From a virus (Duplodnaviria > Caudoviricetes), in IMG/VR virus record IMGVR_UViG_3300028591_000086, positions 64,001-128,000 of that record: a stretch of 64,000 nucleotides of DNA. One strand, written 5' to 3'. Below the pieces are notes generated by a model. That model was not told the DNA's origin, ran no database searches, and worked only from the letters and a program-made list of their open reading frames with translations. The position numbers and the translations under genes were made by a program. How positions within the stretch are numbered: position 1 is the stretch's first letter; the number at the start of each line of letters is the position of its first letter. Below, in pieces: positions 1 through 64,000 of the stretch.

Positions 1-1
1 C

Positions 2-3000
2 GATCCTGATGAAATAGAACGACTTACTGATAATGAAATTGAACAAATTTGTTCAAATTTATTATATTGTACAGATTTAGGAAAATATTTTCTTATATTT
101 GTCGATTATTATGGTCATATTGTTCCATTTAAATTTGACCCTGATAATTTTAGCATTTCGAAATTTGCTCCTAAATTGTTCTATGATGAATTAACGAACA
201 ATAATAAATTGTTATTTAAACCTTTTATTTTAAATGATATTTTATATCTCTTTATTTCAGGAGTAAATAATAGAATCGAATTATGGACTATAAATATAAA
301 TGATCCTAATCCATCATCATTTACTAAAGATATTACTTCATGTGCTTCTCTCGGAAAGGCTACTATCCAATCTAGCAACAGTGAAGATAATTCTTTCGGT
401 ATTACTATTGAAGAAATAAATAATCAACCCGTTATTAAAGTCTTCAATACCGTATTTACTGCTAATAAAAATGAACTTAATGCAATCGCTTTAACTATAG
501 ATGATAAAACTTATACTCGTATGGAATATACTGTTGTGGAAAAATCAAATTTCAGTTATAGTTATAGCGGTATAAAAGAAATAAAAACTATTGCTGCGAA
601 TGAAAAAATACATATTCTCATTTTATTAAGTAATGGAACTTTAAAGATAATAGATGACGGATATATTAACAACACGTTAAACGTTTATACTCGAAAAAAC
701 GTTGACTCTATTTCATTCTTTATTCATAATAAAAATAATGAAATGAGTAACAAAAATGTTTTAAGATTTTACAACAAATATAACAAAGTCAACATTTGTT
801 GTAAAGCATCAGATGATAATTCCGAAAATACATTGAATGGATTATTTACTGACACATTATATGCATTTGATAATTCGACTTGGACTAAGAGTGATAATCT
901 TGGTACAAATTTCAATTATACTGCTAATATGCTGGATTATTATATTCACAACGATGTGACTATTGTATTCGGATATCATAAATTGAATGGAATTATTAAA
1001 CCGTTAATAAAATGTATTAATCCTAATAAAAATGCATATGTTATCGAATCAACAACATTAACAAATAAAGAATATGATAGGCCATTAGACAATGGTCTTG
1101 AACCTAATTCTGGTATCGATATAGTTAAAAATGTAGAATTCGGTAAATCTAAATTAGTTAAAGTCGAAATTAAACCTGAAATTAGCGATACTGTTCCTGA
1201 AAACTCTGAAATTAGTATTTCTGGAAAAGATTTTTATTCTACAGGTGAAATTCTTTGGACAGCTTTATATAAATCAGGAATCCCATTTAATACACAGATT
1301 AAAAGTTTTGGTCGAATCATCATAGATGGTCACGATATTCCTATCGAAAGCGTATTATTTACTCGACCTGATACTAATAAAACATTTGGTAGCGTTCTCT
1401 TAACATTCGATAAAATGTTTGATATTAATTCTCTTGAAAAGAAATATATTAAATTAGGTAATGTTTTATATCCGGGTATTCTTTTTAGAAATAATGAAGG
1501 ATTCTTGAATGATGCCATGATCTCAAATGTATTCAATGTCGATAATACATTTGCTTACGATGATGCTAATAATGGTAGATTATTTGAAGATGAATTATCT
1601 TTAACTATTAAACAATCTATTATTTTAAATGAAGATAATAAAAATCCTATCATGGTAGTTGCTGCTAGTGGTGGGAAAATAGCATCTGTTGATATTAATA
1701 CAGGTTCATTTACTACACCAAATGGTATAGATTATGGTAAAGATGCTCCTGGTATTTCTAGTGTAAATATTCCTTATAATCGAAACGATGGTGAAATCGT
1801 TACTATGGTTAGAGGCACACAGAAACTAAGGAATTATATAATTATTCTCTTTACTTCTGGTAAAATAATTAAATTAAATATTCTTGATAATACAATTTCT
1901 ATACCCACATCACCTTATATATCAAACGAAAATTGTAAAGATTTAACTACGGTATATAGCGTTAAAAATGATGTTCTTACATATGTAGTAAATGATAGCA
2001 CTAGAAATATTGCTAGATACGATATAAGTGGTGGTTCTGAAGGTGTATTATTAGAATCATTCAATGGTCTTAAACCAATTTCAAACGTAATTAATATTGA
2101 TAATAATTTTTATTTCGTTTCAAAAAATAAAAAACTCATTAGAGTAAATCTCACTAGTGCTAAAATACACATATGTAAAGATTTAAGTGATTTCATAACC
2201 AGAAATACAGATAAACCATGCGTTTCTATGTGCTATGACTTTAATGACAGAATTTATATCGCAGTATATGGAAACGATGAAAAACTTAGGTATTACAGTT
2301 TATCCGAAAATACAATATCTAGATATGTCTCTACTATTCAGAAAATTGAATTTGTTCTTGGTTGGTTTAACAATAATCTATATGTAATTGACGAAATATC
2401 TGGAAATAACGTTAGTTCAATAAGTCAAATCTATCATACAGATAATGATTTCAATAATGCTAGTTCTGAAAGATGTAATATTAGTATTAGAAATTTAAAC
2501 TTTAATTTTGACAAATATATAACGTTGAATCACAATTACATAGATGATAAATTAATCATCAGTTTGCAAACATCAAACAATCAAATATATAGAATACCAA
2601 TAAAAAACGATAATGATTTTATAGATGTAGAAATAAAACGCATCATATGTAATGAATACACAACAGTTTATGATACTACTAAAAATTACATATATCTTAC
2701 TAAATTAGGTGTTGGAATCTCTAATATTAACGATGAACTCACAAATGCTGTTAATAATTCAAGTGAAGGTGTTTTCATTCTTGGATATGCAAATAATGCA
2801 TTCTACTTCGTAAAAAATAATAAATTATTTGCGAAAGATCTAAGAAAATCTCACTATAATATAGATAACGAAATAAATGTTTCTGGATCAGTTATAAATC
2901 TCGTAACAAGATTACCTCAGAAATATGTAACAGATAATCTTCCATTAATAACTGCTGTTGGGTATGCTGATAAAGGCAATTTACTTGCCATAGCTTTTGC

Positions 3001-6000
3001 GGATGGTAGTATAGATAGTATATATCTCCCAGAATTCAATGCTGGTAATGGTTATTATGAATCTAATATGGGTGATACAATTGAGAACTATTCTAGAACC
3101 ATATATGTTGAAAGAACAATTAATTCCGATACATTGTTAAAAAATGTAAATAAACCTTCTATGAACGGTTATTCATTTATTGGTTGGAGTTATGATCGTT
3201 CAGAAGCTAATCTTATTCCTGTGGAATATAAAGAAACTCTTAATAGTACAATGATCCCAGCAGGTACTACTATATATGGTGTAATGAAAGATAATATAGA
3301 AGAGTACACAGATAGATCCGCAACTAGATTATATGCTAAAGCAGGCGAAATATCTAATACTCCTATTATATCAATAGAAGAACTTGGAGACGACGTATAT
3401 TTTAAAACAACAAGTAAAAGTATACGTTGGGCTAATGATATCGGTGTCTTCTTTAATGGTCATGATGAAGATTTCACTGGACAGAATACTTCAAAAGACA
3501 GTGGTGAATTCAACTTCAAATTAAAAAGTGGTATCTATATTAATGGAGCCGGTTCTGTAAATGTAGGAAAATATATCTTCTATATTAATGGATACAATCC
3601 TTCAGCTATAAATCCTCAAACTACAGTACATAATGGTATTGTGGTATATGATTCTCAATATAATGAATATGCAGTTTTAAGTAAAGGTACAGATAACCTT
3701 CACGGTTCTATATTGTCAAGAATATATCCATACTGTCATTATTACAACGGATATATTTATATATTTGGTGGTCTTATTAGACGAGATATACATGGTAACG
3801 GTTATGCTAACGGTAGTTCAGCTATCGATGATAATAATAACCTTAGTAAATTTTCTAGAACCAATAAAATTGAAAGATACGATATTCGTTCTGGTGAATA
3901 CTGTATACTGGAAGCTAAATACGGACCAGATGACAGATTTGAATATGGTGATACCGATGAACAACAACTTATTTTCTGTGGTTTAGATGAAATAAGACAT
4001 TTATCAGAATTGAATGATAATGGCGATTATCTTGTCGGTTCAATTTATATATCTGAATTAAATTATTCGGATGATTTTAAATTCGATTTAAACACCGAAA
4101 GTGTTGAAATTAATCAAACAGAAGAAAGCGGATATAATGCGAATGATATATTCCATATATTAGCCACTGTTAAAAATAAAAGCGGTAGTAAAGAAATACG
4201 ATTGAAACGAAATTTAAAATACAATAACAACAACTTAATCGAAGAATGTCTTTACATCGATAACAATTATAACAACATAAAGCAAGTTTTACTTGATAAT
4301 GTAAATCCTGTTAGAAAAGATATTTTTATAAATATTTCAGAATTTATAAACGAAGACACTTTCATACTCCAAATATTAAAAAAGACCGACAAAGAATTAA
4401 TTACTAAAAAGATTCGCATAAATGATGAAAATGAATTTGAAATTCTTGAGGAATCTATCAGTACAAATACTAATATACTTTATGACCCGATGTATTTCGA
4501 TATTGTAACATATTGTAAAAATAAAGTATCCAAAGTATTTGATATTGGGAATAACGAATATCTTATCGATAATACTTATAAGTCAATAAAATCTAAAGAT
4601 AGCACATACATATACACATATGATAAAACGATTTTACACAATATAGCTAATAGAATAGAAAAAATAGAAAACGATATTCCATTAAAAGCTATAGGTAATA
4701 ACGATAAATTCGTATTTGCTGAAAATAATCAATTCATAGTTCATTTCACCAGTACAAAACTTGTGGTTAAAAAGATAGATAATGATGGAAATGAATTAAG
4801 TATTTCTAAAAATATAAAACGCATAAATTCAGTTTCAACAATATATCAACCTAAAGATAATATTATCACTATATTATTATTTAATGATAATAATACTTTA
4901 TTTAAAATAGTGTCTTATTTTATAGATAAACACGTTTTAATAGAACGTTCAATAAACGAAGATACATACGAATATATAAACAATAATTTCTTATATTACT
5001 CTGAAAAATATAATAGCATATACAGTTCAAAACACAATAAATTTATAAGAATCAGTGGAATTGATGCTGAATCAATAGATGATAATAAAGAAGTTAGTTT
5101 TGTTAAAAAAGAATTTGTATCAAATATTATAGGATACGATATTTTATCAAATGATACTATAAATGTTTATGTTTTTTCTGAAAATGAAGATTATGCAAAT
5201 ATTGAAAATTATCAATTAAGTGAAACTGGAGATATTAGGAACTTAATACACAGTTGTCAATTGCAAGCTTCAAATATAAATCACGAGTTAAACACTAATT
5301 GTAAAATCATAAATAATACAATAGTTTCTATAAATACCGATAATAAAATACGTTATTACAAAGATAATGTAAATTATGATGATGTGTATATACCATCAGA
5401 AGCATCTATCTATCATATAGATGAATCTACTATACGATATTTATTAGGAAATGAACGTTTTATTTTACATAGATTATATAAATACAACCAAAATAATGAT
5501 ATAATACATCTTCTTGATGAATCACATTTATCTAGATTGAATAGTGCATATATCTGTGACAATGATAAATATGTATTCACGTATTCTTTCAAATCAATCA
5601 CACAGATATCTAAGAAAACAAACGATTTCAAAAAATTCAATTATGAAAATTTGTTTGGAAATATTGTTGGAATTTTTGCATCTAACGATAATTTATACTT
5701 AGTAGATTCTATTCAAAAAGGAATTCATATACTTAACATTCATAATTACGAATACGATTTTATACCAAATATTCGAGTTGAAGAAGGTTCTAATATAAAA
5801 GCTTCTACAAGCGATAACAGAATATTTGTTCTTATAGATACCAACGTTTATGAATTAATAAATAATAATCTTAATTATATAACATCAGATGTTCCTATAG
5901 ATAATATCCTTGATATAAGATACATTAATGAATATGAATCATTGTATTTCGTATCATGTCCGTCATCTATATCAAATATCAAAATAAGTTCTTATAATTT

Positions 6001-7597
6001 AATTAACGATATACTAAAAGAAGTATATGTTACTAATATAAATAATATTGGTAATAAAGCGAATGATTTGTCAAATGTTGGAAACGATTTATATTTACCT
6101 ACTATTAATCTCGATAGATATGGTAACCTAATAGTCATCGGTGGAGATCTTAATGAAATATCATTTAATCCTACACAAGTAACTATATATGACGGTTCTA
6201 ACTATAAAGATTTTGTAAAAATCGCTGGAAAGAACACCGATAATAGAATATTGCGTTCTATTGTAGATGACAATTATTATTATTCTTTAGCAATAGATTC
6301 ATTTGATCAAATAAACTATGTCAAATCTATAAGACCAGAAAATGAATATAGAGGTTCTCTCAATGATGTGGAATCAGGAATAAATTTATCAGTAAATAAA
6401 CAATTTACATTTAATAATGAGTTGTATAAATTATCTGATGACGGTTACATTTTAGTATTCAATAAGAAAACTAAAAACTTTGAATCATTCTCCAATAATA
6501 ATATCCCATTTAGAGGAGAATTTGTTTCCGCTAATTCATATCCTGATGGAACGGTATATTTCGTTTTTGTAACATATGAACTAAAATCAATAATATTCAA
6601 TTTAATAGGATACAACTTAAATACCAAAAAAATCATGTCTAATGTTATAGAACCAGTATATAATACTGTAAGCAATATAATGCATCTCTCAGTTCCTTTA
6701 AACAGTTCTTGGGAGGGAAAATATTTTATAACATCAGTCAATACTCTTCAAAATAGCGTATTAGTTGTGTTAAATGTATTTAAACTTAAAAATATAACCG
6801 TTATGGTTAGACCAATCAACGGAACAACCGATGGAACAATTATTTATTTTAAAGACAGAGTATTTGCGTTTGGTTCTGGGAAATATTTTAGATATGCTAA
6901 ACTCACAGGAACTGATAACGAGATGGTACAGACAGATGTAAACGATGCAGTAGGTATTGGTACATCTGCTGTTATTTCAGGAAATCGCATGTTATTACGA
7001 GGAAGTGAACCTTCAGAATTATCAATATTCAATGGTAATGTAATGAAATCAGATACTAGATTTGTAACTGAAAACTCATCACATTCTATAATCTTACCTA
7101 TTGATAACAATAAAATTGCCACAATAGTTCCAAATAATAATGGAGATTCTATAAATAATAGAACTAGTGTCTATGAATTTAAGAAAAGTCCTATCATATT
7201 TAAAGAAATCAAAGACGATGTCGCTATTAAAATATATTCAGGTGTTACTAAAGATATAATTGTAATGTATAACATATCAAATAATGAAATTTATGATAAA
7301 ATTACATTGGATCATGCTTATGGTTCAAGTATAAGTAAAATGACAAAATACGATGATGATAGTTATATATTAGTTCATTCAGATACTCCTAGAATATCAA
7401 CTCTCGTAATTAATGATAAAAATAAGTTGTCGGTTAAACGTTATGACGGTACAATGTTTGGTGAAATAATAAACACTGGAACTAATTTACACACGGTTCA
7501 AGACATTGATTTAACTATGATTTTTGATAGCGAAATTGATAATGAATCTAGACCTGATGCAGATGCATTATTAAATTCTGTAATAAATAATATGTAA
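2..7597 (+). CDS. Very large virion (baseplate/tail-associated) beta-propeller protein with Kelch-like blades and one InlB-B/Listeria-Bacteroides-like repeat; 5'-truncated by the window edge
   Basis: The frame of ORF 176..7597 has no stop back to position 2. Kelch-like GYIYIFGGL...IERYD; repeat-like KPSMNGYSFIGWSY...TTIYG; blade motif SGGKIASVDINTG is shared with 22563..31079. Confidence 0.6.
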   Translation, partial: DPDEIERLTDNEIEQICSNLLYCTDLGKYFLIFVDYYGHIVPFKFDPDNFSISKFAPKLFYDELTNNNKLLFKPFILNDILYLFISGVNNRIELWTININDPNPSSFTKDITSCASLGKATIQSSNSEDNSFGITIEEINNQPVIKVFNTVFTANKNELNAIALTIDDKTYTRMEYTVVEKSNFSYSYSGIKEIKTIAANEKIHILILLSNGTLKIIDDGYINNTLNVYTRKNVDSISFFIHNKNNEMSNKNVLRFYNKYNKVNICCKASDDNSENTLNGLFTDTLYAFDNSTWTKSDNLGTNFNYTANMLDYYIHNDVTIVFGYHKLNGIIKPLIKCINPNKNAYVIESTTLTNKEYDRPLDNGLEPNSGIDIVKNVEFGKSKLVKVEIKPEISDTVPENSEISISGKDFYSTGEILWTALYKSGIPFNTQIKSFGRIIIDGHDIPIESVLFTRPDTNKTFGSVLLTFDKMFDINSLEKKYIKLGNVLYPGILFRNNEGFLNDAMISNVFNVDNTFAYDDANNGRLFEDELSLTIKQSIILNEDNKNPIMVVAASGGKIASVDINTGSFTTPNGIDYGKDAPGISSVNIPYNRNDGEIVTMVRGTQKLRNYIIILFTSGKIIKLNILDNTISIPTSPYISNENCKDLTTVYSVKNDVLTYVVNDSTRNIARYDISGGSEGVLLESFNGLKPISNVINIDNNFYFVSKNKKLIRVNLTSAKIHICKDLSDFITRNTDKPCVSMCYDFNDRIYIAVYGNDEKLRYYSLSENTISRYVSTIQKIEFVLGWFNNNLYVIDEISGNNVSSISQIYHTDNDFNNASSERCNISIRNLNFNFDKYITLNHNYIDDKLIISLQTSNNQIYRIPIKNDNDFIDVEIKRIICNEYTTVYDTTKNYIYLTKLGVGISNINDELTNAVNNSSEGVFILGYANNAFYFVKNNKLFAKDLRKSHYNIDNEINVSGSVINLVTRLPQKYVTDNLPLITAVGYADKGNLLAIAFADGSIDSIYLPEFNAGNGYYESNMGDTIENYSRTIYVERTINSDTLLKNVNKPSMNGYSFIGWSYDRSEANLIPVEYKETLNSTMIPAGTTIYGVMKDNIEEYTDRSATRLYAKAGEISNTPIISIEELGDDVYFKTTSKSIRWANDIGVFFNGHDEDFTGQNTSKDSGEFNFKLKSGIYINGAGSVNVGKYIFYINGYNPSAINPQTTVHNGIVVYDSQYNEYAVLSKGTDNLHGSILSRIYPYCHYYNGYIYIFGGLIRRDIHGNGYANGSSAIDDNNNLSKFSRTNKIERYDIRSGEYCILEAKYGPDDRFEYGDTDEQQLIFCGLDEIRHLSELNDNGDYLVGSIYISELNYSDDFKFDLNTESVEINQTEESGYNANDIFHILATVKNKSGSKEIRLKRNLKYNNNNLIEECLYIDNNYNNIKQVLLDNVNPVRKDIFINISEFINEDTFILQILKKTDKELITKKIRINDENEFEILEESISTNTNILYDPMYFDIVTYCKNKVSKVFDIGNNEYLIDNTYKSIKSKDSTYIYTYDKTILHNIANRIEKIENDIPLKAIGNNDKFVFAENNQFIVHFTSTKLVVKKIDNDGNELSISKNIKRINSVSTIYQPKDNIITILLFNDNNTLFKIVSYFIDKHVLIERSINEDTYEYINNNFLYYSEKYNSIYSSKHNKFIRISGIDAESIDDNKEVSFVKKEFVSNIIGYDILSNDTINVYVFSENEDYANIENYQLSETGDIRNLIHSCQLQASNINHELNTNCKIINNTIVSINTDNKIRYYKDNVNYDDVYIPSEASIYHIDESTIRYLLGNERFILHRLYKYNQNNDIIHLLDESHLSRLNSAYICDNDKYVFTYSFKSITQISKKTNDFKKFNYENLFGNIVGIFASNDNLYLVDSIQKGIHILNIHNYEYDFIPNIRVEEGSNIKASTSDNRIFVLIDTNVYELINNNLNYITSDVPIDNILDIRYINEYESLYFVSCPSSISNIKISSYNLINDILKEVYVTNINNIGNKANDLSNVGNDLYLPTINLDRYGNLIVIGGDLNEISFNPTQVTIYDGSNYKDFVKIAGKNTDNRILRSIVDDNYYYSLAIDSFDQINYVKSIRPENEYRGSLNDVESGINLSVNKQFTFNNELYKLSDDGYILVFNKKTKNFESFSNNNIPFRGEFVSANSYPDGTVYFVFVTYELKSIIFNLIGYNLNTKKIMSNVIEPVYNTVSNIMHLSVPLNSSWEGKYFITSVNTLQNSVLVVLNVFKLKNITVMVRPINGTTDGTIIYFKDRVFAFGSGKYFRYAKLTGTDNEMVQTDVNDAVGIGTSAVISGNRMLLRGSEPSELSIFNGNVMKSDTRFVTENSSHSIILPIDNNKIATIVPNNNGDSINNRTSVYEFKKSPIIFKEIKDDVAIKIYSGVTKDIIVMYNISNNEIYDKITLDHAYGSSISKMTKYDDDSYILVHSDTPRISTLVINDKNKLSVKRYDGTMFGEIINTGTNLHTVQDIDLTMIFDSEIDNESRPDADALLNSVINNM

Positions 7598-7615
7598 CAA
7601 AAGGTAGGAGAATTT

Positions 7616-8968
7616 ATGCAAACTTCTAGAAATCCTAAAGTGATTGATAAAGTTCTACAGTATAAACTCCGACCTGTTCTTGATAAGATATCTCAACTAG
7701 AAGTTATTGGTAAAAACAACGATGACTATATCAACAATATAACTTCTAGATTGAGTGCTATTAAAGAAAAGGCAACTGAAGAACTCAACGAATACGAGTT
7801 AGCATCAGCTAAACTCGATAACACTATTTCTAAATCAAATAAAAACCTTTCTAATTTGATAAAGAATACATTATATAATCCTAACTTAAGTACTAATGGA
7901 AGTGGTTCAGGATCGGATCTAACTGAACAAGAAGAAACTAAACTTATAACCGATAAAACTATCGATTCTTGTATATATGGATTAGTGAAAGATGGATTAG
8001 ATTATTCCATTTTCGGTATAACTGGAAAAGGTATTGTTATAAACGATAATTCTTCTGTTATTAATAAAGAGTTTGAATGGAGAAATCCTTCAAATGAAGA
8101 ACATGTTTTTCCATCGTATTATATAAATGATATGATTATGATAGATACATCAAATGTTCTTATTGCCACAAATAATGGAATAGTTTTATACAATATCTAT
8201 GATGAAACTTTTTTATTAATGGATAAAAGTTATGGTCTTCCTAATAATATAGTTCATGAAATCGTTAAAATCCAAACATCTGATAAAGTATTTAGAGGAT
8301 ATCTTGCCCTAACTGAAAAAGGAATTGCTTTCTCACCCGATGCAAAAATGTGGAACGCAATAGATCCTGAATTCACTGAGGTATGTGTAAGTAAAAGTAA
8401 GACTAATCTTATAAATACCCCGCAAGAAATAGTATTTATCGGTACATCAAAAGGAATATATTATTTCGATGTAGATAAATTCATAAACGATGATATTAGA
8501 ACTGTTAAGGAAATACCTGGTTTAAACTTACTTCTTCCATCAATATATATCAATGGTGTAGCATATGATACACACAATGATATTTTAGCGATAGTATCAA
8601 TGAGCGGTTTAAGTGTTGTAAAAAATATAAAAACACTTATTTCTTCTGGAAAAACGATTACTTCTAGTCTTAAAAATAATGATGGAGTACAATATTACAA
8701 TCAATACAATACTATATCGGGTTTAAATACTGCTAGTTGTTATGATTGTATATACACTATAGATGATAAGTTAGTGATCTGTACATCTAATGGTTTAAAC
8801 ATTACTGAGGATTATATAGAATTTAAATCTATAACCAAGACGGTTAATAATTATAATGGAAGCGACGAATTACTAAATTCGTTTATATGTAACAAAATAA
8901 TTAGAAAATCTTCTAACAAATACACTATTCTTCATAGTGTAGGTATAACCGAAGATATAACTATATAA
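7616..8968 (+). CDS. Virion/tail-associated protein: N-terminal coiled coil plus two-component-regulator-type beta-propeller
   Basis: SD GGTAGGAG upstream; heptad-rich N-terminus; repeats ATNNGIV, GLPNNIVHEI, GTSKGIY, CTSNGLN. Confidence 0.55.
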   Translation: MQTSRNPKVIDKVLQYKLRPVLDKISQLEVIGKNNDDYINNITSRLSAIKEKATEELNEYELASAKLDNTISKSNKNLSNLIKNTLYNPNLSTNGSGSGSDLTEQEETKLITDKTIDSCIYGLVKDGLDYSIFGITGKGIVINDNSSVINKEFEWRNPSNEEHVFPSYYINDMIMIDTSNVLIATNNGIVLYNIYDETFLLMDKSYGLPNNIVHEIVKIQTSDKVFRGYLALTEKGIAFSPDAKMWNAIDPEFTEVCVSKSKTNLINTPQEIVFIGTSKGIYYFDVDKFINDDIRTVKEIPGLNLLLPSIYINGVAYDTHNDILAIVSMSGLSVVKNIKTLISSGKTITSSLKNNDGVQYYNQYNTISGLNTASCYDCIYTIDDKLVICTSNGLNITEDYIEFKSITKTVNNYNGSDELLNSFICNKIIRKSSNKYTILHSVGITEDITI

Positions 8969-8970
8969 AT

Positions 8971-9002
8971 AATTAACTGGAGGCAAATGCCTCCAGTTAA
9001 TT
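8971..9002. terminator. Bidirectional intrinsic terminator
   Basis: Perfect inverted repeat AATTAACTGGAGGC-AAAT-GCCTCCAGTTAATT between convergent genes. Confidence 0.85.
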
Positions 9003-9005
9003 TAT

Positions 9006-9728
9006 TCATGACAATATTTTCATATTTCCAGAATGTTGGGATGAACAAGATAACTTAATTTCTTCTTTAGAATATGTATTAACTATATGATTATAAACTT
9101 CATCATATGAATACATATCGAAATTATCGACAAGAATCAAATTACTCGCATTAGAGTTTTTGATATTACCGTCTATTGGCATAATAACGTGCATATTTCG
9201 ATAAGTTTCAGCAACATATTGATTATATTCAGATTCAGTAATACGATATTTTATACTTTTAAAATATGAATCAGTTAAATCTTTTAACAAACTATATACT
9301 ACCATCGTATCAATTATTTTACCAATATCATATATTATCTTTTTAAAAATCTCATCTTGCATAACATATTTTACACTCTGTTCATCTATTACACATAAAA
9401 TATCATTTAGTACCATATTAGAATATATAGATACTAATTTTTTATATTTATTTTTTTCAATTTTATTATTTTCATCATTATGAAATAAATTTGGATAATT
9501 TTTCTTAACTTCATCCATATTGAAAAAATAAGAATTAACTGAAGATTTATGTGATGAACTGGTATTGAACCTTTTATCATATAAATGTGAAACTACCCTT
9601 AATATGTAACATCCTGAAGAATTAGGGGTGATCTCTAAATCAACTTTTTTATTATTATCTTTATTTAAACTTAAAGAATAAACTCTATTATCTATCTTTC
9701 TAAATAAACGTAAATTAATTTTAGACAT
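9006..9728 (-). CDS. Hypothetical protein
   Basis: 240-aa ORF overlapping the stop of 9721..10107, so probably co-transcribed; no motif recognised. Confidence 0.6.
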   Translation of the reverse strand: MSKINLRLFRKIDNRVYSLSLNKDNNKKVDLEITPNSSGCYILRVVSHLYDKRFNTSSSHKSSVNSYFFNMDEVKKNYPNLFHNDENNKIEKNKYKKLVSIYSNMVLNDILCVIDEQSVKYVMQDEIFKKIIYDIGKIIDTMVVYSLLKDLTDSYFKSIKYRITESEYNQYVAETYRNMHVIMPIDGNIKNSNASNLILVDNFDMYSYDEVYNHIVNTYSKEEIKLSCSSQHSGNMKILS

Positions 9729-10107
9729 TTACATTTTCCTTAGATTTAAAGTTTATTTGAAATTTTCCACAAGAATCTTTACAAACATAAAATCTACTAT
9801 TATCTATATCTACAAATATTTTATCTGTGAAAAGATTATATTTATGTTTTACATGTGTCCACCATTCAATCTCAACAGCTTTAGCTTCTTCCAGATTATT
9901 AAAAGCTTTTTCAAAATATTCTTCTTTTTCTTTATCAGTAAGATTTGTTAATGTATCTAAAGTATTTGGTTGACAAGCTTGTCTAGCGGTAAACAATTTA
10001 GTATTAATTTTTTCATAAACTTCGATGTCTTCTCCATCTATTTTAATATCAAGATATTCTTTAGTATGTGCGCATTTTTTACAATCATGCGATTCGCGTA
10101 GTAACAT
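9721..10107 (-). CDS. Putative CXXX-repeat peptide modification system accessory protein (WW motif)
   Basis: SD AGGAG; helical core then EWWTHVKHKY...IFVDIDNSRFY, resembling from memory the small WW protein that accompanies CXXX-target radical SAM enzymes; apparent paralog of 52261..52602. Confidence 0.5.
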   Translation of the reverse strand: MLLRESHDCKKCAHTKEYLDIKIDGEDIEVYEKINTKLFTARQACQPNTLDTLTNLTDKEKEEYFEKAFNNLEEAKAVEIEWWTHVKHKYNLFTDKIFVDIDNSRFYVCKDSCGKFQINFKSKENVNV

Positions 10108-10137
10108 ATTTTTCTCCTTAAAATTTATTTATAAATT

Positions 10138-10149
10138 CATAAATAAGTT
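10138..10149 (-). promoter_or_regulatory. Late-type promoter variant AACT-N6-TG
   Basis: AACTTATTTATG about 30 nt upstream of the start at 10107. Confidence 0.4.
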
Positions 10150-10160
10150 AAAAAATAATT

Positions 10161-10198
10161 AAAAAATAACAGCACCATTTAAAGTGCTGTTATTTTTT
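10161..10198 (-). terminator. Intrinsic terminator after gyrB
   Basis: AAAAAATAACAGCAC...GTGCTGTTATTTTTT inverted repeat. Confidence 0.8.
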
Positions 10199-12574
10199 CT
10201 ATGCATTAGCATCGGTTGATCCTGTCATACAGAACTTCTTTCTTGTCTCAATATCTTTACCAAGACAATAATCTAAAGTTCTAGCAGCAACTTCAGCATC
10301 TTTTATAGTAATACGTCTGATATTACGTGTATTTTTATTCAACAGATAATTTCTAACGTCTGCTGGGTCAGATTCACCAAGACCTTTAATACGTGATACA
10401 GAAGTATTATTATTGATCAATAATCCTTCAATAAATTGAGCATTTCTGTAGCTATTTCCACCATATTTAGTACCAGTATTTTTACCAATAAATACTATAT
10501 CCATTAATCTAATATCTGCTAATCTGTTGGCTATAGGTTTATATACGTTCCAATAGAAATTATTATCAAGGATACAGAAATAATGTTCATATCCTCTATC
10601 TATATTGATATGAAGATGATCTTTTCCCTGTGAGAGTATAGAACAATCATAATCGAGAGCGTTTAAACCTTTAAAGTTTCCAACAACAATATCTGAATAA
10701 TATCTAACAATGTATTCTAGTAATTCTGGACTTAAACCTGTGTGTGGTGAGAACGATTCTATAAATGATTTAAATCCTCTAAGTTTATTTACATAAACTT
10801 TAATAAGGTCTTTAGATAATTTCTTTTTCGTTCTTATATTTTCAGCTTCAAAAGCTTCACTAGCAGTATAAGCTACTACGTCATCAAATGATTTTTGATC
10901 AGGAAGATACAACGTTGTAGAATCTTTTCCTTTACCCACTCGTATTTGGAACAATGGTGGAAGAGCTTCATACAGATATCCTTTTTCTATAATTTCTGGC
11001 ATGTATCTATAGAAGAATCCTGTTAACAAGAGTCTAATGTTTGCTCCATCGGCATCGGCATCAGCACCGAGAATAATAGTATGGAATCTTAAACGATTAA
11101 TGTTAAAGTTTTCACCAAGACCACATCCTAATGCTTCTGTCATCATCTGGTGTTCTTCTGATAATTTAGCAATATGTTGTCCCCAAACATTCTGACCTTT
11201 ACCGCGTACCGCAAATACGGCTTGATACTGTGTGTTTCTAGCAGGTTTTACACTTCCGAAAGCAGAATCTCCTTCTACTATAATCATTTCACTTTCTTCA
11301 GGATTCTTACTACTGCATCCAGCGAATTTTTTCGGATTAATTGAACCAAATGTTATCTTACCAGCCGACGCTTTTATGATATTGTCTTTAGCATCTTTTG
11401 CGGCTTGTCTAGCTTTAGCACTACGTATAACAAGTTTACAAATATTATCTGCTTCTTTCTTATTATTGGCTAACCAAGTTTGTAATAATGGATATAATGA
11501 CGATGATGCGAAAAACATGATGTCACTATTATCCATAGCATCTTTTACTTGGGTTGTGTATTTTGGTGCAGAGTGTTTAGCTGATACTATAAGAACTAAT
11601 GTATCTCTAACGTCATTACCATCAATATCAAATTTAGCATTCTTAGGTAATAAGTTATTCTTATTAATATAATCCTTTATAGCCTTAGTGATAGCCATAT
11701 GGACACCAGTAACATGAGAACCACCATTTATAGTTCTAAGACCATTGACATATGATTCAATATATTCTCCATGTCCATTCTCTGCCCATGAAAAGAACAC
11801 AGAATAATTCATGTTAATAAATTTATCCGGTTTAGTAGGATGAGGTATCTGTTGTGAATTTGCAAAAGTTAACGGTCGTGACACAATATGGAATTTATTT
11901 TTCTTAACAACCACATTTGAAAAATATCCTAATAATCCTTCAGGATGATAATATTCAAAATGTTTATTATCCCAGTTTAATAAAATCTTTAAACCGGCAT
12001 TTATATAAACATTCATATCCATCATATTAGAATACTTATTAAAATCTGCTCCTAATTCTTCAAGTACTTCAATATCCGGTATCCATTCCACTCGTGTACC
12101 AGTAAGAGATTTAGGTTCATCTTTTATCCAGAATACTTTCTCTATGGATTTTTCCGATTCAAAATGTCCATGCTTTCCTCGATATACCGTGTCAACTATA
12201 AACTTCTCAGAAAGAGCATTAATACATTTCAGACCCAATCCATTCAAACCGATACTATAATCATATGTAGATTTACCGAATTTGCCTCCGGTATGGACTT
12301 TTACCAAGGCATCATGAAATACTTCAATAGGAATACCTAACGCATGATCTTCAATTATAAAGTGTGTTTTTCCTGTAGAATCTACATCTATCTTAATCTC
12401 GTTTAATCGTCCAGCATTAAATTCATCAATTTCATTTCCTAAACCTTCTAGAAATAGTCGGTATACACCTTCTTTACCAATAGAACCAATGTATACAGTT
12501 GGTCTAGTTCTAATACCATCCAAACCTTCGTGAGATTCGAATGATTCAGCTGTGTATTCTTTATTCTGTTGCAT
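10199..12574 (-). CDS. gyrB: Type IIA topoisomerase / DNA gyrase subunit B
   Basis: IRTRPTVYIG, GNEIDE, HTGGKF, GLNGLG (GHKL ATPase); VEGDSA, AVRGK, DADADG (TOPRIM); RIKGLGE. Confidence 0.93.
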   Translation of the reverse strand: MQQNKEYTAESFESHEGLDGIRTRPTVYIGSIGKEGVYRLFLEGLGNEIDEFNAGRLNEIKIDVDSTGKTHFIIEDHALGIPIEVFHDALVKVHTGGKFGKSTYDYSIGLNGLGLKCINALSEKFIVDTVYRGKHGHFESEKSIEKVFWIKDEPKSLTGTRVEWIPDIEVLEELGADFNKYSNMMDMNVYINAGLKILLNWDNKHFEYYHPEGLLGYFSNVVVKKNKFHIVSRPLTFANSQQIPHPTKPDKFINMNYSVFFSWAENGHGEYIESYVNGLRTINGGSHVTGVHMAITKAIKDYINKNNLLPKNAKFDIDGNDVRDTLVLIVSAKHSAPKYTTQVKDAMDNSDIMFFASSSLYPLLQTWLANNKKEADNICKLVIRSAKARQAAKDAKDNIIKASAGKITFGSINPKKFAGCSSKNPEESEMIIVEGDSAFGSVKPARNTQYQAVFAVRGKGQNVWGQHIAKLSEEHQMMTEALGCGLGENFNINRLRFHTIILGADADADGANIRLLLTGFFYRYMPEIIEKGYLYEALPPLFQIRVGKGKDSTTLYLPDQKSFDDVVAYTASEAFEAENIRTKKKLSKDLIKVYVNKLRGFKSFIESFSPHTGLSPELLEYIVRYYSDIVVGNFKGLNALDYDCSILSQGKDHLHINIDRGYEHYFCILDNNFYWNVYKPIANRLADIRLMDIVFIGKNTGTKYGGNSYRNAQFIEGLLINNNTSVSRIKGLGESDPADVRNYLLNKNTRNIRRITIKDAEVAARTLDYCLGKDIETRKKFCMTGSTDANA

Positions 12575-12627
12575 TATTACACTTCCTTCTATTATTTATA
12601 ACATACTTAAGTTTTCTATTCTATAAT

Positions 12628-12636
12628 ATAATATAT
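12628..12636 (-). promoter_or_regulatory. Early-type phage promoter motif ATATATTAT
   Basis: The same motif recurs upstream of about 10 minus-strand genes in the window. Confidence 0.5.
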
Positions 12637-12687
12637 CAATCATTTTTATTTATAAAAATAAATAAAATATCATTATGTTAAATTTGA

Positions 12688-12699
12688 AACATTTTTATG
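12688..12699 (+). promoter_or_regulatory. AR9-like late promoter AACA-N6-TG
   Basis: AACATTTTTATG upstream of the gp25-like gene. Confidence 0.55.
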
Positions 12700-12714
12700 A
12701 AAAGAGGTATTATT

Positions 12715-13155
12715 ATGAGTAATAAAACTGCTACAACTAAAGTTGTAGATTTTATACCAGAATTCGGTATTAGTGGAGATTTTAAGAAAATAACAGAATA
12801 CGATTTTCTTAAATATAACTCTCTAATCATACCAATAGTTACTCTCTTAAATATGGAAAAAGGTTCCAATACTATAATACCTGATATGGGTTGTAAAGAT
12901 ATTCTCTTACAATTTCCATTTTGTGAAGAAGATAATATAGAACAATTGGTTAATTCTTTAAATACAGAATTGAACAGATGGAGCGAAGTTAACTGCTCCG
13001 CATATATAGATACTAAAAAGACAGATTGGTCTACGGGCGAAGTGACATTAGCAATTGATATATTCGGAATACCCGCGCCATTATATGTTACTGTTAATAA
13101 AGATAAAGCTTCTGCACAACAGATAAAAATAGTTCCACCTTCCATATTTTCATAG
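12715..13155 (+). CDS. gp25-like baseplate wedge / sheath-initiator protein
   Basis: LLNMEKGSNTIIPDMG resembles the gp25/GPW motif. Start moved to MSNK, which follows SD AGAGG and lies downstream of the late promoter. Confidence 0.6.
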   Translation: MSNKTATTKVVDFIPEFGISGDFKKITEYDFLKYNSLIIPIVTLLNMEKGSNTIIPDMGCKDILLQFPFCEEDNIEQLVNSLNTELNRWSEVNCSAYIDTKKTDWSTGEVTLAIDIFGIPAPLYVTVNKDKASAQQIKIVPPSIFS

Positions 13156-13166
13156 GAGGAATATAA

Positions 13167-13967
13167 ATGAGTTTGTATAACGATGAAGAAAATTATTACA
13201 AAGACGATGATGATTATGAATACACTAAAAACATAGAACAAAAGAAAAAACTTGAAATAAAAAACACAGATAAAACGACTGATAACAAAATTGATGAAAA
13301 AACTAAAATAAAATTAAATCATGTTACAGATACATCAACTTATGAAACTGATAAACAAATGATACTTATAACTCCTGAACAAGCCCAAACAGAATATGAA
13401 AATCAACAAAAAATTAAAAATTTTGAATTAACTAAAGAATATGCTAATCCTGTGTTTGCTCAAGCGGTTAAACAAGTAGAAGATAAATTAAAACGAAAAA
13501 TAAATTATGATGAATTTGACAAAATGTGTAAAACTTATGCTGGTGAATTAGCTAATGCTGATGCTAGATCATTAAATCGTGCTCCTAAAGAGGAAGATTT
13601 CGATAAATATTATAACGATTTGATACAAAATAAAACAGTAAAACCGTTATATAAAAATTATGGAGCTAGATTAGAAGTGCAAAAGGTTGATGAAATATAT
13701 GATTTATATCTCAAGGCAAAAGATAAAATCGATTCATCAACTATCAAATCTAGCATGAATAAACCTATAAATATTCATCATAAAGGCAAGGTAGAATTTC
13801 AAGATTTTGAAAATCGTAAAAAAATAACCATAAATAATGAAAACGATGTCAAATTATTACATATGCAATATAGAAAAGATTTCCTAGATAAAAGATTTGG
13901 TAATGAAATACAAAAAGAAACAGGAATCGCAAATAATAAAATACATGATAATGAAGGTTTCGAATAA
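13167..13967 (+). CDS. Hypothetical protein
   Basis: 266-aa ORF with SD AGGAGG. Confidence 0.65.
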   Translation: MSLYNDEENYYKDDDDYEYTKNIEQKKKLEIKNTDKTTDNKIDEKTKIKLNHVTDTSTYETDKQMILITPEQAQTEYENQQKIKNFELTKEYANPVFAQAVKQVEDKLKRKINYDEFDKMCKTYAGELANADARSLNRAPKEEDFDKYYNDLIQNKTVKPLYKNYGARLEVQKVDEIYDLYLKAKDKIDSSTIKSSMNKPINIHHKGKVEFQDFENRKKITINNENDVKLLHMQYRKDFLDKRFGNEIQKETGIANNKIHDNEGFE

Positions 13968-13974
13968 TTTCATA

Positions 13975-14003
13975 ATATGAGCGGGGCAATTCCCGCTCAT
14001 ATT
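13975..14003 (+). terminator. Intrinsic terminator
   Basis: ATATGAGCGGG-GCAATT-CCCGCTCATAT followed by a T run. Confidence 0.85.
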
Positions 14004-14035
14004 TTTAAAGAAAATTAACCGTTTTTAATAAGAAA

Positions 14036-14047
14036 AACATTATAATG
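14036..14047 (+). promoter_or_regulatory. AR9-like late promoter AACA-N6-TG
   Basis: AAAAACATTATAATG; the core is identical to the motif upstream of 31079 on the minus strand. Confidence 0.65.
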
Positions 14048-14085
14048 CATATCAATTAATAAACTATCATTTTAAGGAGAAAAAC

Positions 14086-17000
14086 ATGAGTGATTCTTCA
14101 AATAATGTAAATAAATACTATGTAAATACTCCAATTGCTGCAGATTATGAAGGAGCGAATTCGGAAGTATTATCTAAAGCTAGTAAATTTGGCTCTAAAT
14201 CACATAGACTTTTATTAGATAAAAATAAAAATATTATCGATAGAGGTTCTAATAATTTTAAGTATTTAGAAAGTACTTTATTTAGTAATAAAGAAGTCAA
14301 ATTTAATAAAAATCAATCGCCTTCAATGTTTGATGTCGATTATATAAATAAAATCAAATCTGAAGAAGGGTGTGTCTATAAGGTGTTAAGATTTGACCGA
14401 AGTCACAATATTCGTTCTTTTGATTTTATATTAAATTACACCCAATTAAATGCTTTTGGCTCAGAAATATATAAACCAGTCGTATTAAATAAACAATTTA
14501 TAGGACGTCTTTTATTCACAGGATGTTCTATTATTAGAGATACCGATACGATGGAAGAACTTCCTTTAAGATTATGTGGAAAATATGAATCTATCGGAGA
14601 TACCGTAAATAACAATATCGATCTTGATGCAAATGTTGATGCTAAAGGTGGTCCAACCATAACTTTTAAATATTCATTCGATAATAATTACGTATATCTT
14701 TTCATAGCATCTTTATCTCCTTTTAGACTTATACCTGTAGGTGATGGTGAATTTATCGATATAAGTTATGCTGAGGGAAAAGGAACTTTAATTGGTGAAA
14801 ATAAAAAAACACTATCTATTGTATCAGATCCTATAACTGGAAATAAAAAGAGTGTAAATTATTTTAGCGATAATCGAGTTTATACCGATATAGTTCTATC
14901 TTTAAAAGATACTACTATAAGTCACGACACTAATAACATCGAATTTGTTGATTTCAATGATGTTGTTATGAATAATGTTGCTGTGTTATCTCGTGCACAA
15001 ACTCTGATCATGTATCCTACCAATGATGGAGAACAAATCATTATCGGTATGGAACCTGCTTCCACTATAAACATGGAAATTGCACCAAATCTTAAACCGA
15101 TACGTTTCGGATCAAATCTCTTAAATACATCAAAAGAAAATATTAAAAGATACATTGATAATTTAAGAAAACAAATAATCGATAGTGCTACTAATATAGA
15201 AAAAGTTCCATTCAATATTAAAACAACCATTCGTTCTAAAGGAAAATATAACATCAATGGCGGTTTCTTTATTGATAATCAAGCCGATAGCATGGGTGCT
15301 ATTATAATCCAAGATATTGGTGTATATGATAATATCACTGGTACATTTGATATAACCGAATATATATTTGATATTAATCAGAATAAATACGAAAAAGCTA
15401 AAACAGTAAAAAGATATCAAGAATACGTGAATAATGCCAGTGATTATCTCACTTCTATTTCTAAAGATCATCCAAATATACCAGCAGTTAGAAAAACTAA
15501 TGTACTCATGGATACTATTCTCAATATAGATTTTAACACTCCTGAAGAATTAGACGTTTATTTTAATGCTGCATTTGCTAGAAGTTCAGTAGATTTTGAT
15601 GTTTTATTTACTTTCACTGAATTTGGAAATATATTGGGTGATAACACTGATGATTATATTGTATATTTCTGTAAAGATGATAAAATAAGAATAATAAATT
15701 TCAAAGACTATCAAATGGAAAATATATACACATTTGATTTTAAAAAATCTGCTAACGATAGTGATACACACGATTATTTAAATACAAGTGATCATATTAC
15801 ATCTGTTACTAGATCTGAAAAAGATGGAAAATATTTATATTATATTGGTACGGAAGAAGGAAAATTTATAGTACTAGTTAACTCCCCAGAAGAAAAGATT
15901 TCAGATGTAAAAATATTAAACGCTTTTAATAACGACGATATCATAAGAGAAAAAGTTTCTTTCGTTAAACATGAAAACGAATTTATTTATATCGGTGGTG
16001 TCAATGGAAGTATAGCTATATACGATATTAATTCTGATAATATTATATACATCAAAACTTGCCTAAGATTCAATGATGAGATAATAGATATAAGTAAAGC
16101 AGATAAAAACAACATTATTGTTGTATCTAAAAAAGAAATAAATTCTTATAATTTGGTATTAAAAAAATGGAACAGTGAAAATAGTTCAATTATTGCTAAT
16201 TCTATTTTTGATAATCCTTTTAAAGATTTACCTTATCCGAACATCGATTTAATTTTAAATAAAGAAGGATTTAAAGATGTTCCAATTATTCAGAAAGATA
16301 ACTATGCTTATATTTTAGGTGTACGTCTAGATAGAGAAGCAGGATACTACCCAGTTTACAAAAAGGTAAATCTTTTAACTGGTGAAATTAAGAATCTTCC
16401 TTTACCAGATAAAGAATTATACTTGTATAAAGCAAAATTATGTAAAGATGAACGATATATTTATTGTATTGGCGGTGCAAGCGTACCTCACATGAATGAT
16501 CCTGTTGAAGAAAGAAAAACATATTATAGTATATTTGATACTTTAGAGGATACGTGGATTTCTACTTCAACCAAAACATTACCTTTAGACAACTCGTCTA
16601 CTATACTCAATAATAATAGTGACTTTTATCCAGTTGCAAATAATGGAAAAATATATATCGTACATCCAAAAGCTTCTGTTATCAATAAAAATGAAGACAC
16701 GGGTCTATATGTGATGAGCAACAAACGTATTAATAAAACATATATAATTACGTTTGAAGAAAGTCGTTTAGATATCGTTAGTATCGATAATCTTACTGAA
16801 GATGAAGAATCAAAACTTCCATCATCAGATATAAATTTAGTGGCATTAGTAAATGATACTAAAGAAAAAAAGATACATTTATTCAGTTGTGTACCTCAGG
16901 TAATACAATCAGAATACAAAGGATACGTGTTAACTAGATATATTTTAGATACTGAAACTGATACGATTTTGTCAAATAACGAAAGTGTATTATGTGGAAC

Positions 17001-20000
17001 AGAACTCGAATTAAGTTCATTATATTCTAATGGTAGATTTTCTGATGTACAAAACGATTTATTTACAAATATATCAATTTATTCTGAATATAAAGAAAGT
17101 ATAATTTACTGTCTTGATAATTTTATCCTTTATATTAACTCATTAGATAATATTATATATACAGAATTTCATGCGATATATCATGATATAGGTAACGGTG
17201 CATCACATGCTCCATTACTCAGTAATGGTGATTTCTCTGCGTGGAGAAAATATAATAAAAAACCATCCAATACAACAATATTACATATAGGAAATTTATT
17301 AGGATTTGTAGGTGGAGATACTGTAAGGGTCACAGATTATCTTTCATTAGATTCAATGAGTTTAATACCTGCTCCAAGATATTTTGAACGTAAAAAAGGA
17401 ATAGAAGCATCTAGTGTTATTTCTGGAAATATGAAAGATGTGTTAAATATAATTCCTATTGAGGGTAAATTTAAATACGATAAAATAGCAACGTGTAGAA
17501 ATAAAAACACAGTATATCTAGCAGTTAATTCTATAGATACAAGTCGTATTATATTGATGAAATATGAATTAGATGATCCTTCAGCTAAACCTATAGTAAT
17601 AAAAACTTTCGAGAATACAAACTCAGTAATTATACTCGATTTAAATATTCTATTTAATAATAATTCATTATACATTTCGACTATAACACAAGTGCGACAA
17701 CAAATGGATATTATAGTATATAAATTAGAAGACGATAACGCTGAATATTTTAGTCTTAATATCGTTAATGGTACTAAAAATATCTACGCATTCATTAATA
17801 ATAATGACGTGTATTACATGAATTATAATAATGGAATTAAATTAGCATTAAATGATGGAAACATTTCACAAATAGCAATAACGGATAATATTTTCAATTT
17901 ACCTGATGACGATGTTATTAATTCAAAAATTATAAAATCCGTTAGCTTTAAGAATAAAAAATATTTCAACGTATACAATGTCAATAAAGATAATAGAATA
18001 GATGTATTAGATATGTCTGATAACAGTTATTCTACTCTTTACACTATTCCTAATAGTAAAGATTCTCTTTTCGGAGATATTATCAACGTTGATAACATTT
18101 TGTATTTCACAAAAGGATCTATTGGAAATGCTAATACTAACGACATTTATAAATTAGATCTAAATGATAATAATTTAAAACGCGCACTAATAAATAACGA
18201 CATCTCAGAATATAATCCTATAATAATATCTAGAAAAAATAAATTATATTCTTTTGGCTCAAATGGAACACTCAAAGTTCTTATTAGTGATATCATAGAT
18301 GAAGCTTTTATATCATTCTCTGCTGAAATCAAAATCAACAAACTTGAAAATACTAGAGATAACAGATTTAATCCTACGTTTACAATTTTCAACGTTAATG
18401 GAAACGAAATATTTGCTGTATTTGGTGGAAAGCAAAGTATAGGTACACCTATAACAAGAACAATTGATTTATATGATGTAAAGCGTCATATATGGAAAAC
18501 CGGATTAGAACTTCCTGTAGAATTAAGTCATTTTACAGTATGTGAAAACACCATATTAGGCGCGACTGAAGAAATAATTTCATCTTCATCAGTAAGACCA
18601 TACAATAAAAAAGTAGTTATCGAATGTGTTGATTATGAATCAATGGATTTCAAGTGTGTAATCAGTGACATCTATCCTAATATCAATGGATTCATATATC
18701 CTACATTCGGAAAATATGCATTAGACAAAGAAAATAACATTTTGTTTGTAGCAAATGTCGATGCAGAAGACAACATCATTGATAGCCAAATCCATAAAGT
18801 TAATCTTAACAATAATACATTAGCTAGTATTGCGGAATTACCTGAAATATTCTCTATTGAAAGAACTAGAATAATAGGTATGGTTGCTTTCAACAACAAT
18901 TTAGGAGTAATCACTTATTCTTATTCTAGAAACACCATAATTGTTCTATGTTATAATTCTACTACTGATTCATGGAATGAAATAACTAGAACACCATTAG
19001 ATGACCATCTGATATTTGAGGGTTCCGATAGGAATAAACATCCTATATTTGCATTCGATATATATGATGAAGTATTTAATTCTATTAAAAATAAATCATC
19101 TTCCAATGTAAATTATACTAAAGCAAATCTGTCAATTTTAAAAGATGATAATGCTATATACACGATGTACATACACATCAATAATTATGGTAGTTCAAAT
19201 GAAACTATCGCTATATCCGATTTCTATAAAACAGTTTCTTTAAATAAAACTAAAGCCAATGATGTACAAACGTTTAAATTGAATAATAATGGTTTTATCT
19301 ATATAGAAAACAAAAATGGTGACATTTATAGAATATTCCCTGATAACGATTTTGATAATTCTTTCGGTGTAAGAAAAAACAATTTCAATATAAAACGCCA
19401 TATCCATGCAATAACTTCCAATAAAAATAAAGCATATTACGTTTCTGATTCAGAAACAGGATATGTAGTATATTGTAAAGATTTGATAACTGATATAGAA
19501 GAATTAATATCAAATATCGAAGATGATGTTGCTATAGAAAAAATTAAATTAGAAATATGTGATAATGAATTGATATTGGCTATTGTTGATAATGCAAATA
19601 ATGGTACATTATTTATATATAATATAAATCTTGATGATAAAACAATTAAATCAATAAGTAAATCTGATATATGTATTGATGATAATGCTGAACCTTTATC
19701 TATAAATCAAATTGTTATAATAAATAAAAACAGCGTTTGCATTAAATATAACAACGATTGTTCTAAAATATTTACATCGGTTGAAAATGATATCAATATT
19801 ACAGATAAAAATCTTCCAAATTCAAATCAATACACTTTAATCAACGTTATTGATGATAACGATTTATTATTTGGAAAAATATCAGAAAATAATGATAAAA
19901 TACTTCAGTTATTTAAAAATGATAAATTAATATCTGAAACAAATTTATCATTTCACATAAATAAATTTATAGTAGTTGGATTTAATTTATATCTTTTTGA

Positions 20001-22512
20001 TTATATAGGAAATGTTACAGTAGTTTATTTAAATCCTTTTACTGGAAATATTTCTAAAATATCTAAAGATTTTAATACAGATATAAATAATTTAAACGAA
20101 TCCGATATCTTAATACGAAGTTCAAATATAATAGATCTTAAACGATGTATAGAATTTAGCAACACAAACTCTATAGACAGCAATCATTATTGTTTCGATA
20201 AAAACGCTATTAACGAAAATAACGTAATTGTTTCTATACATAACAATACTGATGGTGTTCTTATGATCTATACATATGATAAAGAAACACACGAAATCAT
20301 AAAATTCGTACCAGTAGATATTAGTGAAGAAAACACGGATTTTAATCTCGATGGAAACAAATTTGTATATGAATACAATGATGAATATTATTATTGTATT
20401 ATATCTGATGGAAAAATATTTACCATAAATAACACCACTGGAGAAATAAATACTATAATCAACGATAAAATTAAACACAATGAATTGTGTATAAAATTAC
20501 CATACAAAAAAGATATTTTAATCGGTAATGATGATTCTAGTTATTTATTATTTGATACTTCTGATAACGTATTGATTTCTAAACAATGTAACACCGATGG
20601 TTATATTTTAGACAAAATTATTCATACATCTAAATATTTTAGACACTTCTATGCATTAATTCATAAAGAAGGAGAGTCTACATATTCTTTAGGAAAATTT
20701 GATGGTGATATTTATTCTAATGAAATAAACAATCTAGTATTTATTTCTAAAACAGATATAAAAATTAAAGAAACAGATATCGTTATTTATAAGAATAATT
20801 TTGGTATAATTATCGATGATGGAAACAAAAACGTATTATGTTTTGACATTGATGAAAACCGAAATAATATCATCAATCTCAGATATCTTACTAATGATGT
20901 CATAAATGAAAAATGTGTTGATGAAAAACCATTAATAGATTTCACATACGACGACAGAACATTCGATGAAAATATTGGAAATATAGTATTTGTAAATGAC
21001 ACGCGTGATATCGATGACGATTACCAAAATCATTTAATATTTAAAATAAATATTTCTGAAAATTTGGAATTAAGATATTATAAGCGTGACAATATTGAAA
21101 ATCCAGATTCTAATTGGAGTACTGGAATAATTGCTATATTCGATATAAACAACGATGTTCTTATCAAAAAATTCAATACAGATGTTGATTTTTCTGAAAA
21201 ATATAAAACTGAATTTATCGATACACCATTAGAATATGATGAAGTATTGGGATACACTAGATACGGTCATTTCATAACCGTATCAAATGCCGATAAAATC
21301 AACAGTTATTCTTTAAAAATATCAGGAACAATTGAAAATATCGATAATATAAATAGTGATGATGAAATTGAACTCATAAACAATAATACTGAAATAACAT
21401 CAATCGATTCTTCATCCGATTGTAAAATTGTGAAAGTTCAAAATAGACATGTCGCTATTATAAATATACCGTTTGTATACGTATGTGTATTATCTAATTC
21501 CAATAGATTTATAGTTAATAAATATACTATTGAAACAGTCGGTTTATCATCAGATGATGGATTAAAAATAGCCAATATAAGTGATAATATTTATCTTATA
21601 CCAAGTAATCCGACTCAACCAATATTTGTTATAAGCAATATTTGTAACGGAACGATTTATGATATAACAGACGAACACGTTGTAAAAAGCATAACGAACT
21701 ATAAATTAGATAGACAATTGTTGAATAATTTCAAAGATGTAGTATATGCTGATAACGATCGAATGTGTAAAAATACCGATAGTGAATTCGGTTTATATTT
21801 TAACGTGCTTAAAAATTGCTCCGAATTCTACAACAGATATATCGGTGTAGCTATAAATGGTGAAGTTATTGATGCAGAATATCCTATAAATGAATATGAT
21901 ATATCTCATATAGAAATAACTCGTGAAACTAATGCATTGGCTTTGCGTTCCGTTGAAAACGTAAAAACAGTGTTAAATCTGATTCACAAAGATAATGATA
22001 AAAACATTGTCGCTGAAGTAAATGCTATTGCTAGATTAAATACTTCTAAATTCAGAATTTTATTCTCGAATACAAATATAGATCAATCTGGTGAAGTTTA
22101 TGCGTTCTTAAATGAATCGGAAAGTAACATGATGCTTAGAGACGATACTTCATACTATAAAGGAAACTATAGTGTAGCTATAATTAGAGACTCTATAATT
22201 AAAATAAATATAGATAATGAAGTATATACATATAGTAAAGCATATGATGAAATACCTTTGTACAATAAAATTCTTCCTATAGTAATTTGTTACGGAACAA
22301 GAGAAAATGGCGATACAAGATATCTATCGTTCGCCGATGAAAAAGGAAACGTAATAACATATGATAAAGAATTAAAAACATTTATAGATATTTCCGGATA
22401 TGTTGATGTTGATGTTCCTCATTTTTCCACAGAAGCAATGATCTATCCATCTAAGACAAAACCATTAGATGATAACGACATTGTTTCTATAAATATGAGA
22501 ATAGGTAACTAG
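14086..22512 (+). CDS. Very large (2808 aa) virion protein with Kelch/WD-like beta-propeller domains
   Basis: SD AAGGAG; Kelch-like YIYCIGG...FDTLEDTW and FAVFGG...IDLYDVKRHIW; late promoter upstream. Confidence 0.65.
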   Translation: MSDSSNNVNKYYVNTPIAADYEGANSEVLSKASKFGSKSHRLLLDKNKNIIDRGSNNFKYLESTLFSNKEVKFNKNQSPSMFDVDYINKIKSEEGCVYKVLRFDRSHNIRSFDFILNYTQLNAFGSEIYKPVVLNKQFIGRLLFTGCSIIRDTDTMEELPLRLCGKYESIGDTVNNNIDLDANVDAKGGPTITFKYSFDNNYVYLFIASLSPFRLIPVGDGEFIDISYAEGKGTLIGENKKTLSIVSDPITGNKKSVNYFSDNRVYTDIVLSLKDTTISHDTNNIEFVDFNDVVMNNVAVLSRAQTLIMYPTNDGEQIIIGMEPASTINMEIAPNLKPIRFGSNLLNTSKENIKRYIDNLRKQIIDSATNIEKVPFNIKTTIRSKGKYNINGGFFIDNQADSMGAIIIQDIGVYDNITGTFDITEYIFDINQNKYEKAKTVKRYQEYVNNASDYLTSISKDHPNIPAVRKTNVLMDTILNIDFNTPEELDVYFNAAFARSSVDFDVLFTFTEFGNILGDNTDDYIVYFCKDDKIRIINFKDYQMENIYTFDFKKSANDSDTHDYLNTSDHITSVTRSEKDGKYLYYIGTEEGKFIVLVNSPEEKISDVKILNAFNNDDIIREKVSFVKHENEFIYIGGVNGSIAIYDINSDNIIYIKTCLRFNDEIIDISKADKNNIIVVSKKEINSYNLVLKKWNSENSSIIANSIFDNPFKDLPYPNIDLILNKEGFKDVPIIQKDNYAYILGVRLDREAGYYPVYKKVNLLTGEIKNLPLPDKELYLYKAKLCKDERYIYCIGGASVPHMNDPVEERKTYYSIFDTLEDTWISTSTKTLPLDNSSTILNNNSDFYPVANNGKIYIVHPKASVINKNEDTGLYVMSNKRINKTYIITFEESRLDIVSIDNLTEDEESKLPSSDINLVALVNDTKEKKIHLFSCVPQVIQSEYKGYVLTRYILDTETDTILSNNESVLCGTELELSSLYSNGRFSDVQNDLFTNISIYSEYKESIIYCLDNFILYINSLDNIIYTEFHAIYHDIGNGASHAPLLSNGDFSAWRKYNKKPSNTTILHIGNLLGFVGGDTVRVTDYLSLDSMSLIPAPRYFERKKGIEASSVISGNMKDVLNIIPIEGKFKYDKIATCRNKNTVYLAVNSIDTSRIILMKYELDDPSAKPIVIKTFENTNSVIILDLNILFNNNSLYISTITQVRQQMDIIVYKLEDDNAEYFSLNIVNGTKNIYAFINNNDVYYMNYNNGIKLALNDGNISQIAITDNIFNLPDDDVINSKIIKSVSFKNKKYFNVYNVNKDNRIDVLDMSDNSYSTLYTIPNSKDSLFGDIINVDNILYFTKGSIGNANTNDIYKLDLNDNNLKRALINNDISEYNPIIISRKNKLYSFGSNGTLKVLISDIIDEAFISFSAEIKINKLENTRDNRFNPTFTIFNVNGNEIFAVFGGKQSIGTPITRTIDLYDVKRHIWKTGLELPVELSHFTVCENTILGATEEIISSSSVRPYNKKVVIECVDYESMDFKCVISDIYPNINGFIYPTFGKYALDKENNILFVANVDAEDNIIDSQIHKVNLNNNTLASIAELPEIFSIERTRIIGMVAFNNNLGVITYSYSRNTIIVLCYNSTTDSWNEITRTPLDDHLIFEGSDRNKHPIFAFDIYDEVFNSIKNKSSSNVNYTKANLSILKDDNAIYTMYIHINNYGSSNETIAISDFYKTVSLNKTKANDVQTFKLNNNGFIYIENKNGDIYRIFPDNDFDNSFGVRKNNFNIKRHIHAITSNKNKAYYVSDSETGYVVYCKDLITDIEELISNIEDDVAIEKIKLEICDNELILAIVDNANNGTLFIYNINLDDKTIKSISKSDICIDDNAEPLSINQIVIINKNSVCIKYNNDCSKIFTSVENDINITDKNLPNSNQYTLINVIDDNDLLFGKISENNDKILQLFKNDKLISETNLSFHINKFIVVGFNLYLFDYIGNVTVVYLNPFTGNISKISKDFNTDINNLNESDILIRSSNIIDLKRCIEFSNTNSIDSNHYCFDKNAINENNVIVSIHNNTDGVLMIYTYDKETHEIIKFVPVDISEENTDFNLDGNKFVYEYNDEYYYCIISDGKIFTINNTTGEINTIINDKIKHNELCIKLPYKKDILIGNDDSSYLLFDTSDNVLISKQCNTDGYILDKIIHTSKYFRHFYALIHKEGESTYSLGKFDGDIYSNEINNLVFISKTDIKIKETDIVIYKNNFGIIIDDGNKNVLCFDIDENRNNIINLRYLTNDVINEKCVDEKPLIDFTYDDRTFDENIGNIVFVNDTRDIDDDYQNHLIFKINISENLELRYYKRDNIENPDSNWSTGIIAIFDINNDVLIKKFNTDVDFSEKYKTEFIDTPLEYDEVLGYTRYGHFITVSNADKINSYSLKISGTIENIDNINSDDEIELINNNTEITSIDSSSDCKIVKVQNRHVAIINIPFVYVCVLSNSNRFIVNKYTIETVGLSSDDGLKIANISDNIYLIPSNPTQPIFVISNICNGTIYDITDEHVVKSITNYKLDRQLLNNFKDVVYADNDRMCKNTDSEFGLYFNVLKNCSEFYNRYIGVAINGEVIDAEYPINEYDISHIEITRETNALALRSVENVKTVLNLIHKDNDKNIVAEVNAIARLNTSKFRILFSNTNIDQSGEVYAFLNESESNMMLRDDTSYYKGNYSVAIIRDSIIKINIDNEVYTYSKAYDEIPLYNKILPIVICYGTRENGDTRYLSFADEKGNVITYDKELKTFIDISGYVDVDVPHFSTEAMIYPSKTKPLDDNDIVSINMRIGN

Positions 22513-22528
22513 GTATATATTTAAATAA

Positions 22529-22560
22529 ATTAGGACTCTCCCGTTAGGGAGAGTCCTAAT
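22529..22560. terminator. Bidirectional intrinsic terminator
   Basis: ATTAGGACTCTCCC-GTTA-GGGAGAGTCCTAAT between convergent giant ORFs. Confidence 0.9.
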
Positions 22561-22562
22561 AT

Positions 22563-25500
22563 TTATTCTTTTATAATAGCATTAGCATATATAGTTATAT
22601 TATCAGTTACATTTTCACCAGCAATAGTCAAAGTTGCTTCTTTCATACTAGTAAACATGAAATATAATCTAAAATATGTCGACGCAGGTATTGTATAATT
22701 ATCTATTTCCGCACTAGTTAAAATATGTTCACCATCTAATGAGAATCCGTCAAATATACAATCTTCTACATCTGCTATTCCTAATGCACCATTTAGTGAA
22801 TTTACTAACACTCTAAGCGCAGTATCAACATCATATACAAATTCTCTATCTTTTACAACTCGTCTATCATATATGTAATTTTCAGTTGTACCCGTTGTAC
22901 CGATAGATACATTAATTGTATTAGGAAGTTTATAACCATCATTAGCCACAAGTTTCTTATTATAGTTAATATATCTTGTAGCAATATCTGTTCCTACTTC
23001 AGATAATCCTTCAGGATGCATATTAAGCATATCATATCTTACAGTATAAGTTTCATTTCTTTCAACACCCGTTCCATCATATGGTTCTTGCATACCAATA
23101 CCACTATTACTTTCAGGTGCAGTTGTTCCACCAGGTAACCAAGTTGAAGTACTAGCAATATCTGTATTATTCCCAATAGTATCTGTTGTCTCAGCATATT
23201 CAAGAACTTCCGAGGCAAATAATGTAGCCGATTTCACACTATTACTCCAAGAATTTCTATTATCCAAATTTTCACCAGTAACAGTGATCGTTACAATCTT
23301 ATCAAAATAATCATCATTTTCATGACGAACTATTCTTTCTGTTCTTGCACTGTATTCTGTTATGAAACCTTTTTCATACAAATCTCTAAGGGTAATATTA
23401 TCATCTAATGTGAATTGTATTCGTTTTATAGAACCATCTGTCCATTGATAACAGAATTCACCGGATACATTGTATGATAAACCTGTGTCATCATCTGTAG
23501 TTACAAACATATTCTTGTTATTTAATGAACCATTTACAAGATGTACCCAACAATAACGAGAATCTATATTCTTAGTCACCATTTCAGGTATCAATTTATT
23601 GTTAAATAACTCGAGATAGTTATATTCCTGTGGATAGAAATTATTAGACTTAATTGGATACGTAGCAACCGTTTTATTGTATAATGAAATATATCTACTC
23701 CATTGTATATCTTTTTCAGTATTTAATTCTTTTCTAAAGAGTTGCTTTATGAAAATTCTATCAACTACACCAGATTCTTCAAGAGCCTTAGGATAATGTT
23801 GGTCTTTATTTAATGTGATAAATGAGAATCTATCAGCATATACCGAAGTTTTCCAATCATTTCTATCGAATCTATCAGAACTATCAATATGTAATTGATT
23901 TATTTGTTCCAATAAAGTTGTGCTAAATTTCGAATCTTTAACTGACCAAATAATCAACTCTTTGGTTACATTATTATATCCACTGTTCTTAATTAGATTA
24001 TTGATCTTGAATATAAATTTTTTACTATAAAGATATTTCTGTGTCGATTTACCACAATATCTCTCCAATAAAGCAACATTGCTATCACCAGAAATCTGTT
24101 CAAGTGTAGCAACACCATTAGCTGATTTATCAGGAGAAGGTCCAACTAATGTTAATACAGGTTTATTGTCTGAGTCTGATTTAATTGTATAATTGTATAC
24201 AAAATCTTTATAGTCTATAAATCTTGATGAATTTTGTCTATTTCCTAAATCAGACAAATATTGTCTTACTCTGAAACTTATATTATGTTCAGTTTTAATT
24301 GTAGAATACTTATTATCTTCTTCATAGTATGGAATTATTGCACCTACACCATAATTATAATCATAAGTATTAACTGTGGTATTATATAGAGTATTATTAT
24401 TATGTGGTGCAACGTAATTGTTATTTGTGAGGATAATGGATTCACGTAAACCTTCAAACTTAAGACGAATTACATCTAAGCTTTGTTGAGGTGTGTCATT
24501 CCAATTATTTAAATATCCAAACAAATCATCGTTATTTACTATAGATCCATCAGAATACAATAAATCTCTAGATTTAACATAAGTTCCATATAAATTATTT
24601 TCATCACCAAATTTATCTATACCTAATTTATATCTAATTATTTTTGTATAAGATGGTTTAGATGTAGCTGAATTATCGTATGACATAGATTCATTTGAAA
24701 TCTCAGCATCAACTACCTCATATGTGAGAGGTAAATTGATTTCCATAATACGATTACCGATAGTACGAACCTCTGTTGTAGCAGTAGGTGGATACATAGC
24801 TTCGTTAAAATATCTATTCCATTCAACAGAAAGTGAGTCATTAATATCATCAAGTTGATGTGGTTTAATGGCACCATTATCGAGTTCATATTTACTATCA
24901 TGGTGTAATAGTTCGACGTTATCAGTATTAACTGAATCTGTTGAAGAACGTACAAGCCATTCTCTAGTAACAATACTTTCATCGCTAATTAATCTATCGA
25001 ATTCAGCATCCGACATTCTAGCAAGGTTCTTATTTTCGCGATATAAATCCTTTTCAGGATTTCCATCAAAAATAGTTTCATGACGAACAACGAGTTTTTC
25101 GTCAAGAATAACTAACCATCTATGACTCTTATAATACCAAGCAGAAGCTCGCTTAAAGGTTTCAGTACTTATACCTTCATAAGTATCTCTTCGCTCATCT
25201 ATTACTTCCCTATCGTGTACATCACTGTAATAATACAGTTGTCTATCAAATGAAGGTTTTATTGCGTTTTTAAGTCTAATCACTTCAGATTTAGCAAAAT
25301 CTTCATTATTATAAGGAACTGAAGTAAATGCACAAGTTACGGTATTTGTTATATCTACTCGTGAACCTGAGTTTGTTGTTATTTTTTCAGCAGCAGAAGG
25401 TGCTTCTACTTCATAAAGATATTCAATGTGTTTATCTGTGAATACTTTTCGCCATTTACGAATAAAACACATCTTAGCCCATTCCCAACCTTTCCAATTT

Positions 25501-28500
25501 TCCAATGGGAATTTTTCATCTATTAATTCAGTATAAGCTTCTACAGAATCACTAGTAGTATGTGCACCATTAGCAGTAGAAACAATTCCGTTATTTACAG
25601 GATTTTTACCACCAATATATGTTTTCTTAGATGAAGTATTAAAGTTTTCAATATATTCATCTTTATTATATTTCTTACCAATAATGTTTGTTTCTATTTC
25701 ATCAAATTGAAGATTTAATAATCTTTCATTTCCATTATTAATATAACCCTTAGCTGGTATCCACCATGCTTTAATCATATCATATGGAGATTCAAATATA
25801 CTATATCTATCAATTATGTCATAACCATAACCAACATTACGCTTTTTAATATTATCATATGCTGATACTGTGTTGTTATATTTTAGTCCATTGCGAATCT
25901 CAGAAACTTGACCTATTCGTTTTTGATTACCGTCTACAGATGATATAGATTCAAATAAACCAAATTCATTTACCAAAGTTCCTTCAATAGCAACTATACG
26001 ACCCTTACCTTCATAATCGATATAATAATCAGGATTATTAACGACATTTTTAGCAAATATAGAATGATTATGCATTTTATGGATAGTTCGTCCGTTTCTA
26101 ATAAATTCGAGTTTAGCAAAAGATCTATCATTTAATACTTTACTACCGAAATTATCAAAAACGTATCTTAAGTCTTTTTTATTCTTACTTAATGGAACGA
26201 TCACATAATTACTTGTGTTATCTGCCATTATAATACAATTTATTTTATCAAATGTTCCTAATCCATCACACCTTAAAATACTCATATATGTATCAGCATA
26301 TATGCCTATTTTTTCAACATTCTGTTCTTTTTGAACAAAATGATCTTTATTAGTTATTATTGGATATTTAACATCTGATAACTTATCTTTAATAGTAGCA
26401 GCAATAATACCATCTATATTTTTACCGAAAATACAATTAATATTTTGTGTCGCATCTGTGTTACTATCGTGTGACATATCTGTAAGATATTCACTAGTTT
26501 TTATATTGTTTCTAAAGATCGCCTTATTGGTTGCATCTTGGAAATAAGGTTCTATATAGAATTTAGCATCTATTTCACTAGGAAGAGTATTTAAGCATTC
26601 TATTTTGATTTGATATTTGGCAACATCTGAACCAGTAAATCTTTGAATAAATGTCATAAAATCTCTAGAATAATTTACGTTACCGTTAAGTGAATTGTTA
26701 CCACCATTATCACGTACGATAACTTTATGATTATTATCTAGTTTTGAAGTATATAATTCAAAGATCTCATCTTCAAATCCATCAATAGCCAATACTCTTA
26801 AGAATGGTTCAATTGTTCTAGTTTCATCATCTGTCTTGCTCATACCAACAGATTTCTCTGTTTCGTATAAAATGAATTTACCATTCGTTATATCAGATAT
26901 AAGAACTCTATATCTTAATGTATATTGTTTGGATATTACATCGGTTTCTAATGCATTAGTATTATTCATTTTTAATCTAATAGCAATAGCATTCGGTAAA
27001 TTATTATTTGAACCATTTCCTAATTCAACTTGAATACTTCTCCACGCATTACTTATTGCTCGAATAGGAGTATTCTTTAATGTATCATATATTCTATATG
27101 AATGAATAGAATTAGTATGCTCAATAAGCGTAGATGACGTATTATATAGTGCTATGTAAACTTTATTATCTTCTTTATCGAAAGCAATTATTCTTCCATA
27201 AGAATCAAATGTATTTATTACTTTAGCAGAATGCTCAAGATATTCACCATATCTATTATGATTAATAGATACTAATATACTTCTTCCTTTGGTTTTAAGG
27301 AAACAATTATTTCTATATCCATTAATGAGCAATACCGAATTAGTACCTTTATTGTTTACTTCGAAAAAGAATTTATCAGGATTATTAACGTTTACATCTA
27401 TACCACAATAATCTAGATCCACTTCATAATCATAAATGTTATAAAGAGTAGATAATGATGTGTCTGTGTAATTAAAATCAATTATATGCAATTTATATGA
27501 TTCATTAATTATAATACCGACTAAGAATATTATATCATTTTCATTTGTATAAAAACATAAATTCTTAAGATCTATATTATAATTTTCAAATTTATTATCG
27601 ATATAATCAAAAAATTTAGACCAATATGGATCATTTTCATCTATATTAATAAATATTTTTTTACCAGAACTTTCATTATATGAAATAAATCGACAAGTTT
27701 CATTAGTTAGTATTATTGAATTATCCGATCTAATATTATATACATCATATCTATTATTATCATTCATAACCGCAAATATATCGCTGTTATTAGATGTGAT
27801 TCCAGCATATTTTAAAGAATCTATAGATTCTTGATTATAATATTTTTCAAATTTATACCAATAAAGTTCATTACCACGAGAATATAATAAATAAGTATTT
27901 CTATCTCGTCCTATGTTCATTATAACATAAAGGTTACCGTTTTTAGTAACAATTCCCCTAGGCATACACTGAACATATTCTATTGTTCCTGAATCATCGG
28001 TTATTGGTAAAACTTCTTCATTATGCACATTTGTTATAGTATCAAATGATAATCCACCATCATTAGATACATAACAAATATCTAAAGCGTTATTTATTTT
28101 CCAAACATATCTACCATTTTTAAAAATAAAAGATGATGATTGATAATATGCATTAAAAATTTCATCATCTTCTGACGGTGGATACATTGGTGTCTTTTCA
28201 CTCAATTCACCTTTAGATACGCGTATCAATAAAGAAGATAAATAATCAAATCTAGTTTGACGTCTAGCTATGTAATATAACTTACTTGTTGTAGGTACAA
28301 GCAATTCATTATTTTCTATAGAGAAAGTAAAAGCTACATTATTAGAACCTGAAATAAAAATCTTACCTCTATTATCTGAAACAATAGCATTTATCTCGGT
28401 ATTCTCAGCAATATCTTCACCAGTGTAAAAATAACCTGGACCAACTAAAACATTTGTGTTAGATCCTTTATAACCAGTAATTCCACCATTAACCAAATCA

Positions 28501-31079
28501 ATAGAAAATATTCTACCAGATTCACCAGTTACAAATGCAACTGTACCAATACGAATTACTGTTTTCAAAGATTTATTGTTAGAAGCAGACCCATCATCAT
28601 ATATACCTGGACCGAATCCTGAGCCATTATGTAAAACAATTTTACCAAGACAATTTGTCCATACCCCAGTTGAGAGATTACAACTAAATATTTCACCCAA
28701 ATTGGTAAATACTATAAGTTTACCATTATTATAATTTATAAAACTTATTATATTACCATTAGTTTTAATAGCTTCATCATCATCAACGTATCTTCCATTA
28801 AAGAAAATATTTGAATCATATTGTGATATATTTTCATTTGCAGTATTGTATGGAGTCCATTTGAATGTAGATAATGAACAACTGGATACTCTACCAAAAT
28901 CACCCATTACTATAAGATTAATTCCATCAGTAGTTATACAATTTATTGACACATTTCCTATAGCATTATCGCCTTTAGTAATAGCATATTTAGTTTTATC
29001 AACCTCAGAATAATCTCTAGAAGTAATATCTGCAGTATGATATGTATTATTGTTAAAATCGTATGCCGAAACATATCCAGATTTATCTGCCATATATAAA
29101 ATTTTATATGCTGGTATGTAGACCATTGCATTGATTCTACTACCTGACTTAGTATTATAAACTAAACTACTTTCATAAAGATTATATCCTAATTTAGATA
29201 TTAATTCATTTTTATTAATCTTAAGAATAGAATAATTACTTAAAGCGATGAATAAATCATTATCTGATATATTTTCATATATAGCGGTAATCTCTATATT
29301 ATTAGTAAAACTAGCATAACAATGCTTAGAAGGATCATTAAAATTCCATTCACCAGTTTCAATATCACAATAAGCTATCTTACCAGTCTTAGTTATACAA
29401 TATAAGATTCCTTTATCATTCTCATCTTGTTTATCGATGAAATTATAGATAAAATCATCGTAACCTTGATCTGTATATTGAGATGAAGTGATATTAGCTG
29501 TCTTATTAAATACATAACCTAATCTATCTTCAGAAATAATATTTCTAAGATTAATTAATCTATCTGCATATCTTGTAGGTGCTTGAACTACGTTACCATA
29601 AAGTTCTGTAGCAGATTCATCAGTTTTTGCACAATAGAGATAAATGTTATCTCTAAGCATATACAAATAACCAAATTCGTCTATAAGATAGAGTCCCTTA
29701 TTTTCTAAAAAACTATAATCTGCAATACCTATTCTGTTTTTTCGAGTATCTAATCTTACATCAAATTTTTTATCTTGTGTTATTGAATCAAAATACCAAA
29801 TATTAGAATTAGTAACTACATATATACCTACTTTATTAGAACCGCCAATATTATCAGATTTAAACATATTTACTATCTGATTATCAGTATTGAATCTTGG
29901 ATCGTTCTCAGGGAAAGAATTAAACGTAATACTAGCAAAAAGATTTAATAGATCTATAGAACCATTACTGGTCGTTTCATATGCAACTAATCTAGTATTG
30001 TTATTATTTATATTCTCTGGGAAAATAAGCCTATCATTAAACTCAATAACGTTTGTTATTTTGTTATTAAATGTATGAACTTTAACGTTCATATTATCAG
30101 GCAATTCAGTATATTCTAAGTCTATCAATTTAAATCTTATTATACTATTATCTATATAAGCATAATAAAAATCTTTAATGTTATTGCTTTCTACAACTTT
30201 AAGTTTGTCATTAAAAAGAATATTTCCTTCTATATAGAAAGTAGAAGCCCCTGATACTTCAGAAATTATAAAATTAACATCATCATATTTGAAGATCTTA
30301 ACTTCATAAATGCCAGATTCATCATTTATATTTCCAACTATTTCAGATGGATCAATTAATGATAAATCAGCTTCAGACATTTTCTTCGTAATAACAAAAA
30401 TATAAATCTTATTCTTGTCTTTAACTGTAAATAATGAATGAAACGAAGATTCTTCCGTAATATTTGGGATTATCTTATTATCAAGATAATAAATATAGAT
30501 ATCTTTAGTAGTATAATCTACATCATACAAAACATTTTCGTTAGTAATATAAATGTATCTACTATTAGATAATTCAAGTATATCACTTTCACTAGTGATA
30601 TTTATTGCACAGAATTTATGTTCTACAGGAGAAGCATTACTGTACTGATCTGAATAATGGAATTTCCAATAACTAGATACTTGTCCTATTTCATTATTAA
30701 TAAAATTATTAACTGTATACGAGTTAGAAATTCCTTCGTTTTCAAGAGAATGAATTCTGGAATAGAATTTAGTCACATAGTCAGAATATCTATCCATCAT
30801 CTCCTGATATTTAGGATGTGATACTATCAGATTATCAGACGAACTTGCTATAAAGTCATTTGTTGCAGTAGCTTGTTCTGTTCTCGAATTGTTAAGATAA
30901 TTAATTTGAGAATCAACCCAAGCGTGCATAGATCTTACATCGTTAAAAAGGTCTGTTAAATCTGTTAAAATTTTGTTCTTTATATTGCTATAATAGGTTT
31001 GCAATATAGGTAATTTGTTCTTTGAAACTAATAGATCAAAGTACAATTTATTTATTTCGTTGGTTGTACCGCCTTCCAT
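22563..31079 (-). CDS. Very large (2838 aa) virion/baseplate protein with repeated propeller blades and C-terminal Ig-like repeats
   Basis: Repeated G-x-[IV]-x-[SY]-[CI]-[DSN]-x-x-TG-x-W blades; C-terminal ANDGYKLP...VTDNITIYA; late promoter upstream. Confidence 0.6.
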   Translation of the reverse strand: MEGGTTNEINKLYFDLLVSKNKLPILQTYYSNIKNKILTDLTDLFNDVRSMHAWVDSQINYLNNSRTEQATATNDFIASSSDNLIVSHPKYQEMMDRYSDYVTKFYSRIHSLENEGISNSYTVNNFINNEIGQVSSYWKFHYSDQYSNASPVEHKFCAINITSESDILELSNSRYIYITNENVLYDVDYTTKDIYIYYLDNKIIPNITEESSFHSLFTVKDKNKIYIFVITKKMSEADLSLIDPSEIVGNINDESGIYEVKIFKYDDVNFIISEVSGASTFYIEGNILFNDKLKVVESNNIKDFYYAYIDNSIIRFKLIDLEYTELPDNMNVKVHTFNNKITNVIEFNDRLIFPENINNNNTRLVAYETTSNGSIDLLNLFASITFNSFPENDPRFNTDNQIVNMFKSDNIGGSNKVGIYVVTNSNIWYFDSITQDKKFDVRLDTRKNRIGIADYSFLENKGLYLIDEFGYLYMLRDNIYLYCAKTDESATELYGNVVQAPTRYADRLINLRNIISEDRLGYVFNKTANITSSQYTDQGYDDFIYNFIDKQDENDKGILYCITKTGKIAYCDIETGEWNFNDPSKHCYASFTNNIEITAIYENISDNDLFIALSNYSILKINKNELISKLGYNLYESSLVYNTKSGSRINAMVYIPAYKILYMADKSGYVSAYDFNNNTYHTADITSRDYSEVDKTKYAITKGDNAIGNVSINCITTDGINLIVMGDFGRVSSCSLSTFKWTPYNTANENISQYDSNIFFNGRYVDDDEAIKTNGNIISFINYNNGKLIVFTNLGEIFSCNLSTGVWTNCLGKIVLHNGSGFGPGIYDDGSASNNKSLKTVIRIGTVAFVTGESGRIFSIDLVNGGITGYKGSNTNVLVGPGYFYTGEDIAENTEINAIVSDNRGKIFISGSNNVAFTFSIENNELLVPTTSKLYYIARRQTRFDYLSSLLIRVSKGELSEKTPMYPPSEDDEIFNAYYQSSSFIFKNGRYVWKINNALDICYVSNDGGLSFDTITNVHNEEVLPITDDSGTIEYVQCMPRGIVTKNGNLYVIMNIGRDRNTYLLYSRGNELYWYKFEKYYNQESIDSLKYAGITSNNSDIFAVMNDNNRYDVYNIRSDNSIILTNETCRFISYNESSGKKIFINIDENDPYWSKFFDYIDNKFENYNIDLKNLCFYTNENDIIFLVGIIINESYKLHIIDFNYTDTSLSTLYNIYDYEVDLDYCGIDVNVNNPDKFFFEVNNKGTNSVLLINGYRNNCFLKTKGRSILVSINHNRYGEYLEHSAKVINTFDSYGRIIAFDKEDNKVYIALYNTSSTLIEHTNSIHSYRIYDTLKNTPIRAISNAWRSIQVELGNGSNNNLPNAIAIRLKMNNTNALETDVISKQYTLRYRVLISDITNGKFILYETEKSVGMSKTDDETRTIEPFLRVLAIDGFEDEIFELYTSKLDNNHKVIVRDNGGNNSLNGNVNYSRDFMTFIQRFTGSDVAKYQIKIECLNTLPSEIDAKFYIEPYFQDATNKAIFRNNIKTSEYLTDMSHDSNTDATQNINCIFGKNIDGIIAATIKDKLSDVKYPIITNKDHFVQKEQNVEKIGIYADTYMSILRCDGLGTFDKINCIIMADNTSNYVIVPLSKNKKDLRYVFDNFGSKVLNDRSFAKLEFIRNGRTIHKMHNHSIFAKNVVNNPDYYIDYEGKGRIVAIEGTLVNEFGLFESISSVDGNQKRIGQVSEIRNGLKYNNTVSAYDNIKKRNVGYGYDIIDRYSIFESPYDMIKAWWIPAKGYINNGNERLLNLQFDEIETNIIGKKYNKDEYIENFNTSSKKTYIGGKNPVNNGIVSTANGAHTTSDSVEAYTELIDEKFPLENWKGWEWAKMCFIRKWRKVFTDKHIEYLYEVEAPSAAEKITTNSGSRVDITNTVTCAFTSVPYNNEDFAKSEVIRLKNAIKPSFDRQLYYYSDVHDREVIDERRDTYEGISTETFKRASAWYYKSHRWLVILDEKLVVRHETIFDGNPEKDLYRENKNLARMSDAEFDRLISDESIVTREWLVRSSTDSVNTDNVELLHHDSKYELDNGAIKPHQLDDINDSLSVEWNRYFNEAMYPPTATTEVRTIGNRIMEINLPLTYEVVDAEISNESMSYDNSATSKPSYTKIIRYKLGIDKFGDENNLYGTYVKSRDLLYSDGSIVNNDDLFGYLNNWNDTPQQSLDVIRLKFEGLRESIILTNNNYVAPHNNNTLYNTTVNTYDYNYGVGAIIPYYEEDNKYSTIKTEHNISFRVRQYLSDLGNRQNSSRFIDYKDFVYNYTIKSDSDNKPVLTLVGPSPDKSANGVATLEQISGDSNVALLERYCGKSTQKYLYSKKFIFKINNLIKNSGYNNVTKELIIWSVKDSKFSTTLLEQINQLHIDSSDRFDRNDWKTSVYADRFSFITLNKDQHYPKALEESGVVDRIFIKQLFRKELNTEKDIQWSRYISLYNKTVATYPIKSNNFYPQEYNYLELFNNKLIPEMVTKNIDSRYCWVHLVNGSLNNKNMFVTTDDDTGLSYNVSGEFCYQWTDGSIKRIQFTLDDNITLRDLYEKGFITEYSARTERIVRHENDDYFDKIVTITVTGENLDNRNSWSNSVKSATLFASEVLEYAETTDTIGNNTDIASTSTWLPGGTTAPESNSGIGMQEPYDGTGVERNETYTVRYDMLNMHPEGLSEVGTDIATRYINYNKKLVANDGYKLPNTINVSIGTTGTTENYIYDRRVVKDREFVYDVDTALRVLVNSLNGALGIADVEDCIFDGFSLDGEHILTSAEIDNYTIPASTYFRLYFMFTSMKEATLTIAGENVTDNITIYANAIIKE

Positions 31080-31114
31080 ATTTAACCACCTATTAAATTA
31101 TATGATATTTAAGC

Positions 31115-31126
31115 TATTATAATGTT
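31115..31126 (-). promoter_or_regulatory. AR9-like late promoter AACA-N6-TA
   Basis: AAAAACATTATAATA on the minus strand. Confidence 0.65.
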
Positions 31127-31164
31127 TTTGTTTTAGCTATTTAGATAAAAAACAAAAAAATAAG

Positions 31165-31226
31165 AAGGAGCCATTTGGCTCCTTCCTATCTAGCTATATT
31201 TCGTAGATTGCGCGCAGTCTACGAAA
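31165..31226 (-). terminator. Tandem hairpins / terminator downstream of the small membrane-protein gene
   Basis: AAGGAGCC-ATTT-GGCTCCTT and TTTCGTAGA...TCTACGAAA, with an A run on the + side. Confidence 0.7.
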
Positions 31227-31230
31227 TTAA

Positions 31231-31416
31231 CTATTCACCCTTCTTTCCGAAGAGTCTAGGGATAAAGATAGCTGCTGCTGCACCTACACCTGCAACAGCT
31301 ACGTAACTTGTTGCTTTAAGGGTTACGCGTACTGCTTTCTTAGAAAGCAGTTTCTTTACTTTTCCAGGTTCTTGTTCTTTTGTTACAACTTCAGTTGTTT
31401 CGTTTGTATCAGCCAT
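31231..31416 (-). CDS. Small single-pass membrane protein (early)
   Basis: SD AGGAGG; hydrophobic YVAVAGVGAAAAIFIP; early motif at 31483-31492. Confidence 0.7.
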   Translation of the reverse strand: MADTNETTEVVTKEQEPGKVKKLLSKKAVRVTLKATSYVAVAGVGAAAAIFIPRLFGKKGE

Positions 31417-31482
31417 TTTTGGCCTCCTTAAATAGAATATTTAAAGGTTCTAAGTTAATTCCTTTCCCCTTTATTCATAATA

Positions 31483-31492
31483 ATAATATATA
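31483..31492 (-). promoter_or_regulatory. Early-type promoter TATATATTAT
   Basis: Recurrent motif upstream of minus-strand genes. Confidence 0.55.
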
Positions 31493-31522
31493 CAAGAAAC
31501 CCCCTATTAAATAAAAAAAGAA

Positions 31523-31880
31523 GCGATTCGTATCACGAATACATTAAGCGATTAATACTAATCATGCACTTCAATACCGATTTTTTTCATCTGGAGGTTC
31601 TCGGCTAATATGGCTAACCTTGTTTGGAGGATGGATAAAACCAAACATTGTTAGATATTGTGTGTATAAGGGTTTGGACCTTAAACGAATATCTTTAATA
31701 TTCTTACACACGTATTTTCATAGCATAACTATGTTTATCTAATATATTTTTTTACACAACATAATACATATTATGCATGAATTTTTTTAGATTGTTTAAA
31801 TACACAGCTATCCTTAAGCAATACATATTTTAAAACATACCCAACTATAATTCCTGCTTGGATCTTAGTTATGAATCACG
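31523..31880 (+). ncRNA. Candidate large structured non-coding RNA (about 355 nt)
   Basis: No ORF of 60 aa or more. Nested stems: GATTCGTA/TATGAATC, TCATGCA/TGCATGA, AGGTT/AACCT, TGTTTGG/CCAAACA, TGTTAGATA/TATCTAATA, TGTGT..TAAG/CTTACACA, GAATAT/ATATTC. G-U wobbles favour the + strand. Confidence 0.5.
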
Positions 31881-31891
31881 ATATATCTCAT

Positions 31892-32383
31892 TTAATTTAA
31901 TACAAAAGATATTTTATACGAGTCTTTTTCATCATCTCGTTCATATTTAAAATCTTTATATCCTTTTCCACTGAATTCTTTATAATTAATGAAACTCGAT
32001 CGTATAAATGCTTCATATCTAATAAATATATTATTTTTGATATGGGTCATCTCATCTCCAAATATCTTAGATAGAGAATCCATTTTACTCATCAACGATA
32101 CTTTAGCTCTATTATATTTAGGCTTATTAATCGTTATAGAACTAAATTCTATTCGTTCAGATATAGTAGTTACAGAATTCTTACCGTAATACAACATTAC
32201 ATCTAATGGTATAATCGTTGCTTTTATCTCGATATATCCTAATGTAGGAAGGTATTCTTCTTGATCAACAGGTTCATCATAGTAATGAATATCGAATCCC
32301 CAAATAACTTTTCCTATACGTTTATTAAGGTCTTCATTTACTCCACAATGACTAGTATATTCTTCTTCGTTAAAATCAGGCAT
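31892..32383 (-). CDS. Hypothetical protein
   Basis: 163-aa ORF, last gene of a three-gene minus-strand operon. Confidence 0.6.
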   Translation of the reverse strand: MPDFNEEEYTSHCGVNEDLNKRIGKVIWGFDIHYYDEPVDQEEYLPTLGYIEIKATIIPLDVMLYYGKNSVTTISERIEFSSITINKPKYNRAKVSLMSKMDSLSKIFGDEMTHIKNNIFIRYEAFIRSSFINYKEFSGKGYKDFKYERDDEKDSYKISFVLN

Positions 32384-32385
32384 AA

Positions 32386-32949
32386 TTATTTCCTCGCATT
32401 AATTCTTTCAACATCGGTTTTAAGTATTTCTATTAAATCTTGTCTTGATATTTTTTTCGTATCTTTAACAAATGAATTCAATGAATCAACCAAAAATCTA
32501 GAAAATTCTTCATAAGATAAAGTTTTAACTCCACGTTTTCGTTTCTGCTCACTATCATTACCGAGAAACCTCATCCAATAAAGTTTAATTTTTCTCTTTT
32601 TCTTATCAATGGATATACTATTCACAACGTGTCTTGTTCTTGAACGCTGCGATATATTTTCATTAATTATCATTTTAGACTCTAATCCAAGCAATAAATA
32701 TTCTTGTTGATCACCATATAGCTTTCTAAATTCACTAACTGAACCGGTATAGTTATTCAATATCATTTTTCTAGCAATTTTAAATGCTTCTGGCCAAGAC
32801 TCTATACAAAGAATGCGTTCTTTTAATTTATCTAACGTATATAGATTTCCCCCAGATTCAACCAGTAAATACTTAATCTTGTTGTTCAACCCACTAGGAT
32901 TACGATGGTGTTCCAGATTTCTTTTTCCTTTATTGATATTTAATGCCAT
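32386..32949 (-). CDS. Hypothetical basic protein
   Basis: 187-aa ORF with SD AGGAG. Confidence 0.6.
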   Translation of the reverse strand: MALNINKGKRNLEHHRNPSGLNNKIKYLLVESGGNLYTLDKLKERILCIESWPEAFKIARKMILNNYTGSVSEFRKLYGDQQEYLLLGLESKMIINENISQRSRTRHVVNSISIDKKKRKIKLYWMRFLGNDSEQKRKRGVKTLSYEEFSRFLVDSLNSFVKDTKKISRQDLIEILKTDVERINARK

Positions 32950-32962
32950 TTTTATTTTCTCC

Positions 32963-33649
32963 TTATTTTTTTATTTGTCGTGAAATTTCTATTAAAGCTT
33001 TTTGGGACATGTGTCTTTTACATATCATATCGATATTCTCTTTATCTAATCGTATAATATTTATTTCTTGTCGCAATTTCCGCGGTTTATCACAAAATGT
33101 TTCATCCATTACTGGGTTCGCATAATATACGTCAATATTAGAATTTCGTCGCCCTGTATCACAGTTATCGTTTAAATCTTGTCGTAATCGCTTATGCATT
33201 TCATGCATTTCATTTTCTTTATTTGCATATTCGCCAAGAAATTCACTTAAATCATATAAAAATTCATGTATACGTATATCAAACATTGGGATATTCACAA
33301 ACACGTCAAATATTTTTCCTAATGTTGTGTGACATTCATATCTTTCATCCATTGACGTCACATATCCTATAGAAAACGACAAATTTATAACCGAAGTCAA
33401 TACATGTATGATTGCTTCGAAATATTCCCATTTAAGTCCATATATTTTATCTATATATAATTGTCTATCGTTATCATTTGTAACGTGTTTAATAAACTGT
33501 AATATATCTCGAATATATTTATATTGTGGTAAAGTCACTTCATATGACTCGCGATAAGATTTTGAAGATAATAATATCTTATCATAGCATATTTCTTTAC
33601 TACACACCAATTTATCTAACTCATATAGTTCTTTATTTATTATATCCAT
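32963..33649 (-). CDS. Hypothetical protein
   Basis: Start moved to MDIINK, which follows SD GGAG and lies downstream of the early motif TATATATTGT at 33667-33676. Confidence 0.6.
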   Translation of the reverse strand: MDIINKELYELDKLVCSKEICYDKILLSSKSYRESYEVTLPQYKYIRDILQFIKHVTNDNDRQLYIDKIYGLKWEYFEAIIHVLTSVINLSFSIGYVTSMDERYECHTTLGKIFDVFVNIPMFDIRIHEFLYDLSEFLGEYANKENEMHEMHKRLRQDLNDNCDTGRRNSNIDVYYANPVMDETFCDKPRKLRQEINIIRLDKENIDMICKRHMSQKALIEISRQIKK

Positions 33650-33689
33650 AGTTTTTCTCCATAAAAACAATATATAAATAAAAAATAAC

Positions 33690-33711
33690 TAGGAGCCTTC
33701 AAAGGCTCCTA
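33690..33711 (-). terminator. Intrinsic terminator
   Basis: TAGGAGCCTT-CA-AAGGCTCCTA inverted repeat with an A run on the + side. Confidence 0.75.
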
Positions 33712-33728
33712 TTAATGGAAATATTTAA

Positions 33729-33947
33729 TTACTTTTCCTGAGCAGCACGAATGCGTTTAAGATTTGCTTTTTCAAGATTTACGGTTTTAACCTCGATCTT
33801 AAATGGATGACGCTGTGCGTTCATACCAATACAAGTAGCAACACCTTTAGTTGCATCATAATCTTCAACACTCATAACTGTTGGATTTGGTGAATTTTCT
33901 TCCTGTTTAAGGACAACAGGCATACCGATTTCACAAGCAGCTCTCAT
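33729..33947 (-). CDS. Small SH3-like protein, YodC/DUF2158-like
   Basis: IGMPVVLK...P..MSV...ATC pattern; SD GAGG. Confidence 0.45.
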   Translation of the reverse strand: MRAACEIGMPVVLKQEENSPNPTVMSVEDYDATKGVATCIGMNAQRHPFKIEVKTVNLEKANLKRIRAAQEK

Positions 33948-33948
33948 T

Positions 33949-35514
33949 TTACACTACCTCTTCTTTATTAGTTTTTTGTTTCATCATTAACAATGACATT
34001 AATGACGTAATCTCATCTTTAATAAGACCGAAATTACTATTATAATATGAATCTCCGCCTCTGTCAAGCATAAGCGCTGATGGTGAGATTCCTGCTTTGA
34101 ATGCTTCAATAACGCATTTTTCTTTAAGCCAGAATACAGACAAACAGTCACCATCGAAGTCACCATTTAATTCTGGAAGACTTGAAAGTGGTACAGCCAA
34201 TGTTCTGTCTTTTGGATCAGGAGATATTTTATTTACTTCAAAATACTGTAAACTTCCTAACGCTAAGCTAGGCGGTCTAAGTAACAAGATTGAGTTGTAC
34301 TCTCGTTTATTGAGCAACAATTGACATGCTTCCCAACACAACGGATCGATCTCATCACTGTATTGTGCTTTAGTTACGTAATCAAGTACTTCATATACAG
34401 TTTTGAATTTAAACGAAGGATCTACTAATCCACGTTTCAACACGTTAATTACTTCCAACAGATTAAGTTCCAAAAATCCTTTATAAGACATTTCAACTTT
34501 ATCCATGGAAGCGTCTGCGTCTACATACGAACGTATTACAAATCTTGCTGAAAAATTCATACGATTACCTAATACGGCACCACGTATGAGTTTATTCTTA
34601 CCAGACAATTTAGTTTTAATAGTTGTCTGATATAATTCTTGAAGATTTTGTTGAATATCAAATATGATATTCAACGCTCTCCTCAATTCAACTTCTTTCT
34701 TAAGAGCACGTTTAAGAAGATTTACATTCGTAAGAACCTTAATATAAACCTGATTAAGTTTATCAAAAGAAACTGAACGTTTCTTAGATGAAACATATGT
34801 CGGTCTTAAATACACTGACGATACTGGAATTTTTGATGAGAATACTAAACTTTGATTTTCAATAAGATATTTTGCTTCTTCATGAAAACCTTTAATACTG
34901 TCATAATAATTTATGATTTTAACAAAATTCTGTCTGAATTCGATCATACCAGAATTAGCAAAAGGAACAGTTTGTTTTGTTTGATATCCTCGCTTAGTTA
35001 AAACCTCTATAGTATCTCCATTCTCTTTAAGATTACCATCCAGGTCTATATGAATATCATAAGACAATATTTTCTGGAGATTCTTTCCACCAATTACTTT
35101 AGCTATGAGTTCATATGCACTAGGATTAATTATATAGAACGGAGCTATGTCTATCCAACCTACACGACTAATATCCATAGAATATCTAGATATTACTCTT
35201 GTATTGCAATTAGGACAAACACATCCTTCAAAAAACCGTCCTGTCATTTCTCCACATTCACATGAAAATTCTCGTACATCTTTATCAGTATCAGTTATTT
35301 CACCAAGACCTTTATCGTATATAGAGTTTTCAACAGAAGTAATACTTTGTTTGTTGATACATACAGAATTATCTATCTCAACAAGCTTTCCTTCTTGTGT
35401 TTCTTTACTCCAACGTGCTTCCCAATTCGCTAAATCGAATGTGTGACCCACTACTCTTCTTGTTGGCGTAGAATCTTTTTTAATATTAGTAAATGGTTTA
35501 ATTTGAGTTCCCAC
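33949..35514 (-). CDS. Phage multisubunit RNA polymerase beta' subunit, N-terminal half with catalytic DxDGD (probably the non-virion RNAP)
   Basis: SCECG...CPNC zinc finger; GNRMNFSARFVI; LLRPPSL; PELNGDFDGD; 521 aa, consistent with the split beta' of phiKZ/AR9-like phages. Confidence 0.9.
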   Translation of the reverse strand: MGTQIKPFTNIKKDSTPTRRVVGHTFDLANWEARWSKETQEGKLVEIDNSVCINKQSITSVENSIYDKGLGEITDTDKDVREFSCECGEMTGRFFEGCVCPNCNTRVISRYSMDISRVGWIDIAPFYIINPSAYELIAKVIGGKNLQKILSYDIHIDLDGNLKENGDTIEVLTKRGYQTKQTVPFANSGMIEFRQNFVKIINYYDSIKGFHEEAKYLIENQSLVFSSKIPVSSVYLRPTYVSSKKRSVSFDKLNQVYIKVLTNVNLLKRALKKEVELRRALNIIFDIQQNLQELYQTTIKTKLSGKNKLIRGAVLGNRMNFSARFVIRSYVDADASMDKVEMSYKGFLELNLLEVINVLKRGLVDPSFKFKTVYEVLDYVTKAQYSDEIDPLCWEACQLLLNKREYNSILLLRPPSLALGSLQYFEVNKISPDPKDRTLAVPLSSLPELNGDFDGDCLSVFWLKEKCVIEAFKAGISPSALMLDRGGDSYYNSNFGLIKDEITSLMSLLMMKQKTNKEEVV

Positions 35515-35546
35515 TTCTAAGTCCTTATTTCTATATTTGTGTTTTT

Positions 35547-35584
35547 AAAAAATATAGACAATATTTTATTATTGTCTATATTTT
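35547..35584 (-). terminator. Hairpin / terminator
   Basis: AAAATATAGACAATA...TATTGTCTATATTTT. Confidence 0.6.
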
Positions 35585-35604
35585 ATATAAAGTCCAATTA
35601 ACGA

Positions 35605-36687
35605 TTAGACTAAATTACTTGCGGTATTCATTCCAGGCATAGCTGTGGTACCGGTCATCCCAGGCATGTTCATCATACCGTAATTCATACCCATCATACC
35701 AGGCATTCCCATGCCCATTCCCATCATAGGGTTCATACCACCCATGTTATTCATATCAAAACCAGTCATCATGCCATTCATAGCACCAGGCATTCCCATG
35801 CCCATTCCCATCATAGGGTTCATACCACCCATCATCATAGGATTCATTCCGCCCATCATACCAAAATTCATTGGCTGCTGCTGACCGTTACCGTTTTTAT
35901 TCATCTTAGCATAATAATCTGTCTGATAGAGACTCTGTGCTACATAATACAGATTGTTGAAAATCATCGGATTTCTATTTGACATATTGCAAATAGAATT
36001 GAATAACGCATTTGTAAGAATATCTTCAAATACTTTATCTTCTGTGAAATCAATTTCAACACCATCATTGATAATAAGTGTGAGATAGATAATAGGATCA
36101 GTCTGATAGATATATGTCTTAAGATAATTCTTAGCATTTTCAACTTTATTATCTTCAGCCTGAGTATTTGTTGGCTGCTGCATCTGGTTCATGCCCATCA
36201 TACCCATACCATAATTCATACCCATCATACCAGGCATTCCCATGCCCATTCCCATCATAGGGTTCATACCACCCATCATACCCATACCAGGCATACCCAT
36301 AGACATGCCCATACCCATCATAGGATTCATTCCGCCCATCATGCCAGGATTCATATTACCACCCTGCATCATGAGATTACTACGAATCTGGTTTGTCAAA
36401 TTCATAGCATTAAGAAGAATGTTCTGAGCACGAATACAGAATTTTTCGTCACCAGCATCTTCAATCATCTGAAGAATACGTGTTGACAACTGTTGTGAAG
36501 TGAAAGGATCTGCACAATACAATACAGGTCCAATCTGACGTGAGATAGTTTGAAGAATGTCTTTCTTGTCAAGCGATTTGATGACATATCCGATAAACTG
36601 AAGCATCTGATATTTCTGCATCATTGCCTGTTGTTGCTGCATGAACTGCTGCTGTTTCTGAAGTTCTTCCTGATTCTGTTTACTCAT
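35605..36687 (-). CDS. Low-complexity Gln- and Met/Gly-rich (prion-like) protein
   Basis: SD GGAGG; poly-Q N-terminus; two blocks of MGGMNPMMGMGMGMPG repeats separated by a non-repetitive domain. Confidence 0.75.
   Translation of the reverse strand: MSKQNQEELQKQQQFMQQQQAMMQKYQMLQFIGYVIKSLDKKDILQTISRQIGPVLYCADPFTSQQLSTRILQMIEDAGDEKFCIRAQNILLNAMNLTNQIRSNLMMQGGNMNPGMMGGMNPMMGMGMSMGMPGMGMMGGMNPMMGMGMGMPGMMGMNYGMGMMGMNQMQQPTNTQAEDNKVENAKNYLKTYIYQTDPIIYLTLIINDGVEIDFTEDKVFEDILTNALFNSICNMSNRNPMIFNNLYYVAQSLYQTDYYAKMNKNGNGQQQPMNFGMMGGMNPMMMGGMNPMMGMGMGMPGAMNGMMTGFDMNNMGGMNPMMGMGMGMPGMMGMNYGMMNMPGMTGTTAMPGMNTASNLV
35699..36275 (-). repeat. Three near-identical ~45-bp coding repeats (GGMNPMMGMGMGMPG)
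   Basis: CCAGGCATTCCCATGCCCATTCCCATCATAGGGTTCATACCACCC at about 35699, 35786 and 36230. Confidence 0.85.
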
Positions 36688-36756
36688 AGTAATTTTACCT
36701 CCAACTTGAGTTAAATACGTTTATTCTCATTTTTAATGTGATATATTATTTATTTT

Positions 36757-36800
36757 AAAATTAAAGTGCTAGGTTTTTAGTTAACTAGCACTTTAATTTT
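36757..36800 (-). terminator. Intrinsic terminator
   Basis: AAAATTAAAGTGCTAG...CTAGCACTTTAATTTT. Confidence 0.75.
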
Positions 36801-36802
36801 AT

Positions 36803-39800
36803 TCATTGATTCATCATAGGGTTCATTCCACCCATCATAGCAGGATTGAAAATGTTTCCATTACCATTCTGCTGTGACATATGTGTCATCATATCCATCA
36901 TCTTCTGCTGATATTCATCATTCATGATTCGTCTAAATAAGTCTTTAGCTTCAGGTGAACCATTTACAATATTAGCATATCTTGACATGAGATTAGGATT
37001 CATCATTACATTATTCATTCCCATGCCCATTCCACTATCGCTTACCATCTTAGATGAATTGAACATGTTTTCATCTACACGTTCTGTAAGACTATATGTT
37101 AATCCATCTGTCATCATAGCGTTTACAGTGGTTTGATTTACAAAGTACTGTTTTATTTCAACCTGTGTTGCTTCAACGTAACCCATGTTCTGGATAAATT
37201 GATTTCTAACCTCAGGTTGTCTAATCGTATTTGCCAAACCAGCCTGTTTAATTTCATCAGCCATACGTGTTATCAGTGATCCAGTATTAAACATTCGTTT
37301 ATCCTGTCTCATATAATCAATATCTTTACTTCCTCGATATTCAGGACGTCTTACATATGAATATCTCAATTCACGGTTAACTCCATTCTGAACATACCGT
37401 GTTCCTTCAATAATGCTTCTGTAAGTATTATCAAGTTTACACAGTAATCCTCTCTCAATACATGTTGCGATTGAAGGAGAAGGGAATAAGTTATTATCGA
37501 TATCCACAACAATGTATGGAGCAATTGTAGAGAATTGTGGATATTTGATGAGATATTCTTTGAGCAAAGCTCTAAGACACTGATTAAATCCATCTGCTAT
37601 TATAGAAGATCCAACTTCAACATACTCAGTAATAGTATATATTACTCGATTTGTTTCTGTATTGAATGATTCTATATATTTAATACTAGCAACCATGAAT
37701 TCGTTATAATCAGATGCAAGAGAATCCAAGTTGTTAACTTTAGCATTCTTATTTTCCAATTGCATTCTAAACTTAAGAACGTCTTTAGTAGTTGCTTGTG
37801 CAGATGAACTCCATCTAGCAATAATACCAACGTGTCCATTAGATGGTTTTCTAGATGGGAATGTTGAATATCGTTTATCAAAATCTCTGATATACTGATC
37901 ATTCTTAGTATATTGGAATATAAAATTATCTTGTAAAACAATTCGTTTTCCTTTATACGCCAATATCTCAGGATTGATATATTTAACAAGAGCTTCGAAA
38001 GTTGCTTCTTTAGCGTATATTACAGAATCACTGAACAACACAACCCACTTATACTTCTTTCTCTTTCTCTTGAGTGTTCCAGTTCCGTCGTCTTCAGCGA
38101 TTTCGTTAAAGAATGAGAAAGGAACTCTTGGGTTAATCCAGTCATATTTAACATTATACAAATCCGAATCATCAAGATTTGAACAAATGATACGAATACC
38201 ACTTTCAAAATCTACTACAGGAATTTCATACGAATTCTCATTTAAAATGAGTTTATATGGTACATCTGTTTGTGCACTAAGCTGTTCTATGAAATCATAG
38301 AATACAGTTTCTTCAAATTCCTGAGTCAATGATTTTTCACGTTCGAATGGATTAATTTTTCCATTCAGTTTAGCAATATCGTTTTTAGAAAGTTTAAGAT
38401 CAGGCGATTTCACGAAAATAGTTTTACGTTTCTCAGCCTTTTCTTTTCTCTGTCTTTCAAATTCAATATCACTAAATGTATTGGTTGCTTTATCTGAATC
38501 AAACATTGAAGCATCGTATTCTGTTCGTGTATTAAAAATGTTTCCTTTCTTAGTTTTTGGTTTTTCAGAAGTTTCATTTTTAACTTCAGATTTAACAGAT
38601 TCTTCAATTTTAGAATTCATTGATTTAGGTTTAAGAACAAATGGTTTTTGTTCAGCCGTATTAGGTTGCTGATCTTTTTCCAATTCAACAACAGGTTTAA
38701 CTGATTCTCCAGATTTAACAGATTTAAAAATCTCGTCTTCTCTTGCATCTCTACCACTGTTCTTACCGCAATATCTTGAAACAATATCTGAATATTTAAG
38801 AGTTTTCTTGACCCCATTACATGAACATTCGAACTCTTCGTTCGAATCACGTATAAACAGATGTTTATCTTCGTCAATAATTTTGAAATGTGAACGATCG
38901 GCAATAGCTTTAACAGTTTTCTTATGGTATTCATTTACTTTATTGTGAAGTAAAGATTCCATACATGAAGGACAGTTTACTACTAACGTTTCTGTTCCAT
39001 CTAAATTATTTCGTTTATCAGAGAAATCAATACCATACATCGACGATATTTCTTCCAGTTTGCTTATTTTTACAAAATCATCCAATGAATCAAAACTTAC
39101 TTCTTTATGACAAGTTTTACATTTTGCAAAAAGCTTACCGTTTCTACATTCAAAAGAATCGGTATCGTATGGTATATATTTCAATTTATCAACCATGAGA
39201 TGCAAATCATTGTTTATGATTGTAGACAGATCATCTGCATCATAACATTCATCTCCAATCCATACAACGTTAGGATTGTCGTCATTTGCTTTCTCAAGTT
39301 CATCTTCTGGTTCTTCAGTTACTGAAAGTTCAGACTGTTCAGACTCAGGTTCTTTATCATCTTCCAATGCTTTGAGGGCATCTTCTGCTTCTTTAGCTTT
39401 AAGATTAGCTTCAGCAGCAAATTGTTCTGCTGTTTCTTTAGCTTTATTAGCGGCTTCAATTTCAGCAGCTGCTTTAGCCTTTTCAGCTTCAAGTTCTGCT
39501 TTCATTTTTGTTTCCATCTCAGCTTTTGCTTTAGCTACTTCTTCAGAAGCTTTCTTCTGAGCTTCACGCATAACTTCTTGTTTAGCTTCTTCAATCGCTT
39601 TTTGTTTTTCTATTTCAGCTACTTTCTTAGCATTTTCAATAGCTTCAGCTTTTTCAGCTTCAATGCGTTTGATTTCAAGTTCATTATTAATAAAGCCACC
39701 GTTCTCTTCAAGTTCAGTATCGATATCTACATCCTCATCATTTTCTTCTTCAACATCGATAATAGCATCCGAGTCATCAGCCATATCATCACCATTATCT

Positions 39801-40438
39801 TCAATTTCAATAGATGGAGAAACTGCTTCTTCAGAAATAGATGCCGAGTAATCATCATCTGATGCCATATATTTTGAAACATCATCATCTATTTCTTTAT
39901 TATCTTCCCATTCCTGATATTCACGTTCTTCTTCATCTGCATTATCGTGAACAGGTTCAGATGGTATTTCTTCAGATGCAACTTCTTCTTCAACGTCTCT
40001 AACATCAAGATCAAATTCACTCATATCGATATCGTCGTCGTTATCTATATCGACATCATCTTCTTTCTTTTCACCTTTCATTTCATCAATTGCTTCTTTA
40101 ACTACATCGATTCCGTGTTCTTTAAGAAGTTCGATTCCTTTAACACGCATATTTTCTTTCTGTTGAGCTTTAAGTTCATCATCTGAAAGAGAACCACATC
40201 CTGTACACACAAATCCATTAAAATATATCGAATTTAACAAGGCAAATGGTGTCATAGTAAATTGTCTACCACACCTCATACATTCACAATTAATTAATGC
40301 GGTCTTATATGGAATCGGTTTAGTTTCATCCTCCAACAACAATCTAGTTGGACATTCTGGTCCATATTGATTGTGCAAGATATTGTTGATATCTTTGGCG
40401 GTTATTATCGGTTTATTCCACTCAAATTCATCAGCCAT
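36803..40438 (-). CDS. Large hypothetical protein: Zn-ribbon motifs, acidic tract, Ala/Glu/Lys coiled coil, C-terminal Met-rich tail
   Basis: CMRC...CTGC and CKTC...CPSC pairs; long D/E tract; ends NPAMMGGMNPMMNQ; SD AGGAGG; early-like motif at 40480-40489. Confidence 0.7.
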   Translation of the reverse strand: MADEFEWNKPIITAKDINNILHNQYGPECPTRLLLEDETKPIPYKTALINCECMRCGRQFTMTPFALLNSIYFNGFVCTGCGSLSDDELKAQQKENMRVKGIELLKEHGIDVVKEAIDEMKGEKKEDDVDIDNDDDIDMSEFDLDVRDVEEEVASEEIPSEPVHDNADEEEREYQEWEDNKEIDDDVSKYMASDDDYSASISEEAVSPSIEIEDNGDDMADDSDAIIDVEEENDEDVDIDTELEENGGFINNELEIKRIEAEKAEAIENAKKVAEIEKQKAIEEAKQEVMREAQKKASEEVAKAKAEMETKMKAELEAEKAKAAAEIEAANKAKETAEQFAAEANLKAKEAEDALKALEDDKEPESEQSELSVTEEPEDELEKANDDNPNVVWIGDECYDADDLSTIINNDLHLMVDKLKYIPYDTDSFECRNGKLFAKCKTCHKEVSFDSLDDFVKISKLEEISSMYGIDFSDKRNNLDGTETLVVNCPSCMESLLHNKVNEYHKKTVKAIADRSHFKIIDEDKHLFIRDSNEEFECSCNGVKKTLKYSDIVSRYCGKNSGRDAREDEIFKSVKSGESVKPVVELEKDQQPNTAEQKPFVLKPKSMNSKIEESVKSEVKNETSEKPKTKKGNIFNTRTEYDASMFDSDKATNTFSDIEFERQRKEKAEKRKTIFVKSPDLKLSKNDIAKLNGKINPFEREKSLTQEFEETVFYDFIEQLSAQTDVPYKLILNENSYEIPVVDFESGIRIICSNLDDSDLYNVKYDWINPRVPFSFFNEIAEDDGTGTLKRKRKKYKWVVLFSDSVIYAKEATFEALVKYINPEILAYKGKRIVLQDNFIFQYTKNDQYIRDFDKRYSTFPSRKPSNGHVGIIARWSSSAQATTKDVLKFRMQLENKNAKVNNLDSLASDYNEFMVASIKYIESFNTETNRVIYTITEYVEVGSSIIADGFNQCLRALLKEYLIKYPQFSTIAPYIVVDIDNNLFPSPSIATCIERGLLCKLDNTYRSIIEGTRYVQNGVNRELRYSYVRRPEYRGSKDIDYMRQDKRMFNTGSLITRMADEIKQAGLANTIRQPEVRNQFIQNMGYVEATQVEIKQYFVNQTTVNAMMTDGLTYSLTERVDENMFNSSKMVSDSGMGMGMNNVMMNPNLMSRYANIVNGSPEAKDLFRRIMNDEYQQKMMDMMTHMSQQNGNGNIFNPAMMGGMNPMMNQ

Positions 40439-40635
40439 TTTATATATTTCCTCCTTTATTTGCTTTATTCTATATAAATAGAATATACACTTTATTTAAG
40501 GTTTATATTTTTCCGTAAATGTATAATCGTTAAAAAGTTATACAAACTATTAAAAAACATACATTAGACGCTAATTATTAATAAAAATCGACATATTAAT
40601 GAATTTCAAATTCTAATAAATTTAGGAGGACAATT

Positions 40636-42099
40636 ATGTCTAGCCTTGTACAAAATAATAATGCTTTGGTTTTTGGTTCACAAAATCCATTTAGAAATTA
40701 TGTTACGGAGCCAGGTCTTAAAAATACATTCATGCATCTTTTATTAGACAAAAGCTCTAAAATATACAGAAGCCGAAGTTGGAACGTTTTCTGTTTAGCT
40801 AACAAGATTTTTCCAAATAAAGTTGCTGAGATTAATGAAAATATTCGTTACGGAATAGGTAAACTTATTGATCCTTTCATAGGATACAATTTACAGAAAA
40901 CACACGATCAAATTTATTCTACACAACGTCAAAAATACGTTCAAGGAGAAATCGCGTTAACCAACGAACTTGTAAAACTTACAGGTATCAAAAATACTTT
41001 AGTAATGGTTATTGATAATGAAATTGAACATTATGGAACACGCCATGGTATCATAACTTATATCACAAGAAATATGGTAAACGGTTATTCAAGCGAATTA
41101 ATTGCTTCATGGAGTAATAAATTCTTCAAATTCAATGAACCTGATGAATTATCAATGGTTATCGCTATTCCTAAACAATACATTGCTACTGTTGTTGAGA
41201 ATGTATTTGCTGCATCTTCTAAAGAATTAAATAGCATCAGCACAGATAAAATAATCATAAAAGGAAATATGGTAGATGAAATCTCGATAGATTTAATTAA
41301 ATCTATTTTCTCATCAATCTATTCAGACGGAATAAGATGTCGTGTAATCAGTGATATCTTGTTAGCTAATAAACTCCTTCAAACCGAAGGTATGAATATT
41401 ACTGCTACAACTAATGCTAACGACACATATGAAGCAATTAAAGCCGGGGATGTATTTCAGAAACACGCAGAAGCATTACACCAATTCAAAAAATCTTCTA
41501 ATGATGAACATCTCGTTTATGAAATGCTTCAATTCATTAATGAAGGTGCTTCTTCTGCTAAAATAAATCCATACGAATTCTACACATCATTTATTGATAC
41601 TCCATACGCACATATGGAAAATATTTTCAGTAAATGTGGTTCATTCCAAAGATTAGAAGGACAACATATTTCATTCACAGAATTCAATTTCTCTAATAAC
41701 TTATCGGAAATGGACGCTTTCTATGCCGATAAAGATAGAGATATTATACTGTACGGAATCAAACTTATTAGATATCTTCCATTCGTATTATTCAATACTT
41801 ATATAATCGGTGGCGGTTCTGCTCATATAGAAACAAAACAATTACTTGAAAATGCTAAGAAGATAATGGTTTCTATTTTAGGTTACAGAGCATCTAATTC
41901 ATGGAGTGCTCCATTAGTTAACTTTATCGTACAGAATATTAATTACCTTATCGATAAATTATTTGTTGAATTGTCTTCACCTATAACTGTAACTTCTACT
42001 ACAAGAATTGCCCTTACTACCGCTATTAGAAAATTCGGTATTATCGATGAAAACAGAATAGAAGTTCCAAAAGACATTGAAGATCCTGTATCGGAGTAA
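40636..42099 (+). CDS. Hypothetical protein, probably virion-associated
   Basis: SD AGGAGG; late-type GACA-N6-TG at 40590-40601. Confidence 0.6.
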   Translation: MSSLVQNNNALVFGSQNPFRNYVTEPGLKNTFMHLLLDKSSKIYRSRSWNVFCLANKIFPNKVAEINENIRYGIGKLIDPFIGYNLQKTHDQIYSTQRQKYVQGEIALTNELVKLTGIKNTLVMVIDNEIEHYGTRHGIITYITRNMVNGYSSELIASWSNKFFKFNEPDELSMVIAIPKQYIATVVENVFAASSKELNSISTDKIIIKGNMVDEISIDLIKSIFSSIYSDGIRCRVISDILLANKLLQTEGMNITATTNANDTYEAIKAGDVFQKHAEALHQFKKSSNDEHLVYEMLQFINEGASSAKINPYEFYTSFIDTPYAHMENIFSKCGSFQRLEGQHISFTEFNFSNNLSEMDAFYADKDRDIILYGIKLIRYLPFVLFNTYIIGGGSAHIETKQLLENAKKIMVSILGYRASNSWSAPLVNFIVQNINYLIDKLFVELSSPITVTSTTRIALTTAIRKFGIIDENRIEVPKDIEDPVSE

Positions 42100-42101
42100 A
42101 A

Positions 42102-43628
42102 ATGAATAATGTTGTAACAGAAATCGAATCTTACGTTAAAGATTGTTTATCAATAAAACATGATAGAAGTCTCGAATATTATTTTGGTGAAAACAATTCA
42201 TTACGTTTACGTTTAATTGATTGGATTTCAGATATTCGAGAAACGATATCTTCTGTTTCAAAGAATAACCAGAATTTTACACCAAAAGACGGTCTAGAAA
42301 AAATTAAAGACAAAGGCAAATATTTAAGTAAAATTATTTGCGATGAATTTAATATAGAAGGATGTACTGTAGGTTGGTGTAATACAATAAACGCATGTTG
42401 TTACTCACAAATAGGTAATAGTGATTTATTTGGTAATTCAGACGATGCAAAAGATAGACGAATAAAATTGAACGATATTGTTGACACTAAAAACGGTTTC
42501 AAATATAAGAGTAAAAAAGGTCTATATTACGTGGTTTGTCTCGGGTATCCTGTATTCTGTATTGATACAATTTTTACAGTTGAAGAAGCAGCTGCTATAT
42601 TAGTACATGAATTAGGACACGCAATGCAACACGTGGTTAACTCATTCAATCAAACAGTGTGTATATCTATATACAGACAACTTTACAACGAATTAAAATT
42701 CAACGATGATCTAAACTATAATCCCGCATATAAACGTTATGTTAAGCAAATGTTTAAACGCTTAAGAAACGATATAAGAACAAATAACAAAGCAGATTTC
42801 GATAAAGTAGTGAATGATTTCTTAAACGATTCAAAACAATCTGACGGATTCTCGTTCTCAAAAACAGATGAAGAACGAATTCAAGGTATTGTTGGGATGG
42901 GACAAGATTGGGAATTAAATAATGATAAATACCAAGAACAGAGAATGAAAAAGGTTGCTGAAAAGAAAGGTAAATTCTCAACTAAAGTAAAACAATTCTT
43001 TAGAAGTATTTTCAACACTGTTCTTATTATCCCGGCTATTTTCCAAGCTTTAAGAATATCTTCAATGAATTCGAAAGTACAAAAAGATAAAGATATTAAT
43101 CTTTTTAAAATCTTTGAAGAAACTGCTGATGATTTCTGTCAAATGTATGGATTAGGATTAGCCCAAGCTTCTGCTATGAAAAAGTTTGACCAATTCGGAA
43201 ATAATATGAATGTAAATTATGGAAATCTTATGGAAAAAATTCCAATATTAGATTTTTATTGGTCATATAAAGAAATGATGAATGATTACGAATGTGCATT
43301 ACACGGTTATCCATCAGACAAACAACGAATGTTAAATCTTTATAGAAGTGCTAAATTCGAACTTCAAAACAATAAAGATTTATCACAAGCGTCTAAAGCA
43401 GAATTGAGTAAACAAATTGAAGATTATAAGCTAATATATGATGAATTTGTAAAATCTGATGCAAAGAAAGGATGGTTATATAAATTAATGGCTGGTCTTA
43501 GTCGAGATAAAATAGAAGAAGAAGCTAAGAAAGATCCATTCATTTATAGAAACGTATTGATTCCTTTACAAAAACGTATGGATCCAAACTTCGATCCATA
43601 TGAAGAATACTCGGATATTATGGAATAA
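42102..43628 (+). CDS. Zincin-like (M48-like) metallopeptidase domain protein
   Basis: AAILVHELGH; EETADDFCQMYG; HGYPSDKQR. Confidence 0.7.
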   Translation: MNNVVTEIESYVKDCLSIKHDRSLEYYFGENNSLRLRLIDWISDIRETISSVSKNNQNFTPKDGLEKIKDKGKYLSKIICDEFNIEGCTVGWCNTINACCYSQIGNSDLFGNSDDAKDRRIKLNDIVDTKNGFKYKSKKGLYYVVCLGYPVFCIDTIFTVEEAAAILVHELGHAMQHVVNSFNQTVCISIYRQLYNELKFNDDLNYNPAYKRYVKQMFKRLRNDIRTNNKADFDKVVNDFLNDSKQSDGFSFSKTDEERIQGIVGMGQDWELNNDKYQEQRMKKVAEKKGKFSTKVKQFFRSIFNTVLIIPAIFQALRISSMNSKVQKDKDINLFKIFEETADDFCQMYGLGLAQASAMKKFDQFGNNMNVNYGNLMEKIPILDFYWSYKEMMNDYECALHGYPSDKQRMLNLYRSAKFELQNNKDLSQASKAELSKQIEDYKLIYDEFVKSDAKKGWLYKLMAGLSRDKIEEEAKKDPFIYRNVLIPLQKRMDPNFDPYEEYSDIME

Positions 43629-43639
43629 GAATAATTAAT

Positions 43640-43669
43640 AAAACAAGAGCGCATTTGCGCTCTTGTTTT
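43640..43669. terminator. Bidirectional intrinsic terminator
   Basis: AAAACAAGAGCGC-ATTT-GCGCTCTTGTTTT. Confidence 0.88.
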
Positions 43670-43672
43670 TTC

Positions 43673-45739
43673 TTATTTTAATAAACTGTTTATCATAGAG
43701 ATCAATTTACTGTCGTTTCCATAATTAATTTTATCACTATGTTTATTCATTGAATCGGATATATTTGTAAAAGAATTTAAATCTTTCGATTGCATTGATG
43801 GGATAACTGATATATTATTATTCAAACCAAACAACGATGATCCTAAACTATTATCGGATTTCAATTTACATAAAATTTTAGTTCCTAATGTATCCAATTC
43901 AACATCCATCATCGAATCCAAATATTCGAATTCATAATCGACAGAATCATTTCTTATTTCTTTAAAAGTTATATTGCATGAACCACTAGATTTATTAAAA
44001 CTGAATTTTGTAGGTTCTATTAAATTTCTAATATCAAAATTAGAATTTTTAAACACCGCATTTTCAACAATGAAATTAAACGGTGAATCTAATCCTAATG
44101 AATCTTCATCAAATGATACGTTTTTAATATTAGAAATCATTATATCTTTAGCTTTATATGTTGTTTTATTTGAATCTAATCTATACACTTTATCTATATT
44201 AATATTTTTCCCAGAAATAAGTACTGAGTCAGAAACATCAAATGTCCTATTAGTCTCATCAAGAAATTTAGTTTTCTCTACAATATCTTCATTTTCATTA
44301 TCATGACGAACATTAATATTATTTTTAGCATGTATCTCAGATGAAGATATACTTGCCCAAGAATCCAATTCTAACAACAAATTTATATCTTCATCAGTAT
44401 ATATTTTCGTATTATCAATTTTATTAGATAACGAAGAAATCAATTTAATTCCGTTTTTACCAACAATAGTAGAATCGGAGATAGAAATATTACTAGCTAA
44501 TAAATTAATATCGTCATTAACAAAATTTGCATTAGAAATAGTTATCTTATTTACTTGATTGAAATCACTGGTTTTAATCGGATTTACACATTCAATTACG
44601 CTGTCTGTTATAGATATTTTATCTGCTTTTGCTGATGCTATATCTATTAAACCTATTCCAGATATATTCAATTTAGACAAAGATAAAGACTGATTAAATT
44701 TTAAACCATCTTCTGCTATAAGAATTGCAAATGATTTTTTATCATCAACTTCATTAATCACTTTCATATCAGACACATACGTTTTATTCACATTACTTAA
44801 ACCTAAAGTGTATTCTTTTGATGATGAAGTCTGACTTAAATCATTAATCATTAATTCATAACATTTTATAACTTTTATTCCTTTTATATTACTTGCCCCC
44901 GATATATATATACCGTTTATTTTTACAGAATAAATATCTCTAAATGATAATAACGCATCCACAAAACCATTATCTTCATTTATATTATCAAATGTATATT
45001 TTAATGAATTTATCAAAGTGTTTTGTGTTGTATATTTATCAATATTATCCGGTTTTGCTGATAATAAATTTATTGATACAGGTTGTTTAACTGTAACATC
45101 ATATATACTATTATTATCTGAAACTAAATTGAATTTAAACATTCTATTTTTATTAATAGTATTTATCACGCACGATTCTATTTGAATAAATGTATCCGAA
45201 ATTATTGAAATATCATTACTTAATATAATATTTCCATGTGAGATTTTAAACGATTCTAAAGAAACATCTAGATTAGGCATCCTAATTGTACAGAAAGATT
45301 TCGTTATATCTATATTGATGCATGAAAAATTATTAAATATTCCTTTCATAACTTTTTCAGATAATTCCAAATTCTTATCTATACTATCATCAATTATTAA
45401 ATCTAAATAAGTAACCTTAAATAGATTATTTAATATAAATTTATCTATGTTATCATCAGAATCGATATCATAAGATACATACACTGAATCTATTTTTTTA
45501 GTTATTCCAAATATAGAATTAGATTCTTGTTTATTTTTATATGTAGAAACGATTTTATCAAAGTCTTTATTTAATTCTCTTATTCTTATATCCGTTTTTA
45601 TATTAATTACTTCTTTTATCGCTTTTGATGGTATTTTAGTAATATTACCCGAATCATCTAGTAATGTAATATCTATCAATATCCGTTTTGTTATTTTAGT
45701 TAATTCATTTTTTGCTAACGAATCTGTTATATCACTCAT
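43673..45739 (-). CDS. Hypothetical protein, probable beta-helix/beta-solenoid
   Basis: Periodic I-S-I-x-D-S-x-I strands (ISITDSVI, ISISDSTI, ISSSEI, DVSDSVL). Confidence 0.5.
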   Translation of the reverse strand: MSDITDSLAKNELTKITKRILIDITLLDDSGNITKIPSKAIKEVINIKTDIRIRELNKDFDKIVSTYKNKQESNSIFGITKKIDSVYVSYDIDSDDNIDKFILNNLFKVTYLDLIIDDSIDKNLELSEKVMKGIFNNFSCINIDITKSFCTIRMPNLDVSLESFKISHGNIILSNDISIISDTFIQIESCVINTINKNRMFKFNLVSDNNSIYDVTVKQPVSINLLSAKPDNIDKYTTQNTLINSLKYTFDNINEDNGFVDALLSFRDIYSVKINGIYISGASNIKGIKVIKCYELMINDLSQTSSSKEYTLGLSNVNKTYVSDMKVINEVDDKKSFAILIAEDGLKFNQSLSLSKLNISGIGLIDIASAKADKISITDSVIECVNPIKTSDFNQVNKITISNANFVNDDINLLASNISISDSTIVGKNGIKLISSLSNKIDNTKIYTDEDINLLLELDSWASISSSEIHAKNNINVRHDNENEDIVEKTKFLDETNRTFDVSDSVLISGKNINIDKVYRLDSNKTTYKAKDIMISNIKNVSFDEDSLGLDSPFNFIVENAVFKNSNFDIRNLIEPTKFSFNKSSGSCNITFKEIRNDSVDYEFEYLDSMMDVELDTLGTKILCKLKSDNSLGSSLFGLNNNISVIPSMQSKDLNSFTNISDSMNKHSDKINYGNDSKLISMINSLLK

Positions 45740-45748
45740 TTAATTCTC

Positions 45749-46123
45749 CTATTTTTTAAAAAGCGTTCTAACTGCGATATCCGTCATAATCATATATTTA
45801 GATCTAAAATTATTAGTTTTAGTATCTAAATACCCAGGAATTTTTAATATCCAATCTCCAGGTTTAACTAATTCATCGAAACCATTATAACTACTACTTC
45901 CTGATATTAGTAAACGCGTTTCCATAAACATATTATCTGTAAATCCTGTGATAATACTTAAATTATCTTCACCTACAAAGTTTACAATATTAGGAATCGA
46001 TTTGCTATCTTTATACTTAATAGCGTTGATATCATTGAGCGCTAAGTTCAAACATTCAATATCATCATTTAACATTTCGTTTAACCTTCTATTATGGAGC
46101 ATCATCGACATATCCATCGTCAA
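45749..46123 (-). CDS. Hypothetical protein
   Basis: 124-aa ORF; VKPGDWILK resembles a common small phage domain. Confidence 0.5.
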   Translation of the reverse strand: MTMDMSMMLHNRRLNEMLNDDIECLNLALNDINAIKYKDSKSIPNIVNFVGEDNLSIITGFTDNMFMETRLLISGSSSYNGFDELVKPGDWILKIPGYLDTKTNNFRSKYMIMTDIAVRTLFKK

Positions 46124-46907
46124 ACTCTAAAGAATCATAAGCTTTTATTTCGTTTCCATCATTCAATACCGCTGATTGTTTATTTACTTTACTAACAGAT
46201 TTCATATCTGGTAATCTATCTGCTGGTAAATCTTTAACAATTTCACCAGTACGTCTATCTACACCAACGAACTTATCATGCTCACTATCATATCTAGTAA
46301 CAATGTGTTCATTTATACCTACAAGTTTATCATTTTTACTCATAGGAATATCTCCGCTTTTAATTCTCTGATTTATAGTTTTTTCAAGTAAAGCTTCGTC
46401 TTCAGGTTTATTTTTATTTAGGTCATTTTTCTTTTTAGATCCAATTGGTTTAACTGCATCAGGATCTGTTCTTATTATACTAATAATTTGTCTAGCTGTA
46501 GCTGCTGCTATTTCAGAATCTTCTTCATTCAATCCACCGCCATTTCTGAAATTAAGGTCGGCTATAGTTTTCTTTAAAGATATACGATTATTAACTGCTT
46601 GGGCTCTGTATGTTCTAGCACTAACCATTGTTTTAGCCAATTCAGCTACGTCTCGTATATTTCTAGGAACATATTCACCGCCAGTAAGATTTTTATATAA
46701 CCCATGAATTTCATCATATATTTTTTCAGATTCTTCAACTTCTCTATCGAGACATTCCAAATCTTCTTTAAAAAAATTAATATCTTTTACATTTTCTTCA
46801 GTTAATGTGTCCCTAGGTTTAACTTGAGATTTTTTATCCTCTTCTTTATTCGTTTTAGGTTTCGGTTTATTATTATTTTTCGGAGTTAAAATAAATCCGC
46901 CACTCAT
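46092..46907 (-). CDS. Hypothetical coiled-coil protein
   Basis: SD GGAGG; late-type AACA-N6-TG at 46930-46941. Confidence 0.65.
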   Translation of the reverse strand: MSGGFILTPKNNNKPKPKTNKEEDKKSQVKPRDTLTEENVKDINFFKEDLECLDREVEESEKIYDEIHGLYKNLTGGEYVPRNIRDVAELAKTMVSARTYRAQAVNNRISLKKTIADLNFRNGGGLNEEDSEIAAATARQIISIIRTDPDAVKPIGSKKKNDLNKNKPEDEALLEKTINQRIKSGDIPMSKNDKLVGINEHIVTRYDSEHDKFVGVDRRTGEIVKDLPADRLPDMKSVSKVNKQSAVLNDGNEIKAYDSLEFDDGYVDDAP

Positions 46908-46959
46908 AATTTTCCTCCAATATTAGTTTCAATAGCATGTTTTTGTTATAATAGAAAAA

Positions 46960-46989
46960 AGAAAACCTAAATTTAAATTTAGGTTTTCT
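46960..46989 (-). terminator. Palindromic terminator closing the dual-repeat array transcript
   Basis: Perfect 30-bp palindrome AGAAAACCTAAATTTAAATTTAGGTTTTCT followed by a U tract on the minus strand. Confidence 0.75.
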
Positions 46990-46991
46990 AA

Positions 46992-47148
46992 CGATACATT
47001 TACTAAATACGGATTTAATATTCGGTGTCAATACATTACCACCTTTGGATCTATTTAAGCCTATCGATACATTCAGGCATAAAGGATTTAATCATTAAAT
47101 GTAAATACATTCTTGTTTACTGGGGTTAATCAATTCATACGATACATT
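46992..47148 (-). ncRNA. Dual-repeat (TIGR-like) array: 5 edge boxes and 4 loop boxes with 9-10-nt variable segments, period 36-38 nt
   Basis: + strand ATACATT at 46994, 47031, 47067, 47105 and 47142. Internal boxes GGATTTAAT, GGATCTATT, GGATTTAAT, GGGGTTAAT. Promoter at 47158-47167 and terminator at 46960-46989. Confidence 0.6.
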
Positions 47149-47157
47149 ATCGAATTC

Positions 47158-56987: not shown

Positions 56988-58097
56988 TTAAATCGACAAT
57001 ATTTCAGCAATTTGTTCATCTGTTATCGATCTATGCAATACTTCATTAGCGTATTTAATAGTTATTTCATTGAAACTTAATCCATCGTATTCCTTAATAC
57101 GCTGTTTTCGTTCCTCTGAAAGTTTTTTATCTTCTTCAGATTTAGATTTATCAATAGTTTTAGCTTCTTTATATATCGATACATTATTGAATTGTGTACA
57201 AGCTGCTACCAAATTAGAAGCTTGATTATCAGTAATAGTATCAGATTTAAAAATCTTGATTCGTAATGCCGTACATTTAGAAGATTCATCATGCAATTGT
57301 TTTATTAAGTTTTCTAAATTATCAGTATCAAATTTGTTGAATGATAAAGTTTTATATGTAAATGCATCGGTGTTTACTATAAATTCGTCTTTAATAATTT
57401 TCTTAGTCTCAGTATCATATTCATGATATCTAAAACCTTTATCTTCTTCTTCACCATGTCTCCAACGTTGAAATGAACCGCAGTATTGAACTTTATTTTC
57501 TTCCATAGGCATGTGAATATGACCACCAACAAATTTACCTATTATAATATTATCAAATTCTTTAGAATTAAATGATATTTTATGAATCTTTATATTGTTT
57601 TGCAAAGCATAAGAACCCGCAAAAGTAAATAATCCGTGGAAAAATCCCCAATCATATCTTTCAGTAGTCTTAAGATATTTATCATATACTGATTTATCTG
57701 GATAATATTCTTCAGGTATAACCAGATAATGGAAATCTTTACCATAATAATCATCACACACGGTATTATATATCTTAAAGTTTTCATTACATCTAGATGA
57801 AAGAATCTCTAATTGATCTAAATCGTGTGATCTAGTTCCCTTAACAATAATTATACGAGCATTTGGAAATTCTGAAACCAATCTATCGATGAAACCAATA
57901 GCCATCTTTGCCTCTGTGGAATTCAATGACAACTTCAAATGAAACAAATCTCCACAGATTGCAATTATATTTACGTCAGGATTATTCTTTTTTAACCATC
58001 CAATAAAATTCTTTTCTAAATTTTCAAAAGTTCTTATTGTGTGGGCTGATGATACTCCAAAATGTATATCAGCTATTTCTGCTATTTTAATTTTCAT
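56988..58097 (-). CDS. sbcD: SbcD/Mre11-family metallophosphoesterase nuclease
   Basis: IADIHFG, ICGDLFH, KGTRSHD, FHG, GHIH, YCGSF. Confidence 0.88.
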   Translation of the reverse strand: MKIKIAEIADIHFGVSSAHTIRTFENLEKNFIGWLKKNNPDVNIIAICGDLFHLKLSLNSTEAKMAIGFIDRLVSEFPNARIIIVKGTRSHDLDQLEILSSRCNENFKIYNTVCDDYYGKDFHYLVIPEEYYPDKSVYDKYLKTTERYDWGFFHGLFTFAGSYALQNNIKIHKISFNSKEFDNIIIGKFVGGHIHMPMEENKVQYCGSFQRWRHGEEEDKGFRYHEYDTETKKIIKDEFIVNTDAFTYKTLSFNKFDTDNLENLIKQLHDESSKCTALRIKIFKSDTITDNQASNLVAACTQFNNVSIYKEAKTIDKSKSEEDKKLSEERKQRIKEYDGLSFNEITIKYANEVLHRSITDEQIAEILSI

Positions 58098-58158
58098 AAA
58101 TTCCTCAAAAAATTATAACACAATATTACGTTAACAAAAAAATATATAAATAAAAAAT

Positions 58159-58183
58159 AAACACACCACGACGTGGTGTGTTT
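58159..58183 (-). terminator. Intrinsic terminator
   Basis: AAACACACCAC-GAC-GTGGTGTGTTT. Confidence 0.8.
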
Positions 58184-58189
58184 AAAAAA

Positions 58190-58432
58190 TCAATATTTAA
58201 GAAGGAATGAAAAATGTTCGCATTTTTTGATATCATATATGCTAGTGGCATCTATATTTATAAGATTATTAACTTTGTGCTTAGTGATTTTCTTTTGTTT
58301 ATAACGTTTTCGCATTTTAAGAATATTATTAGCTTCAAATCTCCCAAAATTTTCACCAAGTAAAATAGGACTTTCATTTTTCTCAAACACTATTTTGGTT
58401 ACTTTACCAAATCTATTGTATTTAATTTTCAT
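58190..58432 (-). CDS. Small basic hypothetical protein (early)
   Basis: SD AGGAG; early motif TATATATTCT at 58466-58475. Confidence 0.55.
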   Translation of the reverse strand: MKIKYNRFGKVTKIVFEKNESPILLGENFGRFEANNILKMRKRYKQKKITKHKVNNLINIDATSIYDIKKCEHFSFLLKY

Positions 58433-58480
58433 GTTTAGTCTCCTTATATGATTTAATCTAGTAATAGAATATATAAAATA

Positions 58481-58511
58481 AATAACTCCTGGATAAAATC
58501 CAGGAGTTATT
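58481..58511 (-). terminator. Intrinsic terminator
   Basis: AATAACTCCTGGAT-AAA-ATCCAGGAGTTATT. Confidence 0.85.
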
Positions 58512-58516
58512 AAATA

Positions 58517-60562
58517 TTAAACTGGGGTTTCTCTTCCTAAATTATCTTTAGGAATAATTTTCTTATTATCCATGAACTCTTCACCTTCACCAATCTGTTG
58601 CTTAGGAGAATACTTCCAAGCATTACGATATTCTTCTGGAAGATCAGGAATAGTAAGTTGAGGTTCACCTGTTGGATTATCAGGAGTACGATACTCTGGT
58701 TTTAATTTTCCATCATCACCATATTTATAGAAATTATATATTTCTTTATTTGAACAAATTGATTTATTGTTATCTTTATCAGATACTCTGAAACGAACTT
58801 CATTTACAATATCATTAAAATAATCAAAATGATTATGTTCAAGCTCTTCTACCATATCCCAATATCGTCTAGCCCAAACAGAACGTAATTTGGTTATATA
58901 ACAGATATGTTCAGTTCGTTTAAATTCGTGGAACTCGGAATAACAACCACCGATACAATATGCACAAGCTCCTTCGTATTCACATTCCATACAATACTGT
59001 GATGAAATCTTTTCACGAGTAGCTTCTTTTACTCTGCGGAAATTATCTTTCCAAATAAATCCTTTATCTGCTGTACCTACGCAGAATTCATCAGCATCAG
59101 TAGTCATGGCTTCCATAGTATGTGGTAACCATCTGAAACAAGGATAAATTTTTCCATTTAAACCGATAGAAGGCATAGCACCAGAACCACACCATCCTTT
59201 CTTAATAGAAGATTTAAATTCTTCAACATTATCACTGCGTCTATTTAAACCTTGAGTATCAAACATTGACCAGTACATTTCATGTCGGTGTTCAAATAGA
59301 TACTTAGAACATTTACGATACATTTCATTTAAAAGAACATAATCGTCTTCTTCGCATCCAGTATCTTCCATGATAAAGTTTTGATTAATGTATGTTATTC
59401 CTAATCCTTTCGGATAAGGTTCATGCATAAATTTTAATGATTTATATAACCAAGGAATTGAATTTTTCGAACAAGTAGATTTGGTTTGTTTAACTGCTTC
59501 TGGACTCCTTTCAGCTAACCATGGCCACCATTTCATAATAGTAGACATAGTTCCGAGTTCTTCACCGTTCTTTCCATGCATAGTGAAAATTCGATTAGCA
59601 TCATGGATTTCAGGACATCCATCAATAGATACACCAATATTAAAATTATCACCATATTTTTTAATAATCTCTTGTACTCTAGGATCACCAAACAAAGTAC
59701 CGTTAGAACTGATATTGGCTCTCCATTTATTTTTATACGGATGATCCAATATATTAGCTTTATAGATAAAATAAGACAATGTTTTATCTATAAGATCCGG
59801 TTGCATAAATGAGTCCCCACCAATGAAGTCAATAATAATTCCAGTTTTAGTGATCCAATCATCTTCTGTTCCAGCTGCTCCAATAGGATCAGCATCTTCC
59901 AAAATTCTATCAATGAATTTATAAATTGTGTTTTCATTAATACGAACAGCACGTTTATTCAATTCATAACAGTTATGAACTAATACATCATTTGCGATAA
60001 ATGTTCTTGTACTAGTAGTCATATTATAGAATTCTAATTCAGGACCATTGTCGATAAATTCAATATCTGGGATATAAGCCACAAATTCAGATTCCCAATG
60101 ATAATCTTCCACAGTTTGTTCATTTTGGAGTCTAACAAAAGTATAATATTTCTTACCAAATTCGCCTTTCTTAAAAATATCATATACTTCTGCTGTAGAC
60201 AAGAACGAAAATTGCTTTTCTTCATTATTGAAAATCAACCACGGATGCTCAGCTGAAAGATAAAGATCACGTTTCTTTTCATGGTAATACGATGTTAAGC
60301 TTCTTGTTTTGGTTATATCATAAATTTTACCATCCATTGGCTCACACATTGTATTACCTGTTATTATGAACGCACTTATTTTATCATTCACTGTTAAATC
60401 TTCAATGTTCTTATACTCAGATACTAACTTTCCATCTACTTCAGATATCTTAGTTGTGATTTTAGTACCTTTAGCTATGTCGTATTTACAGCGAAGATTA
60501 CAATCAAAGGTCGTGCAAATCGTTACATTCATACCATCAAATTGTTTACTAGGACGTATCAT
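58517..60562 (-). CDS. Radical SAM/SPASM peptide maturase (CXXX-repeat target family-like), intein-containing
   Basis: CNLRCKY|intein|CY reconstitutes CX3CX2C; DFIGG; SSNGTL; SIDG..EIHDANR; SPASM CGSG, IYPCFR, CxxCxxxxxCxxCxGxC. Confidence 0.88.
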   Translation of the reverse strand: MIRPSKQFDGMNVTICTTFDCNLRCKYDIAKGTKITTKISEVDGKLVSEYKNIEDLTVNDKISAFIITGNTMCEPMDGKIYDITKTRSLTSYYHEKKRDLYLSAEHPWLIFNNEEKQFSFLSTAEVYDIFKKGEFGKKYYTFVRLQNEQTVEDYHWESEFVAYIPDIEFIDNGPELEFYNMTTSTRTFIANDVLVHNCYELNKRAVRINENTIYKFIDRILEDADPIGAAGTEDDWITKTGIIIDFIGGDSFMQPDLIDKTLSYFIYKANILDHPYKNKWRANISSNGTLFGDPRVQEIIKKYGDNFNIGVSIDGCPEIHDANRIFTMHGKNGEELGTMSTIMKWWPWLAERSPEAVKQTKSTCSKNSIPWLYKSLKFMHEPYPKGLGITYINQNFIMEDTGCEEDDYVLLNEMYRKCSKYLFEHRHEMYWSMFDTQGLNRRSDNVEEFKSSIKKGWCGSGAMPSIGLNGKIYPCFRWLPHTMEAMTTDADEFCVGTADKGFIWKDNFRRVKEATREKISSQYCMECEYEGACAYCIGGCYSEFHEFKRTEHICYITKLRSVWARRYWDMVEELEHNHFDYFNDIVNEVRFRVSDKDNNKSICSNKEIYNFYKYGDDGKLKPEYRTPDNPTGEPQLTIPDLPEEYRNAWKYSPKQQIGEGEEFMDNKKIIPKDNLGRETPV
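59972..60481 (-). mobile_element. 170-aa mini-intein without endonuclease, with an atypical Asp at position 1
   Basis: Block A D-IAKGTKI; block B SAEHPW; blocks F/G FYNMTT...FIANDVLVHN followed by Cys+1. Confidence 0.85.
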
Positions 60563-60586
60563 ATATTCTCCTTAAAATAATTTTTA

Positions 60587-60598
60587 CATTTAAAAGTC
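60587..60598 (-). promoter_or_regulatory. Late-type promoter variant GACT-N6-TG
   Basis: GACTTTTAAATG 25 nt upstream of the rSAM start. Confidence 0.4.
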
Positions 60599-60614
60599 TT
60601 TATAGTAATAAAAA

Positions 60615-60638
60615 AGAAAAACCCCGAAGGGTTTTTCT
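60615..60638 (-). terminator. Intrinsic terminator
   Basis: AGAAAAACCC-CGAA-GGGTTTTTCT, giving a UUCG loop on the minus strand. Confidence 0.85.
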
Positions 60639-60643
60639 AAATC

Positions 60644-62155
60644 CTAGATATCATAAGGCGTTATTCCTTCTCCTTTCATATCTACATATTTATCATTCTT
60701 ATTAATATCATACGGAGTAATACCAGTATTATAATATCTAGGTGCATAGTATAATGATTGAGGATGTCCTGGGTTAATGATACCAAAACACCAATAAGAC
60801 GGATTCATAGGATTATCTTTTCTAAATAATATATTCCAATTAGGATATTTATTATTACAATAATCTATATATTTCTTACAATCATCTTCTTTCCAGAATA
60901 ATACTCCATTAGATAAACCGCATCGGTGTTTTCTTTCATAAAGATCATCCATATATTCTTTTTCTTCGAGAGTAAATTCTTTAGAATTATGATGAAGTTT
61001 ATTATAAGGAAATATCATTTTACCATTATTCCAGAATTGAGGACCTTTCACTTCTACATAATTACCATTAATAATGAAATCAGGTATATAATGACGTACA
61101 TTATTATACATGTCTTTATATTCAAACATATTAGTATTTCTAATAATAGGAATATTATTATCTATACAATATATCCATACAGCTAATTCCCATGAAGAAT
61201 CAAAATATATACCATAATAATTATAATAAAACGATGGATGTAATGTACCGTATTTATTAATTATATCATTTTTCCATTGATCTGAACCTAAATAACTAGA
61301 TCTACCATATTTATTCAAACACGTACTTTTTATCTTTTCCCTAACTTCATAAGTTGAAATGAATGATAATCGACCGTATTTATCCATCATATATTCTTTA
61401 AATTCTGGTGTACCATATTCCATCCAATTACTTTTTCCATATTTTTCAAGATTATTTTGTTTTCTATTTTGCGTAGATTTTTCTTGAACTTCTGGAATCT
61501 GCATGACATTTGAAACACCATATTTTTCAATAATCTTTTCACGCATTTTATCTTTTATCTTATCATTTTGCAAAGCATGTTCAACGCCATATCTCTTTTT
61601 CAAAGTTTCAACAGTTTCATCATAAATCTTTTTACTTTGCAATGCGTATTCTACACCATATTTTTCTTTTGTGGTTTTTCTAGCTTTAGCATTAACCTCA
61701 GGATCTTTAAGCGAACATTTAGAACCGAATTTTTCAAGATTAGTAGATTCTATTTTATCTCTAATTTTTTTATTAGCCATACCGAATCCACCATGTTTTT
61801 CTAAAACCCTATCCAATGCATATCTTTGTTTTTCTTTATTTTCGTACGTATGTGCATAACCATATCGTTCAATATTTAAACAATCTTGACACAGTAAGGT
61901 TTTATGGTTTTCAATATTAGCAGTTCTAAAAGATCTCGTTTGTGTTTTACCACAGGATTTACACTTAAACGTGTATACCATAAGATTAGTGAATACTCTT
62001 TTTTCTCTGATGAATTTTACCTTATCAGGATGATATCTGTCAAAAATACGAGTTATATAAACCGAGTCAAACATATCAGGGTCATCAACTATATAATTTT
62101 CATTATCATCTTTAGGTATATCTATATCATCATATGAATTATAAATTCGTTTCAT
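60644..62155 (-). mobile_element. Free-standing PD-(D/E)xK homing-type endonuclease with Zn ribbon and KYG repeats (paralog of 49615..51168)
   Basis: CKSC...CQDC; about 8 K[YF]G repeats; FDSSWE...YIPDF...VEVKG; early motif at 62179-62187. Confidence 0.78.
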
Positions 62156-62237
62156 AATTTCATACTCCTATATTATGTATAATATATTATTGAAATTTAC
62201 AACCTAGATTACAATCGTGAAAAACAATAAAAAAGAA

Positions 62238-62262
62238 AAAAGCTCCTTTTTAAGGAGCTTTT
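62238..62262 (-). terminator. Intrinsic terminator
   Basis: AAAAGCTCCTT-TTT-AAGGAGCTTTT. Confidence 0.8.
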
Positions 62263-62278
62263 CTTATGTTACTTTATT

Positions 62279-63049
62279 TTAAACACCTAAACGCGATGTA
62301 TCGATTTCTTGTAACAATTTGTGTATTTCTGTTACATCTATTATAAAATTAAAATATATATTTCCGCTTCCGCCAAAATCATCTCCAGCTATATCGACAC
62401 TGACGTCTGATATTATCGGATATTTTTTCTTAAGCAGATTCAATTGTTTTAAAGATTCATTATATGCTTTATCATAAATTCCTCCCCAACCATCATTACC
62501 ATTATTCCACCAAGAATCTTCACTATCTGGAAGTTTATCTAGATCCACGCCTGTATAAAATAATGCAGTTACTCCGCTCTCAAGTTTCATCTTACCGGTC
62601 TTATTCTTAGCATATTTAACAATTTCTTTTAAAAATGATCGAGTTATTTTTTCAGGCTTAAGATAATCATCCAAATCATCAGCTACAGAAAAATCATAAG
62701 CATCATTAAGCTTATTGATGCTATCACAAATGTTTTTTGCATCTTTTTTAATATTTGGAATGTGTTTAATGATGGTATTATTTAAGCTATCTGTTAATAA
62801 TTTTGTAATTTTTTCAACAACTACACGATTTTTCTTACAAAACACATTATATTTGCGATTATCTATCGCTGTTTCTATTCCAAGCGCAACACTTAATATT
62901 GCAAATGCTACAAATGGAAACAATACAAGACCAGTTAATATACCACCAATTATTCCTTCACTACTTTTTACTTCAGGTTTATTATTTATATTATCAGGTA
63001 CAGTAATACTAATAGGACTAGTACCTTCTTGACTTATAGTTATTTTCAT
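62279..63049 (-). CDS. Putative internal head protein with cleavable propeptide (paralog of 47234..48046)
   Basis: MKITISQEGTSPISITVPDN...KSSEG followed by a hydrophobic helix. Confidence 0.55.
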   Translation of the reverse strand: MKITISQEGTSPISITVPDNINNKPEVKSSEGIIGGILTGLVLFPFVAFAILSVALGIETAIDNRKYNVFCKKNRVVVEKITKLLTDSLNNTIIKHIPNIKKDAKNICDSINKLNDAYDFSVADDLDDYLKPEKITRSFLKEIVKYAKNKTGKMKLESGVTALFYTGVDLDKLPDSEDSWWNNGNDGWGGIYDKAYNESLKQLNLLKKKYPIISDVSVDIAGDDFGGSGNIYFNFIIDVTEIHKLLQEIDTSRLGV

Positions 63050-63117
63050 AATTAATTTACCTCATATAAAAAAGTTATACATTATAAAGTTATGATATTA
63101 TAATGAGAGGTAAAAAT

Positions 63118-63516
63118 ATGAAATTATTACTTATACTTTTTATGATGATCTCTATACATTATTTATTCAGTATATTTTCACTGAATGCAATCGATAAATA
63201 TAAAAATAAAGAGTATTTCGAAAAAACATTCCCTAAAAAAATGTGTAAATACGATTACATTAATTATCTTATAACTGATAGTTATTTGTGGTCTATGTCT
63301 ATTTTATTACCGATAATAATAAATATAAACGGTTATATAACATGGGCTTCATTCATGGGAATAATAGTGAACGGAATAATTCGAGGAATAATAGAAGATC
63401 TAAGAATAAACAAAAAAATAATTAATGCATTTTCAGCAAATATTTGTTATATATTCCAAATATTTGTTACTGAAAGTATCTACGTTTTATTTTACAGAAA
63501 TATTTTATTTAATTAA
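63118..63516 (+). CDS. Multi-pass membrane protein, DUF3307-like
   Basis: Start MKLLL after SD GAGG; several hydrophobic helices; IIEDLRINKKIIN...FQI resembles DUF3307. Confidence 0.45.
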   Translation: MKLLLILFMMISIHYLFSIFSLNAIDKYKNKEYFEKTFPKKMCKYDYINYLITDSYLWSMSILLPIIININGYITWASFMGIIVNGIIRGIIEDLRINKKIINAFSANICYIFQIFVTESIYVLFYRNILFN

Positions 63517-63521
63517 TAAAA

Positions 63522-63549
63522 ATATAGCTGGCTCGTAAGCCAGCTATAT
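63522..63549. terminator. Intrinsic terminator
   Basis: ATATAGCTGGCT-CGTA-AGCCAGCTATAT. Confidence 0.8.
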
Positions 63550-63892
63550 AAATTAAAGGAGATAAATCGAAAAAGATTATTTGTAAAATACCCCGTCTAT
63601 CTTTTTCGACAAACGTACATCTTATCATATAACCGCCAGGAGAATAAATGTGTGAACAAAAAATGAAAATGTTTAATAACAAACCCTATTACAACAAATG
63701 ACATTTTATTTCACGATTTATGATATCTTAATTTGACGTACGTTAGCAACAAAAAACAATTTAATTTCAAAATCATTTTAATAAAAATGATTAAGAAAGA
63801 TCAAAACAAAAGTAAAACATTTTAAATAAGGAGAAGTTTTATGTTTCAATTTCATCTATATGTTATATATCTCTTTTATTTTTTATAAAAAA

Positions 63893-63918
63893 ATGAGGAG
63901 GCCCGTAAGCCTCCTCAT
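63893..63918 (-). terminator. Intrinsic terminator
   Basis: ATGAGGAGGC-CCGTAA-GCCTCCTCAT flanked by A runs. Confidence 0.8.
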
Positions 63919-64000
63919 AAAACACAAAAAAAGGTCTTTTATACGAATGCAAAAGCACATAAAGCACTCGTATTATATGACTAAAAAAATAAGGGAGGAA

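What the first reader, a model, noticed from the sequence alone, without database searches (positions are those of the whole stretch)
59972..60481. Mini-intein beginning with Asp, inserted inside the radical SAM CX3CX2C motif
The DNA reads TGT AAA TAC GAC ATA GCT AAA GGT (C-K-Y-D-I-A-K-G), so the intein starts with Asp where canonical inteins have Cys or Ser. It ends VHN, and the Cys+1 is the third [4Fe-4S] ligand, so enzyme activity requires exact splicing. Block B has Trp at B12 (SAEHPW), one of the class-3 W-C-T triplet, but block F4 is Asn and G5 is Val. It therefore matches neither class 1 nor a full class 3, and it lacks the Ala1 of KlbA class 2 inteins. Inference: it uses a class-2-like direct attack by Cys+1 or a new mechanism, and splicing could act as an Fe-S/redox-linked switch on maturase activity.
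Basis: partly seen in the sequence, partly recalled or inferred. Interest (0 to 1): 0.78.

Follow-up and report, generated by a model that had tools for sequence, protein, structure and literature searches.

The report
Aspartate-first intein splitting radical-SAM motif
A jumbo-phage iron-sulfur (radical SAM) enzyme gene is interrupted, just before its third cluster-binding cysteine, by a real self-splicing protein insert (intein) that starts with aspartate instead of the usual cysteine or serine. The aspartate is conserved in a family of related phage inteins, so it probably marks an undescribed way of starting protein splicing, though no splicing was tested.

Summary
Window 59972..60481 (-) encodes a 170-aa HINT-fold insert between CNLRCKY and CYELNK of a 681-aa radical SAM/SPASM gene. 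It starts with GAC (Asp) and ends His-Asn, and Cys+1 is the third cluster ligand.

Asp1 is not an error. At least 14 distinct same-site inteins from independent metagenome assemblies begin with Asp, encoded by both GAC and GAT. 33 related inteins at the same site begin with Cys.

The intein is under purifying selection (dN/dS 0.09, as low as its host's). One Asp1 member carries a LAGLIDADG nuclease. One sits in a different radical SAM gene, and some Asp1 inteins are more alike than their hosts. So the clade has probably stayed splicing-competent and mobile.

- It is not class 1: no N-terminal nucleophile.
- It is not class 3: F:4 is Asn, G:5 is Val, and Trp B:12 is not conserved.
- It is not a KlbA-type class 2 intein: Asp rather than Ala at position 1, His rather than Ser at G:6.

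An Ala1 subclade nests inside the Asp1 clade, which favours direct attack by Cys+1 (class-2-like) with Asp1 as a helper. This is inferred, not shown. The Fe-S/redox-switch idea has no support here.

This scan earlier noted a different nucleophile-less (Ala1, Gln-ended) intein family at the same motif on other DNA.

The parts
58517..60562 (-). Precursor gene: 681-aa radical SAM/SPASM peptide-maturase-like protein with the intein in frame. It is the only copy in the 195-kb phage record.
   Evidence: ORF list and translation. The C-extein matches TIGR04115 at E 2.7e-48 but below the curated cut-off. The own-genome search finds no second copy.
60482..60562 (-). N-extein, 27 aa, ending CNLRCKY. It holds the first two [4Fe-4S] cysteines (Cys21, Cys25).
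   Evidence: G10, C21, N22, L23, C25 and Y27 are invariant across 18 intein-bearing homologues.
59972..60481 (-). 170-aa mini-intein (HINT domain) with no nuclease domain.
   Evidence: AF2 model with mean pLDDT 85.8. The listed Foldseek PDB hits are all inteins, BIL or Hedgehog HINT domains. A profile of the clade hits the NrdJ-1 intein at 5.7e-7. dN/dS is 0.089 against the 93%-identical relative.
60479..60481 (-). Codon 1 of the intein: GAC = Asp, where Cys, Ser or Thr is expected.
   Evidence: Asp is present in 16 of 16 clade proteins and is encoded by GAC or GAT in 13 DNA sequences.
60458..60481 (-). Block A (DIAKGTKI). Apart from residue 1 it matches the C-[LIV]-x-x-G-T-K-[IV] start of the Cys1 relatives.
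   Evidence: Alignments.
60302..60307 (-). Thr59-Arg60. Thr59 is specific to the Asp1/Ala1 clade. Arg60 is invariant in Asp1 members and replaced by Glu in the Ala1 subclade.
   Evidence: Column comparison; sequences.
60236..60259 (-). Block B (LSAEHPWL): Ser76 = B:7, Glu78 = B:9, His79 = B:10, Trp81 = B:12.
   Evidence: His and Pro are invariant. Glu B:9 is present in 16/16 Asp1 members and is Pro in Ala1 members. Trp is not conserved.
59990..60031 (-). Block F (FYNMTTSTRTFIAN): Asn153 = F:4, Thr155 = F:6.
   Evidence: Register fixed by the HMMER alignment to the NrdJ-1 intein. F:4 is Asn in all relatives. F:6 is Thr in 15/16 Asp1 members but Glu in 13/20 Cys1 relatives.
59972..59989 (-). Block G (DVLVHN): Val168 = G:5, His169 = G:6, Asn170 = G:7.
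   Evidence: V-H-N is invariant in the 18 aligned inteins and V-H-N-C nearly so across the wider same-site set (one Leu at G:5).
59969..59971 (-). Cys+1 (TGT): the splicing nucleophile and the third [4Fe-4S] ligand of the spliced enzyme.
   Evidence: insert-free orthologues.
58520..59971 (-). C-extein, 484 aa: the rest of the radical SAM core plus a SPASM-type Cys-rich domain.
   Evidence: All cluster cysteines are invariant in intein-bearing homologues.
58481..58511 (-). Terminator-like hairpin directly after the stop codon. A second one at 60615-60638 (-) precedes the gene, so the gene looks like its own transcription unit.

Best explanation
This is a functional mini-intein of a family that homes to the CX3CX2|C motif of radical SAM enzymes. 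In one lineage the catalytic Cys1 was replaced by Asp. The 681-aa precursor cannot form its SAM-binding [4Fe-4S] site until the insert is removed. Inferred mechanism: the HINT fold places the Tyr(-1)-Asp1 peptide bond next to Cys+1. No linear thioester can form, so the Cys+1 thiol attacks that amide directly (the class 2 route), helped by block B Ser/Thr B:7 and His B:10, and gives the branched thioester. Asn170 then cyclises with the help of His169 and releases the intein. An S-to-N shift restores CNLRCKYC. Asp1 is proposed to be a non-covalent helper, acting as a general base for Cys+1 or a general acid for its own leaving amino group. It may take over the role of the active-site carboxylate (Glu at F:6) that the Cys1 relatives have and this clade lost. 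Shown here: the insert, the fold, the conserved residues, the selection and the mobility. Inferred: that it splices, and every chemical step.
For: 1. Real intein. It has the HINT fold and profile hits to solved inteins. 9 of 13 clade members hit Pfam Intein_splicing and Hom_end_hint.
2. Exact junctions, fixed by insert-free orthologues.
3. Asp1 is conserved in 16/16 clade proteins, with both synonymous codons, over path lengths of 2.4-2.7 changes per site.
4. Purifying selection. Intein dN/dS is 0.089 against 0.070 for the C-extein. B:10 His, G:6 His, G:7 Asn and Cys+1 are invariant. All host cluster cysteines are kept in intein-bearing genes, and the phage has only this copy.
5. Mobility after Asp1 arose. 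P0011 is an Asp1 intein with a LAGLIDADG domain. The P0004/P0011 inteins are 78% identical while their hosts are 61% (pN 0.153 vs 0.287). P0124 carries an Asp1 intein 57-62% identical to these in a host only 27-31% identical.
6. No class 3 route via Cys. F:4 is Asn, and P0004's intein has no Cys.
7. Ala1 inteins (P0022, P0032, P0184) are nested in a fully supported Asp1 subclade (100% ultrafast bootstrap; SH-aLRT 100). Residue 1 can therefore lose its side chain, as expected if Cys+1 attacks directly.
8. Precedent: KlbA class 2 inteins splice this way (PMC4031507).
Against: No splicing assay exists for any member. In every class 1 intein tested, a non-conservative change of residue 1 blocks splicing (PMC3196547). 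The residues said to activate KlbA include Asp F:4, which is Asn here, and KlbA has Ser at G:6 where this intein has His (PMC4031507). The window's own intein is a long branch with a roughly 10-aa insertion after block A, and on its own it misses Pfam significance. The model's coordinates could not be read, so the position of Asp1 relative to Cys+1, His79, Arg60 and Thr155 is unknown. The co-variations (D1/R60/E78 versus A1/E60/P78) rest on a single branch and may be phylogenetic coincidence. The single origin of the clade is only moderately supported (UFBoot 87, SH-aLRT 53).
Confidence: 0.5

Rival explanations
1. Class-3-like route with a hydroxyl nucleophile. An internal Thr that is specific to this clade (Thr155 at F:6, or Thr59) attacks the N-terminal scissile bond first and forms an ester branch, which is then passed to Cys+1.
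For: Thr155 (15/16) and Thr59 (16/16) are conserved in Asp1 and Ala1 members but rare in Cys1 relatives (1/20 and 3/28). F:6 lies on the same strand face as the class 3 nucleophile F:4. In gp41-1 the F:6 residue is within 5 A of the terminal Asn (PMC12245125).
Against: Class 3 is defined by Cys F:4 with Trp B:12 and Thr G:5 (PMC2807308), and none of these is conserved here. A Thr hydroxyl attacking an unactivated amide from an internal position has no precedent. The Thr residues may only be hydrogen-bond partners of Asp1.
Confidence: 0.1
2. Asp1 is itself the first nucleophile. Its side-chain carboxylate attacks the Tyr(-1) carbonyl through a six-membered ring and gives a mixed anhydride in place of the class 1 thioester. 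Cys+1 then attacks the anhydride. This would be a fourth splicing chemistry.
For: Asp is strictly kept over deep divergence, whereas a mere space-filler would be expected to vary. Carboxylate-assisted cleavage on the N-terminal side of Asp through a six-membered ring is known peptide chemistry (my own knowledge, not checked here).
Against: A derived Ala1 subclade in intact, conserved host genes shows the side chain can be lost. Mixed anhydrides are very high in energy and prone to hydrolysis. There is no precedent in HINT domains.
Confidence: 0.08
3. The insert no longer splices. Either the gene is dead, or the HINT domain is kept as a permanent insertion and the enzyme works with it in place, which is conceivable because intein ends lie close together.
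For: Loss of the position-1 nucleophile normally kills splicing, and a decayed nucleophile-less intein is documented (Arth_1007, PMC3196547). Phage accessory genes can decay without killing the phage. Inteins generally diverge faster than their hosts here (for example 41% versus 72%).
Against: [quoted passage not shown] Here both show dN/dS below 0.1. His-Asn, B:10 His and all extein cysteines are invariant. The clade includes a nuclease-bearing member and has moved between hosts. A permanent insertion would have no need for the Asn and His that cut the C-terminal junction.
Confidence: 0.15
4. Assembly or sequencing error: the true codon is TGC/TGT.
For: None beyond prior expectation. GAC differs from TGC at two bases.
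Against: Thirteen DNA sequences from different projects (ENA, Logan, JGI, NCBI) carry GAC or GAT at this codon.
Confidence: 0.01

Closest known systems
Class 2 inteins (Methanocaldococcus jannaschii KlbA and its archaeal orthologues)
   Same: No Cys/Ser/Thr at position 1, Cys at +1, no WCT triplet, block B Thr/Ser and His kept. The most likely mechanism is the same: direct attack of Cys+1 on the N-terminal amide (PMC4031507).
   Different: KlbA inteins all have Ala1 and Ser at G:6 and sit in one archaeal host protein (PMC4031507, PMC3196547). This clade has Asp1 (Ala1 only in a derived branch), His at G:6 and Asn at F:4, and it sits in phage radical SAM genes. Its nearest relatives are Cys1 inteins, not KlbA: 2jmz ranks 49th by fold and is absent from the sequence hits. 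It is therefore an independent origin.
Pyrococcus abyssi MoaA intein (class 1, natural redox trap)
   Same: An intein in a radical SAM enzyme with a cluster cysteine at -3 of the N-extein. Splicing is a precondition for an oxygen-sensitive Fe-S enzyme (PMC3922620, PMC10663303).
   Different: The MoaA trap is a Cys-3/Cys1 disulfide. This intein has no Cys1, so that switch cannot operate. Only a Cys-3 or Cys-7 disulfide with Cys+1 could substitute, and that is untested.
Cys1 inteins at the radical SAM CX3CX2|C site, including NCBIfam NF038136 'intein-containing Rv2578c family radical SAM protein'
   Same: Same insertion point and same intein family. 33 representatives from varied radical SAM hosts align along the whole splicing domain, share Asn at F:4 and VHN-C, and many carry LAGLIDADG domains. 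P0124's intein hits NF038136.
   Different: All of those begin with Cys, and most have Glu at F:6 where the Asp1 clade has Thr.
Class 3 inteins (mycobacteriophage Bethlehem DnaB type)
   Same: Phage-borne and without an N-terminal nucleophile. The window's copy happens to have Trp at B:12.
   Different: The defining Cys F:4 and Thr G:5 are absent, Trp B:12 is not conserved in the clade, and +1 is Cys rather than Ser/Thr (PMC2807308).
Arthrobacter FB24 Arth_1007 intein (Gly1, decayed pseudogene)
   Same: A nucleophile-less intein that fits no class.
   Different: That one has 52- and 14-residue remnant exteins and is inactive (PMC3196547). Here the exteins are a full-length, conserved enzyme and the intein is under purifying selection.

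Membership tests
Intein (HINT splicing domain) | HINT fold | tested here: met
   AF2 mean pLDDT 85.8, pTM 0.83. Foldseek gives 31 PDB matches at E<=1e-3, and the listed matches are inteins, BIL or Hedgehog domains.
Intein (HINT splicing domain) | Sequence similarity to known inteins | tested here: met
   The clade profile hits the NrdJ-1 intein at 5.7e-7, and also DnaB and PI-SceI inteins. 9/13 members hit PF14890 and PF05203. The window's copy alone scores only E 0.038.
Intein (HINT splicing domain) | In-frame insert at a conserved site, absent from orthologues | tested here: met
   Insert-free orthologues of up to 72% identity read CKYCYE without a break.
Intein (HINT splicing domain) | C-terminal His-Asn followed by a Cys/Ser/Thr at +1; block B (T/S)xxH | tested here: met
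   VHN|C and S-A-E-H are present, and these residues are invariant in the clade.
Intein (HINT splicing domain) | Protein splicing activity | not testable with these tools
   Only indirect evidence: selection, host conservation and mobility.
Class 1 inteins | Cys, Ser or Thr at position 1 | tested here: not met
   GAC = Asp, in 16/16 clade members.
Class 2 (KlbA) inteins | No N-terminal nucleophile, with Cys+1 | tested here: met
Class 2 (KlbA) inteins | Ala1 and Ser at G:6; orthologue of the KlbA intein | tested here: not met
   Asp1 and His169. The host is a phage radical SAM gene. KlbA (2jmz) is only rank 49 by fold and is absent from the sequence hits.
Class 2 (KlbA) inteins | Asp at F:4 assisting Cys+1 | tested here: not met
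   F:4 is Asn in all Asp1, Ala1 and Cys1 relatives.
Class 2 (KlbA) inteins | Direct attack of Cys+1 on the N-terminal amide | not testable with these tools
   Needs biochemistry.
Class 3 inteins | Cys at F:4 | tested here: not met
   Asn153. P0004's intein has no Cys at all.
Class 3 inteins | Trp at B:12 and Thr at G:5 | tested here: not met
   Trp occurs only in the window and P0003, with V/F/I/L elsewhere. G:5 is Val in all members.
Radical SAM/SPASM peptide maturase, CXXX-repeat target family (TIGR04115), host protein | Score above NCBIfam's curated cut-off | tested here: not met
   165 bits (C-extein) and 200 bits (insert-free orthologue P0006) against a cut-off of 350. It is a relative, not a member.
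Radical SAM superfamily (host protein) | CX3CX2C motif | tested here: inconclusive
   The motif is present only after removal of the insert (C21, C25, C198). It is intact in orthologues. Pfam Radical_SAM scores 18 bits, below its cut-off of 29.5.

The most novel reading that the evidence does not exclude
Asp1 is a covalent catalyst. Its carboxylate attacks the preceding carbonyl to make a mixed-anhydride intermediate that replaces the class 1 thioester. That would define a fourth mechanistic class of protein splicing, one that needs no thiol or hydroxyl at the intein's N-terminus.
Probability: 0.08. Interest if true: 0.9.

Novelty: new variant of a known kind. Interest (0 to 1): 0.68.

Why it matters
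Reviews state that inteins without an N-terminal nucleophile arose only twice: the Ala1 KlbA orthologues (class 2) and the WCT class 3 lineage (PMC4031507, PMC3196547). They also state that no class 1 intein tolerates a non-conservative residue 1.

A conserved, mobile Asp1 clade, derived from Cys1 inteins and itself giving rise to Ala1 forms, would be a further independent solution. It offers a natural series (Cys1 to Asp1 to Ala1, in near-identical hosts) for asking how an intein activates an amide for direct attack.

Practically, inteins that need only one cysteine, supplied by the target protein, are useful for protein engineering.

It also raises a question specific to this site. A Cys1 intein at this position recreates CX3CX2C in the precursor. 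Losing Cys1 may therefore avoid trapping of the catalytic thiol by a disulfide or by an Fe-S cluster. This last point is my inference and is untested.

Tried and rejected
- Searching the 5.8-billion-protein set with the intein alone, in longer proteins, returned only the 93% relative. The clade was found through the host protein instead.
- The profile-guided scan of IMG/VR found 13 host relatives, all insert-free. The junction DNA pattern in IMG/VR found only one Cys1 intein.
- The junction pattern in metagenome contigs gave two Asp1 and several Cys1 inteins among chance matches. In GTDB genomes it gave one truncated Asp1 junction.
- Literature searches for 'Asp1' with 'intein' returned only prefix matches such as Asp107. 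No paper on an Asp-first intein was found.
- The Callahan 2011 paper on MoaA (PMC3087850) is not held, so the MoaA facts come from two reviews.
- The AF2 model's coordinates are not exposed to scripts. No distances between Asp1, Arg60, Glu78, Thr155 and Cys+1 could be measured, and the 'relocated carboxylate' idea stays an inference.
- A shifted boundary with Cys25 as intein residue 1 was considered and rejected. The product would lack KYC, and the Cys1 relatives align their Cys with the Asp.
- No Gln-ended or other nucleophile-less relatives were found among the 150 best representatives.
Full report
**What is in the window**

Window 58517-60562 (-) is one open frame of 681 codons. It has a Shine-Dalgarno-like AAGGAG upstream and terminator-like hairpins before and after.

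Residues 1-27 end in CNLRCKY and residues 198 onward begin CYELNK. Between them lie 170 residues (59972-60481) that start DIAKGTKI and end DVLVHN. The first intein codon is GAC (60479-60481). The codon after the insert is TGT (59969-59971).

Many orthologues lack the insert and read CNLRCKYCYELNK or close variants. Both junctions are therefore fixed to the residue. The insert splits the radical SAM CX3CX2C motif before its third cysteine.

**It is an intein**

- An AlphaFold2 model of the insert with five flanking residues on each side, built on 18 relatives, has mean pLDDT 85.8.
- The Foldseek matches listed from the PDB are inteins, bacterial intein-like domains or Hedgehog HINT domains.
- A profile of 13 clade members finds solved inteins by sequence: NrdJ-1 at 5.7e-7, and also DnaB and PI-SceI.
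- 9 of the 13 members hit Pfam Intein_splicing and Hom_end_hint. The window's copy alone is marginal (E 0.038).
- The alignment to NrdJ-1 fixes the block F register. Asn153 is F:4 and Thr155 is F:6. Block B is S-A-E-H-P-W (His79 = B:10). Block G is V-H-N with Cys at +1.

**The Asp is real and conserved**

The host-protein search returned 15 further proteins with an insert at the same site that begins with Asp. An exhaustive profile search added P0124.

I fetched DNA for ten of them and found three more by a junction pattern. The Asp codon is GAC in six sequences including the window, and GAT in seven. They come from ENA, Logan, JGI and NCBI assemblies. An assembly error is excluded.

I recovered about 278 N-terminal junctions of related inteins. 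252 begin with Cys. The Asp1 cases all sit at the radical SAM site.

33 representatives from varied radical SAM hosts carry a Cys1 intein of the same family at exactly this site, many with LAGLIDADG domains. NCBIfam even curates an 'intein-containing Rv2578c family radical SAM protein'. The insertion site is therefore ordinary. The Asp is not.

**Evolution**

I built a maximum-likelihood tree of the splicing domains with the residue-1 column left out. Asp1 and Ala1 inteins fall on one side of a branch against the Cys1 inteins (UFBoot 87, SH-aLRT 53; 84% of bootstrap trees). This needs the minimum of two state changes.

Two Ala1 inteins (P0022, P0032) nest inside a fully supported Asp1 subclade (100% ultrafast bootstrap; SH-aLRT 100). 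A third Ala1 fragment (P0184) shares their motifs. The likely order is Cys1, then Asp1, then Ala1. The last step is a single base change.

**Evidence that the clade still splices (indirect)**

- Between the window and its 93%-identical relative, the intein has 29.5 synonymous and 13.5 non-synonymous differences. That gives dN/dS 0.089, against 0.070 for the C-extein.
- His B:10, Pro, Asn F:4, Thr F:7, V-H-N and Cys+1 are invariant or nearly so.
- In 18 intein-bearing hosts, every radical SAM and SPASM cysteine is invariant.
- The phage has no second copy of the enzyme and no other intein.
- P0011 is an Asp1 intein with a LAGLIDADG nuclease domain. Its splicing domain is 78% identical to that of the mini-intein P0004, while the hosts are 61% identical (pN 0.153 vs 0.287).
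- P0124 carries an Asp1 intein 57-62% identical to these in a PapB-like radical SAM host that is only 27-31% identical.

So Asp1 inteins moved between alleles and between genes after Asp1 arose. That is hard to reconcile with a dead element. A documented dead nucleophile-less intein shows decay of both intein and exteins (PMC3196547), which is the opposite of what is seen here.

**Which class**

- Class 1 is excluded because there is no nucleophile at position 1.
- Class 3 is defined by Trp B:12, Cys F:4 and Thr G:5 (PMC2807308). Here F:4 is Asn and G:5 is Val throughout. Trp B:12 occurs only in the window's lineage, and one Asp1 intein (P0004) has no cysteine at all.
- Class 2 is described as consisting only of KlbA orthologues, all with Ala1 and Ser at G:6 (PMC4031507, PMC3196547). 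This clade has Asp1, His at G:6 and Asn at F:4, and it is related to Cys1 inteins rather than to KlbA.

It is not a member of any class as defined, but it most plausibly works like class 2.

**Mechanism (inferred)**

With no conserved internal Cys, and with a viable Ala1 descendant, the simplest route is direct attack of Cys+1 on the Tyr(-1)-Asp1 amide. Asn170 cyclisation and an S-to-N shift would follow.

Several columns distinguish the Asp1 clade from its Cys1 relatives: Asp1, Thr59, Tyr66, Thr96 and Thr155 at F:6.

- Cys1 relatives mostly have Glu at F:6. In gp41-1 this position lies within 5 A of the terminal Asn (PMC12245125). The clade lost that carboxylate and gained one at position 1.
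- The Ala1 subclade lost Asp1 and changed Arg60 to Glu and Glu78 (B:9) to Pro.

I read this as an active-site carboxylate that has changed address, with Asp1 acting as a general acid or base. This rests on one or two branches of the tree. It could not be checked against model coordinates, which are not exposed.

The rivals I consider are an internal Thr nucleophile (class-3-like), Asp1 as a covalent nucleophile via a mixed anhydride, and a non-splicing insert.

**Redox or Fe-S switch**

The known precedent is the P. abyssi MoaA intein, where a Cys-3/Cys1 disulfide blocks splicing under oxidising conditions (PMC3922620, PMC10663303). Without Cys1 that trap cannot exist here.

A Cys1 intein at this site recreates CX3CX2C in the precursor. 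Replacing Cys1 may therefore relieve trapping of the catalytic thiol. This is my speculation. Nothing in the data shows any regulatory role.

**Host and context**

The host is a radical SAM/SPASM peptide-maturase relative. Its best match is TIGR04115, at 165-200 bits against a cut-off of 350. The window lies in a 195-kb IMG/VR phage record.

Relatives come from gut, fermentation and environmental metagenomes, including a 199.6-kb NCBI contig. One truncated Asp1 junction lies on a 2.9-kb contig binned with a Treponema MAG.

**Earlier notes of this scan**

A follow-up on other DNA (e1-5345815) described an Ala1, Gln-ended intein family at the same cysteine and called it a second class-2-like lineage. 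I found no Gln-ended or similar member among my closest 150 representatives. It is probably a separate lineage, which would make loss of the N-terminal nucleophile recurrent at this site.

**Verdict**

The intein is real, and Asp1 is real and selected. The clade is a new variant of nucleophile-less intein, and I found no description of it in the searchable literature. The mechanism remains an inference, and only a splicing assay with the listed mutants can settle it.

Noticed in passing
window 60644-62155 (-): The 503-aa gene directly upstream of the intein-bearing gene matches Pfam DUF7487 (E 4.9e-30, three stretches). A DUF7487 gene is also the upstream neighbour of the Asp1-intein host P0016 on a pig-gut contig (L065). 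It may be a conserved partner or a free-standing mobility gene.
   Followed up: partly
P0032 and P0037 (homologues, no window coordinates): These hosts carry a second, canonical Cys1 intein inside the SPASM-domain C-x-x-C motif, ending LVHN|C or LCHN|C, in addition to the Ala1 intein at the first motif.
   Followed up: no
P0022/P0032 versus P0184; L068:382-387: Ala1 variants differ at residue 2: Ala-Cys (GCG TGC in L068) or Ala-Val. Their hosts are 82% identical to an Asp1 host, but the inteins are only 51% identical. This points to fast change after Asp was lost.
   Followed up: partly
L039:870-4130 (+): A 1086-aa radical SAM ORF with a nuclease-bearing Cys1 intein at the CX3CX2|C site and a second VHN|C junction near residue 975. 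It probably has two inteins in one gene.
   Followed up: no
P0123 (1285 aa) and P0144 (5631 aa): The best-scoring representative has seven separate stretches matching the intein profile, and another has ten. These may be multi-intein or HINT-repeat proteins.
   Followed up: no
P0232 around residue 856: The sequence LLVHN-KG-GFPAGTKILMGD looks like one HINT domain ending, followed two residues later by another that starts with Gly and has no nucleophile at +1. It may be a tandem or BIL-like arrangement.
   Followed up: no
window 60425-60457 (-), intein residues 9-19: The window's intein and its 93% relative have an extra stretch of about 10 residues (TTKISEVDGK) after block A. It is modelled as an added beta-hairpin and is absent from all other clade members.
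   Followed up: no
L081:29-69 (-): An Asp1 junction (CNLRCRY|DLPKGTKILMADL, codon GAT) runs off the end of a 2.9-kb contig binned as a Treponema sp. MAG. It could be phage DNA in the bin or a prophage.
   Followed up: no
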